Shown: positions 1 to 64,000 of the stretch, piece after piece
Layout: the number at the start of each line of letters is the position of its first letter
Position numbering within the stretch: position 1 is the stretch's first letter
Source of the DNA: Candidatus Woesearchaeota archaeon
GTDB lineage: Archaea > Nanobdellota > Nanobdellia > Pacearchaeales > GW2011-AR1
Direction: 5' to 3'
Length of the DNA: 64,000 nt
Assembly (NCBI GenBank): GCA_964576755.1
Contig: CAZNUV010000005.1
Location: 2,762 to 66,761 of the forward strand
The notes under the pieces: generated by a model
The model's database searches: none
Told to the model about the DNA's origin: nothing
What the model saw: the letters and a program-made list of their open reading frames with translations, nothing else
Made by a program: the position numbers and the translations under genes

Positions 1-3
1 CTA

Positions 4-642
4 ATGAAACAAGAATCTTCAGATAATTTATTATTAACTTTTGCAGTTATTGCAGTTATTGTTTCAATATTGGGTGCAGGTGTTGCTTATAATTCTGTTT
101 CAAACTTTAGAAATTTAATTACTGGATTTGTAGTTAATACAACTACAGCTACTGTTAATGTTACTATTTCTTCTAATGTTTTGATTAATTTTACTACATA
201 TAATATTGATTTTGGTTCTGGAACTCCTGCACAGGCAGAGACTACAGAATTAATTTCTACTGGAGATAGTAATTCTCCTGCAGGTCTTGATTTTGACGAA
301 AATTCTGCAGGATTTGTTTTAGAGAATATGGGGAATGAAAATGGTTCATTATGGTTAAAAACAGATAAAACTGCTGCTACTTTATTGGGTGGAACAGGGA
401 CATTTAAATATAATGTTTCTGAAATAGAACCTGGAAGTTGTCCAAAACAAAATGTGACTTTTGGTCTTTGGTATGATGTAAACACTACTGGAGATGGAAC
501 TTTAATTTGTGCTAGATTCCCTTCTGGAGATGGGATGGATACCTTAAGAATTGATGTAAATTTAACATTCCCACCTACAACTACTTCTGGAGATAAAGGT
601 GCAATTTTTACAGCAAAGATAGATGACTCTAATGAAGAATAA
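4..642 (+). CDS. Hypothetical membrane-anchored or secreted protein
   Basis: Intact 212-aa ORF. N-terminal hydrophobic helix (LLLTFAVIAVIVSILGAGVAY) and a Thr/Asn-rich ectodomain with N-x-S/T sequons. First gene of a same-strand surface-protein cluster. No family recognised. Confidence 0.5.
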   Translation: MKQESSDNLLLTFAVIAVIVSILGAGVAYNSVSNFRNLITGFVVNTTTATVNVTISSNVLINFTTYNIDFGSGTPAQAETTELISTGDSNSPAGLDFDENSAGFVLENMGNENGSLWLKTDKTAATLLGGTGTFKYNVSEIEPGSCPKQNVTFGLWYDVNTTGDGTLICARFPSGDGMDTLRIDVNLTFPPTTTSGDKGAIFTAKIDDSNEE

Positions 643-692
643 GACTATTAATTTAACAAAAACTATAAAAACTAGTTCTTTATTTTTATAAT

Positions 693-1850
693 ATGGAAAA
701 GAGGAAAATAATTTATATTTATTTAATCGTGTTTATTTCTGTTTTCATATCAATCTCAAATGTTTTTGCATTTATTGGTGTTAGCCCTGGACATTATGAG
801 ATTGACTTTTCCCCAAACTATAAAGAAGAATTTAAATTTAAATTTATGACTAATTCAGACACTAAATTAGAAATATACATTGATGGAGATTTAGCAGAAT
901 ATGCTGATGTTGATAAAAAAATTTTAGATGAAGGTGGTGGAGAAATTACAGCTTATATAAAGTTACCTGAAGTAATAGAAAAACCCGGAACCCATAAAAT
1001 AGGATTTAATGCTCGTGTTTATTCTGGAGGAGGAAACATAAATGGTATTGGTATTGTTGGAGAAGTTAGAGGATATGTTTTAGTTAAAGTTCCTTATCCT
1101 GGAAAATATATTGAATCTAAATTACAAACAACAAATGCAAACATGGGCGAACCAGTTAATATTACTCTTTCATTAGAAAATAAAGGTAAAGAAGATTTAT
1201 GGGTTGATTCTTATTTAGAAATTTATAATGAAGAGAGGACCATTGAAAATATTTATCTTGGAAAAAATTTTATTGAATCAACAAAATCGTTAGAGATTCC
1301 TTATAGGTTAGATACAGAAAAGTATAAACCTGGAGATTATAATATTACTGCTAAAATTGATTTTGGAGGAGACTCTCCTCAAATGATTCCTGGAAAATTT
1401 AGACTAGGCCGATTATATGTTCAACTTGTAAACTATACTAGTGAATTTGAAAGAGATAAAATTAATAGGTTAGATATTCAGGTAGAAAGTTTTTGGAATG
1501 ATCCTATTAAAAATGTTTTTGCAGAAGTTCAAATTATAGATTATAGTATCAATATAAAAACCCCCTCTATTAGTTTAGATCCTTGGAAATTAGATATGTT
1601 GGTTGGTTTTTTTGATACTTCTACAATAAAAGAAGACGAATTTAGAGCAAATGTGACAATTCATTATGGAGAAGAAGGATCTAATTCTCAAATTATTAAT
1701 TTAAGATTAAAAAAGAAAGTAAATTATTTAATTATTAGTTTAATTGGCTCATTAGCTTTAATTATTATAATATTAATAAGTATTTTAATAATCTTAGTAA
1801 TTAAAACAAAAAATTCTAAAAAATATGGTATCGAAGAAAAGAAGAAATAA
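693..1850 (+). CDS. Surface protein with signal peptide, beta-sandwich-like repeats and a C-terminal TM anchor
   Basis: 385-aa ORF. N-terminal signal-like helix (IYIYLIVFISVFISISNVFA), C-terminal TM (LIISLIGSLALIIIILISILIILVI) and a basic tail. Architecture is typical of archaeal cell-surface proteins. The family call is only an inference. Confidence 0.55.
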   Translation: MEKRKIIYIYLIVFISVFISISNVFAFIGVSPGHYEIDFSPNYKEEFKFKFMTNSDTKLEIYIDGDLAEYADVDKKILDEGGGEITAYIKLPEVIEKPGTHKIGFNARVYSGGGNINGIGIVGEVRGYVLVKVPYPGKYIESKLQTTNANMGEPVNITLSLENKGKEDLWVDSYLEIYNEERTIENIYLGKNFIESTKSLEIPYRLDTEKYKPGDYNITAKIDFGGDSPQMIPGKFRLGRLYVQLVNYTSEFERDKINRLDIQVESFWNDPIKNVFAEVQIIDYSINIKTPSISLDPWKLDMLVGFFDTSTIKEDEFRANVTIHYGEEGSNSQIINLRLKKKVNYLIISLIGSLALIIIILISILIILVIKTKNSKKYGIEEKKK

Positions 1851-2289
1851 AAAAACACATAAAAAAACACATAAACCTAATTGGTTTACTTATTCAGTAT
1901 ACATGTTAGTATTAATTTTATTTATATTTAGTATAATAAATATTATCTACTTTTTCCAAAAACCCTTAGAAGTGAATGAAATTGATGTTAAATTTGAAGT
2001 AAGTGATAGGGCTGCATTTGATTTAAACAAGTCTATTTTAACTTTTGGGAAAATAAGTTATGGGAATGTTATGGTAAGAGAGATTAATATTACAAATGAT
2101 TATGATTTTCCAATTAAAATTAATGTTTTAATAACTGAAAACCTTCAAGATTTTATCTTTTCAGAATCAGAATATTTTCTAAATTCTAGTGAATCTCTTT
2201 TGATTCCATTTACTGCAACAATTCCTAAGGATACAGAATTTGGAAATTATACTGGAAAAATTAAACTAGAAATAAGGAAGAGAATTTAA
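1825..2289 (+). CDS. Small membrane-anchored protein
   Basis: 154-aa ORF that overlaps the previous gene by 26 nt. Basic N-terminus followed by a TM helix (YSVYMLVLILFIFSIINIIYFF). Same strand as the cluster. Confidence 0.45.
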   Translation: MVSKKRRNKKTHKKTHKPNWFTYSVYMLVLILFIFSIINIIYFFQKPLEVNEIDVKFEVSDRAAFDLNKSILTFGKISYGNVMVREINITNDYDFPIKINVLITENLQDFIFSESEYFLNSSESLLIPFTATIPKDTEFGNYTGKIKLEIRKRI

Positions 2290-2329
2290 TAAAAGCAATA
2301 TTTTTATAGGTATTATCACTGTTTATTTT

Positions 2330-4333
2330 ATGAAAAGAATTATCTTGTTTATATTGTTCCTTCTTTTGATTACATTTAATTTTACAACTGTTTTTTTAAA
2401 TTTAAGTTATGAGAAAAATATTCTCTTTACAGGTAGAGCATCTACAGGAGCAATAACTTTTACAATTATTGGAGAAGAAGATATTACAATTATTAGTCCA
2501 TTAAATACTACCTACAGTTTTGGATTAAGTTTAGGGCCCTATCCATTGGAATTAAATGTTACAAATAATACATTCTTGCCAGAATCATGGTGGTATTCTT
2601 TATGGGATATGAAACATACCGAATTAAGCGTGAATAATCAAACATTTTCTCCAGATACAATGATAAATGCAACAAGGTGGGATAATAAATTATATGTTTA
2701 TGCAAACAATTCTTCTGGATCGGTTTTTAGTAATTATGTTTCTTTTTATATTGATGTTGGAAATCATGCTCCAGTTATTGAAGGAGACACATTAAATCAA
2801 ACAATCTATGTGTGTGAAGACGATTATCTAAGATACTTTTTTAATGCAACAGATATTGATGAAGAAGTATTGACTCCTTCTCTTTCAGATTATGCTCCAT
2901 TTTATATTGAAAGGAAGAATCCTGCAGTTAATTGGACTGCTTGGATGTTTGAAATTTATTCAGGTATTATTTATAACAATCTGCTTAGTGAAGCAAACAA
3001 AGATTCATTTGGAAATTGGTGGATTTATCCAGAAACTGTAGGGGTTACTGATTCTGGGGCATTATCAGACACTAAAGAGATAAATATAACTATTATTGAA
3101 AGGAATGATGCACCAATCATTCAAACAATTGGTGTTCAAACAATATGGGTCCAAGGAATTGGTACTCATTTTTATAAACAAGTTCAGATAACTGAAGAAG
3201 AGGGTGGCATTGTAAACTATAATCTTAGTTTTTCTGGACCAGAACTTTTTGAAATCAGTTCTAGCGGGCTTATGGATTTCACAGCAGATGAAAGTTATTT
3301 GAATAATGGTAATCCAGTAACTTATGATTTAACTGTTTGTGTAAATGATACTGGATTAGATTACCCCCATGAATATATTGATACATACTGTTTTCAAGAT
3401 GGAAGTTCTCAATATGATTGTGAAACTTTTGGATTAACTATAACCAATGATAATAGAAATGTATCAATTATTGGTTATTCTCCCACAGAGTTATTTTTTA
3501 ATTTAGTCGGAACAGAACAATTATTTTTTGAGGTAATTGGATATGATCCTGATGGAACAATTCCAGATGCTTATTGGTATTTAGATGATGTTCTTTTAGA
3601 ATATGATTCTGGAAGTTCTATTAATAATTTGTCCTATTCTTTTGCTTGTGGAATTGCAAGCGGGAATCATACATTTAAGGCAGAGATTACTGATGGTTTA
3701 TCAAATGATTCTGTTGAATGGATTGTAAATCACACTTCAACTTCATGCCCATTACCTCCTACTCCTGGAGGCGGAGGTGGAGGTGGAGGTATTGTTTGTA
3801 CTGAAAAGTGGGCATGTGAAGAATGGAAAAAATGTAAATTCTTAAAAGATTCTTATTTAGATAGTATTGGAGAACAAGATTATCTGTTATTACAACAATC
3901 TTGTTCTGATTTAGGTTACCCTGTTTGTGGATATCAAAAAAGAGATTGTATTGATTTAAATAATTGTAGTAATCAAATACCACGAATTCCAAAACCAGAT
4001 GATTTAATTTCTTGTTATTACACTGATAATCCGGATTGTTCAGATGGTATTAAAAATTGTCATCATGGTTCTTGTGAACTAGGTATAGACTGTGGTGGTT
4101 TTTGTGATCCTTGTCCTACTTGTTCAGATGGTATTCAAAATCAAGGTGAAAAGGGAATTGATTGTGAAGGTCCCTGTTCAAAAATTTGTCCACCTGAATT
4201 TCCTTTAAAAACATCTTCAATTATAATTTATCTGTTAATATTGTTAATTATCTTAATTCTAGTTTTAATATTGTTTAGAATATTCTTATTAGTTAAAAGA
4301 AGAAAGAAATCAAAAAGAGAGGGCCACAGGTAA
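2330..4333 (+). CDS. Large surface protein: signal peptide, repeated beta-rich domains, poly-Gly hinge, Cys-rich C-terminal modules, TM anchor
   Basis: 667-aa ORF with many N-x-S/T sequons. Hinge is PPTPGGGGGGGG. Cys-rich modules follow (CTEKWACEEWKKC...RDCIDLNNC, and twice CSDGI(K/Q)N...GIDC(G/E)G.C). C-terminal TM plus KRRKK tail. Confidence 0.6.
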   Translation: MKRIILFILFLLLITFNFTTVFLNLSYEKNILFTGRASTGAITFTIIGEEDITIISPLNTTYSFGLSLGPYPLELNVTNNTFLPESWWYSLWDMKHTELSVNNQTFSPDTMINATRWDNKLYVYANNSSGSVFSNYVSFYIDVGNHAPVIEGDTLNQTIYVCEDDYLRYFFNATDIDEEVLTPSLSDYAPFYIERKNPAVNWTAWMFEIYSGIIYNNLLSEANKDSFGNWWIYPETVGVTDSGALSDTKEINITIIERNDAPIIQTIGVQTIWVQGIGTHFYKQVQITEEEGGIVNYNLSFSGPELFEISSSGLMDFTADESYLNNGNPVTYDLTVCVNDTGLDYPHEYIDTYCFQDGSSQYDCETFGLTITNDNRNVSIIGYSPTELFFNLVGTEQLFFEVIGYDPDGTIPDAYWYLDDVLLEYDSGSSINNLSYSFACGIASGNHTFKAEITDGLSNDSVEWIVNHTSTSCPLPPTPGGGGGGGGIVCTEKWACEEWKKCKFLKDSYLDSIGEQDYLLLQQSCSDLGYPVCGYQKRDCIDLNNCSNQIPRIPKPDDLISCYYTDNPDCSDGIKNCHHGSCELGIDCGGFCDPCPTCSDGIQNQGEKGIDCEGPCSKICPPEFPLKTSSIIIYLLILLIILILVLILFRIFLLVKRRKKSKREGHR

Positions 4334-4382
4334 TATTTAAATAGTTACTTTTAGTTATTAAAAATAACTTAAAGTAACCAAA

Positions 4383-4556
4383 ATGACTAGTAAATCAAAG
4401 AAAAAAGATTCTGTTGTTAAGATAGACACAGAGGTTTTGAAGAAAATCGATGAATTTATCAAAAGAGAAGAGAATAGATTGAATTTTGTAAACAAAAAAC
4501 ATTTTGTTGATGTAGTGGTTTCAGAATATTTAAAAAAACAGGAGACTAAAAAATAA
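4383..4556 (+). CDS. Small (57 aa) possible ribbon-helix-helix-like protein, translationally coupled to the giant surface gene
   Basis: ATG at 4383 and TAA at 4554-4556, overlapping the ATG of the next gene (TAATG). Too short for the ORF track. The sequence VKIDTEVLKKIDEFIKREENRLNFVNKKHFVDVVVSEYLKK has a strand-helix-helix look. Assignment is tentative. Confidence 0.35.
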   Translation: MTSKSKKKDSVVKIDTEVLKKIDEFIKREENRLNFVNKKHFVDVVVSEYLKKQETKK

Positions 4557-7500
4557 TGATGGGCAAGAAGAGGGATAATAGTAAATTGGTAATTTTTATA
4601 ATTTTTATAATTAGTATTGTCCTTGTAAGTTTTTTAGTTTTAAGTTTATCTAATGATGTTGTTTGGATAGGGAATACTTTAAATTATAGTTCTATAGAAG
4701 ACACAGAGTTCTTACATAATTTTAGTGCAAACATAACTGGAACCGGATCAAATATAACTTTTTCTATTTCAGAAGGGGGAGGAAATAATGTTGAATGGAA
4801 TGGGGCAGTTGTTGATTATAGTGATATTTTTTCTTGGATTTTTATTTCAAATGCTTCTATTGGAAACTTAAGTATAAATGTAGTCAATGATAGTCAGACT
4901 GGGAAATTTTCTCTTCCTGTTAAGGTTGCTTGGACAAATACAAGTGAATCTCCTCCAAATAACAATTACGGAAGTGTTGTGGCTTTTACGTTTATAGTTA
5001 ATGCAACTAATGATGCGCCTAATTTTACAATAATTAATAATAGCTATAATCTCAGTGAAAATGAAGATTTTATTGCATATATTAATGCTAGTGATGAGGA
5101 GGAACATTACCCCCTAATTTTTAATATCACTTGGGAAGATACATGTATTCATGCTTCTTGGAGTACTAGAACTAATTGTAGTTTATTTGAGGCTTTTAAT
5201 TATTCAGATATTTCTACATTATTAAACTATACCCCTACAAATAATGATGTAGGAGTTTATTCTGCAAACATTTCGGTTATGGATTTTGGAAATAGCACTA
5301 GTTATGGTTGTCCACATGAGTATTGTGATGAAGCAACATATAACTTAAACAAAACTACTTATCATTCTCAACTAATTGAATTTAATATTCTTTCTTCTTT
5401 ATCTATAAATATTTCTAATTGTACAGGCCTTACATTATTTGAAGGTTCTGAATTTACTTGTAATATCAACATTACTACTCAAGGAGAAACAGACACAATT
5501 AATGTTTCTACATTGGCTTCTATTAGAAATTATGATGCTGGATATATCTCCAACTTAAGTTGGTTTCATGCAAATAGTTCTGAAACTGCAGATAATTTTT
5601 CAAAAACAGTATTAATTAATATAACTCCTCAAAATACTGAGGTTGGAAATTGGAGTATTAATTTTTCAACAATTGATATAAACTCTGGGGAGATTACAAG
5701 TGAGTTAATTTATCTTTATGTCAACCAAACAACTTCGTCTAGTCCAATTTTAGATGTGACTTATTTGACAAATAATCAAACTTCAGTTAATACTAACCCT
5801 GTAATTAATATTAGTGTTCAAGATAATGATTTTTTGATTCCAGATAAAGTGGACTCGTTTAATGAAACTCTTGTTTTCAATGTTCAGGTCTTGAATCGTT
5901 CTGATTTAAGCCAAGAATTATCTATAACTGGTTTTGATGTAGATATACTGCATATGCCGGTTGTAGAAAGTAACCATTTAACAAATCAAACTACTGCAAA
6001 AATTGATTTTACACCTCTAATAGGGGATGTAGGGGAATATACTATCAATTTAAGTGTAAGTGATAATTCTACTAATTTAGACCTTGATATGTTCAATTTG
6101 ACCATAGTTTCAAATAATTATCCTGATTGGAATCAAACAAATTATACATTCTATTTAACTGTTAATTCAACTTTATCAACAACAGAATCTCTTGAAGAAA
6201 TCTATGGGGTTATAAATTTGAGTGATACTTGGACTAATGATTCTGATGGAAATACCTTGACATTTACAAATTCTACAAGTGCTTTTCAGAGATTTAGTCT
6301 TTCAACAGGGGGAATACTTAATTTTACCCCATACAAGGAAGATGTTGGTTATTGGAATGTAAATATTACTGCAGATGATGGGTACTTAACAAATACCACT
6401 GAATTTTTCTTTAATATTTCAAATGTAAATTCTAATCCATTTATAGATAATTCCACTTTGTTAACAAATTCAAATGCTTCAGCGAGTGGCCTTGCTATAA
6501 TAACTCAAGAGGATAATTATACTCAAATTCTGATTAGTATATATGACGAAGATTTTAAAATAACAACCGCTCAAAAAGGAGTTTATAATGAATCTCTTGT
6601 TCCTACAACAATAATTGAAGGGATAAATTCTAGTTTGTTTGAATTTGAATTAATTACTTTACCTACACCATCATATCCAAATAAGACTATTTACCAAGCG
6701 TTGTTTACTCCTAGAAAAGATGATGTGGGCCTTTATAATGTAACTTTAAACATTACTGATAATTCTTCTGTGGTGGATTCATTTGTATTTAATATTACTA
6801 TAATTTCTTTAGACCATAATCCTGTTCTAGACAGTTCTATAAATCAAACTTCTGCAATAAACCAGAGTTTGTATTATCGAATTAATGCAACAGATATAGA
6901 GGATGGGAATACTACAATTAATGGGGGAAATACAAATTTTACATTTAATTATTCTATGTTATCTGGAACAAATTTATTTAATTCTACGACATTTAATTCC
7001 ACCACTGGAGAATTCAATATCACATTTAATGATTCACAATTTGGAACATATCACATTAATGTAACTGTAAATGATTCGGGAGGGTTAGAAGATTCTACTG
7101 ATTTTTGGATAAATGTTTATGGATTTCCTACAATAAATAGTCCGGGCATAGGCTATGATTTTAATTTAACAGAAAATGTTACATCTAATCTAAAATTTAC
7201 AGTGAACCATTCTGTTCAAGATAATCTTACTTATCTTTTTTATACAAATGATATTTTAAGATATAACCTTTCTTATTATGGGAATAATACTAATTTAACT
7301 TGGCAGTTTACTCCGAATTTTACTGAAGAAACTTATGGTAATTTAATAAATTTAACCCTGGTTGTTTTTCCCTCAAATTCTGATTTAGAAAACATGTCTA
7401 ATTTTAATATTACTCAAAGTTGGAGTTTAAATATAAGCCATTCAAATTATCCGATTAATTTTACTAGTTTTATTGGGAGTCAGTCTGCTAATTCTGACCA

Positions 7501-8500
7501 GTATATTATCTTAAATTTAACAGAATATTTTTTAGATATAGACTATCTTGATTATATATATAATCAAACAGTCAATTTTACTATTGTTAGTAATGCTAGC
7601 CCTAGTTATATTGCTCCATATTCTTTAGCTTATCCTAATTGGACCTTGGCATTTACTTCTCCGAGTGCGGTTTCAGAATTAATAACTATCAATGCAGTGG
7701 ATATTAATCTTACTAATTCATCACATAACCTCACCAATGTTTCCAGTAATCAATTTAGAATTACTTTTACAACACCTTCGACAACTCCTGTTCCAACCTC
7801 TGGAGGCGGAGGGGGTACTATTGTTAAACCAGTTATCATCCGAATTGTGTTTCCAGATGATATTATCATTACAGATAATTCTTGGATTACAGTTCCGTTC
7901 CAAATCAAAAATATGGGTACTTATGATTTAAAAGAAATTCTTCTCAGTAGTCGAGTATCCTATAATAATGTGGAGATAGAGGATATAAAAACCAATATGC
8001 AAGTAGAATCTATAGACTTATTAAAACAAGGAGAGTATAGGAATCTAAGCTTATTTGTTAAGGCAGATACTTCTCGTTCTGGAAAGTATAAGATTACTGT
8101 TTATGCAAATGTAACTTCTCCTAAATTTGAAGATTGGGGGGATTTCTATATTGATTTAAGACTAAGTCCTGAAACTGAAGCAGAAAAATTATTAATATTT
8201 ACAGAGAAATTAATCTCAGAAAATCCTGAATGTTTAGAACTAACAGAACTAGTTAGAGAAGCAGAAAGTCTTTTTGAAGAAGGATTCTATACTGAAGCTA
8301 GTGCAAAAGCTGAAGAAGCTGTTGATGCATGTGAAATAGCAATTTCTAAAAATATTCAAAGGACATATTCAAGAGAGGATATACAAGAAAATGCATATAA
8401 GGTTTCGATTGCAACAGTTGCAATTCTTATTGCAGGAATGGCTATTTATTTTTATAAAAGAGTAAAGTTTAATAAATCAAAAAAAGATGAATATATATAA
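4556..8500 (+). CDS. Giant (1314 aa) Asn/Thr/Ser-rich surface protein with C-terminal TM anchor
   Basis: Uninterrupted 3.9-kb ORF. N-terminal TM/signal (LVIFIIFIISIVLVSFLVLSL). Dozens of N-x-S/T sequons across repeated ~100-aa segments. Hinge TPVPTSGGGGG, then a beta-sandwich-like domain, a helical region and a TM (VSIATVAILIAGMAIYFY). Confidence 0.65.
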   Translation: MMGKKRDNSKLVIFIIFIISIVLVSFLVLSLSNDVVWIGNTLNYSSIEDTEFLHNFSANITGTGSNITFSISEGGGNNVEWNGAVVDYSDIFSWIFISNASIGNLSINVVNDSQTGKFSLPVKVAWTNTSESPPNNNYGSVVAFTFIVNATNDAPNFTIINNSYNLSENEDFIAYINASDEEEHYPLIFNITWEDTCIHASWSTRTNCSLFEAFNYSDISTLLNYTPTNNDVGVYSANISVMDFGNSTSYGCPHEYCDEATYNLNKTTYHSQLIEFNILSSLSINISNCTGLTLFEGSEFTCNINITTQGETDTINVSTLASIRNYDAGYISNLSWFHANSSETADNFSKTVLINITPQNTEVGNWSINFSTIDINSGEITSELIYLYVNQTTSSSPILDVTYLTNNQTSVNTNPVINISVQDNDFLIPDKVDSFNETLVFNVQVLNRSDLSQELSITGFDVDILHMPVVESNHLTNQTTAKIDFTPLIGDVGEYTINLSVSDNSTNLDLDMFNLTIVSNNYPDWNQTNYTFYLTVNSTLSTTESLEEIYGVINLSDTWTNDSDGNTLTFTNSTSAFQRFSLSTGGILNFTPYKEDVGYWNVNITADDGYLTNTTEFFFNISNVNSNPFIDNSTLLTNSNASASGLAIITQEDNYTQILISIYDEDFKITTAQKGVYNESLVPTTIIEGINSSLFEFELITLPTPSYPNKTIYQALFTPRKDDVGLYNVTLNITDNSSVVDSFVFNITIISLDHNPVLDSSINQTSAINQSLYYRINATDIEDGNTTINGGNTNFTFNYSMLSGTNLFNSTTFNSTTGEFNITFNDSQFGTYHINVTVNDSGGLEDSTDFWINVYGFPTINSPGIGYDFNLTENVTSNLKFTVNHSVQDNLTYLFYTNDILRYNLSYYGNNTNLTWQFTPNFTEETYGNLINLTLVVFPSNSDLENMSNFNITQSWSLNISHSNYPINFTSFIGSQSANSDQYIILNLTEYFLDIDYLDYIYNQTVNFTIVSNASPSYIAPYSLAYPNWTLAFTSPSAVSELITINAVDINLTNSSHNLTNVSSNQFRITFTTPSTTPVPTSGGGGGTIVKPVIIRIVFPDDIIITDNSWITVPFQIKNMGTYDLKEILLSSRVSYNNVEIEDIKTNMQVESIDLLKQGEYRNLSLFVKADTSRSGKYKITVYANVTSPKFEDWGDFYIDLRLSPETEAEKLLIFTEKLISENPECLELTELVREAESLFEEGFYTEASAKAEEAVDACEIAISKNIQRTYSREDIQENAYKVSIATVAILIAGMAIYFYKRVKFNKSKKDEYI

Positions 8501-8512
8501 TCGAGGTGAAAA

Positions 8513-9529
8513 ATGAAAAAGGAAAAGAAAGTTTTACATAAACATAAAAATAAATATTCTAAAGGACCATCTAAAAATTATTCAGATATACAAAAAATCA
8601 TAAAAGAATTAGAAGAAGAAATGTCTAAGATTATTGTTGGGCAAAAAGATATTATCCATGGATTGATTAGGGCCATTTTATGCAATGGTCACGTTCTTGT
8701 AGAAGGTGTTCCAGGTATTGCTAAAACATTAATAATTAGAGCTATGGCAAGAGTTCTTGGTTGTGATATGAAAAGAATTCAATTTACTGTAGATTTACTA
8801 CCTACAGATATTACTGGAATTACTACCTACATTCCAAAGAAAGGATTTGATGTTATCAAGGGTCCAATTTTTGCTAATTTTATTATTGCTGATGAAATAA
8901 ATAGAAGCCCTCCTAAAACTCAATCTGCTTTATTAGAAGCTATGCAGGAAAATTCAGTAACTATTTCTAAAAAAACATATTCCCTGCCCCTTCCATTCTT
9001 TGTAATGGCCACACAAAATCCTATTGAAACCACTGGAGTTTATAATCTCCCTGAAGCACAAGTTGATAGATTTTTGTTTAAGTTAATTGTAGAATATCCC
9101 AATTTTGAAGAAGAAAAATATATCTTGAATCAGAATGTAACTATACGAAAATTTGATAGTTTTCATTTAAAACAGATTTTAGACCCAGAGACTATAATCT
9201 CATTTCAAGAAAAGGTTAAGGAAATTTATACTTCTGAAACAATAAAAGAATATATTGTTAAAATTGTAGATGAAACAAGAAATAAAGATTTTGAAAAAGC
9301 GAGTTATATCTCTTATGGTGCTAGTCCAAGAGCCTCAATTGCAATTTATATTGCTTCAAAAGCGGAAGCATTGATGAATGGAAGAGATTATGTAATTCCT
9401 AGTGATGTCATGACTGTTACATATCCTGTTTTAAGACATAGAATTATTTTAAACTATGAGGCTGAAGCTGAGAAGGTTTCTACAGATCATATTATCAAAC
9501 ATATTCTAGATAAAATTAAAATACCTTAA
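8513..9529 (+). CDS. moxR: MoxR-family AAA+ ATPase
   Basis: Walker A VEGVPGIAKT, Walker B IIADEINR, and the MoxR-typical PKTQSALLEAMQE and ATQNPIE...LPEAQVDRF motifs. GAGGTGA Shine-Dalgarno upstream. Confidence 0.9.
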   Translation: MKKEKKVLHKHKNKYSKGPSKNYSDIQKIIKELEEEMSKIIVGQKDIIHGLIRAILCNGHVLVEGVPGIAKTLIIRAMARVLGCDMKRIQFTVDLLPTDITGITTYIPKKGFDVIKGPIFANFIIADEINRSPPKTQSALLEAMQENSVTISKKTYSLPLPFFVMATQNPIETTGVYNLPEAQVDRFLFKLIVEYPNFEEEKYILNQNVTIRKFDSFHLKQILDPETIISFQEKVKEIYTSETIKEYIVKIVDETRNKDFEKASYISYGASPRASIAIYIASKAEALMNGRDYVIPSDVMTVTYPVLRHRIILNYEAEAEKVSTDHIIKHILDKIKIP

Positions 9530-9533
9530 TCAA

Positions 9534-10424
9534 ATGGCAAAAAAATTTGAATTGAATTTCCCAAAGGCTATTTCTGAATTTGAAAGCGCATTAAAAACTT
9601 TCCAGTTACAGAAAGTAGTTTATAGAAGGCTCTTTCGTGCAAAAGGTTTAGAATTTAATTCTTATAGAAAATTTGAACCTGATGATGATGCAGCTTTAAT
9701 TGATTGGAAAGCTAGTCTTAGGGCAAATGATTTACTTGCAAGAGAATACATAGAAGAAGGAGATAAAGAGATTTATTTTATATTGGATGTTAGTAATAGT
9801 ATGCTTTTTGGTTCTAATAAAAAGTTAAAATCAGAATATGCTGCAGAAATGTTTGCAGCCTTAGCACATTTAATTTTAACCTCCAGAGACAAGGTAGGCT
9901 TGATTATGTTTTCTAATAATCTTGTTAAGATTATTAGGCCTGGAAATGGATTAAAACATTTTTTTATTCTTTCAAAATTTGTATCAAATCCAGAACTTTA
10001 TGGTGGTGGAATGGATTTAGAACAAGCATTATTAGAGGTTTTCAAGTTAGTACAGAGCTCATATGCTGCAGTAATTATTATCTCTGATTTTATTCATATA
10101 AAGACAAATTTTGCTAGAATCTTAAGAATGATTTCTCTTAAATATGAAACTATTGCTTTAATGGTTAGAGATAAATTTGATGAAGAATTACCAAATATAG
10201 CCCAACAATTAGTTATTCAAGACCCTTATTCAAAAAAACAATTAGTTATCGATCAAAAATTAGTTTCAAAAAGATATAATGAAAATGCATTAAGACAAAA
10301 ACAAAAAATGGAAAAAATATTTCAGGAATCTGGAGTAGATTATTTAGATTTAAAAATAGATAAATCTTTTGTAATTCCATTAGTGGCATTTTTAAAATCA
10401 AGAGCAAGGGAGGCTATTGCATAA
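9534..10424 (+). CDS. DUF58 (vWA-like) protein, MoxR partner
   Basis: 296-aa ORF 5 nt after moxR. DUF58-typical core YRKFEPDDDAALIDWKASLR and FILDVSNSM. The MoxR-DUF58 gene order is canonical. Confidence 0.8.
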   Translation: MAKKFELNFPKAISEFESALKTFQLQKVVYRRLFRAKGLEFNSYRKFEPDDDAALIDWKASLRANDLLAREYIEEGDKEIYFILDVSNSMLFGSNKKLKSEYAAEMFAALAHLILTSRDKVGLIMFSNNLVKIIRPGNGLKHFFILSKFVSNPELYGGGMDLEQALLEVFKLVQSSYAAVIIISDFIHIKTNFARILRMISLKYETIALMVRDKFDEELPNIAQQLVIQDPYSKKQLVIDQKLVSKRYNENALRQKQKMEKIFQESGVDYLDLKIDKSFVIPLVAFLKSRAREAIA

Positions 10425-10447
10425 TCTTTTGCATAAGATAAATAGAA

Positions 10448-11374
10448 ATGGCCGGAATATATTTTTTATACCCTCAATTGTTACTTCTTTTATTAGTTAT
10501 ACCTTTATTCATAATGATATACTTTTTTGGACTTTTCTATAATAAAAAGAAAGCAATTGTTTTTGCAAATTTTGAAGCATTAGAAAGAATCTCTGATGTA
10601 GAGATATTCTCTAAGCATTTTGTAGAACTTTATTTTAATATTGCCATATTAGCCTTAATTGTTTTTGCTATAGCTGGACCTGTCTTATATTTTAATGCAG
10701 AAACTAGTTCTTTTAGTTATGTTCTTGCTATTGATAATTCTGGGAGTATGAAAACTGCAGATATTTATCCAAATAGGTTAGATAGTGCAAAAGAATCTGC
10801 AAAGAGGTTTGTTGATTTACTTCCAATAGCTACTGAGATATCAGTTTTAGAATTTTCAGGAGATGCAAAAATATTACAGGAAATGGATGTTTCTAAATTT
10901 AAAACTAAACTTGCAATTGATTCTATAAACTTTGGAAATGTTGAGGGTACAAATATTTACAATTCTATTTTAACTGCAAATGAAATATTTGGAGATAGAA
11001 ATCGGAAAGCGTTGATTATAATTAGTGATGGGCAATTAAATGTTAGAGATACCCCTGAGATAATAAGGTATGCAACTAAAAACTCAATAATTATCTACAC
11101 TATTGCAATAGGAACTGAAGAAGGTGGATTGACAGAATTTGATACTATTTCTAAAACAGATAAGGATATTTTACAATCTCTTGCATTTAATACAGGGGGC
11201 CAATTTTTTGAAGCAGAGTCTTTAGATGAAATAGATAATTCTTTTGATGAACTATTAACTCAAATAAATCTTGAAGTATATATTGATATATCTTTTTATC
11301 TTTTGTTAGGGGTTTTAGGACTATTTGTAATTAATTGGCTTTTACATAATGTTAGATTTAGAACAATCCCTTAA
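10448..11374 (+). CDS. Membrane-anchored von Willebrand factor A protein (BatA-like)
   Basis: N-terminal TM helices, MIDAS motif LAIDNSGSM, SDG...T motif (IIISDGQ), and a C-terminal TM. Third member of the MoxR/DUF58/vWA triad. Confidence 0.8.
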   Translation: MAGIYFLYPQLLLLLLVIPLFIMIYFFGLFYNKKKAIVFANFEALERISDVEIFSKHFVELYFNIAILALIVFAIAGPVLYFNAETSSFSYVLAIDNSGSMKTADIYPNRLDSAKESAKRFVDLLPIATEISVLEFSGDAKILQEMDVSKFKTKLAIDSINFGNVEGTNIYNSILTANEIFGDRNRKALIIISDGQLNVRDTPEIIRYATKNSIIIYTIAIGTEEGGLTEFDTISKTDKDILQSLAFNTGGQFFEAESLDEIDNSFDELLTQINLEVYIDISFYLLLGVLGLFVINWLLHNVRFRTIP

Positions 11375-11379
11375 TTTAT

Positions 11380-12522
11380 CTATAAAAGTTCTATATTAAA
11401 ATATTTTTCTTGTTCTTTTGAAATAGCAATTCTTGTTAAAAGTTCTTCTGTTAGTCTATTATATATTTCAATATAGCTTTGACCTTCATAAACTCCCCAT
11501 TTGGTATATATATCTATTTGGGAAGAACATTTATTTGACTCATAAAATGAAGAAACACATTTATTTTTATCCCTACACGTTCGATATTTTATCCCTGATA
11601 AAGTTATTTCTGGAGAAAGGATATTTATAAAATTATAATCTACTTCACAGCTGCTCCATGATTCACAAAGAATATCAGGAATACAATTATCTGTTTTTTT
11701 AGAATAACAAGCTATTTTTTCTGGTTTATGATATGTTGTCCCACAGCTATTTTTATCCTTGCAGGAGGGTGTTGAATACTCTGAATTACATTTTGACCAT
11801 TGACATTCCCAATTTTCAGTACAAGAGCCATTACAATATTTTGTAGAACTAGGAATGTTTATAGAGACGATGCAGTTATTTTTATCTTTACATATTCTTT
11901 TCTGTACTCCATTAACACATTCTTCCCAGTTTCCACAATTCCAAGTAGATTTACATTTTAAATCAAGAATTTGATTCTCATTAAATAATTCTTCTGGAAG
12001 AATATCTGCCGCACTTGGACTATAAGGAACAATATCTTCTTCTTTTAATTTTGTAGAAATATCTTGTAAAAAAATTGCAATAGATAGATTAGTATTAGCG
12101 GTTTGACTACAATTTTTAATTATAATTGTTTTAGATTCATTGCATATATTTTTATTTCTGATGGTTCCAGTAAGAAATAATTCTGCTTTGTTTGGATTGA
12201 TTTGTGATGAGGTTTTATATATTTTAAATCCATCATTTTCAGGAAATGTTGTTGATTTGAAATTTTGATTGGAAAACTTTAAATCAAAGTCCTTTAAATT
12301 ATAATCGTCCTCTAATCGTTTTATTGTAAGCATTATATTTTTGGAATCTGGATGATAACATGCTTCTATTTCTAATCTTCTTATATCATTCCAGGGAACA
12401 CAAGATTCTTCATTACTAGCAGATGGCTGTTTTTTAAAATTATTCAATGCAAGATAAATAAAAACAGCAGCAATTAAAATCAGGGATATAATTACTGCAA
12501 TAGTTACTAATTTATTTTTCAT
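11380..12522 (-). CDS. Secreted Cys-rich repeat protein with N-terminal TM anchor
   Basis: 380-aa ORF with N-terminal TM (LVTIAVIISLILIAAVFIYLAL). Three tandem modules of the form C-x3-W-x-C-x2-W-x2-C...C-(K/R)-D-K-N-x-C. Confidence 0.55.
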   Translation of the reverse strand: MKNKLVTIAVIISLILIAAVFIYLALNNFKKQPSASNEESCVPWNDIRRLEIEACYHPDSKNIMLTIKRLEDDYNLKDFDLKFSNQNFKSTTFPENDGFKIYKTSSQINPNKAELFLTGTIRNKNICNESKTIIIKNCSQTANTNLSIAIFLQDISTKLKEEDIVPYSPSAADILPEELFNENQILDLKCKSTWNCGNWEECVNGVQKRICKDKNNCIVSINIPSSTKYCNGSCTENWECQWSKCNSEYSTPSCKDKNSCGTTYHKPEKIACYSKKTDNCIPDILCESWSSCEVDYNFINILSPEITLSGIKYRTCRDKNKCVSSFYESNKCSSQIDIYTKWGVYEGQSYIEIYNRLTEELLTRIAISKEQEKYFNIELL

Positions 12523-12525
12523 ATT

Positions 12526-12981
12526 TTACTCTTTCTTAATAAGAAGGTATCTTTTTTGTTTTATTAATTCAGATATTTCAGATATTACTGATTTAACTTT
12601 ATTGTCTGTAAATCTTTGTTGAGTATAATAGATTTTTAACATTCTTTCACAGAATCTTTGTGCTTCTTCATCTCTAATTTTTTTAAAATATTTGGATAGT
12701 TCTGCATAGTTTGCATTTTCTTTTGTTCCATAAATATCATGAAAGAATTTTTTTGCAACTCTGTCTATTTCAAACATTTTTTTAGAAGTTTGTTTCTTAG
12801 ATTTTGATACTCTTTCAAGATCGATAATATATATTATTTGATTCTTTTTCTTCTTTTTAAATTCAAATTTGAATTTTAATTCTATGATCATTAATATCAC
12901 CGCAGCTGTTAAGGTAATTACTCCTACAGTAATTAGAAGAAAGATTGGGCTTGTAATCACATTCAATACCTCTTTTATCAT
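12526..12981 (-). CDS. Small membrane-anchored hypothetical protein
   Basis: 151-aa ORF with one N-terminal TM helix and a Lys-rich helical remainder. Lies directly upstream (3 nt) of the Cys-rich gene on the same strand. Confidence 0.45.
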   Translation of the reverse strand: MIKEVLNVITSPIFLLITVGVITLTAAVILMIIELKFKFEFKKKKKNQIIYIIDLERVSKSKKQTSKKMFEIDRVAKKFFHDIYGTKENANYAELSKYFKKIRDEEAQRFCERMLKIYYTQQRFTDNKVKSVISEISELIKQKRYLLIKKE

Positions 12982-13097
12982 CCTTGTTATAGGAAATAAG
13001 CATATAAAAATCTTATCAATACTCTATTAAGGTAGAGGTTAATTATTTCATTTTTCATTTCAGTTAAATTTAAAAACTATTTTTGCAAGTTAAAATT

Positions 13098-13340
13098 ATG
13101 GTTAATGGAATAGAAAGACCTTTAGATCTTTTGAATGCATCAAAAGGTAAGGAAATTTTGGTGCAGTTGAAGAATGGTAAGCAACTCGTTGGAACGCTTT
13201 TAGCATTTGATATCCACATTAACGTGGTTTTAGATAATGCGAAAGAAGTTGAAAACAGTGAACAGACAAAGAACTATGGGCTAACCTTTTTACGAGGAGA
13301 TACGATAATTTTTATCTCTCCTTCAAATGTAAAAGAGTAG
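13098..13340 (+). CDS. Sm-like (LSm/SmAP) RNA-binding protein
   Basis: Sm1/Sm2 signature: PLDLLNASKGKEILVQLKNGKQLVGTLLAFDIHINVVLDNA...FLRGDTIIFISP. The ORF track starts at a TTG (13083). The ATG at 13098 is preferred. Confidence 0.85.
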   Translation: MVNGIERPLDLLNASKGKEILVQLKNGKQLVGTLLAFDIHINVVLDNAKEVENSEQTKNYGLTFLRGDTIIFISPSNVKE

Positions 13341-13413
13341 GCGTTGGTCGTGTTTAATTTTCGCTGCGACAGAGATTTTCTCTGTGTTTTAGCTTAAGAT
13401 AGTTTGAACTTTT

Positions 13414-14619
13414 TTAATTTTTTCTTCGGGATTCTATTATTCTCTTAATTTTTAAAGAAATGATTGATAAAATTAGCATCCCTATTCCATAGATTAAAAA
13501 GATGAACTTCATATTTAAAAATAGTAAAACTAATCCAGCTATTAGTTCTCCTGTTAAACCTCCAATATCTAATGCAGTGTTATAAGGAGCATAATATCTT
13601 TGAGATTGTTTTCTCTTCATAATATCAAAAAAATAAGACTCAGTAGTAGACTCTGTCATTGCAAGCCCAATACTGGCCATTACTAAAATGGACATTATAA
13701 AAAAGATATTTGTAGATAAGAAACATATAAAACATAATATTCCTGGGATTAAAAATCCAATAAAAAATAATGGTTTATATCCTCTTTTACAAGCTAATTT
13801 TCCAAAGTAATATTCTAGACAAACTAAAGGGATTACTACTGCAAATAAAAAATACCCTACATAAGAGACCTCTAAGCTTTGAATTATCATTAAAGGCATA
13901 TAAATGAATATTAAAGACCACCAGAATGTAAGTCCTGCACTTAGATAATAAATTCTTCTCCTGTTTTTGTCTTTAAAAAAATCAAAGAAATTTTTAAATG
14001 GATTTGTATCTAATCTCTTTTTTATTCCAGCATCTTTTATTTTTGAAAAGTTTAATATTATCACTGAAACAAAGAGGAATAATGCTCCAAATATGAACAC
14101 AGAGTTAATGTTCCAGATTGCTAAGAGGACTCCTGCAATTAATGGGCCTAAAACATATGCAAAGTTTGAAAATGTGTACATTAAACCTTCGTTTTCAGAG
14201 AGATTTTTCTTTTTAGAATTATGTTCTATTAATAATCCTAGTGAAGTTATTTTTATAGATGCAGCAACAGTTACAATTAGTGCTACTAAAATTAAAAGAG
14301 AAAAATGTTGAATTAAACTATATGAAAAATATCCTATCATTAGCAAAACTAAACTAATTGAACTGAGTTTTATCTTGTTTGATTTTTCAATTAAAGGGAT
14401 TATCAAGAAATAAGATAAAAAAGATATAAACATTAAGAAGGAAGAAAATAATCCAACATAGGCAGGATTATTAAAAAAACTGTTAAGATATAATGACCAA
14501 ACAGTACTAATTAAAGAAAATGCTATTGCTCCTGAAAAAACAATCAACCCAAGTCTTAGAATTGGCCTATTTAATTTAAAACTTCTTTTTATTTTTAATC
14601 TAGTTGTTTGATGGACCAT
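13414..14619 (-). CDS. MFS-type transporter
   Basis: 401 aa with about 12 hydrophobic segments in two halves separated by a basic loop (KDAGIKKRLDTNPFKNFFDFFKDKNRRR). Substrate unknown. Confidence 0.65.
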   Translation of the reverse strand: MVHQTTRLKIKRSFKLNRPILRLGLIVFSGAIAFSLISTVWSLYLNSFFNNPAYVGLFSSFLMFISFLSYFLIIPLIEKSNKIKLSSISLVLLMIGYFSYSLIQHFSLLILVALIVTVAASIKITSLGLLIEHNSKKKNLSENEGLMYTFSNFAYVLGPLIAGVLLAIWNINSVFIFGALFLFVSVIILNFSKIKDAGIKKRLDTNPFKNFFDFFKDKNRRRIYYLSAGLTFWWSLIFIYMPLMIIQSLEVSYVGYFLFAVVIPLVCLEYYFGKLACKRGYKPLFFIGFLIPGILCFICFLSTNIFFIMSILVMASIGLAMTESTTESYFFDIMKRKQSQRYYAPYNTALDIGGLTGELIAGLVLLFLNMKFIFLIYGIGMLILSIISLKIKRIIESRRKN

Positions 14620-14648
14620 ATTTTACAAATTTTTTAAGATTATTAGAT

Positions 14649-15590
14649 TTATAATTCAATTTTATCAAGGTCTTGAGCAATTTCAGTTTTCTTAAATATT
14701 TTTTTAGCTTGGTGTAATATTTCTTCCTGCTGATTTTTTGTTTCATACCTTTGACTTAAATGAGTTAATATTAATCTCTTAGACTTTGATTGTTTTGCAA
14801 TTTCTGCAGATTGTGTTGAAGTAAGGTGTGCATGTTGTTTTGCAAGTTCTTCTTCTCCTAGCCCATATGTTGCTTCACAAATAAGAATATCTGCTTCTTT
14901 TGAGATTTGTATTGCATGTGCATTCTGACGAGTATCCATAATAAAGGTAATCTTTTTTTGAGGTTCTGTAAAAATAATTTTTTTACCATCGATAGTTTTA
15001 TTATCTATTTTTACTTTTTTACCGTTTAGTAATTCTTTTATTAATGGGCCTGATTGAATATTTAATTTTTCTAATTTTTTCTTATCTAATCTTTGTTTTT
15101 GTTTCAATACAAATGAATAAGCTATACAAGGCATATCATGTTGCATTTCTTTTGCTTCTATGAAAAATTCTTTTTCATCTATAATTTTTCCATCTTCTAT
15201 AATTTCCTTAACTTTAACATTAAATTTTTTATTCTGTTTTTTAGAGATATCTAAATACCATTTCATAAATAAATCTAAAAGTTTTTCCATTTTTTGTTTT
15301 GTTCCACGTGGACCATAGATTTCTAGTGTTTTATTATATCCATTTAACATTAATGTTTGTAATAAGCCCGGAATTCCAAGAATATGGTCTCCATGCCAGT
15401 GAGTTATCAGAATTTTAGTTAGTTTACATGGATTTAATTTTGCTTTTCTAAATTGTCTTTGCGTTCCTTCTCCACAATCTATTAAAATGTTTTCTGATTT
15501 ATATTGAAGTAGCATGGCCGGATGATTTCTCCTTACAGTAGGAACTGCACTGCCTGTCCCTAACATTGTTAGTTGTATTTTTTCTGCCAT
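14649..15590 (-). CDS. rnz: Ribonuclease Z (tRNA 3' endonuclease, metallo-beta-lactamase fold)
   Basis: N-terminus LTMLGTGSAVPT...RNHPAMLL, the HxHxDH motif (THWHGDHILG) and C-terminal LILTHLSQRY. Confidence 0.85.
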   Translation of the reverse strand: MAEKIQLTMLGTGSAVPTVRRNHPAMLLQYKSENILIDCGEGTQRQFRKAKLNPCKLTKILITHWHGDHILGIPGLLQTLMLNGYNKTLEIYGPRGTKQKMEKLLDLFMKWYLDISKKQNKKFNVKVKEIIEDGKIIDEKEFFIEAKEMQHDMPCIAYSFVLKQKQRLDKKKLEKLNIQSGPLIKELLNGKKVKIDNKTIDGKKIIFTEPQKKITFIMDTRQNAHAIQISKEADILICEATYGLGEEELAKQHAHLTSTQSAEIAKQSKSKRLILTHLSQRYETKNQQEEILHQAKKIFKKTEIAQDLDKIEL

Positions 15591-15717
15591 ATTTATTAAA
15601 AGAGAAAAGGGTTTTTATTCTTATCTTATTATTATCAATTCGGAAATAACTATTGGAGTTTTATTATAATAATTCATTTTATGGGTTTATCATAACTCTT
15701 TTCCCAGAAAGGTTTTA

Positions 15718-15788
15718 AGCAGTAGCCAGGATTTGCACCTGGGATCAGCGGGTTGCAGCCGCTTGCCTTGCTGCTTGGCTACTACTGC
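15718..15788 (-). tRNA. tRNA-Cys (GCA)
   Basis: Hand-folded cloverleaf on the minus strand. Acceptor GCAGTAG/CTACTGC, anticodon stem AGCGG/CCGCT with loop CTGCAAC, T-arm CCAGG-TGCAAAT-CCTGG. No encoded CCA. Confidence 0.85.
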
Positions 15789-15864
15789 AAGTGGTATGAA
15801 AACTCAAAGAAAAGGTAATTTTTAAACTTAGTTATTTGATTAAATCAATAAAATTAGTAGATAA

Positions 15865-15940
15865 TGCCCCTGACAGGATTTGAACCTGCGACTTCTAGCT
15901 TAGAAGGCTAGCACTCTAATCCAGGCTGAGTTACAAGGGC
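15865..15940 (-). tRNA. tRNA-Arg (TCT)
   Basis: Minus-strand cloverleaf. Acceptor GCCCTTG/CAGGGGC, anticodon stem CTAGC/GCTAG with loop CTTCTAA, T-arm GCAGG-TTCAAAT-CCTGT. Confidence 0.85.
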
Positions 15941-16065
15941 ATAATATTATTCTGCAAGTTTTGTATATAAAGGTTTTGCAAAGTATTGTAGTGCCTAATT
16001 TAAACTGATTTTCTTTGTGTAGAGGGTAACAAAACATTTATATATCTAAATGTAGTGGGTAAGAT

Positions 16066-17745
16066 ATGTTTATTGTTAAAAAGAACATTAAAGATAAAGA
16101 ATATTTTTATCTACGAGAATCTCACAGGGAAAATGGTAAGGTTGTTTCAAAAACTACAGCTTATCTTGGAAAAACAAAAAAGCAAGCAGAAGAAAAAATG
16201 AAAGAAATAATAAAAGAAAAAGAACTTGGAAAAACAAAAAAAATAGAAATAAAAGATTTAGAAAACAAGGTTAAAAATAAACCTATAACAATTGAAGAGC
16301 TTGCTAATTTTTGTAAGAGAAAGGGATTTGTATTTAGGTCCAGTGATATTTATGGTGGTTTGTCTGGTTTTTGGGATTTAGGTCCTCTTGGGATTGAATT
16401 GTTTAATAATATTAAAGATAATTGGATGAATTTTTTTGTGCAACAAAAAGATAACATGGTTGCAATTGAAGCAAGTATTATTTCTCATCCAAGAACATGG
16501 AAAGCTTCAGGACATCTAAAGAGTTTTTCAGATATTGCAGTTACCTGTAAATCTTGTAAAAATAGAACTAAGATAGATAAATCTGAACTAGGAAAAATTA
16601 AATGTGAAAAGTGTGGAGGAGAATTTGAAAGCCAAGGAGAGTTTAATCTTTTATTTAAAACAAATGTTGGTGCACTCGATTCAGAAGAGGCATATCTCCG
16701 AGGTGAAACAGCACAAGGAATTTTTATGGATTTTAAGTTAGTTGCAGAGACAGCAAGAATGCAATTGCCTTTTGGAATTGCTCAAGTTGGAAAGTGTTTT
16801 AGAAACGAGATTGCTCCAAGAGATTTTTTATTTAGAAGCAGAGAGTTTAATATTGCTGAGTTTGAATTTTTTATAAATCCAAATGAAACAAAGTGTAATC
16901 TTTTAAAAAAAGAACATTTAAATTTAAAAATAAAATTTTTAGACTCTGAAACTCAAGAAAAAAATAAACAAGATATAAAAGAATCGAGTATTTGGGAATT
17001 GTTAAAAAAGAAGAAACTTGGAGAGTGGCATGCCTATTGGCTTGCAGAACAGATTAAATGGTTTTATTCTCTAGGACTTAAAAAAATTAAAATAAGAGAA
17101 CATACATCAGATGAACTCTCTCATTATTCTAGTGCTACATTTGATATTGATTACGAGTATCCTTTTGGTTCAAAAGAAGTCTCAGGTATTGCTAATCGTG
17201 GACAATATGATTTAACACAACATGTGAAAGAGAGCAAACAGAAACTAGAACTATTTGACGAAAAGACAAAACAGAAAGTAATCCCTAGAGTAATAGAACC
17301 TACTTTTGGTATGGAGAGAGTTTTCTTAGCTGTTTTGAGTAATGCTTATAGTTTTGATGAACAAAGAAATAATATTGTCTTAAAAATTCCTTCAAATTTA
17401 GCTCCTATTAAAGCATCAGTTTTTCCAATAATTAAAAAACCAGATTATGAAAAACTTGCAAATAGTATTGTTCATGATTTAAAAAAAGAGTTTAACATTT
17501 TGTATGATAAGGGTGGAAGTATTGGTCGAAGATATGCTAGAAATGATGAAATAGGGACGCCTTATTGTATCACGATTGATGAAGACTCTTTAAAGAAAAA
17601 AGATGTAACAATAAGAGACAGAGATACCACTAAACAAATTAGAGTTAAGGTTAGTGACTTAAAAGATATACTTAGAAGATTAATAAACCAAGAGTTAAAA
17701 TTTGAAAAGGCCGGCAAATTAGTTGAAACAAGAGTTAAAGAGTAA
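16066..17745 (+). CDS. glyS: Glycyl-tRNA synthetase (archaeal/eukaryotic alpha2 type) with an N-terminal extension
   Basis: The GlyRS core starts near residue 75 (LANFCKRKGFVFRSSDIYGGLSGFWDLGPLG), followed by class II motifs (FRNEIAPR, GMERV) and an anticodon-binding domain (GRRYARNDEIGTPYCITID). Confidence 0.9.
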   Translation: MFIVKKNIKDKEYFYLRESHRENGKVVSKTTAYLGKTKKQAEEKMKEIIKEKELGKTKKIEIKDLENKVKNKPITIEELANFCKRKGFVFRSSDIYGGLSGFWDLGPLGIELFNNIKDNWMNFFVQQKDNMVAIEASIISHPRTWKASGHLKSFSDIAVTCKSCKNRTKIDKSELGKIKCEKCGGEFESQGEFNLLFKTNVGALDSEEAYLRGETAQGIFMDFKLVAETARMQLPFGIAQVGKCFRNEIAPRDFLFRSREFNIAEFEFFINPNETKCNLLKKEHLNLKIKFLDSETQEKNKQDIKESSIWELLKKKKLGEWHAYWLAEQIKWFYSLGLKKIKIREHTSDELSHYSSATFDIDYEYPFGSKEVSGIANRGQYDLTQHVKESKQKLELFDEKTKQKVIPRVIEPTFGMERVFLAVLSNAYSFDEQRNNIVLKIPSNLAPIKASVFPIIKKPDYEKLANSIVHDLKKEFNILYDKGGSIGRRYARNDEIGTPYCITIDEDSLKKKDVTIRDRDTTKQIRVKVSDLKDILRRLINQELKFEKAGKLVETRVKE

Positions 17746-17788
17746 ATATTAAAAAGCATGATTGATTTATAATCTTAAGAGGCGATAA

Positions 17789-18586
17789 ATGGCAGAAGTA
17801 ATTGGGTTTATTTCTATTAAAGGAGGTGTTGGTAAAACAACTTTAGCATTAGAGACAGCTGCAAGTCTTGCAAATCATTTCAAAAAAAGAGTTTTAGTTA
17901 TTGATGCAAACTTTTCTGCTCCAAACTTAGGTTTATGGTTAGGAATCAAACCAGAATATACTCTTCATGACGTTTTAGCTGGAGATGCAGGCCCAGGGTT
18001 TGCAAATGCAATTCATCAAAGGCATAATTTTCATATTGTTCCTGCAGCAATGGAGTATAAAAAAGATGTAGACCCTTTTCGTTTGAAAAAAATTATTGAA
18101 AAAGTTAAAAATAGGTATGATTTTATTATTTTAGATTCTTCTCCAAATTATCATGAACTGATTCCGGTTATAGCTGCTGCAGATAAACTCTATGCTGTGA
18201 CAACTCCAGATCATGTGACACTAGGAACAACACTGAAGGCAGTAAGGCTAGCACAAAACAAGAAAGTTCCTGTAAAAGGAATTATCATTAATCGTGCAAG
18301 AAATCCTAAATTCGAGTATAGCGTTAGAGATATAGAAAAAAGAACAGAAATTCCTGTTTTAGCAAGAATTAGAGATAGTAAAGATATGGCCCGGTCTTTA
18401 TTTTTTCAAGTTCCTCTTACTATTGAAGATAGTGGACATCACATTTCTCAAGAAATTCAAAATTTTGCTTCTGCACTGTGCGGTGCTCCTGAAAAATCTC
18501 GTGGAATATTCTCAAGACTTTTTTCTTTTGGAAACTGGTCTGGAAAAGAAAAAATTAACCGAGAGCTATTCCGGAAGCAGCAATGA
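17789..18586 (+). CDS. ParA/MinD-family P-loop ATPase
   Basis: Deviant Walker A (SIKGGVGKTT) and Walker B-like DFIILDSSP. Confidence 0.8.
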   Translation: MAEVIGFISIKGGVGKTTLALETAASLANHFKKRVLVIDANFSAPNLGLWLGIKPEYTLHDVLAGDAGPGFANAIHQRHNFHIVPAAMEYKKDVDPFRLKKIIEKVKNRYDFIILDSSPNYHELIPVIAAADKLYAVTTPDHVTLGTTLKAVRLAQNKKVPVKGIIINRARNPKFEYSVRDIEKRTEIPVLARIRDSKDMARSLFFQVPLTIEDSGHHISQEIQNFASALCGAPEKSRGIFSRLFSFGNWSGKEKINRELFRKQQ

Positions 18587-18687
18587 AAGGAAAAATAGAA
18601 GTTTATTATTAGGTTTCTTATTGGTTGTGATTAGTTTTTTTGCTTTAATAGTATTAAATTTATAAATTTAAAAAATTAAGAAATAAT

Positions 18688-19089
18688 ATGGAAAAATGTA
18701 TTTTTTGTAAGATTGTAAAAGAAGAGATACCAAGTTATAAAATTTATGAAGACGATTTTGCTATTGCTATTTTAGATGCTTTTCCATGTGTGAAAGGTCA
18801 GGCCCTGATTATTCCAAAAAAACATGTTTCTCCTTCATTTCTTGATTTAAATGAGGAAGACTATACAAAATTAATGTTAATTACAAAAAAAATTGCAAAA
18901 GCTATTGATAAGTCTGTAGATTGTGTTAAAACAGGCTTAATGGTAGAGGGTCTTGAACTTAATCATGTTCATATTAAGGTTTTCCCTTTATCTAAAATTG
19001 GATTTAGTGAATATCCCAAAACACTAGATCCTAAACCACGCAATGAGGAAATGAAAGATATTCTTGAAAAGATTAAAAAAGAATTATAA
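18688..19089 (+). CDS. HIT-family (histidine triad) nucleotide hydrolase
   Basis: N-terminal CIFCKI motif and the histidine triad NHVHIKVFP. Confidence 0.85.
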   Translation: MEKCIFCKIVKEEIPSYKIYEDDFAIAILDAFPCVKGQALIIPKKHVSPSFLDLNEEDYTKLMLITKKIAKAIDKSVDCVKTGLMVEGLELNHVHIKVFPLSKIGFSEYPKTLDPKPRNEEMKDILEKIKKEL

Positions 19090-19103
19090 TCAAAAATTGA
19101 GAA

Positions 19104-19175
19104 TGGCTCTGGAGAGTGCTGACCTCTCGACCTCCGCCTCATGAGAGCGGCGCTCTACCGCTGAGCTACAGAGCC
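19104..19175 (-). tRNA. tRNA with CAT anticodon (elongator Met or Ile2), unusual T-loop
   Basis: Minus-strand cloverleaf. Acceptor GGCTCTG/CAGAGCC, D-arm GCTC-AGCGGTA-GAGC, anticodon stem CCGCT/GGCGG with loop CTCATGA, T-arm GAGAG-GTCAGCA-CTCTC. G1 argues against an archaeal initiator. Confidence 0.75.
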
Positions 19176-19281
19176 ATAATTAAATAAAACAATCAGTTTA
19201 AAAGTGTTTTCTTTATATCTTATTAGAGATTTTTTATAATAAAACAAAAAAGAATAAAAACCCTCTAGATTTAATCATTCT

Positions 19282-19581
19282 ATGGGAGAGGTGATTAGTT
19301 GGCTTTTACATCCATATGAAACTGCTACAGCAGTTCTTACAGGATTGCCCCCCTCATTAGTCGGAAAGGTTGGGGGATTAATTAGTATTTTGCAAGCAAT
19401 TGGTATTGCTTTATTAGCTTATATAATCTTCTTGGCTATTAAAGGGGTTTTAACTTTTAAACGATTAAAAAAAATTTCTAACATTGAGTCTAAGTTAGAA
19501 GAATTGGATAAAAAGATAGATGTTTTAATAAATAGAAATTCTGAAAAATCAGATAAAAAGACAAAAAAAATCAAAAAGTAA
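19282..19581 (+). CDS. Small membrane protein
   Basis: 99-aa ORF with a central TM (LISILQAIGIALLAYIIFLAI) and a Lys-rich tail. No family recognised. Confidence 0.4.
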   Translation: MGEVISWLLHPYETATAVLTGLPPSLVGKVGGLISILQAIGIALLAYIIFLAIKGVLTFKRLKKISNIESKLEELDKKIDVLINRNSEKSDKKTKKIKK

Positions 19582-19582
19582 A

Positions 19583-19942
19583 TTATTTTGTTAGAATAAT
19601 CTCCATTGTAGAAACATTAACCTTTCTTCCTTCTTCGTTTTCAAATTCTTCACTGTCTATGTTAATTTCTTTTACAGTAATGTTTTGATTTTCTAAGAAT
19701 CTTTTTCTAACAACTTCTGCAACATCAACTGCCTTTGAGATAAACTTTCCCCTAGATTTGATAGCAACTTCTGTTGCTCCTTTGGTTGTAAATTGCATTA
19801 CAATCCCAGTAACATAGTTCATAAATGGTTTTCCTCCAATAAAAACTATATTTTCTGCTGTATTTTGCGGTTTTTGTTTTTTTTCTTGTGTAGTTTTTGT
19901 GTTAGCTGTTTCTAATTCTGGTTTTTGTGTTTTTTCTGTCAT
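19583..19942 (-). CDS. albA: Alba (Sso10b-family) chromatin/RNA-binding protein with a Lys/Thr-rich N-terminal extension
   Basis: Alba core NIVFIGGKPFMNYVTGIVMQF...EVAIKSRGKFISKAVDVAEVVRKRF...VSTMEIIL. Start moved to the ATG at 19942, which is preceded by GGAGG. The longer track ORF would overlap rps17e. Confidence 0.8.
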   Translation of the reverse strand: MTEKTQKPELETANTKTTQEKKQKPQNTAENIVFIGGKPFMNYVTGIVMQFTTKGATEVAIKSRGKFISKAVDVAEVVRKRFLENQNITVKEINIDSEEFENEEGRKVNVSTMEIILTK

Positions 19943-19961
19943 TTTAGTCCTCCTTGTAAAT

Positions 19962-20186
19962 TTAGTCTTTAGAGCCGATAGAATCTTCATCAGATTCTGT
20001 TAGCTTATGAGTATTTTTTTTGATTCTAGAAATATACCCTGCAATTTGGTTTCTGAGCCTTTTACTAGGCATTGTTCTACCAAGAGCTTTCTTGTTTTTT
20101 TCAAAGTCTTTATCAAAACTTTCTGGAGTTTCTTCTACTAATTGTCTTGCAGTTCTTTTGATTAAAGTTGTTTTTATTCTTCCCAT
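19962..20186 (-). CDS. rps17e: Ribosomal protein S17e
   Basis: MGRIKTTLIKRTARQLVEE...F..DFE.NKK...RLRNQIAGYISRIKK matches the eS17 N-terminal signature. Confidence 0.85.
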   Translation of the reverse strand: MGRIKTTLIKRTARQLVEETPESFDKDFEKNKKALGRTMPSKRLRNQIAGYISRIKKNTHKLTESDEDSIGSKD

Positions 20187-20231
20187 ATTTATCTTGGTTA
20201 TTCTTGGTTTTTAAATTTTGTTATTCTTTAA

Positions 20232-21158
20232 TTAGTCAATTATATCAGTCTTTATAATGTCTTTGTAATCTTGTAAGAATTCTTGTATATTTTTAGAGTG
20301 TTCTCCACGAGATAGGAAAAAACAAGGCATTTTTTCTTCTATTGCTTTTTGATAGGCTATTGTTAGGTCTCCTGGTGAAACCCTTTTTTTATCTTTAGCA
20401 ATCAACAAAAACTTTAATTTTCCTAAATCTGAGTTTATTCTTACAATAGCAATAACCTGTTTTTTATCTATCTCTACTTCTTTTAAGAGTTCTATATCTT
20501 TTTTAATTAAAAATCCTTTAATCTCTTCTAAGAATTTTATATCCGCTTGTTTTTTATTAAATCCTTTTTTCTCTTTTATTTCTAGGATAGGTTTTTCCTT
20601 TTCTCTTATTTCTTCTTTTACTACAGGTAAATGTGTTTTTTCAAAAGTAATTTGGGCTTCTTTTTTCTGGGGGATTCTATTATGTTGTAGGTCTTCTTGA
20701 TTTTGGTTCGGTTGATATTCTTCATTAGTTCTAGAAATTATATCTCTTATTTCTTCATTAGAAGTTGTGAAATATTTCCAGATTAGTTTATCTTTAAATT
20801 TTAATGGAATTGCAAAATCCTTTAAAGAACGTAAAGCTACTCTTATTGCAGGACTTTCTTCTGAATCAATTAAGATTTTCTTTTGTTTTAACCTAAGGAA
20901 TGCCTCTTTTTTTACATCTTTTAAATAATTTGCAAATTTTTCTAGTTGGTTCTCTTGTCCTGGAATTAGATATAATGGAGAAGACCCTATTTTTATATCA
21001 CTTACCTTCAAAACTTTTTCCCCTAAGAGTTCTGCTAGTATTGCTGAGGTGAACATTGGCGATATTTCTACATGTTTTGATAAAGGAATTGGTAAACTTG
21101 GCCCTTTTTCTTGTAGATAATTAATAATCTTCTCTTTAATTTGTTGAACATCTATCAT
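20232..21158 (-). CDS. Hypothetical protein with a possible N-terminal winged-helix domain
   Basis: 308-aa ORF. The N-terminal ~70 aa look wHTH-like (IINYLQEKGPSLPIPLSKHVEISPMFTSAILAELLGEKVLK). No confident family assignment. Confidence 0.4.
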   Translation of the reverse strand: MIDVQQIKEKIINYLQEKGPSLPIPLSKHVEISPMFTSAILAELLGEKVLKVSDIKIGSSPLYLIPGQENQLEKFANYLKDVKKEAFLRLKQKKILIDSEESPAIRVALRSLKDFAIPLKFKDKLIWKYFTTSNEEIRDIISRTNEEYQPNQNQEDLQHNRIPQKKEAQITFEKTHLPVVKEEIREKEKPILEIKEKKGFNKKQADIKFLEEIKGFLIKKDIELLKEVEIDKKQVIAIVRINSDLGKLKFLLIAKDKKRVSPGDLTIAYQKAIEEKMPCFFLSRGEHSKNIQEFLQDYKDIIKTDIID

Positions 21159-21206
21159 ACTAACTTCCAGGATTAAAGGGATTTTAAATTTTGTTGTAGC
21201 TTTATC

Positions 21207-21725
21207 TTAAGGTTTTATCCAAGATATCTCATAATAAGAAACAGACCCTTCTTCATCTACAATTGCTATTAAAAGGTTTTTTTTAGTTGTATGTGCTACT
21301 CGGTTTTTAGCTGAAAATTCGTGCATGCTTAGTTTATCTGTTTCAAAAACAGTTTGAACAAGCCATCTTGCATGGTCTTTTCCAATTGTTTTCCCTTTTT
21401 CATATACTCTAAATTCAGCACCGAATTTTAATGCGGATTTTAAAATGTATCCTTTTTTTCTTAAATCCTTAAAAACTAGGTACTTGGTCATAAATTTTTT
21501 ATCAAGTCTTTCAAATTTTTTAGCTGATTCTTCTTCACTAAGTATTTTGTTTTTATCATAAATTTCAAGTTTTTTCGTTTTTATTAGAAATAATGCTTCT
21601 GGCAAAAGATAGAATATTTTTTCCCCTATTTTTTCCCCAAATCTTTGACTTGCAAATAAATTTTGTGCTTCTATAGAATTTGAAGAGACCTTACCTCCTA
21701 TGAGATGTGCCTTTATTTTTTCCAT
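21207..21725 (-). CDS. endA: tRNA-splicing endonuclease
   Basis: Catalytic-domain signature YLVFKDLRKKGYILKSALKFGAEFRVYEKG...HARWLV. Size (172 aa) is typical of the homotetrameric archaeal EndA. Confidence 0.8.
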   Translation of the reverse strand: MEKIKAHLIGGKVSSNSIEAQNLFASQRFGEKIGEKIFYLLPEALFLIKTKKLEIYDKNKILSEEESAKKFERLDKKFMTKYLVFKDLRKKGYILKSALKFGAEFRVYEKGKTIGKDHARWLVQTVFETDKLSMHEFSAKNRVAHTTKKNLLIAIVDEEGSVSYYEISWIKP

Positions 21726-21760
21726 ATTTATATTTACAGAGATTAATTAATAAATGTTTC

Positions 21761-22078
21761 TTAAGAACATATTCTTTTTCTGCATTTTTTACATCTCTTC
21801 ATTAGTTCTATTTTATTTTTCTTTTTAGATATTTTTCCAGCTTTAAATATTTTAAATTTAGGTAAGGGAGAATTATGTTTAAATCCCCTTACAATCATTT
21901 CATTGAATATTTCTTTATGCCTTTTAGTTATATTATGGATTTCAATTAAATTATTGGTTATGTATCCTTTAATAGATCTATTTTTATTTAATGTACCCAC
22001 TAACATATGTAATTCTACATGTTCTCCTAATAAGTGCTGATTACACATTTTTTTAGGAGAAATATTCCACATTCTCAT
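21761..22078 (-). CDS. Pyrimidine-dimer DNA glycosylase (DenV)-like family protein
   Basis: N-terminus MRMWNISPKKMCNQHLLGEHVELH resembles the MR(L/I)W...L..QHLLGEH.E signature of this family. Assigned from memory of the motif only. Confidence 0.5.
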   Translation of the reverse strand: MRMWNISPKKMCNQHLLGEHVELHMLVGTLNKNRSIKGYITNNLIEIHNITKRHKEIFNEMIVRGFKHNSPLPKFKIFKAGKISKKKNKIELMKRCKKCRKRICS

Positions 22079-22133
22079 TTTTATTATTTCTCCTAAATAA
22101 AATTTTTTCTTTCAAATAAAAAAATTTATATTT

Positions 22134-22328
22134 TTATTCCTTAGCTACATAATATATCATGTATATTGCTGCAATTCCTACTAGTGAGTAAACTATTCTA
22201 GAGACTACAGACATTGTACCCAACAAGTATGCAACTAAATCAAAGTCTAAAGCACCTTTAAGACCCCAATTCAAACCACCAATGATTACTAAAACTAGTG
22301 CAATCCAATCAAGGGCATTTTTTTTCAT
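22134..22328 (-). CDS. DUF378 small membrane protein
   Basis: 64 aa with two TM helices and the DUF378 hallmark IGGLNWGL. Confidence 0.8.
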   Translation of the reverse strand: MKKNALDWIALVLVIIGGLNWGLKGALDFDLVAYLLGTMSVVSRIVYSLVGIAAIYMIYYVAKE

Positions 22329-22445
22329 TTTTCACCTCTATTAATTTATTTAATTTAAAGTAGGTTATTGATAGTTTACTATAGTAAACAAGGTATTTAA
22401 GGTTTTCTATTTGGAGAATGATAAGGGATATATTGTCTATAGTTT

Positions 22446-22459
22446 ATAGCCCCACCAGG
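22446..22459. repeat. 14-bp copy of the tRNA-Gln 3' end (putative distal att site)
   Basis: atagccccaccagg at 22446-22459 is identical to 27775-27788. That stretch covers the T-stem 3' half, acceptor 3' strand, discriminator and one flanking base of tRNA-Gln. Confidence 0.65.
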
Positions 22460-22759
22460 GTCCTGCACCATCGTGACCGTTTCACGGGATATATTTTATT
22501 ATGTTTCGGCTTTATGTTGTCTTGAATTGGGCTTTATTTATAAATCTTGTCGAGAAGGAGTATATGCATTGAAATAGGTAGATGACTATTTCCAAACTAG
22601 AAATAAGTTAATCCATCTCTGAAGTCTTGATTTATGTTTAAGTTTCTCAATTTCTTCCTTTTGTTTTACAATTTCCTGTTCCAAGTCTTGCCTTACCATT
22701 AGCCATGTTTGAGTAATTTTATTTATAAATCTTGTCGAAATAGAATATATGGATTACTT

Positions 22760-23017
22760 TTAAGCTTCTTTATACATCCACATTAGCATAGGCATAACCT
22801 CCTCATTCTTTAGATTATTGACTTTATTTAGCAATTCTTTAAAATCTCTGCAAAAAACAAGTTTATAAGAAAAAGAAGATCTTTTTTCTTTAAGCTGAGG
22901 AAACTCATCAATTATTTCTTTTTTTAGTCTTATAACATTCCAAGACTGAAAACTTTCTGCATAAGCTATTTTTCCTTCAATATCAATTATTCTCTTTGGT
23001 GCAAGTGTTTTTTTCAT
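22760..23017 (-). CDS. Hypothetical protein (element cargo)
   Basis: 85-aa ORF with no recognisable motifs. Confidence 0.35.
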   Translation of the reverse strand: MKKTLAPKRIIDIEGKIAYAESFQSWNVIRLKKEIIDEFPQLKEKRSSFSYKLVFCRDFKELLNKVNNLKNEEVMPMLMWMYKEA

Positions 23018-23145
23018 TCATTCTCCACCACCTCACACCTCTTAAGTTATATAAATATCGATTACATTCAGCTACTTAAACAAGTTTATAAAAATTTTTG
23101 TAAATTCATGCAAAACCTTATAAATTATGCATTGTTTTACAAAAT

Positions 23146-24090
23146 ATGATAGATGAGACAGACAAGCTTATCCTCTTTGAACTACTTCAAGATTGTAGAC
23201 AGCCTCTTTCTAAAATTGCAAAGACAGTAAAACTATCTCAACAAAGAGTTCATTATAGAATAAAGAAACTTGAAGAACAAGGAGTAATAAAAAAATATAC
23301 CATTAACATTAATTATCCAAAACTAGGATATAGTAGACATTCATTATACTTAGATTTGCTAAGTGTCGACGGAAAAGAAGTTGATAAATATCTTAAACAT
23401 ATTACAGACATAAATGAAGTAAGTTGTTGTTATATGCTACATGATGTTTCAGAATGGAAAATGTATATTTCAGTATGGACAAAAAATATTGAGAGATATG
23501 ACGAGATTCAAACTAAAATAATTTCCAAGTTTCATAAACACATTAAAAATTATATTTCTTTTCAGAGTATTCGTTCGCACACTTACTTTGTTGCAAGAAT
23601 GCTCAATAGAAAAAAAGAAGCTAAATGTGATATAAAAGGAAATCCTGAAAATTTTGAATTAAAAGATATTGATTGGAAAATAATAAATAAGTTAAGAAAG
23701 AAGTCTAATATTCCTATTTTAGAATTAGCTAATTCATTAAAAGTAGATGTAAACACTATAAAAAGGAGAATTGATTTTTTACTTAAAGAAAATATTATTG
23801 AAAGATTTTATACCATTCTTGATTTAAAGAAATTAGACTTGAGAGAGTATACTTTTATTTCTAGGATAAACCCTTCACATAATCATGAAATTGAAAAATT
23901 TATAGAATATGCTAAGAAAGATTATCATTTTGGAATTATAATAAAAGCCGTAGGTTATGTTAATCTTTATTATGCTTTTTATGCTAAAGATAATGCAGAA
24001 TTAAAGTCAATAACTGCGAAAGTAGATAAGATGTTAGGTAAAGCAGTTTTACATACATATAAAATTGAAGTTGAGGATATGATTAGCTAA
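23146..24090 (+). CDS. Tandem Lrp/AsnC-type HTH transcriptional regulator
   Basis: Two copies of the Lrp/AsnC HTH pattern (DKLILFELLQDCRQPLSKIAKTVKLSQQRVHYRIKKLEEQGVIKKY and IDWKIINKLRKKSNIPILELANSLKVDVNTIKRRIDFLLKENIIERF). Each is followed by an RAM-like segment. Confidence 0.7.
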   Translation: MIDETDKLILFELLQDCRQPLSKIAKTVKLSQQRVHYRIKKLEEQGVIKKYTININYPKLGYSRHSLYLDLLSVDGKEVDKYLKHITDINEVSCCYMLHDVSEWKMYISVWTKNIERYDEIQTKIISKFHKHIKNYISFQSIRSHTYFVARMLNRKKEAKCDIKGNPENFELKDIDWKIINKLRKKSNIPILELANSLKVDVNTIKRRIDFLLKENIIERFYTILDLKKLDLREYTFISRINPSHNHEIEKFIEYAKKDYHFGIIIKAVGYVNLYYAFYAKDNAELKSITAKVDKMLGKAVLHTYKIEVEDMIS

Positions 24091-24184
24091 GAAATGAGAA
24101 TAATAATAAAATCTTATTGTGTTACCTCTTATAAGATACAACAAAAACAAAAGATTTAAATACCTTAATTTCTAAGATAAATGC

Positions 24185-24838
24185 ATGGGATTAAACTTAA
24201 ACGGAACAAGAGAACCATACAAAGAATTTTATGGTAGAAATACAGATCAAATGTCAGCTTTAATAGCTGATGCTAGAGTTCCAATGAATGTTTCTCAATT
24301 AATGCAAAAAAGACTTGATGTAAGAAATGCTGATGCAAAAGTTAAATCTGCTTGGATTGATAATTATTTTGATTCAGGAGATGCAGTTGTTTATCATCCT
24401 AACGGAGATGTAAAAGTTGTTCTTGATTCTCAAACATTAAGAGAAATGACTCCTGAAACTCAGAGAAATGGCGGAGCATTAGTTATTGGAGAAGAAGTTT
24501 ATCAAGCATTACAAGGTGAAATATTCAAGAAAGGAAAACTAGGAAAAATAAATGAATGGCTTACAAGAGCACAAGTTAAAGCTCACCCTGTTTGGAAAGT
24601 TTTAGCAAGAGGTCAAACATTACTTAATGATTATACTGATTTTACAGCTGGAGAATATCAAGCAAGATTTGCAAAAGATACACCTTTAGATGATATAACA
24701 ATAATGGGATTTTTCCCAGGTTCTTGTGGCGGAAAGTCTCCAGAAATGCGGGCGTTCTATGTCTATGGGCTTGAGTACGGGTCTGATGTCATTGGCGGGG
24801 GTGCCTTGACTGGTGGCTTGGTCGTCTTGTTGGGTTAG
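24185..24838 (+). CDS. DGR variable (target) protein, apparently truncated by a 1-nt deletion in the VR
   Basis: 217-aa ORF whose last 30 codons are the VR. No signal peptide or TM helix. A stop-free continuation in the +1 frame runs to 24996. Confidence 0.75.
   Translation: MGLNLNGTREPYKEFYGRNTDQMSALIADARVPMNVSQLMQKRLDVRNADAKVKSAWIDNYFDSGDAVVYHPNGDVKVVLDSQTLREMTPETQRNGGALVIGEEVYQALQGEIFKKGKLGKINEWLTRAQVKAHPVWKVLARGQTLLNDYTDFTAGEYQARFAKDTPLDDITIMGFFPGSCGGKSPEMRAFYVYGLEYGSDVIGGGALTGGLVVLLG
24748..24837 (+). repeat. DGR variable repeat (VR)
   Basis: Aligns with 25182-25272. Every substitution falls at a template adenine (17-18 of 26 A positions). No non-A position is substituted, and there is a single 1-nt indel. 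Confidence 0.85.
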
Positions 24839-24851
24839 CACCGGAGGTGCT
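24837..24851 (+). promoter_or_regulatory. GC-rich hairpin immediately 3' of the VR (IMH/cruciform-like)
   Basis: agcacc-gga-ggtgct forms a 6-bp stem with a 3-nt loop, inside a locally GC-rich stretch (gcaccggaggtgcttagtgcgccgggtagtggtgc). This stretch is absent downstream of the TR. Confidence 0.4.
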
Positions 24852-25181
24852 TAGTGCGCCGGGTAGTGGTGCTTCAGCAGTACAAAAATATACTATGGCA
24901 GATTTACAATCATTAGATGCAGGTATAACTAGATTAGAAGGCATTGTCTTGCCAGAATTAGTAAAACCATTTAGAGATATAAGAAAAAAACTTTAAGTCT
25001 TCTATATAAATTCTTATAAACTCTTTATTTTATTTAAAATTACCTAGCTAACTATGCAACAAGGATGCATGGAGCAGACTAGGCTACATGCTCTTTTACT
25101 AAAGCAGAAATGCTATAAAATACAGCTACAACAGAAATGAAGTGGCAATGAAGATAATTTCAAAGTAGAAGAGCTACTATG

Positions 25182-25272
25182 GCGGGCGTTCTATGTCAAT
25201 AGGCTTGAGAACAGGTCTAATGTCAATGGCAGGAATGACTTGACTAATGACAATGGTCGTCTTGTTGAATAA
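25182..25272 (+). repeat. DGR template repeat (TR)
   Basis: Intergenic copy of the VR, 23 nt upstream of the RT-like ORF. In the VR frame it reads RAFYVNRLENRSNVNGRNDLTNDNGRLVE* with seven AAY codons. Confidence 0.85.
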
Positions 25273-25295
25273 TCTAGTCTGCTGTTAGGATTAAA

Positions 25296-26522
25296 ATGTA
25301 TGAACAACTATGCTCACATGAAAATCTTTTATTAGCTTTTAAAAAAGCAAAAAAAGGAAAGACTAAGAAAGATTATATTATTAAATTTAAACGAAATTTA
25401 GAGAATAATTTAATAACTCTAAGACAGGAATTAATTTCTCAAACATATAAACCAAAACCACTTAAAACATTTATTGTTAGAGATCCAAAAACAAGAAAAA
25501 TTTCTAAATCTAAATTTAGAGATAGAATTATTCATCATGCTTTGATAAATATCATTGGAGAGAATAGCCTCAAAGATTTAATTTCTAAAATTTTAACTAA
25601 ATTAAAGGGTGATCGGGCAAGGGCTAAGATAATTGAAAAACAAATAGAATATACTGAGGATTGGAAAGAGAAAAAAGAAACCTCATTAGATCTTTTAAAT
25701 CATTTAATTGAAAAAAGCTTTATTGATAAGGAAGATATAATTAAACCCCTTGGAACATCTCAGATTTTTGCCCTCTACTGCTTTCCTACTACTCCAATCA
25801 TTTCAAAAAATGGAAAAATAAAGTATAGTTTAAATCGAAGAATTTATCCTAATTTTCTAAAAAAATTGGGTTTTATAAGATTACATCTTAGACGGGGGCT
25901 TTTTTATGTCATCCCTCGTGAAAGATTAATCCCTTCTTTACAAAATACTTTTTACTTGAAGCAGTACATTCTTGAAGAGATCGAAAAAACATTTCCAGTA
26001 GAGTGGGAACGATTTTTAAAGGAGCTTAAAAGGAAAAAAAGTCTATTAAATGAATACAATTCCTATAAAAATAAAAGTTATAAGCAGGAATTAAAATTTA
26101 ACATCTTGCTTTTGAATACAGATATCTCAGAGAATAATGTGGGGTATTTATATGGTGAAAGAACGTTTACCAATGATTTTCATAATTTTCTAAATAATCA
26201 GTTAGACTTAAAAAAATTAAATTTTCCTAGAAGTGTTAAAGCAAACATTAGCGAATATATGAAAAATATCTCTATAGTGTTTTTCTTCAAAGGAGAAAAT
26301 ACTACCAATATACAAAAGATTAATGACGTAGAACCAAAATTAAAGAGTGGGCTTTCAATAATCAAATGGACAGATTATTTGGATAAGAATCAAGAAGAAA
26401 TTGCATCTATATTTAAATTGGGTAATCTATCCGAATCTCGAGCAAAAAAATACTCAGAATTATTAATCAAAAAGATTGAAGTATATAGAAATGCCCTTAG
26501 AGAATTAAGAATTAATCTATAA
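25296..26522 (+). CDS. DGR-type reverse-transcriptase-like protein (N-terminal RT motifs present, no YxDD seen)
   Basis: Residues 1-90 match the DGR/retron-type RT N-terminus (ENLLLAFKKAKKGK...YKPKPLKTFIVRDPKTRKISKSKFRDRIIHHALINII). Later there is only faint colinearity (PLGTSQIFALY versus the canonical GxxxSQ motif). No DD pair occurs anywhere in the 408 aa. Confidence 0.65.
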   Translation: MYEQLCSHENLLLAFKKAKKGKTKKDYIIKFKRNLENNLITLRQELISQTYKPKPLKTFIVRDPKTRKISKSKFRDRIIHHALINIIGENSLKDLISKILTKLKGDRARAKIIEKQIEYTEDWKEKKETSLDLLNHLIEKSFIDKEDIIKPLGTSQIFALYCFPTTPIISKNGKIKYSLNRRIYPNFLKKLGFIRLHLRRGLFYVIPRERLIPSLQNTFYLKQYILEEIEKTFPVEWERFLKELKRKKSLLNEYNSYKNKSYKQELKFNILLLNTDISENNVGYLYGERTFTNDFHNFLNNQLDLKKLNFPRSVKANISEYMKNISIVFFFKGENTTNIQKINDVEPKLKSGLSIIKWTDYLDKNQEEIASIFKLGNLSESRAKKYSELLIKKIEVYRNALRELRINL

Positions 26523-26529
26523 AATACAT

Positions 26530-27687
26530 TTAACTTTCATTCCCCACAATCATAACACCCTTTTTAACAAGCTGGGCAATAACCTTCATCTGCTTTTCCA
26601 AAACATCAACACGTTCTTTTAAAATTTCTTTTTCATTTTCTGATCTAGCAAGTTGCTTTTCAATCTCTGTCTTTGTAACATCTACTAACATATCTTCCTC
26701 ACTAATAGTATCTCTCATGCCCAAAAACTCAGAATAATAATGAATCTCTTCTGATTTTTTCCAACCGAATCTATACTTTAAAGCAGATTCAGATTTATAC
26801 CTTGGAAGCCAATAACAGCAACTATTATGTCTAAAATCATATAAGGATAGTTTGGAATAATTTTCTCCTGCGGGACTTATTTTATCCCCAAGAACTCTCT
26901 TTGCTAATCTTTTCAAGTAGCGGTTTACAACCTGCGAACAGACGCTGAATAAATAATCACTTGATTCAAGATTTTTAGTTTTTACATACTCTTTAATAAG
27001 TTCTGAACAGAGCATTAATTTTATTCTTCTTCCAAAAGTTTTGCTCACTTCCTCTCTTATCTTTAATTCTTTGAAATCATTAAAAAAGTCTGAAACTTTA
27101 ACATTCACTAATTCTGTTGGAGACCTTATCCCTGTGTCAAATACAAACATCATCATCACCTTATATTCATGTTTCGATTCATCACATAATTTTTTCACTT
27201 CTTCTTCAGTTAAATAAACCCATTTTGGTTTTTCTGTTCTTGAATCAAGATCTAGGGTAATATCTGTAATTTCTATCTTCTGTTTTTTGCTTACTTTTTG
27301 ATGCCAGTGCCAGAATGCTTTGAAAACCTTCCCTTGAGTTTCAAGAGAGGTGTATGATTTTCCATCCACCCTCTTTATTCCCCCATTTCTCATCTCTGCA
27401 AAGAAAGTAATAATCTGATCTTCATTAACTTCTGTTAGCTTAATTACTCCATAAAATTCCTCAAATTTTTTAGCAAAGAATATCATCTTCTCCTTTAATG
27501 TAAAAAGTCTAGCAAAAGTTCTTGGACCCCTTAAACTCCCTGTTGCTATATTCAAACCTTTTTCCATATCATTAAGATATCTTAGAATTATTTCAGAATT
27601 CTCTACAGAAATATCTGGAATTCTATCTTTAACTCTTTCTTTCCATTTAAGGTATCTTTCTTTATGTTTCCACGGATCTATTTTCAT
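26530..27687 (-). CDS. Tyrosine recombinase / integrase
   Basis: Catalytic-domain pattern: FDTGIRSPTEL (Arg I), LYDFRHNSCCY (box II Arg-His), and FGW...IHYYSEF (GH/W...Y). Has a coiled-coil C-terminal tail. Sits next to the tRNA-Gln att site. Confidence 0.75.
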   Translation of the reverse strand: MKIDPWKHKERYLKWKERVKDRIPDISVENSEIILRYLNDMEKGLNIATGSLRGPRTFARLFTLKEKMIFFAKKFEEFYGVIKLTEVNEDQIITFFAEMRNGGIKRVDGKSYTSLETQGKVFKAFWHWHQKVSKKQKIEITDITLDLDSRTEKPKWVYLTEEEVKKLCDESKHEYKVMMMFVFDTGIRSPTELVNVKVSDFFNDFKELKIREEVSKTFGRRIKLMLCSELIKEYVKTKNLESSDYLFSVCSQVVNRYLKRLAKRVLGDKISPAGENYSKLSLYDFRHNSCCYWLPRYKSESALKYRFGWKKSEEIHYYSEFLGMRDTISEEDMLVDVTKTEIEKQLARSENEKEILKERVDVLEKQMKVIAQLVKKGVMIVGNES

Positions 27688-27775
27688 CTTAGCATAAAAC
27701 CCACCTGATTTATATTTTCGTGGCGGATTTATGCCGAAACAAACCTGAACCCTTGATTTTGGTCAAAAGGGTAAA

Positions 27776-27848
27776 TAGCCCCACCAGGATTCGAACCTGG
27801 GTCACAAGGTTCAGAACCTCGTATGCTTGACCACTACACTATGGGGCT
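27776..27848 (-). tRNA. tRNA-Gln (CTG)
   Basis: Minus-strand cloverleaf. Acceptor AGCCCCA/TGGGGCT (the A1-U72 pair is typical of archaeal tRNA-Gln), anticodon stem CGAGG/CCTTG with loop TTCTGAA, T-arm CCAGG-TTCGAAT-CCTGG. Confidence 0.85.
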
Positions 27849-27863
27849 ATAAGACAACCTAAC

Positions 27864-27983
27864 GGTTTTCTTATGAACTTTCCCTTGAGATTGCCTGATT
27901 GACAACTAAGGTTTTCTTATGAACTTTCCCTTGAGATTGCCTGATTGACAAATAAGGTTTTCTTATGAACTTTCCCTTGAGAT
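27864..27983. repeat. 46-bp tandem repeat, about 2.6 copies, upstream of tRNA-Gln
   Basis: Copies start at 27864, 27910 and 27956 (ggttttcttatgaactttcccttgagattgcctgattgacaa[c/a]taa). The two full copies differ at one base. The third diverges after gagat. Confidence 0.85.
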
Positions 27984-28055
27984 AGTCCAACAACCTTAGA
28001 TTTATAAAAAATCAGGTAAAGCAAACTTTATAAAGCTATTTTTTGATATTCTCAT

Positions 28056-28166
28056 ATGAAAAGATCAAGCAGAAGGTGGAAAAAGAAAAGACAAATGCGT
28101 TGGAAATGGCAACGTAAGAGATTAAAGAAAGAAAAAAGAAAAAGAAAATTAAAAAGAAGTAGATAG
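28056..28166 (+). CDS. rpl41e: Ribosomal protein L41e (36 aa)
   Basis: MKRSSRRWKKKRQMRWKWQRKRLKKEKRKRKLKRSR is an extremely basic Arg/Lys/Trp peptive typical of eL41. A TATA-like ctttataaag lies about 25 nt upstream. Too short for the ORF track. Confidence 0.6.
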   Translation: MKRSSRRWKKKRQMRWKWQRKRLKKEKRKRKLKRSR

Positions 28167-28236
28167 TTCTATATTTGTTTGGTTTAATATATTCTTATCA
28201 CAATAATCTTTATAAAAATACAAAACAAGAAATTTT

Positions 28237-29217
28237 ATGGATTTTGATAAAACAAGTGTTTGGACTGAAAAATATCGTCCAAAAAAATTTGAAGAGGTCG
28301 TTGGACAAGAAGAGGTCATTAAAAGAGTTAAAAGTTTAACAAATTCTATGAATATTCCTCATTTATTATTTGCAGGGCCTGCAGGAACAGGAAAATCTAC
28401 TCTGGCCTTGATAACTGTTAAAGAATTGTTTGGAGAAGCTTGGAGAGATAATTATTTAGAATTAAATGCTTCTGATGAACGGGGAATCGATGTTGTAAGG
28501 CAAAAAGTTAAGGATTTTGCACGTACTAAGGCTATTGGAGATGTTCCTTTCAAGGTTATATTCTTAGATGAAGCAGACGCTCTTACTAGAGAAGCTCAAC
28601 AAGCTCTTAGAAGGACTATGGAGAACTTTACTTCAACTTGTAGGTTTATACTGTCTTGTAATTATTCTTCTAAGATTATTGACCCTATTCAATCTAGGTG
28701 TGTGGTTTTTAGGTTTAAATTATTAGAAAAAAAAGATATCTTGCAAAGGATTAATGTGATTACTCAGGGAGAAGGTTTAACAATGGTTCCTGCTGCTTTT
28801 GATAGTTTATATGAAGCTAGTGAGGGAGACTGTAGACGAGTTATTAACCTATTACAGGCTACTGCATCTATTTCTTCTAATCTTACCCCTGATTTGATTA
28901 ACACTATTGTTTCTCAAGCAAAACCTTCTGATATTAAGATTGTATTGGAATATGCTCTTTCAGGAGATTTTTTAAATGCAAGAGAAAAATTATTAGATTT
29001 AATGTTAAAAGAATCTGTTTCAGGCCAAGACATAATTAAAGCAATACAAAAGGAAGTTTGGAATCTTCAGATAGATAATTCTCTAAAAGTTAGACTTACT
29101 GAAAAAACAGGTGAGGCTGAATTTAGACTTGTAGAAGGTAGTGATGAATTTATTCAATTAGAAGCACTACTTGCTAGTTTTGTTTTAGCTGGAACTGGTA
29201 ATGGTAAGTCTAGTTGA
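28237..29217 (+). CDS. rfcS: Replication factor C small subunit
   Basis: WTEKYRPKKFEEVVGQEE, Walker A GPAGTGKST, DEAD box (FLDEADAL), SRC motif (IQSRC). Confidence 0.92.
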   Translation: MDFDKTSVWTEKYRPKKFEEVVGQEEVIKRVKSLTNSMNIPHLLFAGPAGTGKSTLALITVKELFGEAWRDNYLELNASDERGIDVVRQKVKDFARTKAIGDVPFKVIFLDEADALTREAQQALRRTMENFTSTCRFILSCNYSSKIIDPIQSRCVVFRFKLLEKKDILQRINVITQGEGLTMVPAAFDSLYEASEGDCRRVINLLQATASISSNLTPDLINTIVSQAKPSDIKIVLEYALSGDFLNAREKLLDLMLKESVSGQDIIKAIQKEVWNLQIDNSLKVRLTEKTGEAEFRLVEGSDEFIQLEALLASFVLAGTGNGKSS

Positions 29218-29230
29218 TTGAGTAATTAAA

Positions 29231-30427
29231 ATGATGATTAATCAAGAAAATATTCCTTGGTGTGAGAAGTATAGGGCTTTTTGTTTTGCAGATATAAAAG
29301 GACAAGATTTTGCTATTGATAAATTAAAAGCTTTTCTTAAAAATTTTCCTAAGAAAAACGCAGTTATTTTACATGGCGCTGCTGGAATTGGAAAGACTAG
29401 TCTTGCTTATGCTACGGCTGCAGAATTAAGCTCTGAAATTATTGAATTAAATGCTTCTGATTTAAGGAACAAAGACCAAATTGCAAAGATTATTCGTCCA
29501 GCAATAGAACAGAGACCATTATTTAAAAAAACAAAAATAATTTTAATTGATGAAATAGATGGAATTTCTACAAAAGATAGGGGAGGTCTTTCAGAATTAT
29601 TAGGAATTATTGAAAAAAGTGTATTTCCTGTTGTTTTAACTGCAAATGATATTTGGAATAAGAAGTTTTCTTTATTGAGACAAAAATCTGAATTGATTCA
29701 ATTAAAAGATATAGACTATAAGGTTGTTGTAGGGGTTTTGATTGATATATGTAGAAAAGAAAATTGTTTTGTAAATAAGGATGTACTGACTTCTATTGCA
29801 ATTAAAGCTAAAGGAGATCTTCGTGCTGCTATAAATGATTTACAGACTCTTTCAAAAATGGGAGAGTCAGCTTTGATTAAAGAAATTGGAGAAAGAAATA
29901 AAGAACAGACCATCTTTTCAGCATTACAACACATATTTAAAAATACAGAATTAGATGAAAAAATGATTAGGGTTTTTGATGAGATTAAAATGCCTATTGA
30001 TGAGATTTTTTTATGGATTGAAGAAAATATTCCTTTAGAATATTCTGGTAATGAACTCGCAAATGCTTTTGATTCTTTAAGCAGGGCTGATGTTTTTCGT
30101 GGAAGGATTTATCGGCAACAACATTGGAGGTTTATGGTATATGAATATTTTTTACTTGGTCCGGGAATTGCTGCTGCTAAAAAATTTAACAGAACAGGAT
30201 ACACGCCTTACAAAAGACCTACAAGAATATTAAAAATATGGTTACAAAATCAAAGGGCTGCAAAAAAGAAGACAATCTGTCAGAAATATGCTAAAAAAGT
30301 CCATATTTCTATAAAACAGGCTATGAAAGATTTTTTAGTTATAAGAATTATACTTAAAAATCCAGAGATAAGAAAAGAGCTTAAACTTGCAGAAGATGAG
30401 ATTGCTTACCTCAATAATGGGAAGTAG
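29231..30427 (+). CDS. rfcL: Replication factor C large subunit
   Basis: WCEKYRAFCFADIKGQD, Walker A GAAGIGKTS, IDEIDGI. Immediately follows rfcS. Confidence 0.85.
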   Translation: MMINQENIPWCEKYRAFCFADIKGQDFAIDKLKAFLKNFPKKNAVILHGAAGIGKTSLAYATAAELSSEIIELNASDLRNKDQIAKIIRPAIEQRPLFKKTKIILIDEIDGISTKDRGGLSELLGIIEKSVFPVVLTANDIWNKKFSLLRQKSELIQLKDIDYKVVVGVLIDICRKENCFVNKDVLTSIAIKAKGDLRAAINDLQTLSKMGESALIKEIGERNKEQTIFSALQHIFKNTELDEKMIRVFDEIKMPIDEIFLWIEENIPLEYSGNELANAFDSLSRADVFRGRIYRQQHWRFMVYEYFLLGPGIAAAKKFNRTGYTPYKRPTRILKIWLQNQRAAKKKTICQKYAKKVHISIKQAMKDFLVIRIILKNPEIRKELKLAEDEIAYLNNGK

Positions 30428-30486
30428 TGTTTTAATTTTAATATATTGATTCTAGAATAATATCTAATAAAAAAATAATTTTATAT

Positions 30487-31488
30487 CTAACCACAAGTTG
30501 CATCTGTTCCAGAACCAGAAGTTGTTGAATATCCAAAACCAGGAGTTGGACTTGAAGCATCTATGTCTGAGTCACACTCTGCAGGCCTTGCATCATCTGT
30601 AAATGCATTACAAACTGTTGCCAATAATGAAACAGAGTCTCTTCCACTATTTGCTTCTACACCATTTACTATTAATGTTGGACTTCCTCCAACACCATAC
30701 TTTTCATTATCTTCCTTGTAAACATCGAATAAAGGATATCTTCCACTTAACCAAGATGATTGGTCATTTAAGTTTGCTATAACTGAATATTTTTTATCTG
30801 TTGCATCTGTACAAGTTTTTAATTTTGTTTTATCAATTCCAGTTTCATCAAGACAAGCTTCTCCGTCACCTTCTCCTAAAAAGCATTTTAAATAAGATAA
30901 ATATTTATCATTTTGCTCTGTCTGAATGCAATATTGGTTTAACTCTTCTCTTACTTCTGTTTCTCCGTGCATTGCATAATATACAAATTTGACTTCAAAA
31001 TTTATTTTATCTCCTAGTAATTCTACAACAGGAATAAGTCCTTTTTCAATTTGAGTTCCATAAGGGCAGTGAGACATAACAAAAGCTTCTACAACAGGTT
31101 TATCTGTTTGAGGTAAGTTTTCTGCTGCTTGTGGTTGTGTAGGGGTTGTATCTTCAGGATTAGATTCAAGTAATGTTAATTGTGCTAAATATTTTCCATC
31201 TTTTGTAACAGAAAGAGGAATATTTTGACCTTGGTAAGAAACCATAACTTGGTAGAATTCCCCATCACTTGTTATTTCTACTAATTCAACTCCACCACCT
31301 GTTTGTGAATTCAAAAAGTCCACAACAGATTGCCCTGCTTTAGCTTTACCTATTGAAGTTGAAAAAGCATTTCCATTTACTAGTAATATAATCAATACAA
31401 TTGCGAGAACAATGGTTGCAACAGCCCAATAATTGTGACTTATTTTTTTAATTTCTTTCAAAATTTTTTCTGATTTAGGTTCAGCCAT
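30487..31488 (-). CDS. Membrane-anchored extracytoplasmic thioredoxin/DsbA-like oxidoreductase
   Basis: N-terminal TM (WAVATIVLAIVLIILLV) and a CxxG/C-type motif (MSHCPYGTQ) in a thioredoxin-like context. Several additional Cys residues. Family call is tentative. Confidence 0.5.
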   Translation of the reverse strand: MAEPKSEKILKEIKKISHNYWAVATIVLAIVLIILLVNGNAFSTSIGKAKAGQSVVDFLNSQTGGGVELVEITSDGEFYQVMVSYQGQNIPLSVTKDGKYLAQLTLLESNPEDTTPTQPQAAENLPQTDKPVVEAFVMSHCPYGTQIEKGLIPVVELLGDKINFEVKFVYYAMHGETEVREELNQYCIQTEQNDKYLSYLKCFLGEGDGEACLDETGIDKTKLKTCTDATDKKYSVIANLNDQSSWLSGRYPLFDVYKEDNEKYGVGGSPTLIVNGVEANSGRDSVSLLATVCNAFTDDARPAECDSDIDASSPTPGFGYSTTSGSGTDATCG

Positions 31489-31591
31489 ATTTTCTTTTAT
31501 AGAATATTATTTATAAATGTTTCCTAATCATTGTTAACATAGTTAAATAAAAAAAGTATAGATATAAAAATCATTTTACTCTTTTAGATTT

Positions 31592-32416
31592 ATGGATATA
31601 GAAAAAAAAGTTTTACAAACTATAGAAAACTATCATCTTTTGGACAAAAAAGACAAAATTGTTGTAGCCTTGTCTGGAGGAAAAGATTCTGTTAGTGTCC
31701 TGTATATATTACATAAATTAGGGTATAATGTTTCAGCTTTGATGATTGATTTACGTTTAGGAGAATGGAGTAAAAAGCATAAAGAGAATATGATAGGCTT
31801 TTGTAATAAACTTGGAGTTAAATTAAATATTATTGATTTAAGGAAGGAACTTGGATGGGGTATGTGTTCTATTAAGCAGGCTTTAAAGGAAAAAAAGAAT
31901 CTTTCGGGTTGTACTGTTTGCGGGATTATTAAAAAATGGATTTTAAATAAGTATGCAAAGAAATTAAAATTTGATAAGATTGCAACAGGACATAATCTTG
32001 ATGATGAATGTCAAACAGTATTAATGAATTTTTTAAAGGGTAATGTTCTCCTTGGTGTTGGTTCAAAACCTGCAACTGGAATCAAACAAAAAAATAATAA
32101 GACTTTTGTACAGAGAATTAAACCTTTGTTTTTTATTCCTGAATCAGAAATTAGAAAATATTCTAAAAAAATGAAGTTCCCTGTTATTTATGAAAAATGT
32201 CCTTGCGCATTTGGAACTTATAGAATTGAAACTAGGGAGTGGATGGATTTTTTAACAGACAAAGAAAAATTAAAAATTGTTGAGTCTTGGCAGGCCTTGA
32301 TTCCAAAATTAGAAAAAGAAAATCAAACACAAGCTAATATTTGTGAAATTTGTGGTGAGCCTGCACGAGGCAAGATTTGTAATGCTTGTAAGATTTTTTC
32401 TGAATTAAAGGGGTAA
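31592..32416 (+). CDS. PP-loop ATPase, tRNA thiolation family (TtcA/TtuA/NcsA-like)
   Basis: PP-loop ALSGGKDS, a central GHNLDDE motif, and a C-terminal CxxC...CxxC zinc ribbon (CEICGE...CNACK). Confidence 0.75.
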   Translation: MDIEKKVLQTIENYHLLDKKDKIVVALSGGKDSVSVLYILHKLGYNVSALMIDLRLGEWSKKHKENMIGFCNKLGVKLNIIDLRKELGWGMCSIKQALKEKKNLSGCTVCGIIKKWILNKYAKKLKFDKIATGHNLDDECQTVLMNFLKGNVLLGVGSKPATGIKQKNNKTFVQRIKPLFFIPESEIRKYSKKMKFPVIYEKCPCAFGTYRIETREWMDFLTDKEKLKIVESWQALIPKLEKENQTQANICEICGEPARGKICNACKIFSELKG

Positions 32417-32451
32417 CATAATTTTATAAAACCTGGTCCTTATTTTGTTTA

Positions 32452-33333
32452 ATGGGCGTGATGAAAACAAATCAAGGAACAAATAGGACAAAAAGGATTG
32501 GGGTTCCTGCTGCTGAAGAGATTCTTGGTAAAGAGTTTAAATGTTTAAATCATGGTTTTGTTAGACTTGTGGATTATATGGGCGGAGATGATAGGGTTGT
32601 TCAAGCAGCAAGAGTTAGTTATGGAAAAGGAACTAAGACTGTTAGTCAAGATAAAGATTTAATTGATTATTTATATAGGAATAGGCATACTTCTCCTTTT
32701 GAACATGTGCTTACAGAATGGCATTGTAAAATGCCAATTTTTGTTGCAAGACAATGGGTTAGACATAGAACTGCTAGATTAAATGAAGTTTCTGGAAGAT
32801 ATAGTGTTATGAAAGATGAGTTTTATATTCCAGATGTAGATGAGATAAGAAAACAGAGTAAAGATAATAAACAGGCACGTGGAGAAGAATTATCTTTAAA
32901 TGAACAAGAAGAAGTTTTAGATATCTTTTTGCAAGGTCAAGAAAAAGATTCAGAAGACTATCATAATCTTTTAGATAAGGGTGTTGCTAAAGAATTAGCT
33001 AGAATTAATTTACCTCTTTCATTATATACTGAATGGTATTGGAATATTGATTTACATAATTTATTTCATTTTTTAGGATTACGAATGCATTCCCATGCTC
33101 AAAAAGAGATAAGGGTTTATGCAAATCAGATGTTTGAGATTACAAAAAAATTAGCTCCAATGTCTGCAGATGCTTTTCAAAAGTATTCTCTTGAAAGTTT
33201 AAGCCTTTCTAATAAAGATAGACAAGGAATAAAAAGAATATTCAATGGAGAAGATCCCCAACAAGTTGCTGAAGAGATTTTTATTAATAAGGTAGAGAGG
33301 AATGAGTTCTTAGCTAAATTAGAGAGTTTTTGA
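32452..33333 (+). CDS. thyX: Flavin-dependent thymidylate synthase ThyX
   Basis: ThyX signature RHRTARLNEVSGRY (RHR...S.RY) together with SPFEH. Confidence 0.9.
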   Translation: MGVMKTNQGTNRTKRIGVPAAEEILGKEFKCLNHGFVRLVDYMGGDDRVVQAARVSYGKGTKTVSQDKDLIDYLYRNRHTSPFEHVLTEWHCKMPIFVARQWVRHRTARLNEVSGRYSVMKDEFYIPDVDEIRKQSKDNKQARGEELSLNEQEEVLDIFLQGQEKDSEDYHNLLDKGVAKELARINLPLSLYTEWYWNIDLHNLFHFLGLRMHSHAQKEIRVYANQMFEITKKLAPMSADAFQKYSLESLSLSNKDRQGIKRIFNGEDPQQVAEEIFINKVERNEFLAKLESF

Positions 33334-33401
33334 TTAATATTCTCTAAACTATATTTTGTATTGTAACTTTATTTTTAAATAAGACTGATTGTTTTTTATT
33401 T

Positions 33402-34073
33402 ATGTCACAAAAAAGAGGAAAACTTTTGATTCCTGGAGGATTTTTTATGACTTTAGAATCAGGGGATGGTGGTGGAAAAACAACTCAGATAGAATTATTA
33501 GAAAAAAGACTTTGTAAGGAAAATTTTGATGTTATTGTAAGGAGAGAACCTGGTGGAACAGATTTTGGAGAGTTAGTAAGAGAACTTTTACTACACAATC
33601 CTATTGAAAGGTGTGAATTATCAAATCTTTTTCAATTTGAATCTTGCAGAGCAGCCCTCTATGATGAAACAATTCTTCCTACATTAAAGAGTGGTGGTTT
33701 GGTTATTAATAGTAGGAGTTTTGATGCATCTACAACTTACCAAGGTTATGCAGGAGGTATTGATTTAGAAATTATTAATACATTAAATAAAATTGCAACT
33801 TTTGGAAAAAATCCAGACCTAACAATTATTATAGATGTTCCTGTTGAAGAAGGTTTAGGAAAAGCAATAAAATCTACTGGAAGATATGATCGTTATGAAG
33901 CAAAGAAATTTGAGTTTCATGAAAAAGTTAGACAAGGTTATCTTAAAATTGCGCATGACAATCCCAAAAGATGTGTTATAATTGATTATATTCCTGAGGG
34001 AATTAATGAAATGCATGAACAAATTTATAAGATTACTAAACAAAGAATAGATGAAAAAATTTCTCAAAATTAA
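33402..34073 (+). CDS. tmk: Thymidylate kinase
   Basis: P-loop ESGDGGGKTTQ, the REPGGT motif, and DRYE-type lid/ending motifs. Confidence 0.88.
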   Translation: MSQKRGKLLIPGGFFMTLESGDGGGKTTQIELLEKRLCKENFDVIVRREPGGTDFGELVRELLLHNPIERCELSNLFQFESCRAALYDETILPTLKSGGLVINSRSFDASTTYQGYAGGIDLEIINTLNKIATFGKNPDLTIIIDVPVEEGLGKAIKSTGRYDRYEAKKFEFHEKVRQGYLKIAHDNPKRCVIIDYIPEGINEMHEQIYKITKQRIDEKISQN

Positions 34074-34136
34074 AGGTTGTTACTGTTTAGAGTAAAGAAA
34101 TATTTAAATACCTGATTTATCTGTATTTCTTTACCA

Positions 34137-34182
34137 TACAATAAATTGTGCTGTTTTAATATAGGGAGTACAATATATTGTA
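34137..34182. promoter_or_regulatory. Two tandem NrdR-box-like palindromes
   Basis: tacaataaattgtg (34137-34150) and the perfect palindrome tacaatatattgta (34169-34182). Centres are 32 bp apart, 35 nt upstream of nrdR. Both resemble the acaCwAtATaTwGtgt NrdR-box consensus. Confidence 0.6.
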
Positions 34183-34216
34183 TCTGGATTAAAATCAATA
34201 TAAAAAAGAGTTAAAA

Positions 34217-34657
34217 ATGAAATGTCCTTATTGTAATACTGAAGAAACAAAAGTAACTGATAAGAGAGATAGTCATGGGAATATTCGTAGAAGACGTGAA
34301 TGCTTAAAATGCGGTGAAAGATTTTCTACATATGAACGTATTGAGTTGGATTTAAATGTAATAAAAAAAGATGGGACTAGGGAAAAATTCAATAGAGATA
34401 AATTAATAAAAGGATTAGAAAAAGCATTTGAAAAAAGAACTTTAAGCACTGAAAAATTCGATAATCTTGCAAGCGAGATTGAATCTAAGATATATAAATC
34501 TTCTAAAAATAGGGAGATAAATTCTTCAAAGATTGGTCAGATTGTAATGGATAAAATAAAGAAGACAGATAAAATTGCATATATAAGATTTGCATCTGTT
34601 TATCGTGAGTTTGCAGATATAGATGATTTTAAACAGGAATTAAAAAATTTAAAATAA
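34217..34657 (+). CDS. nrdR: NrdR transcriptional repressor (zinc ribbon + ATP-cone)
   Basis: MKCPYCNTEETKVTDKRDS...RRRRECLKCGERFSTYE followed by an ATP-cone (VIKKDGTREKFNRDKL...). Confidence 0.9.
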   Translation: MKCPYCNTEETKVTDKRDSHGNIRRRRECLKCGERFSTYERIELDLNVIKKDGTREKFNRDKLIKGLEKAFEKRTLSTEKFDNLASEIESKIYKSSKNREINSSKIGQIVMDKIKKTDKIAYIRFASVYREFADIDDFKQELKNLK

Positions 34658-34686
34658 TTTTTAAAAGATAATTTAATAATAAAAAA

Positions 34687-36762
34687 ATGGTTTCAAAAAT
34701 AAGAAAAAGAGATGGAGATATAGTTCCATTTAATAAAGAGAAAATCTTTAATGCAGTTTGGAAAGCTGCAAAAGCTGTTGGAGGCCATGATGAAGCAAAA
34801 GCAAGACATGTTGCAGAGATTATTATTGAAGAAATTGGGAAAAAATATGGAGAACATGGAATTCCTCGTGTAGAGGATGTTCAGGATACTGTTGAGAGTG
34901 TTTTAATTAAACAAGGCCATGATCAAACTGCAAAAGCATATATTTTATACAGAAAAAGTCATGAAGAACTTAGAAATGTTAAAGGTTTGTTTGATACTAT
35001 CGAGGCTGTAGAAGATTATATTGGTTTAAATGACTGGATGGTTAAAGAAAATTCTAATATGGGGTTTTCACTCCAAGGATTAAATAATTATATTGCTACA
35101 AAAATAATTACTAACTATTGGATGAGAAGAGTTTACCCAGAAGTAATAAGAAAGGTACACGAGTCTGGAGATTTACATATTCATGATTTGGGAACACTTG
35201 GAGCATACTGTGTGGGATGGGATTTAAAGGACTTACTTTCAATTGGATTTAAAGGAGTAAAAGGAAAAGTTGAATCCAAACCTGCAAAACATTTGAGAAC
35301 TGCTTTAATGCAGATAGTTAACTTTTTTTATACATTACAAGGAGAAACTGCAGGAGCACAAGCATTTTCAAATTTTGATACTCTTTTGGCCCCCTTTGTA
35401 AAATATGATAATCTTTCTTATGAAGAAGTTAAACAGGCAATGCAAGAATTTATTTTTAATTTAGCAGTTCCTACTCGTGTAGGTTTTCAAACTCCTTTTA
35501 CAAATATAACTATGGATTTGAAAGTTCCAAGTTATATGAAAGATGAACCAGTTATTATTGGTGGACAACCTCAAAAAGAAACTTATAAGGAATTTCAAAA
35601 AGAAGTTGAGATGATTAATAAAGCATTTGCAGAAGTCATGCTTGAAGGTGATGCTTCTGGAAGAGTTTTTACATTTCCAATACCTACCTATAATATTACT
35701 AAGGATTTTGATTGGGATAATCCAACCTATGATTTAATTTGGGAAATGGCAGCCAAGTATGGTATACCTTATTTTTCAAATTTTATTAATTCAGATATGA
35801 ATCCTGAAGATGCTCGTTCAATGTGTTGTCGTTTAAGATTAGACCAAACAGAATTAAGAAAACGTGGAGGAGGTTTATTTGGAGCTAATCCTCAAACAGG
35901 AAGTGTTGGTGTTGTTACAATCAACATGCCTAGACTTGGTTTTGTTGCATTAGATGAAGAAGATTATTTTACAAGATTAGACAGATTAATGGAACTTGCA
36001 AAAGAGAGTTTAGAAATTAAAAGAAAAGCATTGGAAAAATTTACTTTAACTGGATTGTATCCTTATTCTAAATTTTATTTAAGAATGGTTTATGAAAGAT
36101 TTGAGCATTATTGGAAAAATCATTTTTCTACAATTGGTTTACTGGGTTTAAATGAATCAATAATGAATTTTCTTTCTGGAGAAAATATTACAACCCCCAA
36201 GGGAAAAGAATTTGGCCTTAAAGTTTTAGAGTTTATGAGGGAAAAATTAGAACAATATCAAAATGAAACTGGAAATATTTATAATTTAGAAGCAACTCCT
36301 GGAGAGGGCACTACCTATAGATTTGCAAGGTTGGATAAAAAACGTTTTCCAAAAATTATTGTTGCAAATGAAAATGGGTTAACTACAGTTAATGCTAAAC
36401 CCTATTACACCAATTCAAGTCAATTACCAGTTAATTTTACAGATGATCTATTTGAAGCATTAGAACTTCAAGATGATTTTCAAACAAAATATACTGGAGG
36501 AACTGTATTTCATGCCTTTGTTGGTGAAAAATTGGACAAATCTGGAGTTAAGATTTTGGTAAAAAAAATTGCAGAACAATTTCATATGCCTTATTTTACT
36601 TTAACTCCAACATTTTCAATATGTCCGATTCACGGATATATTGCAGGAGACTGGAAGTATTGTCCTAAATGTGATAAAGAAAATGGTTATTCTGAAGAAA
36701 ATGATAACACAAGAATTGAAACTTTAAATGAAATTAAACAATTAAAAAAAGAGGAAAATTAA
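34687..36762 (+). CDS. nrdD: Anaerobic (class III) ribonucleoside-triphosphate reductase, large polypeptide without the glycyl-radical motif
   Basis: N-terminal ATP-cone (KIRKRDGDIVPFNKEKI), the NrdD core (NLEATPGEG, the active-site loop SMCCRLRL), and C-terminal Zn site residues CPIH...CPKC. The ORF stops before any RxxGY motif. Confidence 0.92.
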   Translation: MVSKIRKRDGDIVPFNKEKIFNAVWKAAKAVGGHDEAKARHVAEIIIEEIGKKYGEHGIPRVEDVQDTVESVLIKQGHDQTAKAYILYRKSHEELRNVKGLFDTIEAVEDYIGLNDWMVKENSNMGFSLQGLNNYIATKIITNYWMRRVYPEVIRKVHESGDLHIHDLGTLGAYCVGWDLKDLLSIGFKGVKGKVESKPAKHLRTALMQIVNFFYTLQGETAGAQAFSNFDTLLAPFVKYDNLSYEEVKQAMQEFIFNLAVPTRVGFQTPFTNITMDLKVPSYMKDEPVIIGGQPQKETYKEFQKEVEMINKAFAEVMLEGDASGRVFTFPIPTYNITKDFDWDNPTYDLIWEMAAKYGIPYFSNFINSDMNPEDARSMCCRLRLDQTELRKRGGGLFGANPQTGSVGVVTINMPRLGFVALDEEDYFTRLDRLMELAKESLEIKRKALEKFTLTGLYPYSKFYLRMVYERFEHYWKNHFSTIGLLGLNESIMNFLSGENITTPKGKEFGLKVLEFMREKLEQYQNETGNIYNLEATPGEGTTYRFARLDKKRFPKIIVANENGLTTVNAKPYYTNSSQLPVNFTDDLFEALELQDDFQTKYTGGTVFHAFVGEKLDKSGVKILVKKIAEQFHMPYFTLTPTFSICPIHGYIAGDWKYCPKCDKENGYSEENDNTRIETLNEIKQLKKEEN

Positions 36763-36772
36763 AGGAGGTTAA

Positions 36773-36892
36773 ATGGAAAGAACTAGATGTGAAAGATACA
36801 GCCGGGTTTGTGGATATCTTAGACCTGTTGAGCAATGGAATGAAGGAAAAGAAGCAGAGTTTAATGATAGAAAGACATTTAAGATGAACTAA
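36773..36892 (+). CDS. Stand-alone 39-aa NrdD glycyl-radical domain
   Basis: MERTRCERYSRVCGYLRPVEQWNEGKEAEFNDRKTFKMN carries the class III RNR glycyl-radical signature (YSRVxGY.RPV..WN.GK..EF.DRK). It is in a different frame from nrdD, has an in-frame TAA directly upstream, and a strong SD (AAGGAGGT) 4 nt before the ATG. Confidence 0.75.
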   Translation: MERTRCERYSRVCGYLRPVEQWNEGKEAEFNDRKTFKMN

Positions 36893-36909
36893 TTAGGGGA
36901 TTTATAAAA

Positions 36910-37626
36910 ATGAGAATAAAAGGATTGCAAAAATTAACTTTAATAGACTATCCTGGGAAAATTGCTTGCACTATTTTTTTACAAGGTTGCAATTTTAAAT
37001 GTGGTTTCTGCCATAATCCTGAACTTGTTTTAGAATCTTTTATAGATAAAAATAAGGAAATAGATTCAGAGGAGATTTTAGAATTTTTAAAAAAAAGAAA
37101 AAAGTATCTTGAAGCAGTTTGTATTACTGGAGGAGAACCATTAATAAGTTTGGATATAGATTTTTTAAATAAAATTAAAGATTTAGGATATTTAATAAAA
37201 ATTGATACTAATGGTTGTTTTCCAGAAAGATTACAAGAGATTATTAATTTAGGGTTAGTCGATTTTGTTTCTATGGATATTAAATCTAGTAAAGAGAATT
37301 ACCCTAGATTAACTGGAGTTTTAAATCCTGATTTTGAAAAAATAGAAAAATCAATAAAAATAATCTCTAAACTTCCAGAACATGAATTTAGAACAACTAT
37401 TTTAGAGGAGTTTCATTCTAGAAAAGATATTGGAGATTTAATTGATTGGATTTCTAAAATCGTTGAAAAGGGTAAAATCCAGAAGTTTGTCTTTCAAGGA
37501 TTTAAAAATAATGGAAAATTTATTGATAGTCGTTTTTCAAAATATACTAATACATCAGAGAAATATTTATTAGACCTAAAAGAATTGACTAATCATCTAA
37601 TCAATAAAGTAGAGGTAAGAGTTTAA
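36910..37626 (+). CDS. nrdG: Anaerobic RNR activating enzyme (radical SAM)
   Basis: SLIDYPGK-type N-terminus (TLIDYPGKIACTIF) and the radical-SAM cluster motif CNFKCGFCHN, plus GGEPL. Confidence 0.88.
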   Translation: MRIKGLQKLTLIDYPGKIACTIFLQGCNFKCGFCHNPELVLESFIDKNKEIDSEEILEFLKKRKKYLEAVCITGGEPLISLDIDFLNKIKDLGYLIKIDTNGCFPERLQEIINLGLVDFVSMDIKSSKENYPRLTGVLNPDFEKIEKSIKIISKLPEHEFRTTILEEFHSRKDIGDLIDWISKIVEKGKIQKFVFQGFKNNGKFIDSRFSKYTNTSEKYLLDLKELTNHLINKVEVRV

Positions 37627-38669
37627 TGATAATAGGTTTAACAGGAAGTTTAAGTGCTGGGAAGGGATTAGTTTCTGATTTCTTAAAACAAAAAGGTTTT
37701 GTTTATCTTTCCCTATCTAATGAATTAAGAGAGATATTAAAAGAGAATAAAATAACTCTCACTAGAGAAAACCTACAAAATTTTGGAAATAAATTAAGAG
37801 AAGAAAAAGGTTCTGGGGTTCTTGCAAAGATTGTTGTTGAAAAAATCAAAAATCAAAAATATGTTAATGCTATTGTGGATGGTATTAGAAATCCTGCTGA
37901 AGTGATTATCCTAAGACAACTAAAAAACTTTTTTCTTATTTCTGTAGATGCTCCTCAAGAAATTAGATTTAAAAGAATGGTTTCTCGTAATCGGGAAAGT
38001 GACCCGGTTACATGGGAAGATTTTTTAAAAGTAGATGCTCGTGATAAGGGTCTTGGTGAATCTGAAACTGGTCAAGGTGTAGGAAAATGTATGGAACTTG
38101 CGGATTTTACTTTAATTAATGATTCTAGTTTAGAAAAAGTTCAAGAAAAAGTAGAAAATTTGTATAAAGAAATTAAAGGAAAACTACCTAGGATAAGTTG
38201 GGATGAATATTTTATGGGTGTTGCTCTACTGTCTTCTAAAAGAAGCAAAGACCCGTCTACACAAGTTGGTGCTTGTATTGTTGATAAAAATAAAAAAATA
38301 GTTGGAACAGGTTATAATGGAGCTCCGAGAGGTATTCCTGATAATGAATTCCCTTGGCAAAGAGAAGGAGATTATTTAGAAACAAAATATGCTTATGTTT
38401 GCCATGCAGAACTTAATGCAATCTTGAATTCAACGAAAGAAAGTTTAGAAGGATGTACTCTTTATTGCACTCTTTTTCCATGTAATGAATGTGCAAAGGC
38501 AATCATTCAATCTGGAATAAAAAAAGTATTTTTTTTATCTAATAAATATAAGGATGACCCTTCTTGTATTGCTTCTAAAAAAATGTTATTTAGGGTTGGT
38601 ATTGAATTAGAAGAATTAAGCCCAGAAACAGATTTTATCTCTCTTGATTTTAGTGAGGCAAAAAAATAG
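37626..38669 (+). CDS. Fusion protein: P-loop nucleotide-kinase-like domain + dCMP deaminase
   Basis: N-terminal P-loop GLTGSLSAGKG with an adenylate/dNMP-kinase-like layout. The C-terminal half has CMP/dCMP deaminase zinc motifs (CHAELNA and PCNECAKAI). Confidence 0.8.
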   Translation: MIIGLTGSLSAGKGLVSDFLKQKGFVYLSLSNELREILKENKITLTRENLQNFGNKLREEKGSGVLAKIVVEKIKNQKYVNAIVDGIRNPAEVIILRQLKNFFLISVDAPQEIRFKRMVSRNRESDPVTWEDFLKVDARDKGLGESETGQGVGKCMELADFTLINDSSLEKVQEKVENLYKEIKGKLPRISWDEYFMGVALLSSKRSKDPSTQVGACIVDKNKKIVGTGYNGAPRGIPDNEFPWQREGDYLETKYAYVCHAELNAILNSTKESLEGCTLYCTLFPCNECAKAIIQSGIKKVFFLSNKYKDDPSCIASKKMLFRVGIELEELSPETDFISLDFSEAKK

Positions 38670-38724
38670 ATTAAAAAGCTTTTTAAACTAAAAATAGTTC
38701 TCTAAATCATGGCTGTTAGTCGAT

Positions 38725-38799
38725 GGCTCTGTAGCTCAGCCTGGTTAGAGCACTGGACTTTTAATCCAGGTGTCGGGGGTTCAAATCCCTCCAGGGCCA
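38725..38799 (+). tRNA. tRNA-Lys (TTT)
   Basis: Acceptor GGCTCTG/CAGGGCC, D-arm GCTC-AGCCTGGTTA-GAGC, anticodon stem CTGGA/TCCAG with loop CTTTTAA, T-arm GGGGG-TTCAAAT-CCCTC. Confidence 0.88.
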
Positions 38800-38875
38800 T
38801 TTTAATTTGAACATGTTTTGGATATTTCTTTTTCATCACAACAATTATTAAAAATGTTGAATAATTTTTAACAGA

Positions 38876-39517
38876 ATGATTTATATTTATACTGGGTGCA
38901 TGGCTAGTGGAAAAACAGAAAACGCTATTGATAAGATACTCAGTTTTAAAGAACCATTTATTGTTTTTCAACCCTCTAATAATCTTAGAGATAAAGGTTT
39001 TGCAAAATCAAGAACTGGGAAATCGCTTCCTGCAACACGTGTAAATCCTCATGAGGATTTTTTAAAAATTATTGCTGAGAAATCTAAGGGATATGATATT
39101 ATTGGTATTGAAGAGTTATTCTTTTTTCAAAAAGATAGAAAAAAATTCATTGAATTTATTTTAAAATCTAGTAAAAAAAAGGAGATTGTTCTTCCCTTGC
39201 CAGACTATTATTTTAATGGAGAATCAATTGAACTTTTAGAATTATTAAGGCCCTATTCTATTGTTCATACAGGGGAATCAGGACTATGTGAAGAATGTGG
39301 ATGTCTTGCAACTCGGAGCCAGAGATTATATAAAGGAAAGCCAGAATTTTTTGATGCTGAGAAGGTTGTTCCTGAATCTCCAAAAGGTACAAAAAGTCCT
39401 TTTTCATATTTTCCGGTCTGTTTTAAACATTGGCAAGTTTTACCTCCAAAAGAAGACAGATTATATCCTAAATACATTAAAAACTACTTGAATATAAAAA
39501 ATTTGAAATTTAGTTGA
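38876..39517 (+). CDS. tdk: Thymidine kinase (TK1-type)
   Basis: P-loop YTGCMASGKTE, Walker B-like IGIEELFFF, and a C-terminal zinc motif (CEECG...CFKH). Confidence 0.78.
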   Translation: MIYIYTGCMASGKTENAIDKILSFKEPFIVFQPSNNLRDKGFAKSRTGKSLPATRVNPHEDFLKIIAEKSKGYDIIGIEELFFFQKDRKKFIEFILKSSKKKEIVLPLPDYYFNGESIELLELLRPYSIVHTGESGLCEECGCLATRSQRLYKGKPEFFDAEKVVPESPKGTKSPFSYFPVCFKHWQVLPPKEDRLYPKYIKNYLNIKNLKFS

Positions 39518-39635
39518 TTTCTTGTATTTTTTCTAAACTTTCCTTTAACAGAAACATTTTTAAAGCCAATTTTGGTTATTTTTGTTATCTAAAAGTTGTA
39601 TCCTTTATTTTGAACTATAAAAAACACCTAAAAAA

Positions 39636-39842
39636 ATGCACGTCCTTCAATCTAAAAATTCTAAACTAAAAAAAGAAGATGTTGATAAACTATTAACTGA
39701 ATTTAATATTTCTTTAACCCAATTGCCAAAAATTTCTAAAAAAGACCCCCTTATAGAAGGAAATTTTGAAGTTGGAGAGGTTGTAAAATTTGAAAGAAAA
39801 TCTGAAGAGGGGGTAGAGGAATATTTCCGAGTAGTGGTTTAA
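39636..39842 (+). CDS. rpoH: RNA polymerase subunit H (Rpb5 homologue)
   Basis: HVLQSKNSKLKKEDVDKLL...LTQLPKISKKDPL...GEVVKFERKSE...YFRVVV matches the RpoH pattern. Immediately precedes rpoB. Confidence 0.85.
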   Translation: MHVLQSKNSKLKKEDVDKLLTEFNISLTQLPKISKKDPLIEGNFEVGEVVKFERKSEEGVEEYFRVVV

Positions 39843-42800
39843 TGGCAAAACATGTTCTAGTAAAAGAATATCTTAAGAACCATTCTATTGTAGAATCAAA
39901 TATAATTTCTTTTAATAATTTTATTGAGACAAGAATGCAAGAAATTGTTTCTGAACTTTCTGAAAATATTTCTTCTGATGACTTTGAAATAAGTCTTGGA
40001 AAAATTCAAGTAGAAAGACCAAACATTATTGAAGCAGATGGTAGTTCAAAGCTTATTACTCCTGCAGAAGCTAGGTTAAGAAATCTTACTTATTCAGCTC
40101 CAATTAAAGTTGAAATAAATGTAAAATATGAGGGTCAAGTAGAATCTTCAGAAGTTCAATTAGGAAGAATACCAATTATTGTAAAAAGTAAAGTTTGTAA
40201 TTTACATGGTTTAAATCAAGAAGAATTAATAGAGAAATACATTGATCCAAAAGATCCTGGCGGATATTTTATTATAAATGGGAATGAAAGAGTTATTGTT
40301 ATGGCTGAGGATTTAGCATCTAATCAAACTTTTATTGAGACCCCTAAAGGAAAACTTTCCTTAAGATTATTTTCTCAAAGAGGTGCATATAAAATTCCTA
40401 TATCTTTATCTGAAAGTAGTGAGGGTGTTCTTGAATTAAATTTTTCCCGTTTTAAAAGTATTCCGGTTATTGTATTGTTAAAGGCATTGGGGTTAACTTC
40501 TGATGCAGAAATATCTAAATTAGTTGGAAAACAAACAGATAGTTTAATTGTCAACCTATACGATTTTATTGATATTAAAGACTCTGAAGAAGCTCTAATG
40601 AGTATTGCTGAGAAAACTTCTTTGCAAGGAACAAAAAAAGAAGTTTTAGAAAGAGTTAAACAGAGAATTGATTCTTATTTTTTACCACATATTGGAATAA
40701 AAAAACAATCTAGAATAGAAAAAGCAAGAACTTTATGTAAGTTTGTAAAACAATATTTTATTGCTAAAGAAAATACAGAAGAAACATTAACGGATAAAGA
40801 TCATTATGCTAATAAAAGAATAAGACTTTCTGGAGATTTACTTGCAGATTTGTTTAGAGTTAATTTAAATATATTTTTGAGAGAAATACAACACTCTCTT
40901 CAAAAAACAGTAAAAAGAAAAAGATTTTATTCCATAAAGTCAATTGCAAAATCTAGTTTATTTTCTCATAGAATTGAAAGTGCAATTGCAACTGGTTCGT
41001 GGATTGGTGAAAGAACCGGGGTTACACAAAATATGCAGAAAACAAATTATTTAGATATGTTATCTCAGTTACAGAGGGTTGTTTCTAATCTTCCAGGAGA
41101 ACAAGAAAATTTTGCAGCAAGAACATTACATCCAACACACTATGGTAGATTTTGTCCTGTAGAAACTCCTGAAGGTACTGAAATTGGTTTAAGAAAGAAT
41201 CTTGCAATGCTTGCAAAAATTTCAACTAGATGTCCTGTTGAAAATGAAAAAATTATGAAAGTTTTATATTCAGAGGGAGTTAAGGAGAGTAAAGAGGGAG
41301 AGGTTACAGAAGATCAAATTGATGTTTTTTATAATGGTCATTTTGTAGGTTTTGTTTCAGATGGTCTAGATTTTGTAAAGAACTTAAGAGAAAAAAGAAG
41401 AATAACTGAATTACCTGAAGAAATGAGTATAAGATTCTATAAATTATTAGGAACAGTATTTTTATCTACAGAGGTTGGTAGAGTTTTGAGACCAATTATA
41501 ATTGTAGATAATGGTAAACCTAGATTAAAACAAGAACACATTAAATTAGTTGAAGAAGGAAAACTTTCTTGGGCAGATTTAATCAAAAACGGTGTAATTG
41601 AATATCTTGATGCCGCTGAAGAAGAGGATGCATTAGTGGCAATATATGAAAAAGAGCTAACAGAAGAACATACTCATTTAGAAATAGATCCTATTGACTG
41701 TTTAGGAATTGTAACTTCTTTAGTTCCATATGGAAATCATGATCAGTCTGCTAGACTTATGAGGGGAAGTAAAACACAGAAACAATCTCTGGGAATATAT
41801 GCTGCAAATTTTCCAGTAAGAATTGATACAGATGTTTCTATATTACATTATCCTCAAAAACCAATTGTGAGAAGTTTTGTCTATGATACCTTAGATATTT
41901 ATCCTGCAGGACAAAATATTATTGTAGCAATCATGCCTTATGAAGGATATAATATGGAAGATGCGGTTGTACTGAATCAAGCATCTGTTGATAGGGGATT
42001 TGGACGTTCAACTTATTTTAGACCCTATACTTCTGTTGAATTAAATTATGCGGGTGGATTAAAAGATGAAATTTGTGTTCCTGAAAAAGATGTTTCAGGA
42101 TATAGATTAGAAGAAAGTTATAGGCATTTAGAAGACGATGGAGTAGTTTATCCAGAAGCAAGTTTAGATGAAAGTGAAGTAATTATAGGAAAAGTTTCAC
42201 CCCCAAAATTCTTATCTGAAGCAAGAGATATGTTTGTACAGACAAGAAAGGAAAATTCTTCCACCATGAGACAAGAAGAAAAAGGAGTTGTAGATGGTGT
42301 TTTTATTACTCAAGATAATGAGGGAAACAGGATATTTCAAGTTAGAATGAGAGATGAAAGAATCCCAGAGTTAGGAGATAAATTTTCAACACCTCATGGA
42401 CAGAAAGGAGTAGTTGGATTTATTGTGCCTGAAGAGGATATCCCATTTACCTCAAGAGGAATAAGACCAGATTTAATATTCAATCCTCACGGTATTCCTT
42501 CTCGTATGACTGTAGGATATTTATTAGAATTATTGGCTGGAAAAGTAGCTTCTTTATCTGGAACTGTTGTTGATGCATCTAGTTTTGGTGAAAATAATTT
42601 AGAAAATTTAGAAGGGCAATTACAAAATTTAGGATTTAAATATAATGGGAAGGAGATAATGTATAATGGTATTACGGGTAAAAAAATGCCAATGAAAATT
42701 TATATTGGAAACATGTATTATTTGAAATTAAAGTATATGGTTTCAAATAAGATGCATGCCCGTGCATCTGGTAAAATTGCAATGCTTACAAGACAACCTG

Positions 42801-43105
42801 TTGAAGGTCGTTCTCGTGGTGGTGCATTAAGATTAGGAGAAATGGAACAACAAGCTTTAGTTGCACATGGAGCTTCATTGTTATTAAAAGAAAGATATGA
42901 TTCTGATAAAGTTGTAATTCACATCTGTTCAAAATGCGGCGCAATTGCAATTGATGATGCAATTCGTGGAAAGTTGTCTTGTGGATTATGTGGTAGCAAT
43001 ATTGTTGAACCAGTTGAAATGTCTTATGCATTTAAACTATTATTAGAAGAACTTCAAGGACTTCATATTTTAACTAAATTTAATTTAAAAAATAAATATG
43101 AATAA
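39842..43105 (+). CDS. rpoB: RNA polymerase subunit B (unsplit)
   Basis: 1087 aa with universal beta/Rpb2 motifs (GYNMEDA, KFSTPHGQKGVVG, GEMEQQAL) and a C-terminal Zn ribbon (CSKCG...CGLCG). Confidence 0.95.
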   Translation: MAKHVLVKEYLKNHSIVESNIISFNNFIETRMQEIVSELSENISSDDFEISLGKIQVERPNIIEADGSSKLITPAEARLRNLTYSAPIKVEINVKYEGQVESSEVQLGRIPIIVKSKVCNLHGLNQEELIEKYIDPKDPGGYFIINGNERVIVMAEDLASNQTFIETPKGKLSLRLFSQRGAYKIPISLSESSEGVLELNFSRFKSIPVIVLLKALGLTSDAEISKLVGKQTDSLIVNLYDFIDIKDSEEALMSIAEKTSLQGTKKEVLERVKQRIDSYFLPHIGIKKQSRIEKARTLCKFVKQYFIAKENTEETLTDKDHYANKRIRLSGDLLADLFRVNLNIFLREIQHSLQKTVKRKRFYSIKSIAKSSLFSHRIESAIATGSWIGERTGVTQNMQKTNYLDMLSQLQRVVSNLPGEQENFAARTLHPTHYGRFCPVETPEGTEIGLRKNLAMLAKISTRCPVENEKIMKVLYSEGVKESKEGEVTEDQIDVFYNGHFVGFVSDGLDFVKNLREKRRITELPEEMSIRFYKLLGTVFLSTEVGRVLRPIIIVDNGKPRLKQEHIKLVEEGKLSWADLIKNGVIEYLDAAEEEDALVAIYEKELTEEHTHLEIDPIDCLGIVTSLVPYGNHDQSARLMRGSKTQKQSLGIYAANFPVRIDTDVSILHYPQKPIVRSFVYDTLDIYPAGQNIIVAIMPYEGYNMEDAVVLNQASVDRGFGRSTYFRPYTSVELNYAGGLKDEICVPEKDVSGYRLEESYRHLEDDGVVYPEASLDESEVIIGKVSPPKFLSEARDMFVQTRKENSSTMRQEEKGVVDGVFITQDNEGNRIFQVRMRDERIPELGDKFSTPHGQKGVVGFIVPEEDIPFTSRGIRPDLIFNPHGIPSRMTVGYLLELLAGKVASLSGTVVDASSFGENNLENLEGQLQNLGFKYNGKEIMYNGITGKKMPMKIYIGNMYYLKLKYMVSNKMHARASGKIAMLTRQPVEGRSRGGALRLGEMEQQALVAHGASLLLKERYDSDKVVIHICSKCGAIAIDDAIRGKLSCGLCGSNIVEPVEMSYAFKLLLEELQGLHILTKFNLKNKYE

Positions 43106-46100
43106 TGGCAATTAAACCAATAAAAAAACAAGTTGAAGCTATAAAATTTGCACTTTTAAGTCCAGAACAAATAAAAAAATTATCTGTTGCTAAGATAGTT
43201 ACACCAGAATTGTATGATGTAGATGGTTATCCTGTAGATGGCGGTTTGATGGATTTAAGAATGGGAGCAATTGATCCGGGGGTTAGGTGTAGAACCTGTG
43301 GCGGTCGTTTAAAAGAATGTTTAGGTCACTCTGGAGTTATTGAATTAGCAAGACCGGTTGTTCATATAAAATATTTACCGATTATTAGTCTATGTCTAAG
43401 AAGTACTTGTGAGGCTTGTGGAAAAGCACTTTTATCAGAAGATTATTTATCTAAAGATTTAAAGACAAGATTAAAAAAAGCTAAAGATGCAAAAAAATGT
43501 CCTTATTGTGGAATTGTTCAAGAAAAAATTAAATTAGAAAAGCCATCTACTTTTAAAGTTGGTAAAAGAAGATTATTCCCTTCAGAGATTAGAGAAAGAT
43601 TGAGTAAAATACAAGATGAAGATTTAAGATTCTTAGGAATTAATCCTGAATCATTAAGACCAGAGTGGGGAATGTTAACCTTGTTATTAGTTCCTCCAGT
43701 TACTGTTCGGCCAAGTATTACTCTTGAAAGCGGAGAGAGAAGTGAAGATGATTTAACTCATAAACTAAGTGATATAATTCGAGCAAATCAAAGACTTTGG
43801 GAAAATTTAAATGCAGGTGCTCCAGAAGTAATCATTGAGGACTTATGGGATTTACTCCAATATCATATTACAACTTTTTTTGATAATAATATCGCAAGAA
43901 TTCCTCCTGCAAGACATAGAAGTGGACAACCATTAAAAACTATCACAGAAAGGATTAAAGGAAAAGAAGGAAGAATTAGAAAAAATTTAATTGGTAAAAG
44001 AGTTAATTTTTCAGCTAGAACAGTTATTAGTCCAGACCCAAATATAAAAATCAATGAGGTAGGTGTACCTTTTGAAATTGCAAAAATAATTACAGTTGCA
44101 GAAAGAGTTACATCACTTAATATGGCCCGATTAAAAAGGTTAATGCTATCAGAAGAATATCCCGGTGCAAATTATATTATTCGTCCAGATGGAAAAAGAA
44201 AAAGAATAACACAAGAATTAAAACAAGATTTAATTGAAGAATTAGAAATAGGATATATTGTAGAGAGACATTTACAAGATGGAGATATTGTTTTGTTTAA
44301 TAGACATCCTTCATTACATAAAGCTAGTTTAATGTCTCATTTTGTAAGAGTTTTACCTTATAGGACGTTTAGATTACATCCTGCAGTTTGTTTTCCATAT
44401 AATGCAGATTTTGATGGTGATGAAATGAATATTCATGGTCCCCAAACTGAAGAGGCAAGAGCTGAGGCTGAAGTTCTTTTAAATGTTGAAGAAAATTTAA
44501 TATCTGTAAAGAATAACACTAATTTATTAGGATGTATTGCCGATGCTGTTACTGGAAATTATATTTTAAGTGAAGGAGAACTTTCAAAATCAGATGCAGC
44601 TCAACTTTTATATGAATCTGGAATTTCAAATTTTTCTGTAAAAGCTAAAAATTCTGGAGAGGAAATTTTGAGTAATGTAATCTCTAAAGAAACTTTATCA
44701 AAGATTGGAAAATTAGATGCAGGGAGTTTTAGAGTAGAAGAAGGAGAAGCAATTAAAAAATTAGACAAATATGTTGGTAGAAAAGAAACTCTTAAAGTTT
44801 TAAGAGATGTTTTTGCATTAGGAACTTTATTTTTATCTAGATATGGATTTACAATCTCTGTTGATGATTTGGATGTTCCCCAAAAAGTAAAAGATATGAC
44901 TCAAAAAATCATCAAGACTGCAGAAGATAAAACTCAAAAAATCATAGAGTCTTATTATGAAAAAACTCTTGAAGCAATTCCTGGAAAAACCTTAGAAGAA
45001 ACAAGAGAAATTAAAATTCAACAGGTTTTAAATGAAGTTAGAACAGATATTGGAAAGTCTGCTAAAGAAGAATTTCCTAAAGATAATCCAGTTAATAAAA
45101 TGATTTCTGCAAAAGCAGGCGGAAATATGTTGAATATAACTCAGATTGCTTGTTCTGTTGGACAGCAGGTAATTGGTGGAGAGAGAATTAATTTTGGATT
45201 TACAGATAGGAGCTTATCTTGTTTTAAAAAACATGATTTCTCACCAAAGGCGAGAGGATTTATCTATAATTCATTTCTAAAAGGTTTAAGACCAGAAGAA
45301 TTCTTTTTTGGAGCTATAACTGGAAGAGATGGTCTTATGGACACTGCCTTAAGAACACCAAAATCTGGTTATTTATATAGAAGACTTGCAAATGCGTTAC
45401 AAGATTTAAAAATTGAATATGACAGAACAGTTAGAGATGCTTCTGAAAATATTGTACAATTTAAATATGGAAATGATGGTTTATCTGTTTCTGGATTACA
45501 TAAAAATGAGAAAATCTCTCCTGGAGAAGCGATAGGTATTGTTACTGCTCAATCATTTGGAGAACCTTCAACTCAGATGGCATTAAATGTATTTCACTTA
45601 GCAGGTGTTGCAGAAATGCAGGTTACTCAAGGTCTTCCACGTTTAATTGAAATTCTTGATGCTAGAAAGAAACCTTCAACTCCTGCAATGGAAATTTATT
45701 TAGATTCTGCTCATAATAATGAAAAAGATTCTAGAATTTTTGCTGAAAAATTAAAAGAGATTAAATTAAAAGATGTTATGTCTGAAATTGGAATTGATTT
45801 TACAAATAAAAAATTGGAAATTGAAATAGATAATCATGCCTTGAAAAGATCTCATTTTAGTTTAGATCATATATTAATTGTTTTGAAAGATAAGAATCAT
45901 AATGTTAAAAAAAGAGAAACTGGATTAATTATTGACTTAAAAGATAAAGACTTTAAAGAGATATATAAAATCAAAGAAAAATTAAAAGATGTTCTTCTAT
46001 CCGGTGTTAAAGGTATTTCTCAAGTCTTACCAGTTAAGAGAGATGCTAATTATATTGTTTTAACAGCTGGTTCAAATTTAAAAGATGTTTTAGAAATGAA

Positions 46101-46548
46101 AGGAGTTAATAAAGACAAAACTATCACCAATGATATTCATGAAATTGATATTGTTTTAGGGATTGAAGCAGCTAGACAAGCAATTATGAATGAAATTAAT
46201 AAGGTTATTAATTCTCAAGGATTAGATATAGATAAAAGGCATTTAATGTTGATATCTGATGCTATGACTCATGCAGGAACTGTTAAAGGAATTACTAGAA
46301 TGGGAATAATTTCTGATAAGAGTTCTGTTCTAGCAAGAGCAAGCTTTGAAACGCCGGTTAAACACTTTGTACATTCAACAAGAACAGGAAAGCAAGATAA
46401 ATTAGCTTCTGTAATTGAAAATATAATCCTTAATCAACCAGTTCCTGTAGGTACTGGTTTACCGGGTTTAATGGTAAAAGTTACTGGGTCCCTAACAGAA
46501 GCAAAGGGTAAATCTAAAAGTACTAAAACAGTTAAAGTTAAGGTATAA
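43105..46548 (+). CDS. rpoA: RNA polymerase largest subunit, A' and A'' regions in a single ORF
   Basis: A single 1147-aa ORF. It contains the Zn motif (CRTCGG), the active site NADFDGDEMN, the bridge helix (GRDGLMDTALRTPKSGYLYRRL) and the A''-type trigger loop (GEAIGIVTAQSFGEPSTQM). Confidence 0.95.
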   Translation: MAIKPIKKQVEAIKFALLSPEQIKKLSVAKIVTPELYDVDGYPVDGGLMDLRMGAIDPGVRCRTCGGRLKECLGHSGVIELARPVVHIKYLPIISLCLRSTCEACGKALLSEDYLSKDLKTRLKKAKDAKKCPYCGIVQEKIKLEKPSTFKVGKRRLFPSEIRERLSKIQDEDLRFLGINPESLRPEWGMLTLLLVPPVTVRPSITLESGERSEDDLTHKLSDIIRANQRLWENLNAGAPEVIIEDLWDLLQYHITTFFDNNIARIPPARHRSGQPLKTITERIKGKEGRIRKNLIGKRVNFSARTVISPDPNIKINEVGVPFEIAKIITVAERVTSLNMARLKRLMLSEEYPGANYIIRPDGKRKRITQELKQDLIEELEIGYIVERHLQDGDIVLFNRHPSLHKASLMSHFVRVLPYRTFRLHPAVCFPYNADFDGDEMNIHGPQTEEARAEAEVLLNVEENLISVKNNTNLLGCIADAVTGNYILSEGELSKSDAAQLLYESGISNFSVKAKNSGEEILSNVISKETLSKIGKLDAGSFRVEEGEAIKKLDKYVGRKETLKVLRDVFALGTLFLSRYGFTISVDDLDVPQKVKDMTQKIIKTAEDKTQKIIESYYEKTLEAIPGKTLEETREIKIQQVLNEVRTDIGKSAKEEFPKDNPVNKMISAKAGGNMLNITQIACSVGQQVIGGERINFGFTDRSLSCFKKHDFSPKARGFIYNSFLKGLRPEEFFFGAITGRDGLMDTALRTPKSGYLYRRLANALQDLKIEYDRTVRDASENIVQFKYGNDGLSVSGLHKNEKISPGEAIGIVTAQSFGEPSTQMALNVFHLAGVAEMQVTQGLPRLIEILDARKKPSTPAMEIYLDSAHNNEKDSRIFAEKLKEIKLKDVMSEIGIDFTNKKLEIEIDNHALKRSHFSLDHILIVLKDKNHNVKKRETGLIIDLKDKDFKEIYKIKEKLKDVLLSGVKGISQVLPVKRDANYIVLTAGSNLKDVLEMKGVNKDKTITNDIHEIDIVLGIEAARQAIMNEINKVINSQGLDIDKRHLMLISDAMTHAGTVKGITRMGIISDKSSVLARASFETPVKHFVHSTRTGKQDKLASVIENIILNQPVPVGTGLPGLMVKVTGSLTEAKGKSKSTKTVKVKV

Positions 46549-46562
46549 AATAGGTAATAAAA

Positions 46563-46811
46563 ATGAGTATTAAAGATATAAAAGAAGCACATGAACAAGG
46601 AAAAGTTATATTTGGAATAAGGCAAACTGTTAAACATTTTGATAAACAAAAAAATTCTAAAGCTAAGGTTTTTTTAGCTAAAGATGCAAGAGAAGAAACA
46701 ATAAAAAAATTAAATGATGCAAAAATAGTGTTTGAAAATACAAAGTTAAAAGCAGAAGTCTCCAAGGAATTAAATCTAGATTTTGAAGCAGAGATTTATT
46801 TACTTAACTAA
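46563..46811 (+). CDS. rpl30e: Ribosomal protein L30e (short form)
   Basis: L7Ae/L30e-like pattern (GKVIFGIRQTVKH...AKVFLAKDA). Occupies the conserved archaeal position between rpoA and nusA. Confidence 0.7.
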   Translation: MSIKDIKEAHEQGKVIFGIRQTVKHFDKQKNSKAKVFLAKDAREETIKKLNDAKIVFENTKLKAEVSKELNLDFEAEIYLLN

Positions 46812-46830
46812 TTTTAATAATTAATATAAT

Positions 46831-47253
46831 ATGGGAAAAGAAATCAATATGCAATTGATGCGTTACATAAACCTGTTCGAAAATATTTGTCACACTACCA
46901 CTTCAAATTGTTTTGTTTATAATCATCATATTGTTTTTGCAGTTCCAAAATCTCAAGTTTCAAATGCTATTGGAAGAGACGGTGTAAAAATTAGAAAGGT
47001 TGGAGAAATTTTGAGAAAAAAGATTAAAGTTATTGAAATGGCTAGGGATCCAAGTGATATGGATAAATTTGTTTCAAGCATTATCTCTCCATTACAATTT
47101 ACAAAAATAGAAGTTAAACCAGAGGGGGAAGTTATTATCTCTGCTACAAAACAGAATAAGGCTGCTTTAATTGGTAGAAATAGAACTAGAGAACAAGAAT
47201 TAGAAAGTATACTGAAAACAGTTTTTAAGATAAATAAATTAAGGATTGCATAG
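46831..47253 (+). CDS. nusA: Archaeal NusA-like KH-domain protein
   Basis: Two KH-like segments (IGRDGVKIRKVGEIL and LIGRNRTREQEL). Conserved position before rps12. Confidence 0.75.
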   Translation: MGKEINMQLMRYINLFENICHTTTSNCFVYNHHIVFAVPKSQVSNAIGRDGVKIRKVGEILRKKIKVIEMARDPSDMDKFVSSIISPLQFTKIEVKPEGEVIISATKQNKAALIGRNRTREQELESILKTVFKINKLRIA

Positions 47254-47293
47254 GTTTAGTTAATTTTAAAAACCACACTCTTTTAGAATTAAA

Positions 47294-47716
47294 ATGGGAT
47301 TAATGAATGCACGAAAATTAAAGAAAACAAGGAAAAAACAGAGAGGAAATGACCTTGTTCATAGAAAGAAAAAACTAGGTATTACTCTGAAGTTTGCTCC
47401 ACTTGGACGTTCATCTCAAGCAAAAGGGATTGTTACAAAAAAGATTCAAAAAGAAGCTAAACAGCCTAATTCTGCTATGAGAAAATGTTGCCGTGTACAA
47501 TTAATTAAAACTGGAAAAGAAGTTACTGCCTTTATTCCTGGAAATCTAGCTCAAAAATTTGTAGATGAACACGACGAAGTTATTATTGAGAGGATTGGTG
47601 GAAAGCAGGGTAAAACTAAAGGCGACCTTTCAGGTGTAAGGTTTCAAGTTATTAAAGTAAATGATCAACCCTTGGCAAGATTATGGCAAGGTAAGATCGA
47701 AAAGGGTAGAAGATAA
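47294..47716 (+). CDS. rps12: Ribosomal protein S12 (uS12)
   Basis: KQPNSAMRKCCRVQLIKTGKEVTAFIPG is the uS12 hallmark. Confidence 0.92.
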   Translation: MGLMNARKLKKTRKKQRGNDLVHRKKKLGITLKFAPLGRSSQAKGIVTKKIQKEAKQPNSAMRKCCRVQLIKTGKEVTAFIPGNLAQKFVDEHDEVIIERIGGKQGKTKGDLSGVRFQVIKVNDQPLARLWQGKIEKGRR

Positions 47717-47718
47717 AA

Positions 47719-48315
47719 ATGGTAGAAATGAAACTTTTTGGATTATTTTCAACACACGATGTTGTTGTTCAAGACCCAGGTTTAAAAAAGGTTATTAATC
47801 TTGATACAAAACTTTTATTGAAAAGTTATGGTAGAATTAAGTGGGATCCTGCTAAGGCTAAAGTTAATGTTATTGAACGTTTGATTAATTTATTACAGGT
47901 TCCTGGCTCTCGAGGAAAAAAGCATAGAATAATTACAAGATGGAATACTGGTAAATATAATAAGAATACTAAAATTGTTATTGATGCATTTAAAATTATT
48001 GAAACTAAAACTGGTCAAAATCCTGTTGCAGTTTTAGTTAGAGCAATTGAGAATTCTGCACCAAGAGATGGTGTAACAAGTATAGAATATGGTGGTGCTC
48101 GTTATCCTCAAGCTGTAGATGTTTCTCCAAGGAGAAGATTAAATATGGTTTTAAGATTTTTAGTTCATGGTTCATATGATAAGGCATTTAATAAAAAAGC
48201 TACAATCACAGAAACTCTTGCAAAAGAAATTATGCTAGCTGCCGAAGGCAGCTCAGAGAGTTATGCTATTCAAAAAAGAAATGATTCTGAAAAACAGGCT
48301 GATGCTGCTAGATAA
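47719..48315 (+). CDS. rps7: Ribosomal protein S7 (uS7)
   Basis: The uS7 pattern (VIERLINLL..PG...KK, AIENSAPRDGVTSIEYGGARYPQAVDVSP.RR) directly after rps12. Confidence 0.9.
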   Translation: MVEMKLFGLFSTHDVVVQDPGLKKVINLDTKLLLKSYGRIKWDPAKAKVNVIERLINLLQVPGSRGKKHRIITRWNTGKYNKNTKIVIDAFKIIETKTGQNPVAVLVRAIENSAPRDGVTSIEYGGARYPQAVDVSPRRRLNMVLRFLVHGSYDKAFNKKATITETLAKEIMLAAEGSSESYAIQKRNDSEKQADAAR

Positions 48316-48359
48316 TTTTGTATAATAATTCTTAAATACTTATAATGTAAAAGATTTTT

Positions 48360-48890
48360 ATGGAAAGGGATGTACGACAAGAATTTCTTGATTCTCTAGA
48401 GCATGCAGGAGCTGTTTTTTGTTCGCTTCCAAGATGGCAAAGAAAGGCACTTCATGAGATTGGGAATGATACTTATTTTTATGCTTTTCCAAGACATTTG
48501 ACTAGGGAAGAGATAGTTGGAAGATTAATCCAAAAGGTTAATGATGGAAAAATGGTTGATTTTTCTGGAAATGAATTTGTTAATAATGGTTTCTATAAGG
48601 AGGTTTGTGATAATTATGGAATTTATCAGCTTGATATGTCTTTTGAAGGAGTTAAAGCTATTTCAATTGATAGAGATAATTTTGGAAAATCCTTTCCAGT
48701 AGTGATCCCTTCACTTCCAGAAAATTATCCTGAAATTTTAAAAGAGCTTGACAAATCTCATCCATATAGGTGTTCTAGTCCTAACAATATTCTTGATTTT
48801 CCTACAGGTTCTGTTTGTGCTTTTTTCTTAGATAGAGTGAATGATTATTCAGAGATGATTAAATTAAAAGAGAAAAATTCTGCTAGATAG
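48360..48890 (+). CDS. Hypothetical protein
   Basis: 176-aa ORF with no recognisable motif. Occupies the slot where fusA normally follows rps7. Confidence 0.4.
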   Translation: MERDVRQEFLDSLEHAGAVFCSLPRWQRKALHEIGNDTYFYAFPRHLTREEIVGRLIQKVNDGKMVDFSGNEFVNNGFYKEVCDNYGIYQLDMSFEGVKAISIDRDNFGKSFPVVIPSLPENYPEILKELDKSHPYRCSSPNNILDFPTGSVCAFFLDRVNDYSEMIKLKEKNSAR

Positions 48891-48912
48891 TTCTTTCTTT
48901 GTTTTCTAATTG

Positions 48913-49305
48913 TTATATTTTTCTTAATTTATCTACTAAACCTTGTATTTCATTTAATTTTCTTTGATAATCCTTATTTGACAGAGAAGTTGGGATTAAA
49001 CCTCCAAATAGTATAACTTTTTCTTCTAACTCTTCATAGATTTCTTTTCTTGATTCCTCTTTTAAGTCTCTTAATCCAGTAGTTTCAATAAATCTTTTGT
49101 ATTCTGGTAATTCTAATTTTCTTATTAATTCTTGTTCTTTTCCTGGTTCTGTTTTTATAACATATCCTGCATCTAATACTGAACTTTTTCCAATTAATTC
49201 TAATCCGAGAGTTTCACAAAGCCCCCTTACATAAATATCATTCTTTCCATAAAATTCTACAACAATTTGTCCAGGAGCATAATCTGGAACATATTCCTCA
49301 TCCAT
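48913..49305 (-). CDS. Hypothetical protein
   Basis: 130-aa ORF, convergent with the previous gene. No recognisable motif. Confidence 0.4.
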   Translation of the reverse strand: MDEEYVPDYAPGQIVVEFYGKNDIYVRGLCETLGLELIGKSSVLDAGYVIKTEPGKEQELIRKLELPEYKRFIETTGLRDLKEESRKEIYEELEEKVILFGGLIPTSLSNKDYQRKLNEIQGLVDKLRKI

Positions 49306-49433
49306 AAAAATTACTGGTTAGAAATCTATATAAGGATTATTATAATAAAGTTCAAACTACATAGTATAAAAATTCCAAAAAATAAAAAGAAAAGATAGGA
49401 ATTAAATAATAAAAATTCCAAAAAATAAAAAAA

Positions 49434-50720
49434 TTATTTCTTTTTTTCTACGAGAGATTTACAAACACCTGCAGCTACTGTAACTCCAGCGTCTCTAATC
49501 GCGAATCTTGACATGTATGCATTATCTGTAGCAGTTTCAAGTACAAGATTTCCGATTGGTCTGATTTTTACAATAGCAACATCGCCGTTTTTTAGGAAGT
49601 CTGGATGTTCTTGAGCAACTTGTCCTGTAGCTGGATCTAATCTAGAAACTAACTCAACAAATTGACATGGAACCTGGGCTGTATGTACATGAAATACCGG
49701 AGTATATCCTTTAGCAACAACAGTTGGATGATTAATCACGGCTATTTGGGCTGTAAATTCTTCAACTATTTTTGCAGGTTGACTTGCATCACAAATAACA
49801 TCTCCACGAGCAATATCTTTCTTTCCAACACCTCTGATGTTGCAACCGATATTATCTCCTGCTTCTGATGTTTGAAGTTGTTCGTGATGTGCTTCCATAC
49901 TTCGAACTTCACCTTGAATTCCAGTTCCGCTTCTTCCAGGTAGAATTACAACTTTTTGTCCTATTTTCATGATACCTGTTTCAATCTTTCCTACAGGTAC
50001 TGTTCCAATTCCAGTGATATCATAAACATCTTGGATTGGCATTCTCATAGGCAAATTTGTTGGTTTTTCTGGTGCAGGGAATTTGTCTAACTGTTCTAAA
50101 ACAGTTGGGCCCTTGTACCAAGGCATGTTTTCAGATTTTTTAGCAATATTATCGCCTTTTAATCCTGATGCTGCAATAACTGGAACTTGGTCTGGTTTAT
50201 ATCCAACTTGTTTAAGAAGTGCTGTTGCATCTTCTTTAACTTTGTTGAACTTTGCTTCATCATATTTAACATCATCCATTTTGTTAACCAAAACTGCTAA
50301 GTTCTTAACACCCATCGTTCTTAATAACCATAGGTGTTCTTTTGTTTGTGGTTGGATTCCTGATGCTGCGGCTATTACTAAAAAAGCTGCATCTGCTTGA
50401 GATGCTCCAGTAATCATGTTTTTAACAAAATCTTTGTGACCTGGTGCATCAATTATGGTAACTTCAAAGTTTTGAGTTAAAATTTTCTTATAAGATAAGT
50501 CAATTGTAACTCCTCGTTCTCTTTCTTCTTTGATATTATCCATAAAGTAAGCAAATTCAAAACCTATTTTACCATGTTTTTCAGCTTCTTCTCTCAGTTT
50601 TTTCATTTCTTGTTCAGATATACCGCCACTTTGGAAAAACAACTGTCCAATTGTAGTTGACTTTCCTGCGTCGACATGTCCCACGAACACAATGTTCATA
50701 ACTGGTTTTTCTTTTGCCAT
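49434..50720 (-). CDS. tuf: Translation elongation factor 1-alpha
   Basis: GHVDAGKST, DAPGHKDF and NKMD GTPase motifs over a full-length 428 aa. Confidence 0.95.
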   Translation of the reverse strand: MAKEKPVMNIVFVGHVDAGKSTTIGQLFFQSGGISEQEMKKLREEAEKHGKIGFEFAYFMDNIKEERERGVTIDLSYKKILTQNFEVTIIDAPGHKDFVKNMITGASQADAAFLVIAAASGIQPQTKEHLWLLRTMGVKNLAVLVNKMDDVKYDEAKFNKVKEDATALLKQVGYKPDQVPVIAASGLKGDNIAKKSENMPWYKGPTVLEQLDKFPAPEKPTNLPMRMPIQDVYDITGIGTVPVGKIETGIMKIGQKVVILPGRSGTGIQGEVRSMEAHHEQLQTSEAGDNIGCNIRGVGKKDIARGDVICDASQPAKIVEEFTAQIAVINHPTVVAKGYTPVFHVHTAQVPCQFVELVSRLDPATGQVAQEHPDFLKNGDVAIVKIRPIGNLVLETATDNAYMSRFAIRDAGVTVAAGVCKSLVEKKK

Positions 50721-50850
50721 TTTTTATGTATTTATTTAGTTAATATAAGCCCGAGAGCTTGGTTATAAATATAAAAGTCGGTTTTTAAGGGTTTTGGTTG
50801 TAATAATTCAGGATTTGTTTGATACTTTTCAGCTTCTGAGTAAAATTTAA

Positions 50851-51591
50851 TTATATTTTTATAGCTTCTATCTTTAAGCTTTCTAAAGGTATTCCTTGAT
50901 ATTGATTCTTTGAAATTTCTTTATCTTCGTTTAAGATTTTGATTTTAAATCCTGAATATTTTATTAAATTGATATAATCCTCTTTTTGAGATGCTCCTGC
51001 TACGCATCCAGAAATTAATTCATGATTTTCTTTTTGTTCCTCACTTAATTCTCCTAACAAAACAATATCTGAAACAAACATCTTTCCTCCTTTTTTTAAA
51101 ACTCTGTAGGATTCTTTAAAAACATTCTTTTTATTTGGTGCTAGATTAATAACACAATTACTTATAATAACATTGACTGAATCTTTTTCAATAGGCATTT
51201 TTTCAATATCTCCATATTTGAATTCTACATTTTTATATCCATATTTTTCTGCATTGTGTCTTGCTCGTTTTAACATTTCTTCTGAAAAATCAATTCCAAT
51301 TACCTTACCACTTTTTCCAACCCTTTTAGCAGCTAAAAATACATCAAATCCTGCACCACTTCCTAAATCTAAAACTATGTCTCCTTTTTTAATTGTTGAA
51401 ATAGCTGTGGGATTTCCACACCCTAAACCTAAATTTGCTTCAGGGACGTTGTTTATCTCTTCATCACTATATCCAATACTCCTAGAAATATTTTCTGCAT
51501 TAGAATTATTACAATTACAACAACTGGTTTTTCTAGAGGCAATATTAGAATAATTCTCTTTTACTATCTTTTTTATTTCTTTTTCTTCCAT
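50851..51591 (-). CDS. arsM: ArsM-like SAM-dependent (arsenite) methyltransferase
   Basis: N-terminal VKENYSNIA...CC.C, then LGLGCGNP, SAM motif VLDLGSGAGFD, and ISNCVINL, which are colinear with ArsM/AS3MT. Confidence 0.72.
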   Translation of the reverse strand: MEEKEIKKIVKENYSNIASRKTSCCNCNNSNAENISRSIGYSDEEINNVPEANLGLGCGNPTAISTIKKGDIVLDLGSGAGFDVFLAAKRVGKSGKVIGIDFSEEMLKRARHNAEKYGYKNVEFKYGDIEKMPIEKDSVNVIISNCVINLAPNKKNVFKESYRVLKKGGKMFVSDIVLLGELSEEQKENHELISGCVAGASQKEDYINLIKYSGFKIKILNEDKEISKNQYQGIPLESLKIEAIKI

Positions 51592-51653
51592 TATAACTTC
51601 AGGTACTTAAGTTAGTTAATTATAATGTTATGGAGATTTCTTTAAAATAATTT

Positions 51654-53825
51654 TTACTGATTTTCTGCAAGACCTTTTCTATCTCTGATTTGTTTTATTG
51701 TTCTGTCTTGTAAATCATTTGGCATCTTTTTGAACTGCTGGTCTACTAAACTTGAAACTCCACGACCTTCTGTAGAAGATCTTAAATCAGAAGACCATCC
51801 AATCATTTCTGCAACAGGTAATTCTGCCTTTATTGTAACTGTTGAAATTTCTTGTTGAACATCATTTAACATTCCCCTTTTACCACTAACTAATTTTGTT
51901 AACTCGCTCATAAATTCTGAAGGCGCTTCTATTTGGTGTGTTTGAATAGGTTCAAAGATACATGGTCCAGCTTTTGCAAATGCAGCCTTAATAGCGTCTC
52001 TTACAGCAGGATAAACTTGTGCAGGTCCTCTATGAATTGCGTCTTCGTGTAATTTTAAATCAACTAAAGAAATTTTAACCTTAACGCAGGGTTCTCTTGC
52101 AAGTGGACCCTGTTTCATAACTTGTTCAAATGCATCTAAAACCATTTCAATTACTTCTCCAATATGAACTTCTCCTTTAGTTCTATCTTCAAAAACATTA
52201 CCCATAAAAACTTCCCTATATTGCCGAGCTTCATCATTACTTACCCCTAATCCAGTTAATGTTTCGAATAATATATTATCTTTCTTTTTTATTCTTCCAT
52301 CAGGGATTTCTCCTCTAGCAATAGCTTCTGAAACAGAGGCTTCTAATGGTTCAATAGTCATATAAAATGTATTGTGTTTATTTGGAGAACGACCTTCAGC
52401 AGGTTCGCTTGCTTTGCTTACACTTTCTCTGAAAACAACAATTGGGGGTGATGTTTTTACATCCATTCCTTTTTCAGATTTTATTCTATTTTCAATAATT
52501 TCCAAATGTAATTCTCCCATACCAGAAATAAGATTTTCTCCAGTTTCTTCATTAATTTCTATTCTAATTGAAGGATCTTCTTTTGAAACTTGTTTTAATA
52601 CTTCTACTAGTTTTGGTAAATCTGCTGTTTTTGTTGCTGCAATAGATTTTGTAACAACTGGTTCAAATAAATGTTTGATTGCTTCAAATGGGGTAATTTC
52701 TTCTCTTGAAACCGTCTCTCCTGCAAAGACTCCTTTTAATCCGACTATTCCGACGATATTTCCTGCATTCACTTCTTCCATTAAAACTCTCTGTGCACCT
52801 TTATAGACAGATACTTGCTGTACTCTTACATTTCTTTTTGCAAGATTCATATAGACTTCATCTCCTTGTTTTAATGTTCCAGAAAATAATCTTCCTGCAG
52901 CAACTTCTCCTGCATGTTTATCGATTACAATTTTTGTACATACAAATGCTGGCTGTCCATCTTTATTACATTCTATTAAATCTTTTCCTACTTCTGATTC
53001 AATATCTCCATGCCAAATTTTAGGAATTCTGTATGCTTGAGCTTGTTTTGGATTAGGGTGGTGATTAATAACCATATTTAGAATAACTTCATGAATTGGA
53101 GCTCTTTTTGCTAGGGCTTTATAATTTTCTCCGCCAGATTCATATGCATCAATTACTTCTTTAAAAGAGATATTTTTTCTTTTCATATAGGGTACACTCA
53201 ATGCCCAGTTATGAAATGCAGAACCAAATGCAACACTACCATCATTAACATTAACTTGCCATTTATCTTTATACTCTTTTTCTGCAATTGAAACAATTAA
53301 CTTATTTACATCATTGATTATTCTCACAAATCTTTTTTGCATCTCTTCGGGAGTTAATTTTACTTCTCTGATTAATCTGTCAACTTTATTTATGAAAAGA
53401 ATTGGTTTTACTCTTTCTTTTAGGGCTTGTCTTAAAACTGTCTCTGTTTGAGGCATTATTCCTTCAGATGCACAACATAAAACAATAGCTCCGTCTACTG
53501 CACGCATTGCCCTAGTTACATCTCCACCAAAATCAACATGGCCTGGAGTGTCGATTAAATTAATTAAAAAATCTTGATCATCATATTGGTGAACCATAGA
53601 TACTGATGCAGAATCAATAGTTATCCCTCTTTCTGCTTCATCTTCGTGGAAATCTAAGGTTCTCGCTTTTCCTGCAAGCTCTTCAGACATCATCCCTGCG
53701 CCTGCAAGTAGGTTATCCGAGAAGGTTGTTTTTCCATGATCAATATGTGCAGCTATAGCTATGTTTCTAATGTTCTCTTGTTTTTTCATAAGCGTTTTTA
53801 TTTTGGAGGTAATATCTTCACTCAT
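51654..53825 (-). CDS. fusA: Translation elongation factor 2
   Basis: AHIDHGKTT, DTPGHVDF and NKVDR motifs. The diphthamide-region His context (HEDAIHRGPAQ) is present. Confidence 0.95.
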   Translation of the reverse strand: MSEDITSKIKTLMKKQENIRNIAIAAHIDHGKTTFSDNLLAGAGMMSEELAGKARTLDFHEDEAERGITIDSASVSMVHQYDDQDFLINLIDTPGHVDFGGDVTRAMRAVDGAIVLCCASEGIMPQTETVLRQALKERVKPILFINKVDRLIREVKLTPEEMQKRFVRIINDVNKLIVSIAEKEYKDKWQVNVNDGSVAFGSAFHNWALSVPYMKRKNISFKEVIDAYESGGENYKALAKRAPIHEVILNMVINHHPNPKQAQAYRIPKIWHGDIESEVGKDLIECNKDGQPAFVCTKIVIDKHAGEVAAGRLFSGTLKQGDEVYMNLAKRNVRVQQVSVYKGAQRVLMEEVNAGNIVGIVGLKGVFAGETVSREEITPFEAIKHLFEPVVTKSIAATKTADLPKLVEVLKQVSKEDPSIRIEINEETGENLISGMGELHLEIIENRIKSEKGMDVKTSPPIVVFRESVSKASEPAEGRSPNKHNTFYMTIEPLEASVSEAIARGEIPDGRIKKKDNILFETLTGLGVSNDEARQYREVFMGNVFEDRTKGEVHIGEVIEMVLDAFEQVMKQGPLAREPCVKVKISLVDLKLHEDAIHRGPAQVYPAVRDAIKAAFAKAGPCIFEPIQTHQIEAPSEFMSELTKLVSGKRGMLNDVQQEISTVTIKAELPVAEMIGWSSDLRSSTEGRGVSSLVDQQFKKMPNDLQDRTIKQIRDRKGLAENQ

Positions 53826-53912
53826 GATTAGATATAAAATAATGGCTTTTTAAAAGTTATTATATGTTTAGAAAACAACAATTCTTAAAAATCAGGTAGA
53901 TTCTTATTTTAT

Positions 53913-54476
53913 ATGGTAATAAGAGTTACAGAAAAAACAATAGAAGATATTGAAAAGAGACTATCTACTTTAGACACTAGTTTTAATAAAATAATTTATC
54001 TTGAGTCTGCATTAAAATCTAATTTTGGAATTGAAGCAAAAAGATTTATTTGGCAGAAGATTTCTGAACTTTATGAAGAGAGAAAAATGTTTGAGAAAGC
54101 AGCAAAGGCAATGATGGGCAAGGCGGGGTTTGATATAACTTATTCGGACAAAATTGATAGTTATCTAAGGGCTGGAGAATTATATGCTAAGGCTGGAAAA
54201 GTAGAAGATGCTGAACAAATGTTTGTTAGAGCACTAAGAGATGCAAATGATTCACAAAAAAATAAAATAAAACTTACAATGAAAAATATATTTTTAGTTA
54301 ATGCTCAAGAACTCGAGAAGAATAGGAAAAGTGCAAGCTCTTGTAAATTTTATGAGAGACTTATTAAAATGAATCTTGACCAAAAAGAAAAAGAACAGAT
54401 TAAACAAAAATTAATTACTATCTATAAATCTTTGGGAAAATTTAAGGAAATAGAGTTACTTGAAGGAATAAATTAA
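53913..54476 (+). CDS. Hypothetical helical (TPR-like?) protein
   Basis: 187-aa all-helical-looking ORF. A weak TPR-like AGELYAKAGKVEDAEQMFVRAL. Confidence 0.4.
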   Translation: MVIRVTEKTIEDIEKRLSTLDTSFNKIIYLESALKSNFGIEAKRFIWQKISELYEERKMFEKAAKAMMGKAGFDITYSDKIDSYLRAGELYAKAGKVEDAEQMFVRALRDANDSQKNKIKLTMKNIFLVNAQELEKNRKSASSCKFYERLIKMNLDQKEKEQIKQKLITIYKSLGKFKEIELLEGIN

Positions 54477-54504
54477 AATAAAAATTATAAAATTAATTTG
54501 GATG

Positions 54505-54582
54505 TTTAATCGTCGTCAGAGTCGTCGTCTAAGTACTCCTCATCAAGACCATCCAATTCTTCTTCAAATTTATCTTGTTCCA
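54505..54582 (-). CDS. Possible 25-aa highly acidic micro-protein
   Basis: MEQDKFEEELDGLDEEYLDDDSDDD. The ATG is preceded by a TATA-like tatatataaaagg. The locally GC-richer codons stand out from the AT-rich spacer. Speculative. Confidence 0.25.
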
Positions 54583-54866
54583 TTTTACCCCTTTTATATA
54601 TAAAAATTGATTCGTTACATGATTTATAAATATTTTGGTAAAATGTTTTTTACTATGTAATGATAAAATTTAAAAAGCCTCAATAGCTTGGTTTTATATA
54701 AGTTTAGAAAAAGTTACTAAAGATAAGATGCATGATTAGATTTTATTAAAATCACGCTAACTTTTAACATTCACATTCACATTCAGTCTTGTTTACAAGA
54801 CTCTGTAAGTAGTATTAGAATCTTTTTCTAAATTTTGAATTAAATTAAATAAATACAACAATAAAA

Positions 54867-56033
54867 ATGGCAAAAATTAGTCCAGTTTCAATAAAATATA
54901 GGATTGTTGCTGATTTTAAATCAGAAGGTCCTGTTGAAAAACCAGATGTAATCGGAGCTCTATTCGGACAGACAGAAGGACTGCTTGGAAGTGATATGGA
55001 GCTTAGAGAATTACAAAAAGAAGGAAAAATTGGAAGAATAGATGTTAACCTTGAAAGTGTTGATGGAAAAACTAGTGGAGAGATTGTTATCCCTTCAGCT
55101 TTAGGAAGAGCAGAAACTTCAATTATTGGAGCAGCTCTTGAAACAATTGATAAAATTGGTCCAACTGATGCGAAAATTACTATTAAAGAAATTAGTGATG
55201 TTCGTGGAGGTAAAAGAGACTATATCATGGAAAGAGCAAAAAAATTACTTTCTGAGATTAATGGTGAAGGACCAGAATATCAAGAAATTGATCAGGAATT
55301 AAGAGAATCAACTAGAACCTCTAAAATTACTGAATATGGAGATGAAAAACTTCCTGCAGGAGATATTTCTGATAGAGAAATAATCGTAGTTGAAGGTAGA
55401 GCTGATGTTGTTAACTTATTAAAGCATAGTATCAAAAATGTTATTGGTATGAATGGTACTAAACTCCCTAAAGGAATCATATCTCTTGGTAATGAAAAAG
55501 AACTTACTTTATTTGTAGATGGAGACAGGGGCGGAAAGTTAATTGCAAAAAATGTTTGTGATAATACTGGTGTAGCATATATCGCTGTGGCTCCTGATGG
55601 AAAAGAAGTTGAAGAGTTAACAGGGAAAGAAATTCATCAAGCATTAAGAAAAAAGGTTAAACCAGAATATTTTTTTAAAGAATCTAATAGCAGAGAAAGT
55701 TATGATAGGTCTCGGAAAACTTTTCAAGAAGACAAACTTGTTGAAAAGAAAGAACAAAGAGAGATAACTAGTGAAGACAGGAAAGTTATCAAAGGACTCT
55801 TTTCAGAGATTAAAGGCAAGAATGTTCTTGTTTTAGATGATAAGTTAAATATTCTAAGAAATATTCCTTCTTCAAAAGTAGGATTTTTACGATTAAGTAA
55901 TGTTTTTGCACTTGTTACTTCACATGCTAGTGGAACCCTTATGTCTAATGCAGAAAAAGTCGGTGCAAAATATGTTGTTTCTCAAACATTTGGTAAGATA
56001 GAAAATAGTCGTGTAAAATTAATTTCTATCTAA
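54867..56033 (+). CDS. dnaG: Archaeal DnaG-type primase/exosome-associated Toprim protein
   Basis: N-terminus KYRIVADFKSEGPVEKPDVIGALFGQTEGLLG is the archaeal DnaG hallmark. Toprim motifs are present (IVVEGRADV and DGDRGG). Confidence 0.88.
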   Translation: MAKISPVSIKYRIVADFKSEGPVEKPDVIGALFGQTEGLLGSDMELRELQKEGKIGRIDVNLESVDGKTSGEIVIPSALGRAETSIIGAALETIDKIGPTDAKITIKEISDVRGGKRDYIMERAKKLLSEINGEGPEYQEIDQELRESTRTSKITEYGDEKLPAGDISDREIIVVEGRADVVNLLKHSIKNVIGMNGTKLPKGIISLGNEKELTLFVDGDRGGKLIAKNVCDNTGVAYIAVAPDGKEVEELTGKEIHQALRKKVKPEYFFKESNSRESYDRSRKTFQEDKLVEKKEQREITSEDRKVIKGLFSEIKGKNVLVLDDKLNILRNIPSSKVGFLRLSNVFALVTSHASGTLMSNAEKVGAKYVVSQTFGKIENSRVKLISI

Positions 56034-56129
56034 TCTTTTTATTTTCTTTCTCTTTATTTTTTATTTTCTAATTAGTTAGTAAGAACTCTCTTTACAAAAC
56101 TTTAAAAATTCTTTAATATACCTATAATT

Positions 56130-56612
56130 ATGAAAAAGAGGGGTTTTAAAGAGAAATTTAATGATAATCTTTTTTGGATTATTCCTATAGGGTGTTTAAT
56201 TATTTTAATTTTGATTGTAGGAATATTTTATCAATTTTTTTATTATAAGAATTGTAAGGATAAAGCTTGTTTTGATGATTCTCTTGGAAAATGTAAAAGG
56301 TCAGAATTTATTAAAACTGGTGGAATTGATTTTGAATATAAAATTTTAGGAAGAGAAGGAGATTTTTGTATAGTTCAGGTTAAGTACCTTTCTGGAGATT
56401 TAAGTGAAGTTGATGCTGAGAAATTAATTGGAAGGAGCATGGAATGTGAAATCCCGAGAGGAATGATTGTTTTACCAGAAGATAGAATTGATTCTTGTCA
56501 TGGAGCACTAAAAGAAGGTCTCCAAGACATGATTATCCAGAGATTGCATACATATATATTGCAGAATTTAGGAAAAATTAATTATGATGCAATTAAAACA
56601 TTTATCAGTTAA
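56130..56612 (+). CDS. Membrane-anchored hypothetical protein
   Basis: 160-aa ORF with an N-terminal TM (LFWIIPIGCLIILILIVGIFY). Several Cys residues in the ectodomain. Confidence 0.4.
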   Translation: MKKRGFKEKFNDNLFWIIPIGCLIILILIVGIFYQFFYYKNCKDKACFDDSLGKCKRSEFIKTGGIDFEYKILGREGDFCIVQVKYLSGDLSEVDAEKLIGRSMECEIPRGMIVLPEDRIDSCHGALKEGLQDMIIQRLHTYILQNLGKINYDAIKTFIS

Positions 56613-56642
56613 TTTTAAATTACAGCCTATTCTTTTTATATT

Positions 56643-57449
56643 ATGAAAACCAAAATAATTTTTGGACCAAGTGGTTTGGGCCCATCAGAACAAGCAATAA
56701 AGAATTTAGAACATTTTTCTGCATTAGGTTTACGTGCTTGTGAGGTTGCATTTACCTATGGGGTTTATTTAAAAAAAGAAGAATCAATAAAAATAGGTCA
56801 AATTTCTAAAAAACTCGGAATAAAGTTAAGTATACATGCTCCTTACTGGATTAATTTGAATTCTAAAGAAAATGCTAAGATTTATGCAAGTAAATTAAGA
56901 ATATTAAAATCATGCGAAATTGCACATTATCTACATGCAGAAAATGTGGTTTTTCATGCAGGGTTTTATAAGGGTATTGGAAAGACAGAACAAGAAAAAA
57001 AAGAAATTAAGGAAAAGACATTTCAAAATATTAGATTGGCTATAATTGATTTACAAGAACAAATCAAAAAGAATAAGTGGAATGTTAAATTATGTCCCGA
57101 AACAATGGGTAAGAAAAATGTTTTTGGTTCTGTTCAAGAAATTGCAAGACTTGTAAATGAGACCGGGTGTAGCTTTTGTATTGATTTTGCACACATTTTA
57201 GCAAGATACGGAAAGTATGATTTTGCACTTGTTGAAAAAAACTTTCCACAAAAGAAATGGCATGTTCATTTTTCTGGAATTGAATATGGTGAAAAAGGAG
57301 AAAAGCATCATAAGCTAACAGAAAAGAAATCTTGGCAAGCTCTTTTCAAAGGTATACCTTCAAATAAAGAAATAGTAATTATTAATGAAAGTCCTAATCC
57401 TGTAAATGATTCTATTGAGGGTTTACAAATCTTTGGTGGGATGAGATAA
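56643..57449 (+). CDS. Xylose-isomerase-like TIM barrel, AP endonuclease family 2 (endonuclease IV-like)
   Basis: SIHAPYWINL, VVFHAG, CPETMG, IDFAHI and HVHFS are colinear with the metal-binding motifs of Nfo-like enzymes. Confidence 0.65.
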   Translation: MKTKIIFGPSGLGPSEQAIKNLEHFSALGLRACEVAFTYGVYLKKEESIKIGQISKKLGIKLSIHAPYWINLNSKENAKIYASKLRILKSCEIAHYLHAENVVFHAGFYKGIGKTEQEKKEIKEKTFQNIRLAIIDLQEQIKKNKWNVKLCPETMGKKNVFGSVQEIARLVNETGCSFCIDFAHILARYGKYDFALVEKNFPQKKWHVHFSGIEYGEKGEKHHKLTEKKSWQALFKGIPSNKEIVIINESPNPVNDSIEGLQIFGGMR

Positions 57450-57461
57450 GGAGAAATAATT

Positions 57462-57686
57462 CTAGTTTTTCTTAATTTCTAGTTTTTTTAGGAGTCTTTT
57501 TCGATTGTCATCTATTTTAGATAAAACTTTTTTTGCTTTTTCAGAATCTAGCTTAACAGTATTCAATATCCAAAGTACCTTTCTTAGTAATTCATCATAA
57601 CTTTCTCTACGGTGTTCTCTTAACTTTTCAAGTCTTTGTTTAGTTTCTTTACTAAGTTTTATTGTGGTTATATTTTTGTCATCCAT
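57462..57686 (-). CDS. Ribbon-helix-helix (CopG-like) small DNA-binding protein
   Basis: TTIKLSKETKQRLEKLREHRRESYDELLRKVL has an RHH pattern. Start moved to the internal ATG (MDDKN). The upstream part of the track ORF is Tyr/Cys-rich and unlikely to be coding. Confidence 0.5.
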   Translation of the reverse strand: MDDKNITTIKLSKETKQRLEKLREHRRESYDELLRKVLWILNTVKLDSEKAKKVLSKIDDNRKRLLKKLEIKKN

Positions 57687-57814
57687 TTTTGAGTACAAGA
57701 TGTATACCGCAGTATACTTTTTAAGCTTTTGTGTCATTTTAGAATAATAACAGTACAAAGATTTATAAAGGGTTTTTACCCCTTAGGATTAACTAAATTT
57801 TTAATAATATAAAA

Positions 57815-59020
57815 ATGAATACAAAAACATTGCTTATCCCTGTGATTGCATTACTTGCTGTTTTTTTAGTAAGTTTTGCTGCTGCTGGAGATTTAGCTGA
57901 TGACATTTCTGTTAAGTTCAATGATATTGTTCTTAACGGAGACACAATGTCTGCAACTGTGGGCGAAACAGTTCCAGTTAGAGTGACTTTTACTGCAGAA
58001 GATGATTTTTCTGATGTAAGAGTTAAGGTATGGATGGAAGGTTATAGAGATGATGTATCTGCTTCAACAGGAAGATTTGATATCCTTAATGGAGTAACAT
58101 ACACAAAACTATTATCTTTAGAAATGCCTGCTGACATGAAAAAAACTGCAGAAGAATATACTCTACATGTATCTGTTTCATCTGGAAACGGATATTACTC
58201 TAGAGAATATGTTGTAAGTTTACAAAGGGACTCTTACGAATTTGATATTCTTTCTGTAGATTATTCTACTGAAGTTTCTGCTGGAGAAACAGTTCCAGTT
58301 GCAATTGTTGTTGAAAATGTAGGAATGCAAGAACTTGAAAACGGATATGTTGTTGTATCTATTCCTGAATTAGGAGTAAATGCAAAAGGATATTTCGGAG
58401 ATTTAATTCCTACAGACAATGGCTGTGACAACGAAGATTGTGACAAAGTTGATTCTTTACAAAAAACAGTTTATGTTAAAATACCTGCTAATGCAAATAC
58501 AGGTGTTTATGAAATGACTGTAAAAGTATACAACAGAGATTCTACTACAACTGTTCAAAAATTGATCAGTGTTAAAGAATCACAATCTACTACAGTGATA
58601 CCTGCTACAACTAGCTTGGATATGAAAGCTGGAGAAACAAAAACATTTGATTTAATTGTTGTTAATTCTGGAGATGATATCCAGATATACACAATCTCAA
58701 CTGTTGGTGGCTCTAGTGTTTTAGTTTCAGCTCCTTCTGTAATTACTGTTGGACCTGATTCAAGTCAAACTGTTCAAGTTGATGTAACTGCCCCATCTGA
58801 TTTAAGTAAAGGTGCTTACACTTTTACTGTAAATGTTGGTGGAGAACAAGTTGTTTTAGGCGTTAATGTTACAGGCTCATCAGTTTCAACAAGTGTTGTT
58901 GCTTTAACAGTTGTATTAGCAATAATCTTTATTGTGTTGCTAGTAATCTTAGTTGTTCTTTTAGTTAAAAAAGACAACAGTAGAACATCAGCTGAAGAAG
59001 TAGAAACAAGCTACTACTAA
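57815..59020 (+). CDS. Cell-surface (S-layer-like) protein with signal peptide, beta-sandwich repeats and a C-terminal TM anchor
   Basis: Signal peptide (LLIPVIALLAVFLVSFAAAG). Repeated Val/Thr-rich beta segments (GVYEMTVKVYN, GAYTFTVNVGG). C-terminal TM (VVALTVVLAIIFIVLLVILVVLLV). Codon usage is less AT-skewed, consistent with high expression. Confidence 0.6.
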   Translation: MNTKTLLIPVIALLAVFLVSFAAAGDLADDISVKFNDIVLNGDTMSATVGETVPVRVTFTAEDDFSDVRVKVWMEGYRDDVSASTGRFDILNGVTYTKLLSLEMPADMKKTAEEYTLHVSVSSGNGYYSREYVVSLQRDSYEFDILSVDYSTEVSAGETVPVAIVVENVGMQELENGYVVVSIPELGVNAKGYFGDLIPTDNGCDNEDCDKVDSLQKTVYVKIPANANTGVYEMTVKVYNRDSTTTVQKLISVKESQSTTVIPATTSLDMKAGETKTFDLIVVNSGDDIQIYTISTVGGSSVLVSAPSVITVGPDSSQTVQVDVTAPSDLSKGAYTFTVNVGGEQVVLGVNVTGSSVSTSVVALTVVLAIIFIVLLVILVVLLVKKDNSRTSAEEVETSYY

Positions 59021-59058
59021 ATCGATTAATTTTTTATTTTTTTATTTTACTTTATTTT

Positions 59059-59847
59059 TTATTTCCTTACTTTATCAGTCCTAACTATCTTTAAATTCAT
59101 ACTTTCTAGTAAGTCAATTAGTTTTTGTCTTTCTGTAGAAATCCCACATCCTTTCCAATCTATTATGACTGTTTTTGTTTTTTCAATTGTCTTGTCAATA
59201 GCTTGCTGAACCATTTCTTTTGAAATTGGAAAAGCATAAGAGGCAATTATATGGCCCATGCCATATTCTTTTGAATTCAATTGAATTTTTGTAAAATTAG
59301 GACAATAGTGCGGGCCCCCAATTGCGATTACTGGAGTGTGTTTTTGTATATGTGTTGAAACTGCTTTTTGAATTGTTTTTGCAATGATTTTTCCAGCAAG
59401 CTTGTCTTGCCATTGTCTTTGTGTTGAACCAATCTCAATAAAACAACAAGGTTTGTTTATTCTTGGTCCATGATGGGTTGCTTCTAAAGTTACTTGATAA
59501 TCTATTTTTCCTTTTTGTGCTTGTTCATCTAATATTTGGAATAGGTGTTTTAAAAAACTAGAAGATGTTGGGCAAACTACACTGTCTTGGCCACCAAAAT
59601 CTGCTTTATTCCAATTTCCAGGTGCATGAACACTGAGGGTTTTTGAATCTTTTGCAGATTGATGTTTTGTTGCAAATATAAAAAAGTTTGCATTAATTTT
59701 TTTGTCAAGGTCATCTTCGTAGATTGTTTGTTCTTCAACAAGATGATATTCTATTCCAAGATTATCAAGTTCCTGTGCAATATTCATTCCTGCAGTATCT
59801 TTTTTTGAGATAATTATTGCAAAATTTGGTTTATTCATTTTTAACAT
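59059..59847 (-). CDS. dtdA: D-aminoacyl-tRNA deacylase, archaeal type (DTD2)
   Basis: Length of about 260 aa, and the motifs SKKDTAGMNI, FATKHQS, LEATHHGP and GGPHY are typical of DTD2. Confidence 0.72.
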   Translation of the reverse strand: MLKMNKPNFAIIISKKDTAGMNIAQELDNLGIEYHLVEEQTIYEDDLDKKINANFFIFATKHQSAKDSKTLSVHAPGNWNKADFGGQDSVVCPTSSSFLKHLFQILDEQAQKGKIDYQVTLEATHHGPRINKPCCFIEIGSTQRQWQDKLAGKIIAKTIQKAVSTHIQKHTPVIAIGGPHYCPNFTKIQLNSKEYGMGHIIASYAFPISKEMVQQAIDKTIEKTKTVIIDWKGCGISTERQKLIDLLESMNLKIVRTDKVRK

Positions 59848-59909
59848 CTATAAGATTACATGGTATTTATTATATAAATATTTATAAAGATTTTAAGGCT
59901 AAGTAAAAT

Positions 59910-60134
59910 ATGCCCTATATTGAAGTAATCCCATCTCTAAGGCCAATCAAGGCCTCTGATATTGAAGCAATAGTGAAAGTAGTGTCTTCTAAAAGGAAAT
60001 ATAATCTAGGAAGATTAAACTTAAACTTGCGTGGTACTCCTCAAGATAGAGAATATGGCCTCAAATGTTTAAGAGCAATGCTCATAAAAGGGTATACAGA
60101 TAAAAAACATACGAGAACTAGTTCTTATTCATAA
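59910..60134 (+). CDS. Hypothetical small protein
   Basis: 74-aa ORF with no recognised motif. Confidence 0.3.
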   Translation: MPYIEVIPSLRPIKASDIEAIVKVVSSKRKYNLGRLNLNLRGTPQDREYGLKCLRAMLIKGYTDKKHTRTSSYS

Positions 60135-60165
60135 CCCTTAAAAACAAGCTTTATTTTAATAGTTT

Positions 60166-60438
60166 ATGTTAACAACCCTACAGATATTACTATCAATTTT
60201 GGTTTTAATATTTGGGATTCCAACAGGCCTTTTACTTGCAAGTATTACAAAACAAGAAAAATCAATATATAAGAAATATTTTCCAGTAATACTTTGGATA
60301 TTAGCTATTCTTGCAGGAGTATTTTACACTCTTAATTTTTTTGTTGGACTAGTTTTATCTTTCATTTTTATAGTAGTTTTATTTTGGAATCATGCTGATA
60401 AATTTAGAAAAAATAAATCAAAAAAGAGGAAAAAGTAA
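60166..60438 (+). CDS. Small membrane protein (three TM helices)
   Basis: 90-aa ORF with three hydrophobic helices and a Lys-rich tail. Confidence 0.4.
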   Translation: MLTTLQILLSILVLIFGIPTGLLLASITKQEKSIYKKYFPVILWILAILAGVFYTLNFFVGLVLSFIFIVVLFWNHADKFRKNKSKKRKK

Positions 60439-60439
60439 A

Positions 60440-61171
60440 ATGGTTTTTTATTTAATTGGTTTAGGATTAGATTTGGATTCAATTTCTTTAAAAGGAAAAC
60501 AGATTCTTAAAAAATGTGATGAAATCTACTTGGAGTCTTATACAGTAGATTTTCCATATGATATTAAAGAATTAAAATATCTGGGTAAAATCAAGCCATT
60601 AAAAAGAGAACAAGTAGAAGATGAATCTATTCTAAAAAATGCTAAAATAAAAAATATTGCTTTACTTGTTTATGGAGATTCTTTATCTGCTACAACACAT
60701 ATTCAGTTAATTAATAGATGTATAAAAGATAAAATTAAATTTGAGATTATTCATAACTCTTCTATATTGACTGCTGTTGCAAAAACAGGACTTCAATTAT
60801 ATAAATTTGGAAAAACAGCATCAATGCCTGCCTGGCAGGAAGATAAAGGGTATAAACCAGACAGTTTTTTAGAAATTGTTAAAGATAATCAAAAGATTAA
60901 GGCGCATACTCTTCTTTTAATTGATATTGGCTTAAATGTGAAAGATGCTTTATCTCAATTAGAAGAATCTTCAAAAAATAAACATGTTAACCTTAAAAAA
61001 ATAATTATTTTTTCTCAAGCAGGTACTGAAAAGAGTAAGATTTATTACAATACTCTAGATAAATTAAAAGCAAGGGCAAAAAGCATTAAATTACCATATT
61101 GTATAATCATTCCTTCTGAACTACATTTTATAGAACAAGAAGCTTTAGATTTATTAAGGGAAAAGTCTTAA
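60440..61171 (+). CDS. dph5: Diphthine synthase
   Basis: MVFYLIGLGL...ISLKG...L..CD.IYLESYT N-terminus and tetrapyrrole-methylase-fold motifs (LVYGDSLSATTH). Start set at the ATG at 60440 rather than the upstream track start, which overlaps the preceding ORF. Confidence 0.85.
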   Translation: MVFYLIGLGLDLDSISLKGKQILKKCDEIYLESYTVDFPYDIKELKYLGKIKPLKREQVEDESILKNAKIKNIALLVYGDSLSATTHIQLINRCIKDKIKFEIIHNSSILTAVAKTGLQLYKFGKTASMPAWQEDKGYKPDSFLEIVKDNQKIKAHTLLLIDIGLNVKDALSQLEESSKNKHVNLKKIIIFSQAGTEKSKIYYNTLDKLKARAKSIKLPYCIIIPSELHFIEQEALDLLREKS

Positions 61172-61195
61172 AAATCCTATAATTGATATAAGAAA

Positions 61196-64000
61196 ATGGA
61201 GAAAGAAAAACAAAATAATACTCAAGAATTAAACGAAGAAAAAATTCTTGAATTTTGGAAAAAGAAAAAGATTTATGAAAAGAGCAAGAAAAAGAACTCT
61301 AAAGGTAAAGGATTTTATTTTATGGATGGCCCCCCTTATGCTACAGGCCATATTCATATGGGTACTGCTTTGAACAAGGTTTTGAAAGATATTGCTATGA
61401 GGGCTAAAAGATTACAAGGTTTTGATGTTTTTGACAGAGCAGGTTATGATACTCATGGATTACCAATTGAATTTCAAATTGAAAAAGAAATCGGCTCTAA
61501 AACAAAAGAAGATATTGAAAAATTTGGTGTTAAAAAATTTGTAGATAAATGTAAAAAATTCGCAACACAATATATTGATGTGATGAATTCTGAATTTGAA
61601 AATCTTGGAGTCTGGATGGATTTTTCAAATCCTTATTTAACATTAACAGATGATTATATTGAAACAATTTGGGATACTTTTAAAGTAGCAGATAAGAAAG
61701 GGCTATTATATCTTGGAAAATATCCAGTCCATGTTTGCCCTAGATGTGAAACTGCAGTTGCTTTTAATGAAATTGAATATGCTAAACAAGAAGATAATTC
61801 TATATTTGTAAAATTTCCTTTGAAAGATAAAGATAGAAAGAATACTTTTTTAGTAATTTGGACAACCACTCCTTGGACTTTACCAGGAAATACAGGTGTA
61901 ATGGTCAATCCTTCAATTGTATACCAAGAGATAGAACTTTCATCTGGAGAAAAATGGATTATTGCAAAAGACCTAGTCCCAAAAATAATGGCTCAATTAG
62001 AGTTAGGGTTTACTGTTAAATCTGAATTTAAAGGTAAGAAAATGGAAGGATGGACTTATGAAAATCCTCTTGCAAAAGAATTAGATTTAGGATTAGATGA
62101 AAAAAAATCTTATCGTGTGGTCCTTTCTGGGAGATATGTTACAACAGAAGAAGGTACTGGCCTTGTTCATTGTGCTCCTGGACATGGTAAAGAAGATTTT
62201 GAAGTAGGAAATCAAGCAGGATTAGAAATGCCCTGTCCAGTAAATATTAATGGATTACTCACAAAAGAAACTGGAAAATATGCTGGGAAAAAAGCAAGAG
62301 TTGTTGATAAAGAAATCATAGAAGATTTAGAAAAATCAGGAAACCTTGTTTATAAATTAAAATATACTCATGACTATCCTTTATGTTGGAGATGTAAATC
62401 TTCATTATTGATGATTTCTCAGCCACAATGGTTTTTGAAAATATCTGAGATTCATAAAAAACTTTTAAAGAGAAATGAAGAAGTTAATTGGGTCCCCTCT
62501 TGGATGAAACTAAGAATGAAAGCCTGGTTAGAAGGAATTTCTGATTGGCCTGTTTCAAGAGAGAGATATTGGGGAACTCCGCTGCCTATTTGGACTTGTA
62601 ATAAATGTGAAGAAACTATTGTTGTTGGAAGTGTAAAAGAATTAGAAAAATTATCTAAGCAAAAAGCAAAAGGCCTTCATAAACCTGAAATTGACAATAT
62701 AAATATTGATTGTAAATGTGGAAATAAAATGTCCCGTGTTCCTGATGTACTTGATGTTTGGTTTGATTCAGGAGTTTCAAGTTGGGCTGCACTAGGATAT
62801 ATGAATGATAAAAAGAATTTTGAAAAATTCTGGCCTGCTAATCTGAACATTGAGGGTAAGGATCAATTTAGAGGCTGGTGGAACTCTCAACTAATCTTAT
62901 CAGAGATTAAATTTGATAAAAAACCTATGGAAAACATTGTAGTTCATGGGATGGTTTTAGACATTGGTAAGAAAAAAATGTCCAAATCATTGGGAAATAT
63001 TCTTTCTCCAAAAGAAGTAATCGAGAAGTATAACCGGGACTATTTTAGATATTACTTTGCAAAAGTTTCAAAAGGGGAAGATTTTGCTTTTAATGAGTCT
63101 GAATTTAAGGAAATAGAGAAGTTTCTCAGAGTTTTGTCTAATGTTAATAATTTCATTAATCAACTAGAACCTGAACCTAATAAAAATAAAAAGAACACCC
63201 TCAAAATAGAAGATAAATGGATTTTATCTAAATTTAATTCTTTTATTCAAGAAGTTAGTGAAAAGTACGACTCCTTTAAACTTCCAGAAGTAGTTTTGTT
63301 GATAGAAGACTTTTTAGTAAATGATTTAAGTAAGACTTATATTAAAATAATTAGAGATAGAGCTGATGAAACCTTTGAAGTGTTAAATGAAATTCGTATA
63401 GGTTTATTAAAAATTTTAAGTCCAATTATTCCCTTTACAACTGAAAAAATTTGGCAGGGATTAAAAGATAAAAAGATATTTTTTATTAAAGAAGAATCAA
63501 TTCATTTAACAGATTGGCCAAAAGTAGACAAGAAAAAAATAAACCCAGAGTTAGAAAAACAATTTCAATTAGTACTTCAGATTATTGAGAAGGGACTTGC
63601 AGAACGTGATAGATTGCAAATTGGATTAAAATGGCCTTTATCTAAGGCAGTAGTAAATTGTGATAAAGAGATAGATAAAAATCTTCAAGAGATTATAGAA
63701 AGACAATTGAATGTTAAGAAAATTGAACTGAAAAAGACAAAAGAACTTAATGTAGAACTTGATAGTGTTCTAACAACAGAACTTGAGGCAGAAGGTTTTG
63801 CAAGAGAAATTTCTAGAAAGATACAATCAGAGAGAAAAAATGCTGGACTTGTTAAAACAGATAAAATTGAGCTTCAAATTACTGGAGATTTAGCCGAAAT
63901 TGTCCCTATGGAGTCATCCTTCCTAAAACAAAGGGTTAATGCAAAGAGTATAAAATTTGCTGAAAGTGATATTAAATTTAAATATTCTAGCGACGGAAAT
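61196..64000 (+). CDS. ileS: Isoleucyl-tRNA synthetase (3' end runs off the window)
   Basis: Open frame from the ATG at 61196 to the window end. It is absent from the ORF track because no stop is reached. HIGH-type motif PPYATGHIHMGTALNK, the IleRS-typical WTTTPWTLPGN, the editing domain, and KMSKS (KKKMSKSLGN). Confidence 0.9.
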   Translation, partial: MEKEKQNNTQELNEEKILEFWKKKKIYEKSKKKNSKGKGFYFMDGPPYATGHIHMGTALNKVLKDIAMRAKRLQGFDVFDRAGYDTHGLPIEFQIEKEIGSKTKEDIEKFGVKKFVDKCKKFATQYIDVMNSEFENLGVWMDFSNPYLTLTDDYIETIWDTFKVADKKGLLYLGKYPVHVCPRCETAVAFNEIEYAKQEDNSIFVKFPLKDKDRKNTFLVIWTTTPWTLPGNTGVMVNPSIVYQEIELSSGEKWIIAKDLVPKIMAQLELGFTVKSEFKGKKMEGWTYENPLAKELDLGLDEKKSYRVVLSGRYVTTEEGTGLVHCAPGHGKEDFEVGNQAGLEMPCPVNINGLLTKETGKYAGKKARVVDKEIIEDLEKSGNLVYKLKYTHDYPLCWRCKSSLLMISQPQWFLKISEIHKKLLKRNEEVNWVPSWMKLRMKAWLEGISDWPVSRERYWGTPLPIWTCNKCEETIVVGSVKELEKLSKQKAKGLHKPEIDNINIDCKCGNKMSRVPDVLDVWFDSGVSSWAALGYMNDKKNFEKFWPANLNIEGKDQFRGWWNSQLILSEIKFDKKPMENIVVHGMVLDIGKKKMSKSLGNILSPKEVIEKYNRDYFRYYFAKVSKGEDFAFNESEFKEIEKFLRVLSNVNNFINQLEPEPNKNKKNTLKIEDKWILSKFNSFIQEVSEKYDSFKLPEVVLLIEDFLVNDLSKTYIKIIRDRADETFEVLNEIRIGLLKILSPIIPFTTEKIWQGLKDKKIFFIKEESIHLTDWPKVDKKKINPELEKQFQLVLQIIEKGLAERDRLQIGLKWPLSKAVVNCDKEIDKNLQEIIERQLNVKKIELKKTKELNVELDSVLTTELEAEGFAREISRKIQSERKNAGLVKTDKIELQITGDLAEIVPMESSFLKQRVNAKSIKFAESDIKFKYSSDGN

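Follow-up and report, generated by a model that had tools for sequence, protein, structure and literature searches.

The tRNA-Gln(CTG) locus and its direct repeats

What lies beside the tRNA-Gln(CTG) gene of this archaeon? The window, that is, the whole 64-kb stretch of DNA analysed here, comes from a DPANN host whose closest relatives are labelled Pace- or Woesearchaeota. The following features were found in it (strand is given where a feature has one).

22446..22459: attR core, apparently a displaced copy of the tRNA-Gln 3′ end, located by repeat match
22460..22500: attR-proximal arm, of which 15 nt by the core resemble the arm GATGGTnnAGnGAC of locus L109
22533-22570 and 22718-22755: two 38-nt direct repeats with a TATA-like core, ATTTATAAATCTTGTCGAGA
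22586-22699, minus strand: 37-aa called ORF between the 38-nt repeats (a gene call in assembly L001)
22760..23017, minus strand: 85-aa protein (p85) of a small family of unknown function
23146..24090, plus strand: tandem Lrp/AsnC-type regulator of 314 aa with two HTH_AsnC domains, a cargo or regulatory gene
24185..24996, plus strand: DGR target gene, now a pseudogene, delimited by alignment with the intact 266-aa target of locus L105
25043..25182, plus strand: RT-16 RNA motif (Rfam RF03019), directly upstream of TR
25182..25267, plus strand: TR, the DGR template repeat, 86 nt
25296..25559, plus strand: remnant of the DGR RT gene, its first ~89 codons, without catalytic motifs
25560..26522, plus strand: 3′ part of ORF408, of the P0122 family, equal to P0122 residues 57-376 at 68% identity
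26530..27687, minus strand: full-length tyrosine integrase, 385 aa (Pfam PF00589, phrog_1 integrase)
27688..27774, minus strand: attL arm, the upstream region of the integrase, defined by side-by-side alignment of the window with L109, L094, L091 and L106
27775..27788: attL core, the 14-bp direct repeat ATAGCCCCACCAGG, which reads CCTGGTGGGGCTAT on the tRNA strand
27776..27848, minus strand: tRNA-Gln(CTG), intact, the integration target (ARAGORN, Rfam RF00005)

A sequence-only reading of this DNA had reported that a 14-mer at the 3′ end of an intact tRNA-Gln(CTG) recurs 5.3 kb away, and both parts of that statement were borne out. Two copies of the 14-mer, and no more, are present in the window (22446-22459 and 27775-27788), even when three mismatches are allowed, and none of 100 dinucleotide-preserving shuffles contained two matches with up to two mismatches; it is therefore no dispersed repeat, the alternative raised in the same reading. 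The tRNA gene was recovered on the minus strand by ARAGORN (27775-27849) and by Rfam (27776-27848, 65 bits). On the tRNA strand, the attL core comprises the last 13 nt of tRNA-Gln (5 nt of the T-stem, 7 nt of the acceptor stem and the discriminator) and 1 nt beyond, so that the last 13 nt of this tRNA now come from the attL core. The copy at 22446 has no tRNA sequence around it, as judged by ARAGORN, Rfam and sequence inspection. The core identity that supports integration is short, at 14 bp.

The tyrosine recombinase was correctly described as complete and as lying 88 nt from the tRNA; the two genes share one strand, and the protein matches 2-166 of the 172 positions of the Pfam Phage_integrase profile (E 8.5e-9). 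Its family-invariant residues include R188, K216, R286, W309 and Y318, which probably form the catalytic set, and a TATA-like box (AAATATAAAT) in the attL arm, ~25 nt ahead of the integrase ATG, may be the integrase promoter. The motif of the 38-nt repeats, of the ATTTATAAATCTTGTCGAGA type, also occurs in the attR-proximal region of L109, and these repeats may likewise be promoters. The stretch at 22455-22495, previously thought to be GC-rich structured DNA, has one 6-bp hairpin and shares some sequence with the attR arm of L109, but it folds no better than shuffled sequence (z = -0.14).

Cargo genes and the inactivated DGR

The cargo had been listed as a tandem Lrp-like regulator, one small ORF, and the DGR target, TR and RT-like gene. 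The regulator, the 85-aa ORF, the target and TR all stand; the 37-aa ORF had been missed, and the "RT-like" ORF, ORF408, is an in-frame chimera of which only 22% is RT. The regulator matches HTH_24 (3.8e-22) and HTH_AsnC (4.9e-19) in two stretches each, and is LrpA-like by NCBIfam. Homologues of p85 flank DGR target genes in L102-L104, and in L097 one adjoins an Lrp gene close to a homologue of the integrase; the AF2 model of p85 (pLDDT 72) had no PDB match.

The target ORF (24185-24838, 217 aa) contains the VR (24748-24832). The VR differs from TR by 14 substitutions, all 14 at TR adenines, a pattern indicating that the DGR was once active, and by a 1-nt deletion that is also at a TR adenine. 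This deletion frameshifts the target and moves its conserved C-terminal tail to another frame, where the tail appears as a 49-aa ORF (24847-24996). The 217-aa ORF is also called in the independent assemblies L001, L002 and L006, which at the DNA level match the window with an identity of 99.97% or more over the target region. The RT-16 motif scores 65.6 bits (gathering score 50) and occupies the same position in L109, L102 and L105, as a constant component of DGRs of this lineage.

What, then, has become of the reverse transcriptase? The remnant is 74% identical to residues 1-89 of the intact RT P0132 (intact relatives of this kind carry an HTH_40 tail) and 83% identical to the RT of L105. The PHROG RT match on ORF408 is confined to residues 1-89, nucleotide homology with the L105 DGR ends at 25559, and no RT catalytic domain or further RT fragment was found in the 64-kb window. 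Residues 89-408 are those of an element protein unrelated to RT that is normally arranged tail-to-tail with the integrase: in L110, the P0122 gene and the gene of a 68%-identical integrase point towards each other, and nucleotide identity is 72% over 1457 nt. The two N-terminal hydrophobic helices of the P0122 family, which are likely membrane-spanning, are absent from ORF408, and its P0122-like part has no Pfam, NCBIfam or PHROG match and, as an AF2 model, no PDB fold match. We propose that a single deletion fused the P0122-like gene next to the integrase, from its codon ~57 on, in frame to the RT gene at codon ~89; the same deletion would have removed the RT catalytic domain and anything between the two genes. 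To judge from the sequence, with this domain gone and the target frameshifted, the DGR is now dead. The earlier suggestion of a vehicle for spreading hypervariation fails for this copy, which, with an RT of 89 N-terminal residues fused in frame and a target frameshifted in its VR, cannot work. Nor is it the minimal element that had been supposed; it is a deletion derivative, in which two modules may have been combined.

The integrase family and related loci

A homology search, one of the checks suggested at the outset, yielded 2330 integrase homologues, of which more than 120 are full length at 62-88% identity. For an integrase of mobile elements, identity of this order among more than 120 protein clusters is unusually high. 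Homologues that are 73-88% identical lie immediately downstream of tRNA-Gln in four other contexts, and no two of these share their cargo.

P0001, 88% identical, in L091-93: beside tRNA-Gln
P0002, 85% identical, in L106-108: at an intron-containing tRNA-Gln(TTG), with TrbC and a VirB4/TraC-like ATPase
P0005, 78% identical, in L094-96: at tRNA-Gln(TTG)
P0008, 73% identical, in L109: beside tRNA-Gln
L053, a more distant homologue (contig-end fragment, 48% identical over ~190 residues): beside tRNA-Gln(CTG)

An exception is the 67%-identical homologue in L097, which has no recognisable adjoining tRNA-Gln. By sequence, this is a large, unusually conserved DPANN integrase family that targets tRNA-Gln, and it appears dedicated to that tRNA in both isoacceptors. 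Its cargo includes type IV secretion with defence-like genes, a nucleotidyltransferase gene with a small partner ORF, methyltransferases, and the DGR. The blastn match runs unbroken across tRNA-Gln and integrase, and the ~88-nt attL arm is kept right after the tRNA end in the four closer contexts. Repeats of the equivalent tRNA positions bound the L109 element (15 nt) and the L094 element (13 nt), the latter with the variant of its own tRNA (C for T). Short-range repeats of their own 3′ end were found at 6 of the 32 tRNA-Gln genes in the relatives' RFC-S loci, one of the six being probably an assembly artefact, and at the tRNA-Gln of L091-93, and these mark an often-used integration site. Tandem or relic att copies were seen in L058, L091 and L094.

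These loci bear on whether a mobile element is present at all. A chance 14-mer beside a housekeeping Xer-type recombinase might be imagined, given the high conservation of the family and the fact that XerA is its best NCBIfam and PDB match. This reading is scarcely credible, being already contradicted by the shuffles, in none of which a second copy arose, by the XerA score of 43.8 bits against a cut-off of 220, on which that identity was rejected, by a gene position that is not syntenic (among 80 RFC-S loci of relatives, a homologue occurs only in L053), and by the cognate repeats of L109 and L094.

The DGR, too, has relatives at tRNA genes. Between its repeats, the 4.6-kb L109 element carries an integrase, a 66-aa ORF, a target (61% identical to that of the window), RT-16, TR and RT, so that its cargo is almost only the homologous DGR. 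In L105, whose target is similarly related (60-61% for the two loci), a homologous DGR lies right beside tRNA-Gln with an integrase fragment nearby. The homologues in the unrelated flanks of L109, L105 and L102 are within att-bounded integrase elements or beside tRNA genes, and this DGR lineage (target with C-terminal VR, RT-16 RNA, TR and RT) is always found beside tRNA genes.

Could the DGR, Lrp and p85 nevertheless be old chromosomal genes near a tRNA hotspot, the 14-mer at 22446 being the scar of an unrelated earlier element? The overall GC is equal inside and outside the element (0.300 vs 0.297), and in the compositional comparison once proposed GC3 set two genes apart (integrase 0.259 and ORF408 0.208, above the background of 0.155 +/- 0.018). 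The tRNA-Gln neighbourhood is moreover variable in all relatives. As for the empty site that had been asked after, relatives do exist that lack the insert at tRNA-Gln: EndA, an endonuclease gene, lies directly beside the tRNA and is followed by RFC-S in L034 and L036, and other genes hold the adjacent position in L015 and L028. These relatives also lack DUF378 and Pyr_excise, which flank attR in the window, and so are not exact empty sites. For the strain itself, neither an empty site (attB) nor the circular junction (attP) expected of an excised form was present in JGI metagenome contigs or GTDB genomes; a degenerate pattern designed to fit any of the four junctions hit only the attL contig in the former and nothing in the latter, and all nine same-strain contigs are occupied. 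One Logan contig, L009, terminates precisely at 22459, on the inner side of attR, where attR and the hypothetical attB share their last base; this is no more than a hint. Old chromosomal genes are nonetheless improbable: the DGR, target or p85 is found at none of the 80 RFC-S loci of relatives, the homologous DGRs are att-bounded or tRNA-adjacent in unrelated flanks, and the attR arm is conserved with L109.

The first DGRs known came from phages, and one is reported from an archaeal virus. A remnant of an integrated archaeal virus that lost its structural genes would fit this background, as well as the P0122-like genes that lie amid many small ORFs in L098-L100. We consider such an origin very improbable, because no capsid, portal or terminase gene is present in the window (Pfam, PHROG), 2.9 million IMG/VR contigs contain no relatives of the integrase, target or P0122-like protein, and type IV secretion genes accompany a close relative of the integrase, a sign of a conjugative family, not a viral one.

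Probable origin of the element and known systems

Taken together, it is likely that 22446-27788 is an integrated tyrosine-integrase element at a chromosomal tRNA-Gln(CTG) gene of a DPANN archaeon, with a DGR cargo that formerly worked and is now dead; the DGR is the main cargo of this 5.3-kb island. That the DGR lies inside an integrase element at the tRNA-Gln 3′ end, as had been claimed, is upheld by the occurrence of the integrase family at tRNA-Gln elsewhere, the shared attL arm, the cognate 13-15-nt repeats, L109 and the insert-free relatives. From the anatomy of the locus and its relatives, we infer that the integrase recombined attP with attB, the 3′ end of tRNA-Gln(CTG), over an identical core of ~14 bp. 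This would have rebuilt the tRNA end from element DNA (attL, 27775-27788) and left the displaced original end 5.3 kb away as attR (22446-22459). With an undamaged integrase gene and two complete att cores, the element may still be able to excise. It brings no genes for transfer or replication, and its spread from cell to cell would need help, perhaps from same-family elements with type IV secretion genes.

Did the DGR and the present integrase arrive together? ORF408 reveals a rearranged interior, and their joint arrival is therefore not proven. A DGR element might have come first to tRNA-Gln and an integrase/P0122-like element later into the regenerated end, whereupon a deletion took most of the RT along with the first integrase and the inner att site, so that the present integrase did not bring the DGR. 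Such a history fits the exact fusion of the RT N-terminus with a P0122-like gene, the self-contained, conserved integrase/P0122-like module in L110, the L105 DGR that adjoins tRNA-Gln without an intact integrase between them, and the tandem or relic att copies elsewhere. We nevertheless regard it as rather unlikely, if still worth weighing. First, the RT and P0122-like genes have the same orientation, so that one internal deletion within one element would account for the fusion just as well. Second, L109 has one integrase and one DGR inside one repeat pair. Third, there is no relic inner core; the junction AATAGCC is coding and homologous to the 'SSL' codons of P0122.

An integrated element of the kind we favour has close parallels in tRNA-gene islands with an intact tyrosine integrase, namely the lambda- and P4-like elements of bacteria and the pNOB8-type ('type II') elements of Archaea: the integrase lies beside a regenerated tRNA 3′ end, a short direct repeat of that end marks the far boundary, the integrase gene is unsplit, the cargo varies, and decay products are common. 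The window element differs in its DPANN host, its dedication to tRNA-Gln and its 62-88% conservation. A review of archaeal tyrosine recombinases (PMC8371274) does not include the family and mentions neither DPANN nor Nanoarchaeota.

Small size, a tyrosine recombinase, a tRNA target and modular cargo are also features of integrative mobilizable elements and tycheposons, which presumably lean on other elements for transfer. The likeness to these elements, the Prochlorococcus tycheposons (bioRxiv 10.1101/2020.12.28.424599) among them, is functional only and drawn largely from background knowledge, and the cargo of the window differs in being a DGR. The cassette itself, with its small target, C-terminal VR, adenine-specific TR/VR differences and, in intact relatives, the HTH_40 tail of the RT, is that of the DPANN/CPR DGRs (Paul et al. 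2017, cited in PMC5758913), from which the window copy differs in lacking an RT. Our literature search found no description of DPANN/CPR DGRs as cargo of tRNA-Gln integrase elements. DGR cargo in an integrase element at a tRNA gene, with direct repeats, is known from the Bacteroides ICEs at tRNA-Lys (bioRxiv 10.1101/2024.11.15.621889) and from a genomic island of Legionella pneumophila Corby (discussed in PMC5758913). The Bacteroides ICEs carry conjugation (tra) genes and their excision was shown experimentally (bioRxiv 10.1101/2024.11.15.621889), whereas the window element is 5.3 kb long (4.6 kb in L109), has no transfer genes, resides in an archaeal host and bears an inactivated DGR. Carriage as cargo of tRNA integrase elements is a route for the horizontal spread of DGRs; here the integration mechanism is classical, and the cargo together with its host is new.

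Attachment-site repeats and the integrase at tRNA-Gln

How might this element have come to lie at a tRNA gene? The 14-mer ATAGCCCCACCAGG occurs in exactly two copies in the window, even when three mismatches are allowed, and two matches with at most two mismatches were found in 0 of 100 dinucleotide-preserving shuffles. The right-hand copy overlaps an intact tRNA-Gln(CTG) gene on the minus strand; on the tRNA strand the repeat reads CCTGGTGGGGCTAT and comprises the last 13 nt of the tRNA and one downstream base. No tRNA-like sequence was seen around the left-hand copy. The features concerned are the following.

22446-22459: left-hand 14-mer copy, the attR core
26530-27687, minus strand: tyrosine recombinase of the Phage_integrase family (Pfam), 385 aa
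27775-27788: right-hand 14-mer copy, the attL core
27775-27849, minus strand: tRNA-Gln(CTG), called by ARAGORN
27776-27848, minus strand: tRNA-Gln(CTG), called by Rfam (65 bits)

The integrase ORF starts 88 nt past the tRNA end on the same strand as the tRNA, so that a direct repeat of the tRNA end is accompanied by an integrase at the tRNA-proximal end. Its catalytic domain is complete, as judged from a PF00589 match covering 2-166 of 172 profile positions and from comparison with more than 120 homologues, in which the protein proved full-length; the residues invariant in the family include R188, K216, R286, W309 and Y318, which would be the catalytic ones. Thus, the sequence-only reading of this DNA was borne out in its central claims, namely a 14-mer present twice, once at the 3′ end of an intact tRNA-Gln and once far from any tRNA sequence, and a complete tyrosine recombinase gene 88 nt from the tRNA. 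It had also described structured, GC-rich DNA at 22455-22495. The structure was not supported: the segment folds no better than its shuffles (z = -0.14), and a structured RNA or a piece of a split tRNA was rejected on this ground.

The homology search that the same reading had proposed for the integrase returned 2330 homologues in the database, including more than 120 full-length protein clusters with 62-88% identity. Six homologues were examined in their contigs.

Integrase homologues examined in their contigs (protein; identity; loci; position; neighbouring genes)
P0001; 88%; L091-93; downstream of tRNA-Gln(CTG); unknown ORFs and methyltransferase
P0002; 85%; L106-108; downstream of intron-containing tRNA-Gln(TTG); CTD12/MC6-8/DUF2326 defence-like genes, methyltransferase, TrbC pilin, 974-aa TraC/VirB4-like ATPase
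P0005; 78%; L094-96; downstream of tRNA-Gln(TTG); nucleotidyltransferase gene and 130-aa ORF
P0008; 73%; L109; downstream of tRNA-Gln(CTG); DGR
Partial gene, found by P0122 look-up; 68%; L110; contig too short to tell; P0122 gene and methyltransferase
P0016; 67%; L097; no recognisable adjacent tRNA-Gln; none listed

In all tRNA-adjacent cases in the table, the tRNA end and the ATG of the integrase gene are separated by about 88 nt of recognisably common sequence, and a AAATATAAA box lies inside this conserved arm. Cognate repeats were also found, 4.6 kb downstream in L109 (15 nt, CCTGGTGGGGCTATT) and 2.5 kb downstream in L094 (13 nt, CTGGCGGGGCTAT); the L094 repeat covers the same tRNA positions and matches the sequence of its own tRNA. 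Beside the core, the attR arm of L109, GATGGTAAGAGAC, is similar to that of the window, GATGGTGCAGGAC, and a TCTCGACAAnnTTTAnAAAT motif lies about 100 nt inside attR in both. ORF calls with an N-terminal extension of the integrase were uninformative when read for tRNA adjacency.

Could the repeat be a coincidence, and the recombinase a housekeeping enzyme? A XerA chromosome-dimer resolvase was rejected, because the integrase scores 43.8 bits with the NCBIfam model NF040815 against a cut-off of 220, and because its position and cargo vary: among 80 RFC small subunit (RFC-S) loci of relatives, a homologue was found only in L053, as a contig-end fragment (48% identical) beside tRNA-Gln. Taken together, the position of the integrase family, the conserved arm, the cognate repeats and the XerA score make either explanation untenable.

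The host is an archaeon of about 30% GC; the genes in the window include those for the tRNA-splicing endonuclease EndA, the RFC small and large subunits, S17e and Alba, and its closest RFC-S relatives are MAGs labelled Pacearchaeota, Woesearchaeota or Nanoarchaeota. The compositional comparison envisaged in the sequence-only reading divided: GC is the same inside the element (0.300) as outside (0.297), and GC3 is raised above the background of 0.155 ± 0.018 in the integrase gene (0.259) and the 408-aa ORF (0.208), with no rise in the Lrp gene. The raised GC3 weakly supports a foreign origin.

Two further observations concern the attachment sites of relatives. In L106 (9821-9913) and L107 (216-308), ARAGORN calls a 93-nt 'tRNA-Phe(gaa)', which by our own reading is tRNA-Gln(TTG) with an anticodon-loop intron of about 20 nt; its 3′ end is the same as that of the window tRNA, and it is the attachment site of the 85%-identical integrase. 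L094 also contains a second, different integrase ORF of 354 aa (12293-13357) with the 13-nt attR repeat 166 nt inside it, which may be the remnant of an earlier, gene-splitting SSV-type integration at the same tRNA-Gln.

A DGR without its reverse transcriptase

From attR to attL, the element contains the following.

Beside attR: the attR-proximal arm
Next: two 38-nt TATA-like repeats around a 37-aa ORF
22760-23017: 85-aa protein (p85)
Next: 314-aa tandem Lrp/AsnC regulator
24748-24832: variable repeat (VR), within the DGR target
25043-25182: RT-16 RNA motif (Rfam RF03019), between target and template repeat
25182-25267: template repeat (TR)
Next: 408-aa ORF
26530-27687: integrase

Of the cargo listed in the sequence-only reading, the Lrp-like regulator, the small ORF, the DGR target and the TR were all recovered, together with the 37-aa ORF; the supposed RT-like gene proved to be a chimera. 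Its residues 1-89 resemble the N-terminus of a DGR RT (74% identity to the intact 471-aa protein P0132 and 83% to L105), and its PHROG match to RT is confined to the same residues. Residues 89-408 are homologous to residues 57-376 of a family without a known domain (P0122-P0128; 68% identity). No Pfam RT match (RVT_1) was obtained for this ORF, and no further RT fragment was found anywhere in the window. Nucleotide homology with the L105 DGR ends at 25559. In L110, the P0122 gene lies tail-to-tail with the 68%-identical integrase gene, as in the window (72% nucleotide identity over 1457 nt), which indicates that the integrase and the P0122-like gene form a backbone module of the element. Because the RT and P0122-like genes are co-oriented, a single in-frame deletion explains the fusion; missing from it are the whole catalytic part of the RT and two N-terminal hydrophobic helices of the P0122-like protein, which were likely membrane-spanning. 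We dropped the 'AATAGCC' at 25563 as a secondary att site at the fusion point, because its N-S-L codons align with the S-S-L codons of the L110 P0122 gene and the 9-mer AATAGCCYC is not rare.

The VR differs from the TR by 14 substitutions, all 14 at TR adenines, and by a 1-nt deletion, likewise at a TR adenine; no second VR/TR pair exists within the window. The element has therefore undergone adenine mutagenesis in the past. As a result of the deletion, the target ORF stops at 24838, and its conserved tail (…SAVQKYTMADLQ…RKKL) lies out of frame as a 49-aa ORF (24847-24996). The homologous target of L105 is uninterrupted (266 aa). The 217-aa target ORF is also called in the independent assemblies L001, L002 and L006, the DNA of which matches the window over the target region with an identity of 99.97% or more. 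No Pfam or PDB match was obtained for the target protein. With the catalytic part of the RT lost and the target frameshifted, what had been read as the payload of a vehicle for spreading hypervariation is a remnant of a DGR and not a functional one. The window copy thus offers a clean natural case of the death of a DGR, in which the RT was deleted and the last state of the VR was frozen with a frameshift at an adenine position.

Several features of this DGR lineage are recorded here in their own right. The RT-16 motif lies between the target stop and the TR in four of four DGRs (window 25043-25182; L109 2697-2833; L102 6643-6802; L105 2585-2792), which ties this orphan motif to the TR-containing DGR RNA of DPANN archaea. 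The RT genes are often called as two ORFs split at a run of glycine codons near residue 190 ('SPIGGGG' / 'RPSGGGA'; L105 3387-3511, L109 3801-3810, proteins P0129-P0131 and P0147), in contigs from several independent assemblies; the split could represent recurrent pseudogenisation, a homopolymer error of sequencing, or control of RT expression through programmed frameshifting or slippage. Homologues of p85 (window 22760-23017) occur in L102 (5457-5651, 8444-8638 and 9802-10071), where one precedes each of two RT-adjacent putative DGR targets (288 and 286 aa), and in L097 (13782-14078), where it adjoins an Lrp gene near the integrase homologue. This protein may be a DGR accessory or a regulator of the element. 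Neither p85 nor the P0122-like protein has a match in Pfam, NCBIfam or PHROGs, and their AF2 models (pLDDT 72 and 75) gave no significant fold match in the PDB.

Related DGRs and repeated use of the tRNA-Gln site

In L109, a 4.6-kb relative, the repeats enclose nothing but the integrase, a 66-aa ORF, a target with 61% identity to that of the window, RT-16, TR/VR and an RT in inverted orientation. The genes of L109 are not in the same order as those of the window, and its frameshifts may be long-read errors. The closest DGR is that of L105, with 84% nucleotide identity over the TR and the RT N-terminus; there, about 280 nt separate the end of the RT gene from the tRNA-Gln(CTG) 3′ end, and fragments of a methyltransferase and of an integrase (48 aa) are found on the opposite side. 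The DGR with the closest intact RT, in L102, starts 93 nt after tRNA-Asp. No DGR, target or p85 was found at this position in the 80 RFC-S loci of relatives. From L109, L105, L102 and the window, we conclude that the DGR lineage recurs in the 3′ flanks of tRNA genes, and that in two cases it lies within an integrase element bounded by att sites. The present integrase may have brought in the DGR of the window. Alternatively, an integrase/P0122-like element might have landed beside an older DGR element, and a deletion then fused them into a tandem composite. L110, with its integrase and P0122 genes, fits such an arrival, and L109 holds integrase and DGR between one pair of repeats; we consider a composite of this kind unlikely.

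In L034 and L036 (RFC-S 82-84% identical), EndA, tRNA-Gln and RFC-S lie together without an insert, only 8-55 nt separating EndA from the 3′ end of the tRNA; in L015 and L028, unrelated genes occupy the tRNA-Gln 3′ position. Neither L034 nor L036 is an exact empty site, since both also lack the DUF378 and pyrimidine-dimer glycosylase (Pyr_excise) genes of the window. The empty sites and circular forms through which integration was to be checked did not appear: a junction scan of JGI metagenome contigs and GTDB genomes, using a degenerate 45-nt IUPAC pattern fitting attL, attR, attB and attP, detected neither attB nor attP and only the strain's own attL contig, and every contig of the same strain is occupied. 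The Logan contig L009 (SRR8437287) stops precisely at position 22459, which is the last base common to attR and a hypothetical attB, as expected of a branch in the de Bruijn graph between occupied and empty sites; this is suggestive only.

The tRNA-Gln site is clearly used often. In 6 of 32 tRNA-Gln genes at the loci of RFC-S relatives (L046, L054, L058, L041, L012 and L020), and also in L091-93, a 10-22-nt repeat of the gene's own 3′ end occurs downstream within 45-160 nt. The L020 repeat, a tandem duplication at an assembly gap, is probably an artefact; without it, the count is 5 of 32 plus L091-93, with repeats of 10-16 nt within 85-160 nt. Several of the repeats (L046, L054, L058 and L091) enclose a conserved unit of about 110-130 nt, present as two tandem units in L058, with the common motif ...TGATGAGAACCTnARGGTTCGAYGAGCA, a long hairpin and then GCGAGCAC. 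It might be either a miniature integrative unit that is not autonomous or a small RNA linked to the tRNA.

Two side observations concern the flanks. The DUF378 and Pyr_excise genes (21761-22328) lie just outside attR, are absent from this position in all relatives examined, and may have been left by an earlier insertion into this hotspot. A 46-bp tandem repeat of 2.8 copies (27853-27983) lies immediately upstream of the 5′ end of tRNA-Gln, strain-specific and variable in copy number (three motif copies in the window, two in assemblies L001 and L002), at which several contigs break; a 17-nt piece of the unit recurs with 88% identity within the integrase gene (27325-27341). L002 (assembly ERZ27248895) is 99.97% identical to the window over the element and left flank; over L002 1-442 (window 27901-28170), identity drops to 95% across a small basic-protein gene upstream of the tRNA, which by our reading is likely that of ribosomal protein L41e, and then vanishes. 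The drop marks a breakpoint of recombination between strains or, alternatively, a chimeric join at the 46-bp repeat.

A possible vehicle for DGRs, compared with known systems

Integration would have occurred by a crossover between attP and attB within the 14-bp core. Because the integrase and both cores are intact, excision may still be feasible. Near attR lies a promoter-like repeat from which, in a circular form, transcription would run across attP to the integrase gene. Transfer between cells would depend on helper elements, for which sisters of the L106 type with type IV secretion genes are candidates.

DGRs are abundant yet patchy in DPANN archaea and CPR bacteria; to our knowledge, how they move between these reduced genomes has not been established. 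It is possible, if somewhat doubtful, that DPANN archaea harbour tRNA-Gln-specific integrative elements with one conserved integrase and att arm, some of which are 4.6-5.3-kb 'DGR cartridges' mobilised in trans by their type IV secretion sisters; the cartridges would be L109 and the ancestor of the window element, with a complete DGR as their only substantial cargo. If true, this would provide a dedicated route for targeted hypermutation among ultra-small archaea and would explain the patchy distribution of DGRs in DPANN lineages. The locus and its relatives supply a concrete, testable vehicle, with a conserved tyrosine integrase, a 13-15-bp tRNA-Gln core and conserved att arms, and they show the whole life cycle stage by stage, with L109 as a compact element that has a DGR alone, L106 as a sister with type IV secretion genes, and the window and L105 as decayed copies.

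How does this element compare with known classes? In SSV-type archaeal elements, attP lies inside the integrase gene, which is split on integration; in contrast, the integrase gene here is unbroken, with the core 88 nt upstream of the ORF. A viral origin was rejected: PHROGs matched only the integrase and the RT N-terminus, and three IMG/VR scans for relatives of the integrase, of the target and of the P0122-like protein were empty. Nor is it an ICE with its own transfer genes, since Pfam, NCBIfam and PHROGs revealed no conjugation or type IV secretion genes in it; the L106/L107 sister element carries TrbC and a TraC/VirB4-like gene. In the literature searched, we came across no account of this integrase family, of elements at tRNA-Gln in DPANN archaea, or of archaeal integrative elements that carry a DGR alone. 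The mechanism is that of the classical tRNA islands, and the advance is incremental, because bacterial elements that integrate at tRNA genes were already known to carry DGRs: examples are ICEs of Bacteroides at tRNA-Lys (bioRxiv 10.1101/2024.11.15.621889), and the Legionella island with a DGR that is cited in PMC5758913.

Follow-up and report, generated by a model that had tools for sequence, protein, structure and literature searches.

Genes and features around the tRNA-Gln gene

The locus lies within a 64,000-nt stretch of DNA from a Candidatus Woesearchaeota archaeon, referred to here as the window. It comprises a target gene with a variable repeat (VR), an RNA motif followed by a template repeat (TR), the 5' part of a reverse transcriptase (RT) gene of the kind found in diversity-generating retroelements (DGRs), a partial gene of another family (family X), and a tyrosine integrase gene next to a tRNA-Gln(CTG) gene (Table 1).

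Table 1. Features of the locus, with positions in the window
Feature	Position	Strand	Details
Candidate distal att repeat, ATAGCCCCACCAGG	22446..22459		Identical to the tRNA-Gln 3' end plus 2 nt (27774-27788)
85-aa ORF	22760..23017	-	tblastn matches at three sites of locus L012 (42-50% identity, E 1e-13 to 1e-20)
Double winged-helix Lrp/AsnC-type regulator	23146..24090	+	Directly upstream of the target gene; Pfam HTH_24, HTH_AsnC-type
DGR target gene, now a pseudogene	24185..24996	+	Family match after repair
VR	24748..24837	+	90 nt; aligns with the TR
One-base deletion in the VR	24817..24818	+	Opposite TR 25252/25253, inside an AAT codon; -1 frameshift
Hairpin 3' of the VR	24837..24851	+	AGCACC-GGA-GGTGCT; 6-bp stem, GRA triloop; DNA fold
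RT-16 RNA motif (Rfam RF03019)	25043..25182	+	65.6 bits against a gathering score of 50; full length of the model
TR	25182..25272	+	Non-coding; 91 nt with 26 A and 65 non-A; homologous to TRs of intact relatives
DGR RT remnant	25296..25559	+	Codons 1-88/89 only; 74-83% identical to the N-termini of RTs of 340-560 aa
Family X C-terminal part	25560..26522	+	320 codons; fused in frame to the RT remnant; no Pfam match
Tyrosine recombinase/integrase	26530..27687	-	PF00589 (E = 8.5e-9); XerA-like; phrog_1 integrase
tRNA-Gln(CTG)	27775..27849	-	ARAGORN and Rfam

The tRNA-Gln(CTG) gene anchors the locus and is its probable integration target. The integrase gene lies 88 nt from it, and the same tRNA gene adjoins a DGR or a target gene in three related loci (L069, L070 and L058). 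A directed search returned a 14-nt exact direct repeat as a distal att candidate. Considering that its E value is borderline (0.06) and that no counterpart was found in L069 or L070, the boundary of the island is put forward as a candidate only. A clearer case is locus L050, where a tRNA-Gly gene, an integrase gene and a DGR are followed by a 13-nt repeat of the tRNA end directly after the RT gene; this minimal island consists of the integrase, two targets and the RT, and no more. Integrase homologues with 59-60% identity to that of the window adjoin DGRs and tRNA genes in L050 and L037. More generally, the DGRs of this clade may travel with tRNA-targeting integrases.

Upstream of the target gene, the regulator has a homologue in the same position in locus L008. 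Small ORFs related to the 85-aa ORF lie ahead of the target genes in L012, a locus with an intact DGR, and judging from this homology the ORF may be associated with the cassette. PHROGs recognised the integrase and the regulator only, and scans of IMG/VR returned no viral relatives of the target family or of the integrase; a provirus reading is therefore unsupported. None of the six neighbouring ORFs matched Avd or HRDC, and no ORF lies between the target gene and the TR. As DGR architectures without Avd are known (PMC5758913), its absence is not disqualifying.

Adenine-restricted divergence of the two repeats

The initial annotation described two repeats of ~90 bp that differ at template adenines alone, and pairwise alignment reproduced this pattern. 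All 17 substitutions between TR and VR lie opposite TR adenines (11 A>G, 5 A>T and 1 A>C), at TR positions 25198, 25201, 25210, 25213, 25219, 25226, 25231, 25234, 25235, 25238, 25246, 25247, 25250, 25253, 25268, 25269 and 25271. One further TR adenine, 25252 or 25253, is deleted in the VR. Tabulated by template base, the alignment thus holds 17 substitutions and one deletion at adenines and none at the other positions (0/65), and the restriction of substitutions to adenines (17/26 against 0/65) is highly significant (p = 2.7e-12, Fisher's exact test). A blastn search within the window recovered the repeat pair with E = 2e-19 and no third copy. The TR is intergenic, ends in an in-frame stop and, read in the frame of the target gene, contains seven AAY codons; the translations of both repeats quoted at the outset were correct in this and in all other respects. 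The VR occupies codons 189-218 of the 270-codon target gene, in its 3' part, a position that coincides with the hypervariable columns of the target family alignment.

The RT-16 motif immediately precedes the TR and has the orientation of the target gene. In the window and in 19 of 19 related loci with a TR, the motif ends at the TR start or within a few nucleotides of it, and this arrangement holds in the 20 loci examined whichever way the RT gene points. On this comparative basis, we interpret RT-16 as the structured leader at the 5' end of the template RNA. Weinberg et al. (2017, PMC5737381) located the motifs RT-1 to RT-19 near RT genes and assigned RT-10 to the DGR of Bordetella phage BPP-1; RT-16 was stated only to lie near RT genes, whereas here it stands directly 5' of a DGR TR in 20/20 loci. 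At the other end of the system, the VR closes with an IMH-like motif, TTGGGTT in the VR against TTGAATA (IMH*-like) in the TR, which precedes the hairpin. Almost all of the 19 related loci carry the hairpin AGCGCC-GGA-GGCGCT after the VR, and the stems of the window and L050 hairpins show compensatory changes.

In principle, the two repeats could be an ordinary duplication that diverged by chance or through some other adenine-specific process and so came to mimic a DGR. Beyond the missing working RT, we found nothing in favour of this explanation. The restriction to adenines on one strand and in one copy alone (p = 2.7e-12) speaks against it, as do the many relatives that combine the same TR/VR layout, RT-16 leader and hairpin with full-length DGR-type RTs carrying the LGNLTSQ motif. 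We regard it as extremely improbable and as effectively refuted already by these sequence comparisons. The original DGR call was right: the repeats diverge at adenines only, the TR is non-coding, the VR lies in a family diversified by DGRs, and an IMH-like end, a hairpin and RT-16 are all in place.

The layout shares several features with known systems. Like the DGR of BPP-1 (mtd/avd/TR/brt), it shows A-to-N changes that pass only from TR to VR, a TR that contains AAY codons and lies immediately upstream of the RT gene, and a VR close to the 3' end of the target gene, with a hairpin after its IMH-like end. Unlike in BPP-1, avd is absent, the RT is truncated, the hairpin loop has 3 nt and a conserved tail of 55 residues follows the VR; the conserved RNA element lies 5' of the TR here (RT-16), whereas in BPP-1 the spacer/RT-10 region lies 3' of it. 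The DUSEL4 Nanoarchaeota DGRs, with their TGGGGT/TGGAAT IMH and GRA-loop hairpins (Paul et al. 2015, Nat Commun, PMC4372165), resemble the window in their DPANN archaeal host, an orphan target with the VR inside the gene, the lack of an obvious Avd gene, an IMH/IMH* pair of the TGGGGT/TGGAAT type and a GRA-loop hairpin inside the target gene.

Lesions in the RT gene and in the target gene

The ORF at 25296-26522, which starts 23 nt downstream of the TR, had been taken as an adjacent RT-type gene. This held for residues 1-89, which are RT-like; the remainder of the 408 codons belongs to an unrelated protein, and the ORF is an in-frame chimera of RT(1-89) and family X with no polymerase domain. 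TIGR04416 matches it at residues 9-87 only. The RTs that the remnant matches carry PF00078, with or without PF14493, and in the RTs of relatives RVT_1 spans residues 65-273, with the LGNLTSQ and YVDD motifs beyond residue 180. No RT catalytic domain was found in the 64-kb window, with no RVT_1 match, no YxDD in six frames and no RT by tblastn. We also considered that the 3' part of the RT gene might persist beyond the inserted element, and rejected this: tblastn found no RT piece in the window, and the integrase and RFC genes are separated by 550 nt that contain the tRNA-Gln gene, tandem 46-nt repeats and nothing else.

Chimera residues 89-408 match the family X proteins P0002-P0008, with 68% identity to residues 57-376 of P0002 and 43% to P0007. 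Full-length members carry an N-terminal membrane segment that is absent from the chimera. Family X is a mobile-element protein unrelated to RT, and it forms a module with the integrase elsewhere: in locus L018, a full-length family X gene and the gene of a 68%-identical integrase homologue are convergent. The breakpoint can be placed at 25559/25560. DNA homology to the sister locus L069 ends at 25559. Both L069 and L070, which sit at the same tRNA, are homologous to the window up to this position, beyond which the remainder of the RT gene runs straight to the tRNA. In these two sister loci the RT is of full length and is split only at a poly-G tract, which is also present in the intact relative L027. 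As the chimera is still open over 408 codons in a genome of ~28% GC, either the fusion is very recent or the family X part is still under selection.

The target gene is also disrupted. The VR interval assigned to the last 30 codons of a coding sequence at 24185..24838 was correct, but the stop at 24838 does not mark where the gene naturally ends; it arises because one base is missing from the VR, and the true gene is 24185-24996. The ORF 24185-24838 encodes 217 aa, and the rest of the gene follows in the -1 frame up to the stop at 24996. Reinsertion of one base gives a product of 270 aa that matches more than 100 proteins of 260-275 aa with 57-68% identity over 100% of its length. Family members of ~265 aa share the motif RAW-x(22-24)-GRLVGIAPEALS, which is present in the repaired target, and a tblastn search of the target against the window returned two HSPs in different frames. 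The CGG and GGT codons lie 72 nt apart in the TR and 71 nt apart in the VR, and the TR measures 89 nt between its end motifs, equal to the 89-nt TRs of L010 and L027. Downstream of the frameshift lie the residues G213, R214, G217 and A219, which are invariant in the family alignment; the frameshift diverts the target from the invariant motif GR-x-x-G-x-AP and from the conserved 55-residue tail.

Single-base deletions in DGR cDNA are rare and documented at about 0.1% (PMC6182149). The loss of an adenine was considered as proof of an RT error and rejected as unprovable: 26 of the 91 TR positions (29%) are A, and a deletion that falls on one is not significant by itself.

We compared six contigs from different samples and assemblers, namely ENA contigs (MEGAHIT k141, three samples), JGI contigs (two samples) and a Logan contig (one run). 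The source samples include SRR8437287, those behind ERZ27248937/895/920, and JGI 3300028168 and 3300028191. All six carry the identical VR, frameshift, TR and chimera; the deletion was found in every assembly covering the site, and contigs of 2-202 kb read through the 25559/25560 junction. If the broken state were an artefact, a chimeric assembly of RT and family X would have to coincide with a consensus miscall of one base in a VR that is heterogeneous and rich in GC. Assemblers are known to struggle with VRs, and the short contigs do break near the VR. However, the ENA, JGI and Logan contigs agree fully at the junction, at the deletion and in all flanks, the fusion is in frame, and both of its sides have independent homologues. 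An artefact is, in our estimate, very unlikely.

Sequence searches against the PDB, with the single target sequence and with a family profile, gave nothing meaningful. For the family member P0123, the AlphaFold model has a mean pLDDT of 56, falling below 50 over the VR. The top Foldseek match of this low-confidence model was 5ioo_A (AvpA; prob 0.87, E = 0.1, TM 0.26-0.33, 110 aligned columns). AvpA, the variable protein of a Nanoarchaeota DGR with a C-type lectin fold (PDB 5IOO, Handa et al. 2016), was the sole notable structural match, a weak one, and has no detectable sequence similarity to the target family. This model-based hint makes a C-type lectin fold for the family a possible lead rather than a result.

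Past activity, present state and related loci

With its RT cut and its target frameshifted, the cassette is best described as a fresh fossil and not as a working mutator. We consider it probable (about 0.8) that it is a recently working, now disabled member of the DGR clade of Nanoarchaeota, Pacearchaeota and Woesearchaeota. The sequence is an imprint of past mutagenic retrohoming and not a demonstrably active DGR. The possibility of a fossil had been raised as a caveat in the initial annotation; the RT cut after 89 codons and the VR frameshift in six assemblies make it the better reading.

By analogy with the family and the BPP-1 paradigm, an RNA of RT-16 leader and TR would have been reverse-transcribed by the RT encoded downstream, with misincorporation opposite adenines. 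The cDNA would then have replaced the VR of the upstream target gene, guided by the IMH-like end and the GGA-loop hairpin 3' of the VR. The last homing event wrote the present VR, in which 18 of the 26 template adenines are altered and all other bases are faithful. Two lesions now block the cycle. A rearrangement tied to a tyrosine-integrase element at the tRNA-Gln gene replaced RT codons 90 to the end, together with the spacer to the tRNA, by a 5'-truncated mobile-element gene and the integrase gene. The other lesion is the base missing at a template AAT codon, which puts the target out of frame. This deletion may have been an error made by the RT in the last homing or a later spontaneous mutation, and either way it could not be overwritten after the RT had been lost.

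A competing reading holds that the cassette is still active, that an RT of the clade elsewhere in the genome serves RT-16 and TR in trans, and that the frameshift is a transient, DGR-made error. The RT search covered 64 kb, whereas the contig measures at least 202 kb and the genome is larger still, and an RT elsewhere is possible; DPANN genomes can carry four or more DGRs, RT-less 'partial DGRs' that may be served remotely have been discussed for Nanoarchaeota (PMC4372165), and several MAGs in our comparison hold more than one locus of the target family. None of the cis elements is damaged (RT-16, with 65.6 bits, TR, IMH-like end and hairpin), and TR and VR differ at no non-A position. Yet no RT was found in the 64 kb, and six assemblies share one consensus VR that is out of frame, although an active system under selection would be expected to overwrite it. 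In addition, RT-less relatives that keep a TR accumulate non-A mismatches, so service in trans is not the rule in this family.

Population data bear on the same question. The four short contigs (four/four) end within about 120 nt of the VR. This clustering of contig ends would fit continued activity, since minor VR alleles could break the assembly graph. Against this, a scan of the JGI metagenome contigs, which are consensus sequences, with the A-to-N pattern of the TR returned only the known contig and no variant VR, and the target's protein cluster contains only one sequence. The samples appear to share one ecosystem, and with 3 SNPs in 9.8 kb their population is close to clonal, so the lack of variation in the consensus VR is weak evidence that the system is inactive. 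On balance, we judge continued activity in trans unlikely. The wider proposal that a trans-served TR inflicted the -1 error on its own VR, and that the DGRs of this clade are cargo of tRNA islands with an RT toggled by the poly-G tract, seems similarly doubtful.

Comparison with related loci supports a recently disabled DGR. Ten loci whose RT is full-length show 0-2 non-A mismatches between TR and VR, loci that keep a TR next to an RT remnant or after RT loss have 2, 8 and 10 (L023, L038 and L008), and about 25 loci have neither RT nor TR within up to 8 kb per side. The relatives form a decay series, and its 0 non-A mismatches place the window at the start of it. This series shows how a DGR dies in DPANN archaea: the RT is lost first, TR and VR then diverge, the TR disappears, and in most cases the target persists.

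On its own, the window adds a further archaeal DGR of a known clade, in a broken state. The RT-less fragments of DUSEL4 have been described as fossils or remote targets. Those partial DGRs consist of target, VR and cis elements only, whereas the window also keeps the TR, the RNA leader and 89 RT codons, which makes both the breakpoint and its cause, an integrase-linked rearrangement, visible; its VR, unlike theirs, is frameshifted. The value of the locus is that of a dated snapshot, in which the RT has been lost and the target has shifted out of frame while TR and VR still show zero non-adenine differences. The A-only signature outlives the enzyme, and scans based on TR and VR alone will therefore call dead cassettes active.

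Three leads are worth more than the finding itself, namely the role of the RT-16 leader, the travel with tRNA integrases and the poly-G tract of the RT genes. This tract, which may toggle the reading frame, occurs in many RT genes of the clade.

A template/variable pair and a frameshifted target gene

Local alignment of TR (91 nt; 26 adenines and 65 other bases) with VR (90 nt) returned a single clean block. All 17 substitutions in VR fall at TR adenines (11 A>G, 5 A>T and 1 A>C), and VR also lacks one adenine of a TR adenine pair, while 0 of the 65 non-adenine positions differ (Fisher p = 2.7e-12). Within the window, blastn recovered the repeat with E = 2e-19 and found no third copy. The initial annotation had claimed such an A-only divergence, and tabulating the pairwise mismatches by template base bore this out, with none at non-A positions; its translations of both copies and its seven AAY codons in TR were likewise correct on re-translation. 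The two repeats are a true template/variable pair of a DGR, and the archaeal clade to which it belongs is already known.

From the CGG codon at the start of VR to the GGT CGT CTT GTT block, TR has 72 nt and VR 71 nt, so that the reading frame slips by one base. Since TR measures 89 nt from end motif to end motif, as do the TRs of two related loci (L010 and L027; 89 nt), the deletion lies in VR. Restoring one base joins two ORFs into a 270-aa protein that has more than 100 database matches of 260-275 aa, with 57-68% identity over 100% of its length. VR is the only hypervariable stretch of the family alignment; 3' of it, G213, R214, G217, A219, P220, E221 and other residues are invariant or nearly so, and a conserved tail of ~50-55 residues follows. 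In the present sequence, the conserved residues and the tail past VR are all out of frame.

The target protein is the only member of its 90% protein cluster, and it gave no sequence match in Pfam, PHROG or PDB. For a family member (P0123), AlphaFold gave a model of low quality (mean pLDDT 56, below 50 over VR), whose sole notable Foldseek match was AvpA (5ioo_A; E = 0.1, probability 0.87), the variable protein of a Nanoarchaeota DGR, which has a C-type lectin fold. Judging from this model, a C-type lectin-like display of VR by the target protein would be plausible.

Features of the probably disabled cassette and its surroundings
Feature	Position	Strand	Remark
tRNA/integrase-linked locus	22446-27849
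38-nt direct repeat pair	22533-22570 and 22718-22755		87% identical, 185 nt apart
ORF related to a 64-aa ORF of L012	22760-23017	minus
Target ORF, first part	24185-24838
VR	24748-24837
Frame slip	24817/24818
Hairpin	24837-24851		directly 3' of VR
Target ORF, second part	24847-24996
RT-16 (RF03019) match	25043-25182
TR	25182-25272
Adenine pair, one missing in VR	25252/25253
RT(1-89)::X chimera	25296-26522
Breakpoint	25559/25560		resolved to a few bases
Tyrosine integrase gene	26530-27687	minus	downstream of chimera
Copy of a motif of the 46-nt unit	27325		within integrase gene
tRNA-Gln(CTG)	27775-27849	minus	downstream of chimera
46-nt tandem array	27864-28001		5' side of tRNA-Gln

A chimeric reverse transcriptase gene at tRNA-Gln

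The ORF next to TR had been taken for an RT gene, which applies to residues 1-89 alone; the remainder belongs to family X, a mobile-element protein family. Pfam found no RVT_1 domain in the ORF, and only residues 9-87 align, to the start of the group II/DGR-type RT model of NCBIfam. Its database relatives split into two disjoint sets. Over residues 1-89, the ORF shares 74-83% identity with the N-termini of 340- to 560-aa Pacearchaeota/Nanoarchaeota RTs, which have PF00078, in some cases together with PF14493. Over residues 89-408, it shares 43-68% identity with the last 320 residues of family X (376-409 aa), which has no Pfam match. The relatives' RTs have RVT_1 at residues 65-273, with LGNLTSQ and the catalytic YVDD beyond residue 180, all of which the window lacks. 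The LGNLTSQ motif is typical of DGRs. YxDD in an RT context is absent from all six frames of the window, and tblastn detected no other RT segment in the 64 kb. The assignment to the DGR class was right, but the functioning cassette that it implied finds no support, the RT being truncated and VR frameshifted.

The site of the break was located with two sister loci (L069 and L070, from sample series whose accession numbers are neighbours), which carry an orthologous DGR at the same tRNA-Gln(CTG). Their DNA is homologous to the window across the target gene, RT-16, TR and the RT as far as 25559, which sets the breakpoint. Past the equivalent position they continue with the remaining RT, a spacer of ~270 nt and the tRNA; in the window, the family X part (X') and the integrase gene replace the RT remainder and the spacer. 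Another locus (L018) has an integrase gene 68% identical to that of the window, in convergent orientation with a family X gene of full length, indicating that X and the integrase form a module. The RT was broken by a rearrangement linked to the integrase element at tRNA-Gln, which could have taken the route of integration followed by deletion or of a single illegitimate event. Six assemblies carry the chimera in identical form, as an open frame of 408 codons in DNA of ~28% GC. Either the fusion happened very recently, or selection still acts on the soluble part of X; in the latter case, the X part without its N-terminal membrane segment would be expressed from the RT start codon.

In 9 of 17 clade RT genes (L027, L034, L037, L044, L050, L051, L056, L069 and L070), a run of G8-G11 occurs at the same position (~nt 520-535), just upstream of KGMPLGNLTSQ; the window does not carry the tract. 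The poly-G-bearing genes have a GC content of only 26-34%. At the tract, the frame is lost in five of these nine, with shifts of +1 as well as +2, compared with 0/8 at the same position in genes without it. In the out-of-frame copies that were checked, VR/TR mismatches are still at A alone, and G8 was seen alike in two independent assemblies (L070 and L071). This pattern resembles on/off switching of the RT by strand slippage, or else an assembly error at the homopolymer. A search of a paper library found no account of the tract in these RT genes.

Cis elements and the order of events

The RT-16 match (65.6 bits; Rfam gathering score 50) ends exactly at the start of TR. The motif likewise stops at the TR start, or no more than a few nt from it, in 19/19 related loci with a TR (20/20 including the window), and in all 20 RT-16 lies on the target-gene strand, irrespective of which strand holds the RT gene. 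Given this constant abutment, RT-16 seems to serve the DGRs of this clade as the 5' leader of their template RNA. For RT-1 to RT-19, Weinberg et al. 2017 reported an association with RTs and nothing more, and they attributed RT-10 to the BPP-1 DGR (PMC5737381); a leader role for RT-16 was not assigned in the original description.

VR ends in TTGGGTT and TR in TTGAATA, matching the TGGGGT/TGGAAT IMH pair of Nanoarchaeota DGRs, and the hairpin 3' of VR (AGCACC-GGA-GGTGCT) matches the GRA-triloop hairpins within their target genes (Paul et al. 2015, PMC4372165). Relatives have AGCGCC-GGA-GGCGCT, with an AGA loop in L027 and L030, and compensatory stem changes occur in the window and in L050. In the window, the double change from GCGCC/GGCGC to GCACC/GGTGC also alters the encoded residue (APEA to APEV), which points to selection acting on the structure of the DNA or RNA as such. 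RT-16, TR, the IMH-like end and the hairpin are all intact and clade-typical.

The A-only imprint, the RT truncation with its breakpoint, the frameshift and the integrity of the cis elements are seen in the sequence itself. Following the family and the BPP-1 paradigm, RT-16 and TR would have formed the template RNA, cDNA carrying misincorporated bases opposite A would have replaced VR, and the IMH-like end and hairpin would have guided the replacement. The missing base of VR may be an RT error in the last homing event; bRT-Avd cDNA shows single-base deletions at ~0.1% (PMC6182149), and template slippage is discussed in PMC12875486. It may instead be a later spontaneous deletion, and its adenine position is not decisive because 26/91 TR positions are A. 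Whichever its origin, the frameshift cannot be overwritten in the absence of an RT.

Population, decay series and possible integrase islands

VR with its deletion, TR and the chimera were identical in six consensus contigs (three ENA samples, two JGI samples and one Logan run) produced by different assemblers. Such identity shows that the lesions are real and represent the dominant genotype. One of the compared contigs (L002) has 3 SNPs in 9.8 kb; with a population this close to clonal, the invariant consensus VR argues only modestly for inactivity. No alternative VR allele turned up when metagenome contigs were scanned with the TR sequence, N standing in for each A. The left ends of all four short contigs that carry the chimera (L003-L006) correspond to window positions 24629, 24775, 24802 and 24894, all within ~120 nt of VR, and two of the four break off inside it. 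Repeat collapse is an unlikely cause of these ends, since the longest exact stretch common to TR and VR is 16 nt; possibly, minor VR alleles split the assembly graph, which would speak against inactivity.

The comparison covered metagenome loci and 48 genome loci of the target family, the latter exclusively from MAGs of Nano-, Pace- or Woesearchaeota. At the ten loci where the RT is full-length, TR and VR differ at 9-17 A positions and at 0-2 non-A positions. Where TR is retained with an RT remnant or no RT, non-A mismatches number 2 (L023), 8 (L038) and 10 (L008); a short contig in which the RT tail alone was detected (L035) has 0. At L008 (L008/L009), RT residues 417-468 are all that remains, beside a tRNA, and at L038 the RT is absent. 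About 25 loci have neither TR nor RT (up to 8 kb per side covered), with the target gene usually intact. An orthologous tRNA-Gln locus in a related MAG (L058) has an intact target and an integrase remnant; TR and RT are both absent at that locus. RT loss recurs in the family, target genes usually outlasting the DGR, and RT-less "partial DGRs" were already noted as fossils or remote targets (Paul et al. 2015). The window retains an RT stub and an intact TR, with no non-A difference between TR and VR, and marks the very start of this decay path. The cassette has probably been caught shortly after its inactivation.

An intact DGR at L012:4530-8643 has one TR and two target genes flanking the RT gene. 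The two targets are near-identical up to VR and differ in their C-terminal tails, and the same 64-aa ORF, related to one in the window, lies ahead of each.

Cassettes of the clade repeatedly adjoin a tRNA gene together with the gene of a homologous tyrosine integrase (59-60% identity), as at L050:5671-10499, L037:2079-8629, L058:8001-11274 and in the window. The order at L050 is tRNA-Gly, integrase, two target genes, RT-16/TR and RT, with a 13-nt repeat of the tRNA 3' end immediately past the RT, which suggests a ~4.8-kb integrative island with the DGR as cargo. Such tRNA-targeting integrase islands, RT-16 as TR leader and the frame-toggling poly-G tract may merit follow-up.

Near tRNA-Gln, a 46-nt unit is repeated three times in tandem (100%, 98% and 72% identical). 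The array is one unit shorter in L001, L002 differs in this stretch, and L003 and L004 end there. A short motif of the unit, AACTTTCCCTTGAG, is found again within the integrase gene. The 38-nt direct repeats lie in a non-coding stretch between a candidate att site and a small ORF.

Follow-up and report, generated by a model that had tools for sequence, protein, structure and literature searches.

The DNA analysed here, referred to as the window, is a 64,000-nt stretch of low-GC DNA (about 30% G+C) from a Candidatus Woesearchaeota archaeon, and it holds a DGR locus with a puzzling RT-like ORF, which starts like a DGR RT and shows no YxDD catalytic motif. Is this a complete RT with an unusual active site, or is it an RT at all? 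A preliminary description, made by eye, considered it catalytically dead or extremely divergent, and offered three explanations: a trans-acting RT elsewhere in the genome, an RT-derived protein with a new role, or the limits of by-eye motif reading. Archaeal housekeeping genes are carried (e.g., for tRNA-splicing endonuclease), and the best protein matches to the window are to Nanoarchaeota and Pacearchaeota. The genome is metagenome-assembled, with 709 kb in 21 contigs and 86.7% completeness. The comparisons described below indicate that the ORF is very probably a chimeric pseudogene, in which an RT stump was fused in frame, by deletion, to the remnant of a gene of another family, ORF380. The ORF and its two parts are as follows.

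25296-26522, + strand: the questioned ORF, 408 aa
25296-25559, + strand: DGR RT remnant, codons 1-88, with the N-terminal extension and RT motifs 1-2
25560-26522, + strand: ORF380-family remnant, codons 89-408, the 3′ 85% of the gene without its putative membrane-anchor region of ~57 codons

When the ORF was searched against 5.8 billion proteins, two disjoint sets of relatives were recovered: PF00078 RTs, which match its N-terminal part, and seven proteins without a Pfam family (P0002-P0008). The RT set comprises hundreds of proteins from DPANN archaea that match the first 21-29% of the ORF at 57-83% identity. The start of the ORF is thus that of a DGR RT, as had been recognised by eye, and residues 1-88, with motifs 1-2, are 65-83% identical to DPANN RTs over 21-24% of the ORF and are matched in several ways, far above chance: residues 2-88 align with residues 9-95 of bRT (8ub7; E = 8.6e-12), residues 1-89 match a PHROG RT family (E = 2.7e-27), and residues 1-88 match a PADLOC RT model (E = 4e-12), while the group II RT match in NCBIfam is weak and covers residues 9-87. 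The similarity to RTs ends at residue 88-89 in all of these comparisons, as it does in blastn. In the RT alignment the ORF stays highly identical as far as ...RIIHHALINIIG, after which identity disappears; with nine RT relatives aligned, the sequence of the ORF after ALINIIG is wholly replaced, and motifs 3-7, both catalytic-Asp motifs among them, are missing. Pfam assigned no family to the ORF, and RVT_1, which models the RT palm region, was unmatched even at E ≤ 1. The preliminary description was therefore right that the RT next to the TR is catalytically inactive. It was also right that the 408 aa contain no Asp-Asp pair (all 15 Asp residues are isolated), and the strings it quoted are found in the ORF at residues 51 (YKPKPLKTF...ALINII), 151 (PLGTSQIFALY), 176 (KYSLN) and 199 (RRGLFYVIP). 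No sequence of the ORF fits the DGR-specific (I/L)GxxxSQ motif 4; PLGTSQIFALY falls in the ORF380 part.

The remainder of the ORF belongs to a different gene. P0002-P0008, of 331-409 aa, match 66-83% of the ORF at 43-68% identity in the protein search, and residues 89-408 of the ORF run colinear with their residues ~57-376, to the C-termini (E = 1e-138 to 1e-71). Identity to the ORF380 part is 68% for P0002 (E = 4.8e-138) and 40-52% for P0003-P0008; it sets in at about residue 91 (SLKDLI...) and runs to the last residue, and all 80 invariant columns of the ORF380 alignment are kept in the fusion. An exhaustive HMMER search with residues 89-408 (E ≤ 0.001) recovered 55 representative clusters of stand-alone proteins, mostly of ~360-420 aa, in which the match begins 55-125 residues into the protein. 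Two hydrophobic segments were found in Kyte-Doolittle windows near the N-terminus of each of the 11 intact members inspected; the fusion has none. The family was unmatched in Pfam, PHROG and PADLOC scans. Its members occur in mobile or defence surroundings, beside DNA methyltransferases and integrases, IS transposases, the restriction enzyme MamI and series of small ORFs. In one complete genome the gene has hsdM on one side and hsdS on the other, within a type I restriction-modification operon, and a PIN protein and AbiTii are encoded next to it. Only four of the 151 genomes of the order contain the family. ORF380 is an undescribed family and a candidate membrane-anchored defence gene. Intact or homologous ORF380 genes lie at the following positions.

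L012, 648-1778: ORF380 gene
L035, 9834-11009: ORF380 gene
L008, 8001-9146: ORF380 gene

The homologue P0008 (L007, 8001-9136) is itself split, into 331 aa and 51 aa, within a 539-kb contig, so that decay of ORF380 is not confined to the window.

The preliminary description had also pointed to faint colinear echoes of RT motifs in the second part of the ORF. Taken literally, they would make the ORF a complete but extremely divergent RT, in which PLGTSQ stood for motif 4, KYSLN replaced YxDD and RRGLFYVIP served as motif 7. The likeness is superficially colinear, and MAFFT does place PLG--TSQIFA-LY under PLGNLTSQFFANVY. However, the region belongs to a well-populated family of another kind, whose members have N-termini of their own and no RT part, and the residues that make up the echoes vary among its closest members (PFD or PSI for PLG; SK, HE or TK for SQ). 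A comparison by hhalign of the ORF380 family (28 sequences) with DPANN DGR RTs (19 sequences) gave a probability of 0.6%, which marks the echoes as chance resemblance. Structure prediction gave no clue to function. The AlphaFold2 model of the fusion, built from an eight-sequence alignment, is poor (pLDDT 62, pTM 0.40, residues 1-106 below 50), and a Foldseek search of the PDB with it returned only meaningless TEAD matches (TM 0.1), with no RT and no polymerase among them. An intact palm domain was thus recovered by none of Pfam, AlphaFold2 and Foldseek. The chance that the ORF is a divergent RT is negligible; beyond residue 88 it is a different gene. The by-eye reading was right that motifs 3-7 are absent; none of the three explanations offered with it is the best.

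The two parts meet at nt 25559/25560, after Gly88, as determined by codon-level comparison, in which residue 89 of the ORF onward corresponds to residue ~57 of P0002 onward. Similarity at the DNA level to the RT genes of five relatives ends at 25559-25562 in blastn, and the fused frame is open through all 408 codons. A metagenome-assembled genome in 21 contigs leaves room for the suspicion that the join is a mis-assembly of two unrelated contigs. However, the same 408-aa protein, with matching neighbours on both sides, is present on at least ten contigs, six of which represent six samples (three from ENA, two from JGI and one from Logan), and one 10-kb contig spans the entire region. This recurrence effectively refutes mis-assembly, the likelihood of which is close to nil.

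The RT stump is preceded by a target gene and the two repeats of a DGR.

24185-24838, + strand: DGR target gene, 217 aa, shortened by a frameshift in the VR
24745-24838, + strand: VR, with 14 substitutions relative to the TR and a 1-nt deletion
24820-24996, + strand: displaced C-terminal tail of the target (GRLVGLAPEVLSAPG...RKKL*), open in another frame
25179-25272, + strand: TR, 24 nt upstream of the RT start codon

The nearest DGR relatives, L013, L014 and L015, share 74-84% nt identity with the window over the target, the spacer, the TR and the 5′ end of the RT gene. L013 and L014 have the order target, TR, full-length RT (RVT_1 and HTH_40), a spacer of ~270 nt and tRNA-Gln(CTG), with no integrase in between; their RT genes are full length but split. 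Their targets are 54% identical to that of the window over 215 aa and run ~58 aa further in frame. L013, the closest relative with an RT gene of intact length, has two further remnants to the left of its target: the C-terminal end of an integrase, 52% identical to that of the window, and a fragment of a methyltransferase. Such elements seem to have come to rest at this tRNA-Gln site repeatedly.

L013, 1062-1235, - strand: remnant left of the target
L013, 1299-1418, + strand: remnant left of the target

The other half of the fusion has its counterpart in L012, where an N6/N4 DNA methyltransferase gene is followed by an intact ORF380 gene of 376 aa and then by a convergent, homologous integrase gene; the DNA of this locus is 72% identical to window positions 25632-27078.

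The fused ORF also lies close to a tRNA-Gln gene, within a stretch that has the layout of an integrated island.

22446-22459, + strand: 14-nt direct repeat of the tRNA-Gln 3′ end (ATAGCCCCACCAGG), with an exact second copy at 27775-27788
22760-23017, - strand: 85-aa ORF in the island, without a match in Pfam, PHROG or PADLOC
23146-24090, + strand: 314-aa double winged-helix (AsnC/Lrp-type) regulator (Pfam HTH_24, E = 3.8e-22; HTH_AsnC-type, E = 4.9e-19)
26530-27687, - strand: tyrosine integrase, 385 aa, convergent with the fused ORF
27775-27849, - strand: tRNA-Gln(CTG), found by ARAGORN, the integration target, with its 3′ end facing the integrase

The integrase matches Pfam Phage_integrase (E = 8.5e-9), an XerA-type model in NCBIfam and a PHROG integrase family (E = 1.9e-16). 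About 0.01 matches to the 14-nt repeat are expected by chance, and two matches occurred in none of 100 shuffles; position 22446-22459 is therefore a probable distal copy of the attachment site and the left end of an island of ~5.3 kb. Both marks of a tRNA-integrating tyrosine-recombinase element are thus present, an integrase by the 3′ end of a tRNA and a direct repeat of that end, and the copy brackets a 5.3-kb stretch in the manner of a tRNA-integrated island. The 85-aa ORF is a possible accessory gene of the DGRs in this archaeal clade: in blastn, window positions 22808-23012 match L016 at 5456-5591, 8443-8578 and 9810-9989, and in L016 and L017 each of the two DGR target genes is directly preceded by a homologous small ORF. 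The homologues in L016 are at the following positions.

L016, 5457-5651: homologue of the 85-aa ORF
L016, 8444-8638: homologue of the 85-aa ORF

The junction itself was also considered as an attachment site, because AATAGCC at 25566-25572 resembles the core of the tRNA end. This was rejected: AATAGCC consists of ordinary ORF380 codons (E-N-S-L here, E-S-S-L in P0002), ORF380 is contiguous with the upstream methyltransferase gene in the intact relative L012, and nothing resembling the missing N-terminus is encoded in the 87 nt that separate the integrase from the tRNA. Just past the 5′ end of the tRNA-Gln, on the chromosomal side, lie three tandem 46-nt repeats (27864-28001; 100%, 98% and 72% identity).

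From these relatives, a history of the chimeric pseudogene can be proposed. The starting state would have been a DPANN DGR by tRNA-Gln(CTG), in the order target, VR, TR and RT, with an RT of ~470 aa that carried RVT_1 and, at its C-terminus, HTH_40. Next, an integrase element like that of L012, with methyltransferase, ORF380 and convergent integrase genes, would have entered the same tRNA-Gln. A subsequent deletion would have extended from RT codon 88/89 to ORF380 codon ~57, removing ~80% of the RT (motifs 2a-7 with both catalytic-Asp motifs, the thumb and HTH_40), the attachment site in between and the left-hand part of the element; what was left of the two genes would by chance have been joined in frame. 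Where the deletion began and ended, and how much DNA was lost, we infer from relatives, because the ancestor of the locus is unsampled and the nearest RT relatives are only ~83% identical. The order of events and the involvement of two tandem elements are likewise inferred, with a single composite element that suffered an internal deletion as the alternative. By either history the RT is truncated, not divergent.

The target gene has been damaged as well. The VR and TR differ, over about 90 nt, by 14 substitutions, all 14 of which fall on TR adenines. The preliminary description had called this adenine-only divergence clean; it holds for every substitution, but the VR is also one base short, by a deletion at a template adenine near 24814 (TR GACAATGG, VR GGC-TTGG). 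As a result of this deletion the target stops at 24838, and the conserved tail is left out of frame. The displaced tail, of ~52 aa, is still 58-59% identical to the tails of the L013 and L014 targets. The deletion may have been an error of the last retrohoming event. The VR, the spacer and the TR are base-identical between the window and four assemblies from other samples (L001, L002, L003 and L005), compared as consensus sequences over the parts that their contigs cover. A search of the genome with the TR, in which A was written as N, found the VR and the TR as the sole matches, so that there are no remote targets. Three short contigs start in or just past the VR (L003 at ~24775, L004 at ~24894 and L005 at ~24802). 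Low coverage at the VR, or a mixture of strains that differ there, may account for these starts, which could hint at heterogeneity in the population.

A perfect adenine signature next to a broken RT invites the idea that the DGR is still served in trans, by an RT at another locus, in a co-resident virus or in an unassembled part of the genome, using this TR. The absence of any mismatch outside adenines is consistent with such a supply, trans-acting RTs have been raised for comparable loci (Paul et al., 2015), and with a genome 86.7% complete an RT could, strictly speaking, still lie on the unassembled part. However, a PF00078 profile search of the 709-kb assembly gave no matches, and the full-length RT P0012 matched it only through its residues 1-100, at this very ORF; the latter search also disposed of a split gene or trans-splicing, as it showed no other piece of RT. 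Moreover, the genome has no further copy of the VR or TR, the VR is identical across five assemblies that cover it fully or partly, and the target that such an RT would diversify is frameshifted in the VR and has lost its conserved tail of ~52 aa. A trans-acting RT, one of the explanations offered by the preliminary description, is thus highly improbable. With only an 88-codon stump and no other RT fragment in the assembly, the evidence says that this DGR has lost cDNA synthesis, and that it is an ordinary, recently dead DGR. What a working DGR requires is present only in part: the adenine signature between TR and VR is there, while the RT and the target are both broken. The adenine-only pattern would then be a record of past activity, and the lack of mismatches at other bases suggests that the loss was recent.

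Could the fusion nonetheless be a working new protein? The RT segment might have replaced the membrane anchor of ORF380 and given the protein a new location or partner, for example by binding TR RNA. The intact 408-codon frame, the retention of all invariant ORF380 residues, the inherited RT start codon and upstream region, and the identical protein from several samples would all agree with this. Conversely, an in-frame join has a probability of one in three, and the 5.8-billion-protein search found the fusion in one 100%-identical cluster, that is, in one population, and in no second lineage. Furthermore, the pLDDT of residues 1-106 is below 50, the RT fragment is without the rest of the fingers and the palm, its normal packing partners, and the methyltransferase that stands beside ORF380 elsewhere is missing here. 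The open frame and the kept invariant residues fit a very recent event, as they also fit continued selection on the fusion. We consider a new role very unlikely, and the same applies, somewhat more strongly, to the specific proposal that the fusion is expressed from the TR/RT transcription unit of the DGR and kept by selection as a soluble, re-targeted defence-island protein, possibly tethered to TR RNA. If the fusion were selected, a fragment of a retroelement would have been co-opted as a new domain.

The locus, read as a chimeric pseudogene in a dead DGR, can be placed among known systems. Paul et al. (2015, Nat Commun, PMC4372165) gave the first description of DGRs in DPANN archaea; they also reported RT-less 'partial DGRs' in Nanoarchaeota and considered both fossils and trans-acting RTs as explanations. 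The window resembles these partial DGRs of Nanoarchaeota and other DPANN in having the signature of adenine mutagenesis without a functional RT beside it. It differs from them in that the cause of RT loss is visible, as an 88-codon stump fused to a mobile-element gene, and in that the target is frameshifted too. With BPP-1 bRT (PDB 8ub7 series) the locus has in common a TR placed immediately before the RT gene, but bRT is complete (328 aa), whereas the ORF lacks all that follows motif 2: both catalytic-Asp motifs, the thumb and the (I/L)GxxxSQ motif among the rest. The ORF also resembles the HTH_40 RTs of DPANN archaea (P0012 and P0013, and those of L013 and L014), with 67-83% identity over the first ~90 residues; those proteins have ~465-560 aa with RVT_1 and HTH_40, of which the window retains ~19% of the length. 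With L013 and L014 it further shares a closely similar TR and target and the position by tRNA-Gln(CTG). Its surroundings are like those of tRNA-targeting tyrosine-integrase islands in archaea and bacteria, with an integrase by the 3′ end of the tRNA and a 14-nt repeat 5.3 kb away, but unlike typical islands of this kind the one described here, known from its sequence, is a decayed mosaic in which a DGR is combined with a portion of a defence-type element. As a DGR remnant, and not a variant RT, the locus adds one more case to a known kind of decay.

Several consequences follow. A false lead is removed, as there is no YxDD-less RT here and a new catalytic mechanism is unnecessary. The proposed history would make the locus a clean and datable case of DGR death in ultra-small archaea, through a collision of elements at a shared tRNA site followed by deletion. 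For surveys of DGRs there are two warnings: a perfect adenine-only TR/VR signature is no proof of current activity, and an 'RT-like' ORF called on its first 90 residues may be a chimera.

The relatives' RT genes show a further peculiarity. A tract of poly-G or (GA)n recurs at a fixed spot just upstream of KGMPLGN, as listed here.

L013, ~3436-3446: G11
L014, ~1155-1162, and L015: G8
L028, 981-989: G9
L026, 2026-2031: G6
L027 and L023: (GA)n

The tract splits the RT gene into two frames in six of the seven tract-bearing loci, and a search across the order found the RT split at residue ~175-195 in several of the 13 RT-positive genomes. This simple-sequence tract looks like a slipped-strand on/off switch of the RT.

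Follow-up and report, generated by a model that had tools for sequence, protein, structure and literature searches.

Introduction

To our knowledge, glycyl radical enzymes are seen as bearing the radical on their own C-terminus, and the sole known exception is GrcA, which acts as a backup for pyruvate formate-lyase (PFL). In fused class III RNRs (NrdD), a short C-terminal segment crosses the top of the barrel, and the term "glycyl radical domain", as used in the NrdD literature, takes in the Zn ribbon. Structures of fused NrdDs place the glycyl radical loop (Gly loop) after the Zn ribbon and portray it as a highly mobile element that has to exit the barrel for activation (PMC4493059, PMC11226230). 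MGCR and MCCR classes of NrdD are distinguished by the finger-loop motif (PMC9669993).

Several described systems come close to the one reported here. GrcA/YfiD and Y06I are "spare parts" for PFL that suggest a repair of the enzyme after cleavage by oxygen (PMC8683613 and works cited in PMC12338860), and a 2026 review names the formate lyases as the only class of glycyl radical enzymes with known spare-part proteins (PMC13450708). An RNR in two pieces is exemplified by NrdJa/NrdJb, both polypeptides being required (PMC4520616). Finally, the "nrdD" of the ANMV-1 virus was published as an oxygen-sensitive RNR, its nature as a C-terminal module only being left unremarked (PMC4372165). Here we describe a locus in which the Gly loop of NrdD is encoded by a gene of its own. 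Among openly accessible papers, we found no prior description of a split NrdD with a separate radical peptide.

Organization of the locus

The window, i.e. the whole 64-kb stretch of DNA that was analyzed, contains a set of class III RNR genes, all on the forward strand. The first is nrdR (34217–34657), encoding a 146-residue RNR-gene repressor with a Zn-ribbon (Pfam Zn_ribbon_NrdR, E = 8.8e-17) and an ATP-cone (E = 4e-22). Two palindromes are read from the sequence upstream of it on the same strand (34138–34181), acaataaattgt at 34138–34149 and acaatatattgt at 34170–34181, with centres 32 bp apart. The pair resembles the NrdR box consensus, and we take it to be a putative operator of the operon. 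The gene for the NrdD large subunit (34687–36762; 691 aa; Pfam NRDD, PRK08270) follows, then the gene for the glycyl radical peptide (36773–36892; 39 aa; Pfam NRDD), and then nrdG (36910–37626), which begins 17 nt downstream of the peptide gene. The 238-residue product of nrdG is a radical-SAM activase, matching NCBIfam TIGR02495 (NrdG2) with 197 bits (cutoff 131) as well as Pfam Radical_SAM. No second nrdD and no second copy of the peptide gene were found within the window. Archaeal relatives had been guessed at in a preliminary description of this DNA; the closest ones are indeed Woese-, Pace- and Nanoarchaeota, and archaeal RNA polymerase genes lie downstream of the locus.

The large NrdD chain

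The 691-residue chain consists of an ATP-cone (aa 4–94) and an NRDD barrel (aa 121–666). It matches positions 1–531 of the 562 in the NRDD profile (Pfam PF13597, E = 2.8e-181), scores 1035 bits against NCBIfam PRK08270 (cutoff 548) and retrieves NrdD structures from the PDB with E-values down to 8.5e-38. Its finger-loop motif MCCR (aa 379–382, nt 35821–35832) is invariant across our alignment A2. All four Zn ribbon ligands, C646, H649, C659 and C662 (nt 36622–36672), are on the large chain, and their type resembles the CxxxHx6CxxC of T. maritima (PMC4493059). The chain ends with CPIH (646–649), GYIAGDWKYCPKC (659–662) and a 29-residue low-complexity tail, DKENGYSEENDNTRIETLNEIKQLKKEEN (aa 663–691, nt 36673–36759), which is followed by a TAA stop codon. 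The RxxGY glycyl radical motif is absent from the whole 691-aa ORF. The sequence thus agrees with the preliminary description, where the nrdD ORF was said to stop at 36762, past the Zn site and a low-complexity tail, without an RxxGY motif.

The glycyl radical peptide

The loop motif RVCGY is carried by the 39-aa ORF (MERTRCERYSRVCGYLRPVEQWNEGKEAEFNDRKTFKMN), and the C-terminal RVxGY loop is thus supplied in trans. This peptide matches positions 531–562 of the 562-position NRDD profile (E = 1.2e-10), and both NCBIfam PRK08270 and TIGR02487 agree with Pfam on how the large ORF and the peptide are divided. The profile is therefore tiled end to end, with the large ORF covering positions 1–531 and the peptide 531–562, which is far beyond chance. 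The predicted radical glycine is G14 of the peptide (codon 36812–36814). A profile of the peptide aligns with the Gly loop of the P. copri NrdD (8p23, 712–737) and with that of the T. maritima enzyme (4coi, 611–644). The sequence given earlier for the 39-aa product is identical to ours, and the match to NRDD 531–562 bears out its reading as the canonical C-terminal radical segment of NrdD. The broader statement that the glycyl radical domain forms a separate gene has to be narrowed: what is detached comprises the C-terminal tail and the Gly loop only, and the Zn ribbon stays on the large chain.

Across split loci, the dN/dS ratio of the peptide core is about 0.14, and the identity of its codons is 0.42 at position 3 versus 0.74–0.78 at positions 1 and 2. 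Judged by these codon statistics, the peptide is under purifying selection.

Conservation of the split

The same peptide, the same 10-nt junction and nrdG downstream were recovered in 11 contigs from independent samples (ENA, Logan, JGI). Among 31 related genome loci, 21 are split, in the order nrdD-large, peptide, nrdG; the 21 genomes belong to DPANN archaea and two Patescibacteria. The survey therefore finds the split to be common, the opposite of a singleton exception among contiguous relatives. Diverged split relatives share 74–81% amino acid identity and have different junction DNA. In fused relatives (60–64% identity over the barrel), CPKC-x2-7-CEVYSRxVGY runs uninterrupted through the same point, and fused and split forms occur together within one NrdD subfamily. 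Inteins are common in this nrdD family, and there are relatives whose large ORFs keep inteins yet end before the Gly loop.

These observations bear directly on whether the split could be an artefact of sequencing or assembly, or a pseudogene in decay, as the prior rate of indels in AT-rich metagenome assemblies might suggest. The identical junction in 11 contigs came from independent assemblers as well as samples, both parts of the enzyme are strongly conserved, and intein-bearing large ORFs still stop short of the Gly loop. Taken together, the 11-contig junction, the conserved split and the variety of junctions rule this explanation out, and we give it practically no weight. The preliminary description had favored a true two-polypeptide enzyme over a frameshift; independent assemblies, the 21 relatives, the Shine-Dalgarno sequence and purifying selection all point the same way.

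Junction and predicted translation start of the peptide

The letters of the junction are TAA AGGAGGT TAA ATG, with 10 nt between the stop codon of the large ORF (36760–36762) and the peptide ATG at 36773. The peptide is in a frame different from that of the large ORF ((36773 − 34687) mod 3 = 1), and an in-frame TAA (36770–36772) stands immediately 5' of its ATG. The distance, the change of frame and the in-frame TAA are as first described. The Shine-Dalgarno sequence reported with them is present too (AGGAGGT, 36763–36769, forward strand); it ends 3 nt from the ATG, and the distance of 4 nt given earlier applies only if GGAGG is taken as the core.

A motif of the GGAGG/GAGGT/AGGAG type precedes the peptide start by 4–8 nt in 16 of the 21 split loci and by no more than 20 nt in 19 of them; L006 and L013 have only a weak 4-nt match. 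This Shine-Dalgarno is often coded within the tail of the large ORF, as "...GGENG". Across the 21 loci, the two ORFs overlap by up to 23 nt or are separated by up to 62 nt, with each of the three frame offsets represented. In one relative (L024), both ORFs share one frame and are parted by a single TAG.

The arrangement in L024 counts in favor of recoding, by which a programmed frameshift or stop read-through would yield a normal fused NrdD. In the window, ribosomes shifting before the stop codon of the large ORF would terminate at the TAA at 36770–36772, since it lies in the peptide frame. Furthermore, no single mechanism fits three frame offsets and ORFs that overlap by as much as 23 nt or lie as much as 62 nt apart, the peptide Shine-Dalgarno and ATG are conserved, and in a more distant metagenome locus (L228) the peptide gene is upstream of the large ORF. 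Recoding is consequently very improbable. The two chains might also be re-fused after translation, with the tail and the peptide N-terminus serving as a split intein or ligation handle, and the frequency of inteins in this gene family makes the idea worth considering. However, Pfam finds no intein or Hint match in the large ORF or the peptide of the window, the 29-aa low-complexity tail is not conserved among relatives, and the leader before the conserved peptide core has only 2–5 residues, far too short for a C-intein. We regard joining of this kind as improbable in the extreme.

Origin of the split

In L228, the peptide gene precedes a large ORF of 653 aa whose stop codon falls within the second CxxC of the Zn ribbon, so that the profile is divided there into 1–525 and 526–562. 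Both the break point and the gene order differ from those of the window, and fission has thus occurred at least twice. In the neighbor-joining tree, the deep nodes on which a shared origin of the patescibacterial (L016 and L017) and DPANN splits would hinge are weakly supported (46–53%). A tail start common to both groups, D-x-E-x-G-Y, hints that their splits have one origin.

Neutral fission deserves the most careful consideration as an alternative. An insertion with a stop and a start codon would have gone to fixation where the Zn ribbon gives way to the Gly loop, since the latter grips the barrel tightly anyway, and the product would be a permanent complex acting just like fused NrdD, with no role in exchange or repair. 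The tail after CPxC, which among relatives varies in composition and from about 10 to 110 aa in length and is not conserved, behaves like an unconstrained linker remnant. In cellular genomes, the peptide gene invariably adjoins that of the large chain and is coupled to it in translation, one subfamily holds fused and split forms alike, and NrdJa/NrdJb show that a split RNR can be functional although no adaptive reason for its split is known (PMC4520616). On the other hand, at least two fissions with distinct break points and gene orders are not readily accounted for in this way, and neither is the fact that most of the closest metagenome relatives have the split form. Of the 80 best metagenome loci, 45 show the split with the large subunit adjoining, in a list which, being ranked by likeness to the split-peptide profile, over-represents stand-alone forms. 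Neutral fission also has to assign the viral peptides described below some other service, for example as GrcA-style spares for fused host enzymes. We consider it unlikely overall.

Stand-alone peptide homologs and viral genes

The homology search for the peptide used the 39-aa sequence plus one extra C-terminal K as its query. A profile search of 1.84 billion representatives returned 4828 matches; 149 of the best 150, ranked in the same manner and hence equally enriched in stand-alone forms, are 41–149 aa long and open with a start codon. Stand-alone homologs as a whole span 39–149 aa. One member of a peptide cluster, P0181 (418 aa), is an unrelated protease-like sequence and was discarded as a clustering artefact.

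Homologs occur in tailed viruses as well. A tblastn search with one query, covering no more than 20 kb of each fragmentary contig, detected neither an NrdD barrel nor NrdG within up to 10 kb of the peptide gene for 69 of the 80 best viral loci. The sampled neighbors of these peptide genes encode terminase, portal, capsid and tape-measure proteins. The core of the viral orphan peptides has a dN/dS of 0.17, and purifying selection on peptide-only genes, common as they are in viral contigs, implies that the peptide has value in trans, which argues against neutral fission. The ANMV-1 "nrdD" product (AJP62049.1, 144 aa) comprises a Zn ribbon and a Gly loop, the latter sharing 68% identity with the window peptide over 31 aa, and no barrel or activase was found throughout the 38.5-kb record of this virus. 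PHROGs has no family for the peptide, the sole match being to the C-terminal end of phrog_487 (NrdD).

A proposed two-polypeptide enzyme

With the gene architecture, its conservation and recurrence and the selection on the peptide in hand, we propose that the locus encodes a class III RNR made of two obligatory polypeptides, one of which provides the radical-bearing part in trans, a reading to which we assign a probability of roughly 0.7. The ATP-cone, the ten-stranded barrel and the Zn ribbon would come from the 691-aa chain, as would the MCCR finger loop, which bears the thiyl-radical cysteine; the buried loop with G14 and the short C-terminal segment would come from the 39-aa peptide. The peptide is presumably made from its own start, and a Shine-Dalgarno that lies at, or within, the 3' end of the large ORF would couple its translation to that of the large chain. 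It would then dock non-covalently in the barrel and be converted to a glycyl radical by the neighboring NrdG, with catalysis proceeding as in fused NrdDs. Non-covalent assembly, activation by NrdG and enzyme activity are what we infer from sequence.

On its own, a 39-aa peptide would not keep a glycyl radical stable, and activation therefore probably requires the complex to be assembled first, which weakens a simple picture of a pre-charged spare part. Since the radical segment would be a separate small molecule, a peptide cleaved by oxygen might be replaced without remaking the 80-kDa chain, and viruses might use the same modularity through the peptide alone; this is plausible, and we put it at somewhat less than even odds. 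Such a GrcA-like replacement, already raised in the preliminary description, gains indirect support from the peptide genes that stand alone in viral contigs. A stronger version is slightly less likely: the peptide of about 40 aa could be a freely exchangeable radical cofactor, the first "spare part" outside the formate lyases. A cell whose NrdD is split would drop an oxygen-cleaved peptide and reload the 80-kDa barrel. For tailed viruses of anaerobes, the peptide gene by itself would serve as a minimal auxiliary metabolic gene, used to re-arm or boost the host's own class III RNR in the course of infection.

If the proposal is true, this would be the first case of a glycyl radical enzyme in which the element bearing the cofactor is provided in trans. 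The split RNR would offer a minimal system for studying recognition of the Gly loop by the activase, entry of the loop and effects of the ATP-cone on loop dynamics. It could also represent a cheap way for anaerobes with small genomes (DPANN, Patescibacteria) to survive transient oxygen, and the viral peptide-only genes may be an overlooked and very small auxiliary metabolic gene. Current annotation misses the viral peptide gene or calls it a full "nrdD", and annotation pipelines should not flag split loci as truncated or fragmentary NrdD.

Comparison with known systems

Fused class III RNRs of the PRK08270, MCCR double-cysteine type (4COI/4U3E, 8P23) share with the window locus the ATP-cone, barrel, MCCR finger loop, C-x2-H...C-x2-C Zn ribbon, SRVxGYxRPVxxWNxGK loop and adjoining NrdG. 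Unlike in them, the window chain breaks off after the Zn ribbon and before the Gly loop, has a variable low-complexity tail at the break, and leaves the loop to a gene with its own Shine-Dalgarno and ATG.

GrcA/YfiD of E. coli and Y06I of phage T4 are likewise small autonomous proteins with the radical-bearing C-terminal segment of an enzyme, and cellular as well as virus-encoded versions exist in both families. GrcA is of PFL type, with 127 aa and a disordered N-terminus, whereas the window peptide is of NrdD type and about 40 aa long; only PF13597 passed on the peptide, Pfam Gly_radical (PF01228) giving no match at E 0.01. Moreover, GrcA serves as a backup for an enzyme whose own radical domain is retained, whereas the cellular peptide is the sole copy of the loop at split loci.

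NrdJa/NrdJb of Pseudomonas aeruginosa resemble the window genes in that an RNR catalytic subunit is encoded by two adjacent genes, the C-terminal module being second. The two window genes are adjacent and conserved, and both would presumably be needed. NrdJ is a class II, B12-dependent enzyme, whereas the window RNR belongs to class III, and NrdJb is a sizeable protein bearing a reducing cysteine tail rather than the radical loop borne by the window peptide. The ANMV-1 protein, virus-encoded and stand-alone, carries the same Gly loop; unlike the window peptide, it adds a CxxC...CxxC Zn ribbon and thus amounts to a whole glycyl radical domain.

Gene architecture of the nrdD locus

Genes of dNTP metabolism form a run on the + strand of the window in the order thyX, tmk, nrdR, nrdD, a 39-aa ORF, nrdG, a kinase-dCMP-deaminase fusion, tRNA-Lys and tdk. 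The nrdD large ORF (34687..36762, 691 aa) carries an ATP-cone at its N-terminus and matches positions 1-531 of 562 in the Pfam NRDD model (E 2.8e-181), and the 39-aa ORF (36773..36892, + strand) matches positions 531-562 (E 1.2e-10); the same end-to-end tiling was obtained with NCBIfam PRK08270 and TIGR02487. Both the MCCR finger loop (aa 379-382) and the four Zn-ribbon ligands (C646, H649, C659 and C662) remain on the large chain, which continues past them as a 29-aa low-complexity tail and stops. The peptide profile matches the last ~30 residues of solved NrdDs, radical glycine included (712-737 in P. copri 8p23 and 611-644 in T. maritima 4coi). Apart from a radical loop on the same chain, all sequence features expected of a class III RNR are present in the locus. 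The junction reads TAA-AGGAGGT-TAA-ATG and, because a stop codon abuts the ATG in the peptide frame, a frameshift before the large-ORF stop cannot fuse the two ORFs. We checked the ORF coordinates, Pfam tiling, motif positions and junction, and the preliminary description, which had reported a separate Gly-loop gene from sequence alone, was correct in all its sequence statements.

The fusion (37626-38669, 347 aa) joins a P-loop kinase-like domain (AAA_18/AAA_17/CoaE-like) to dCMP deaminase, and its start at 37626 overlaps the nrdG stop inside the thyX-tmk-nrdR-nrdD-nrdG-dcd-tdk cluster. The gene for NrdR, usually a bacterial regulator, lies at 34217-34657 in this archaeal genome, with two NrdR-box-like palindromes, 32 bp apart, just upstream (34138-34181). 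Elsewhere in the window, an Rfam RT-16 RNA (25043-25182; 65.6 bits, gathering score 50) adjoins a 408-aa ORF that matches nothing in Pfam (25296-26522), followed by a minus-strand tyrosine integrase (26530-27687) and tRNA-Gln (27775-27849); this may be an integrated element.

Conservation and recurrence of the split

The peptide recurs in identical form, together with its 10-nt junction and a downstream nrdG, on 11 contigs assembled from ENA, Logan and JGI samples. Species-representative genomes were scanned as well and yielded 31 related loci, in 21 of which the Gly loop has a short ORF to itself, after the large ORF and before nrdG; 19 are from Woese-, Pace- and Nanoarchaeota (74-81% identity) and two from Patescibacteria (62%). 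Nine loci at 60-64% identity, among them Bacteroidales, a Magasanikbacterium and two archaeal MAGs, are fused and read CPKC-x2-7-CEVYSRxVGY without interruption across the break point. At the junctions of the split loci the ORFs overlap by up to 23 nt or lie up to 62 nt apart, all three frame offsets are represented, and in relative L024 one in-frame TAG is followed by ATG. A Shine-Dalgarno motif of the GGAGG/GAGGT/AGGAG type precedes the start codon by 4-8 nt in 16 of the 21 split loci and by at most 20 nt in 19; where the genes overlap, it is encoded within the large-chain tail as '...GGENG'. This tail varies from ~10 to ~110 residues across relatives and is conserved only as a loose D-x-E-x-G-Y start. 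Purifying selection acts on the peptide core (dN/dS ~0.14; identity of 0.42 at the third codon position versus 0.74-0.78 at positions 1 and 2). A sequencing or assembly error as the origin of the split is ruled out by the 11 contigs, the variable junctions of the 21 split relatives and this selection, and the earlier interpretation of a genuine two-polypeptide enzyme is supported. In a neighbor-joining tree the DPANN split forms make up one clade, with deeper nodes poorly supported.

A more distant metagenome locus, L228 (3983-7327), is broken elsewhere. Its 653-aa large ORF, 46% identical to that of the window, covers profile positions 1-525 and ends partway into the Zn ribbon's second CxxC (...SECPIEI, then stop). 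Upstream lies the gene for a 40-aa peptide (positions 526-562), and downstream lies nrdG. The peptide starts MVACGLKCE and, judging from this sequence, may supply one Zn ligand. The different break point and the upstream position of the peptide gene indicate that fission of the Gly loop occurred at least twice. L228 also has a ferredoxin gene upstream and two small ORFs between nrdD and nrdG.

One to three inteins (matches to Intein_splicing and LAGLIDADG) are present in the large nrdD ORF of several relatives (L024 3001-6015, L026 3001-7290, L027 265-5283, also L028 and L029); these ORFs of 1004-1672 aa still end before the Gly loop, and a separate peptide is present. The patescibacterial locus L025 (2971-5413) has a fused Gly loop and is broken further upstream, with a stop at 4791 and another frame from ~4940, before YYTNSS; intron, frameshift and assembly error are possible causes. 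In a rumen MAG (L031, 2989-4977), an nrdD 52% identical to that of the window ends in a similar tail (CPKCDDEMIYKKK...), with no peptide gene and no nrdG within 3 kb.

Breadth of the peptide family

A collection of 5.8 billion proteins contains 28 close homologues of the peptide, all 39-69 aa long. When 1.84 billion cluster representatives were searched with the peptide profile, 4828 matched at E<=1e-3 (1975 of them at E<=1e-10), and 149 of the best 150 are 41-149 aa long (median 61); since all start with M, V or L, they are complete small ORFs rather than contig-edge fragments. Of at least 591 metagenome loci, the best 80 comprise 45 split ones with the large subunit next to the peptide, 16 fused ones, 5 orphans and 14 that are unclassed or at a contig edge; these ranked lists favour sequences similar to the split-type profile. 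Cysteine-rich endings such as CGC, CKC, SDC, CETC and CGCGE are found on many of the stand-alone peptides (peptides P0005, P0016, P0017, P0019 and P0021; loci L002, L005, L009 and L016) and are reminiscent of the redox-shuttle tails in class I and II RNRs; the window peptide is without one. In small proteins P0029, P0036 and P0069 the Gly-loop segment is internally duplicated in tandem (e.g. EVYSRVVGYLSPVSHWNEGKKEEW twice), which may be real or an assembly artefact.

Scanning IMG/VR with the peptide profile gave 281 stretches. In 68 of the best 80 the loop is in a short ORF, and in 69 tblastn with one query on these fragmentary contigs detected neither an NrdD barrel nor NrdG in up to 10 kb of flanking sequence on either side (mean of 14 kb examined per locus); this ranking, too, favours sequences similar to the split-type profile. 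Such orphans occur on tailed-virus contigs (within L118-L196; for example, L120 10001-10111, L162 10001-10114 and L182 10001-10114), and in four sampled loci the neighbors nameable by PHROGs encode terminase, portal, major head, tape-measure and replication functions; the peptides themselves belong to no PHROGs family. The orphan cores (56 distinct DNA sequences) have a dN/dS of 0.17, and there is usually an ATG 4-10 codons before the conserved Cys. The archaeal virus ANMV-1 (GenBank KP703175.1) encodes a 144-aa protein at 25525-25959, annotated nrdD, that consists of the Zn ribbon and Gly loop only; neither barrel nor activase was found in the 38.5-kb record.

Proposed working of the split enzyme

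In fused NrdDs, the last barrel strand is followed by the Zn ribbon and then by the C-terminal loop, which enters the barrel and reaches the finger loop; the glycine, fully buried, has to swing out for activation (PMC4493059). The whole C-terminal domain of P. copri NrdD is highly mobile, its order and disorder being tied to ATP/dATP regulation (PMC11226230). The break in the window nrdD falls exactly at the hinge between Zn ribbon and loop. Alongside the observed gene architecture, its conservation and recurrence, and the selection on the peptide, the most economical reading is that the locus encodes a heteromeric enzyme of large chain and peptide. We infer its assembly, activation and activity: the peptide would be made beside the large chain by coupled translation and enter the barrel, NrdG would form the radical on G14, the predicted radical glycine, and the radical would then move to the MCCR cysteine. 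By further extension, a non-covalent radical module might be replaceable after oxygen cleavage, with viruses supplying extra copies, a proposal consistent with recurrent fission and with viral orphans under selection. Neutral fission of nrdD is a serious rival to this proposal.

The searchable literature, which lacks most subscription journals, yielded no account of a split NrdD or of stand-alone radical peptides of the NrdD type. The heteromeric enzyme proposed here resembles the GrcA/YfiD system in that a small protein of its own carries the radical loop and has a counterpart in viruses (T4 Y06I for GrcA/YfiD), but the window peptide is outside that family, being NrdD-type, ~40 aa long and the sole copy of the loop in cells. 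Like NrdJa/NrdJb, the window locus is a split RNR.
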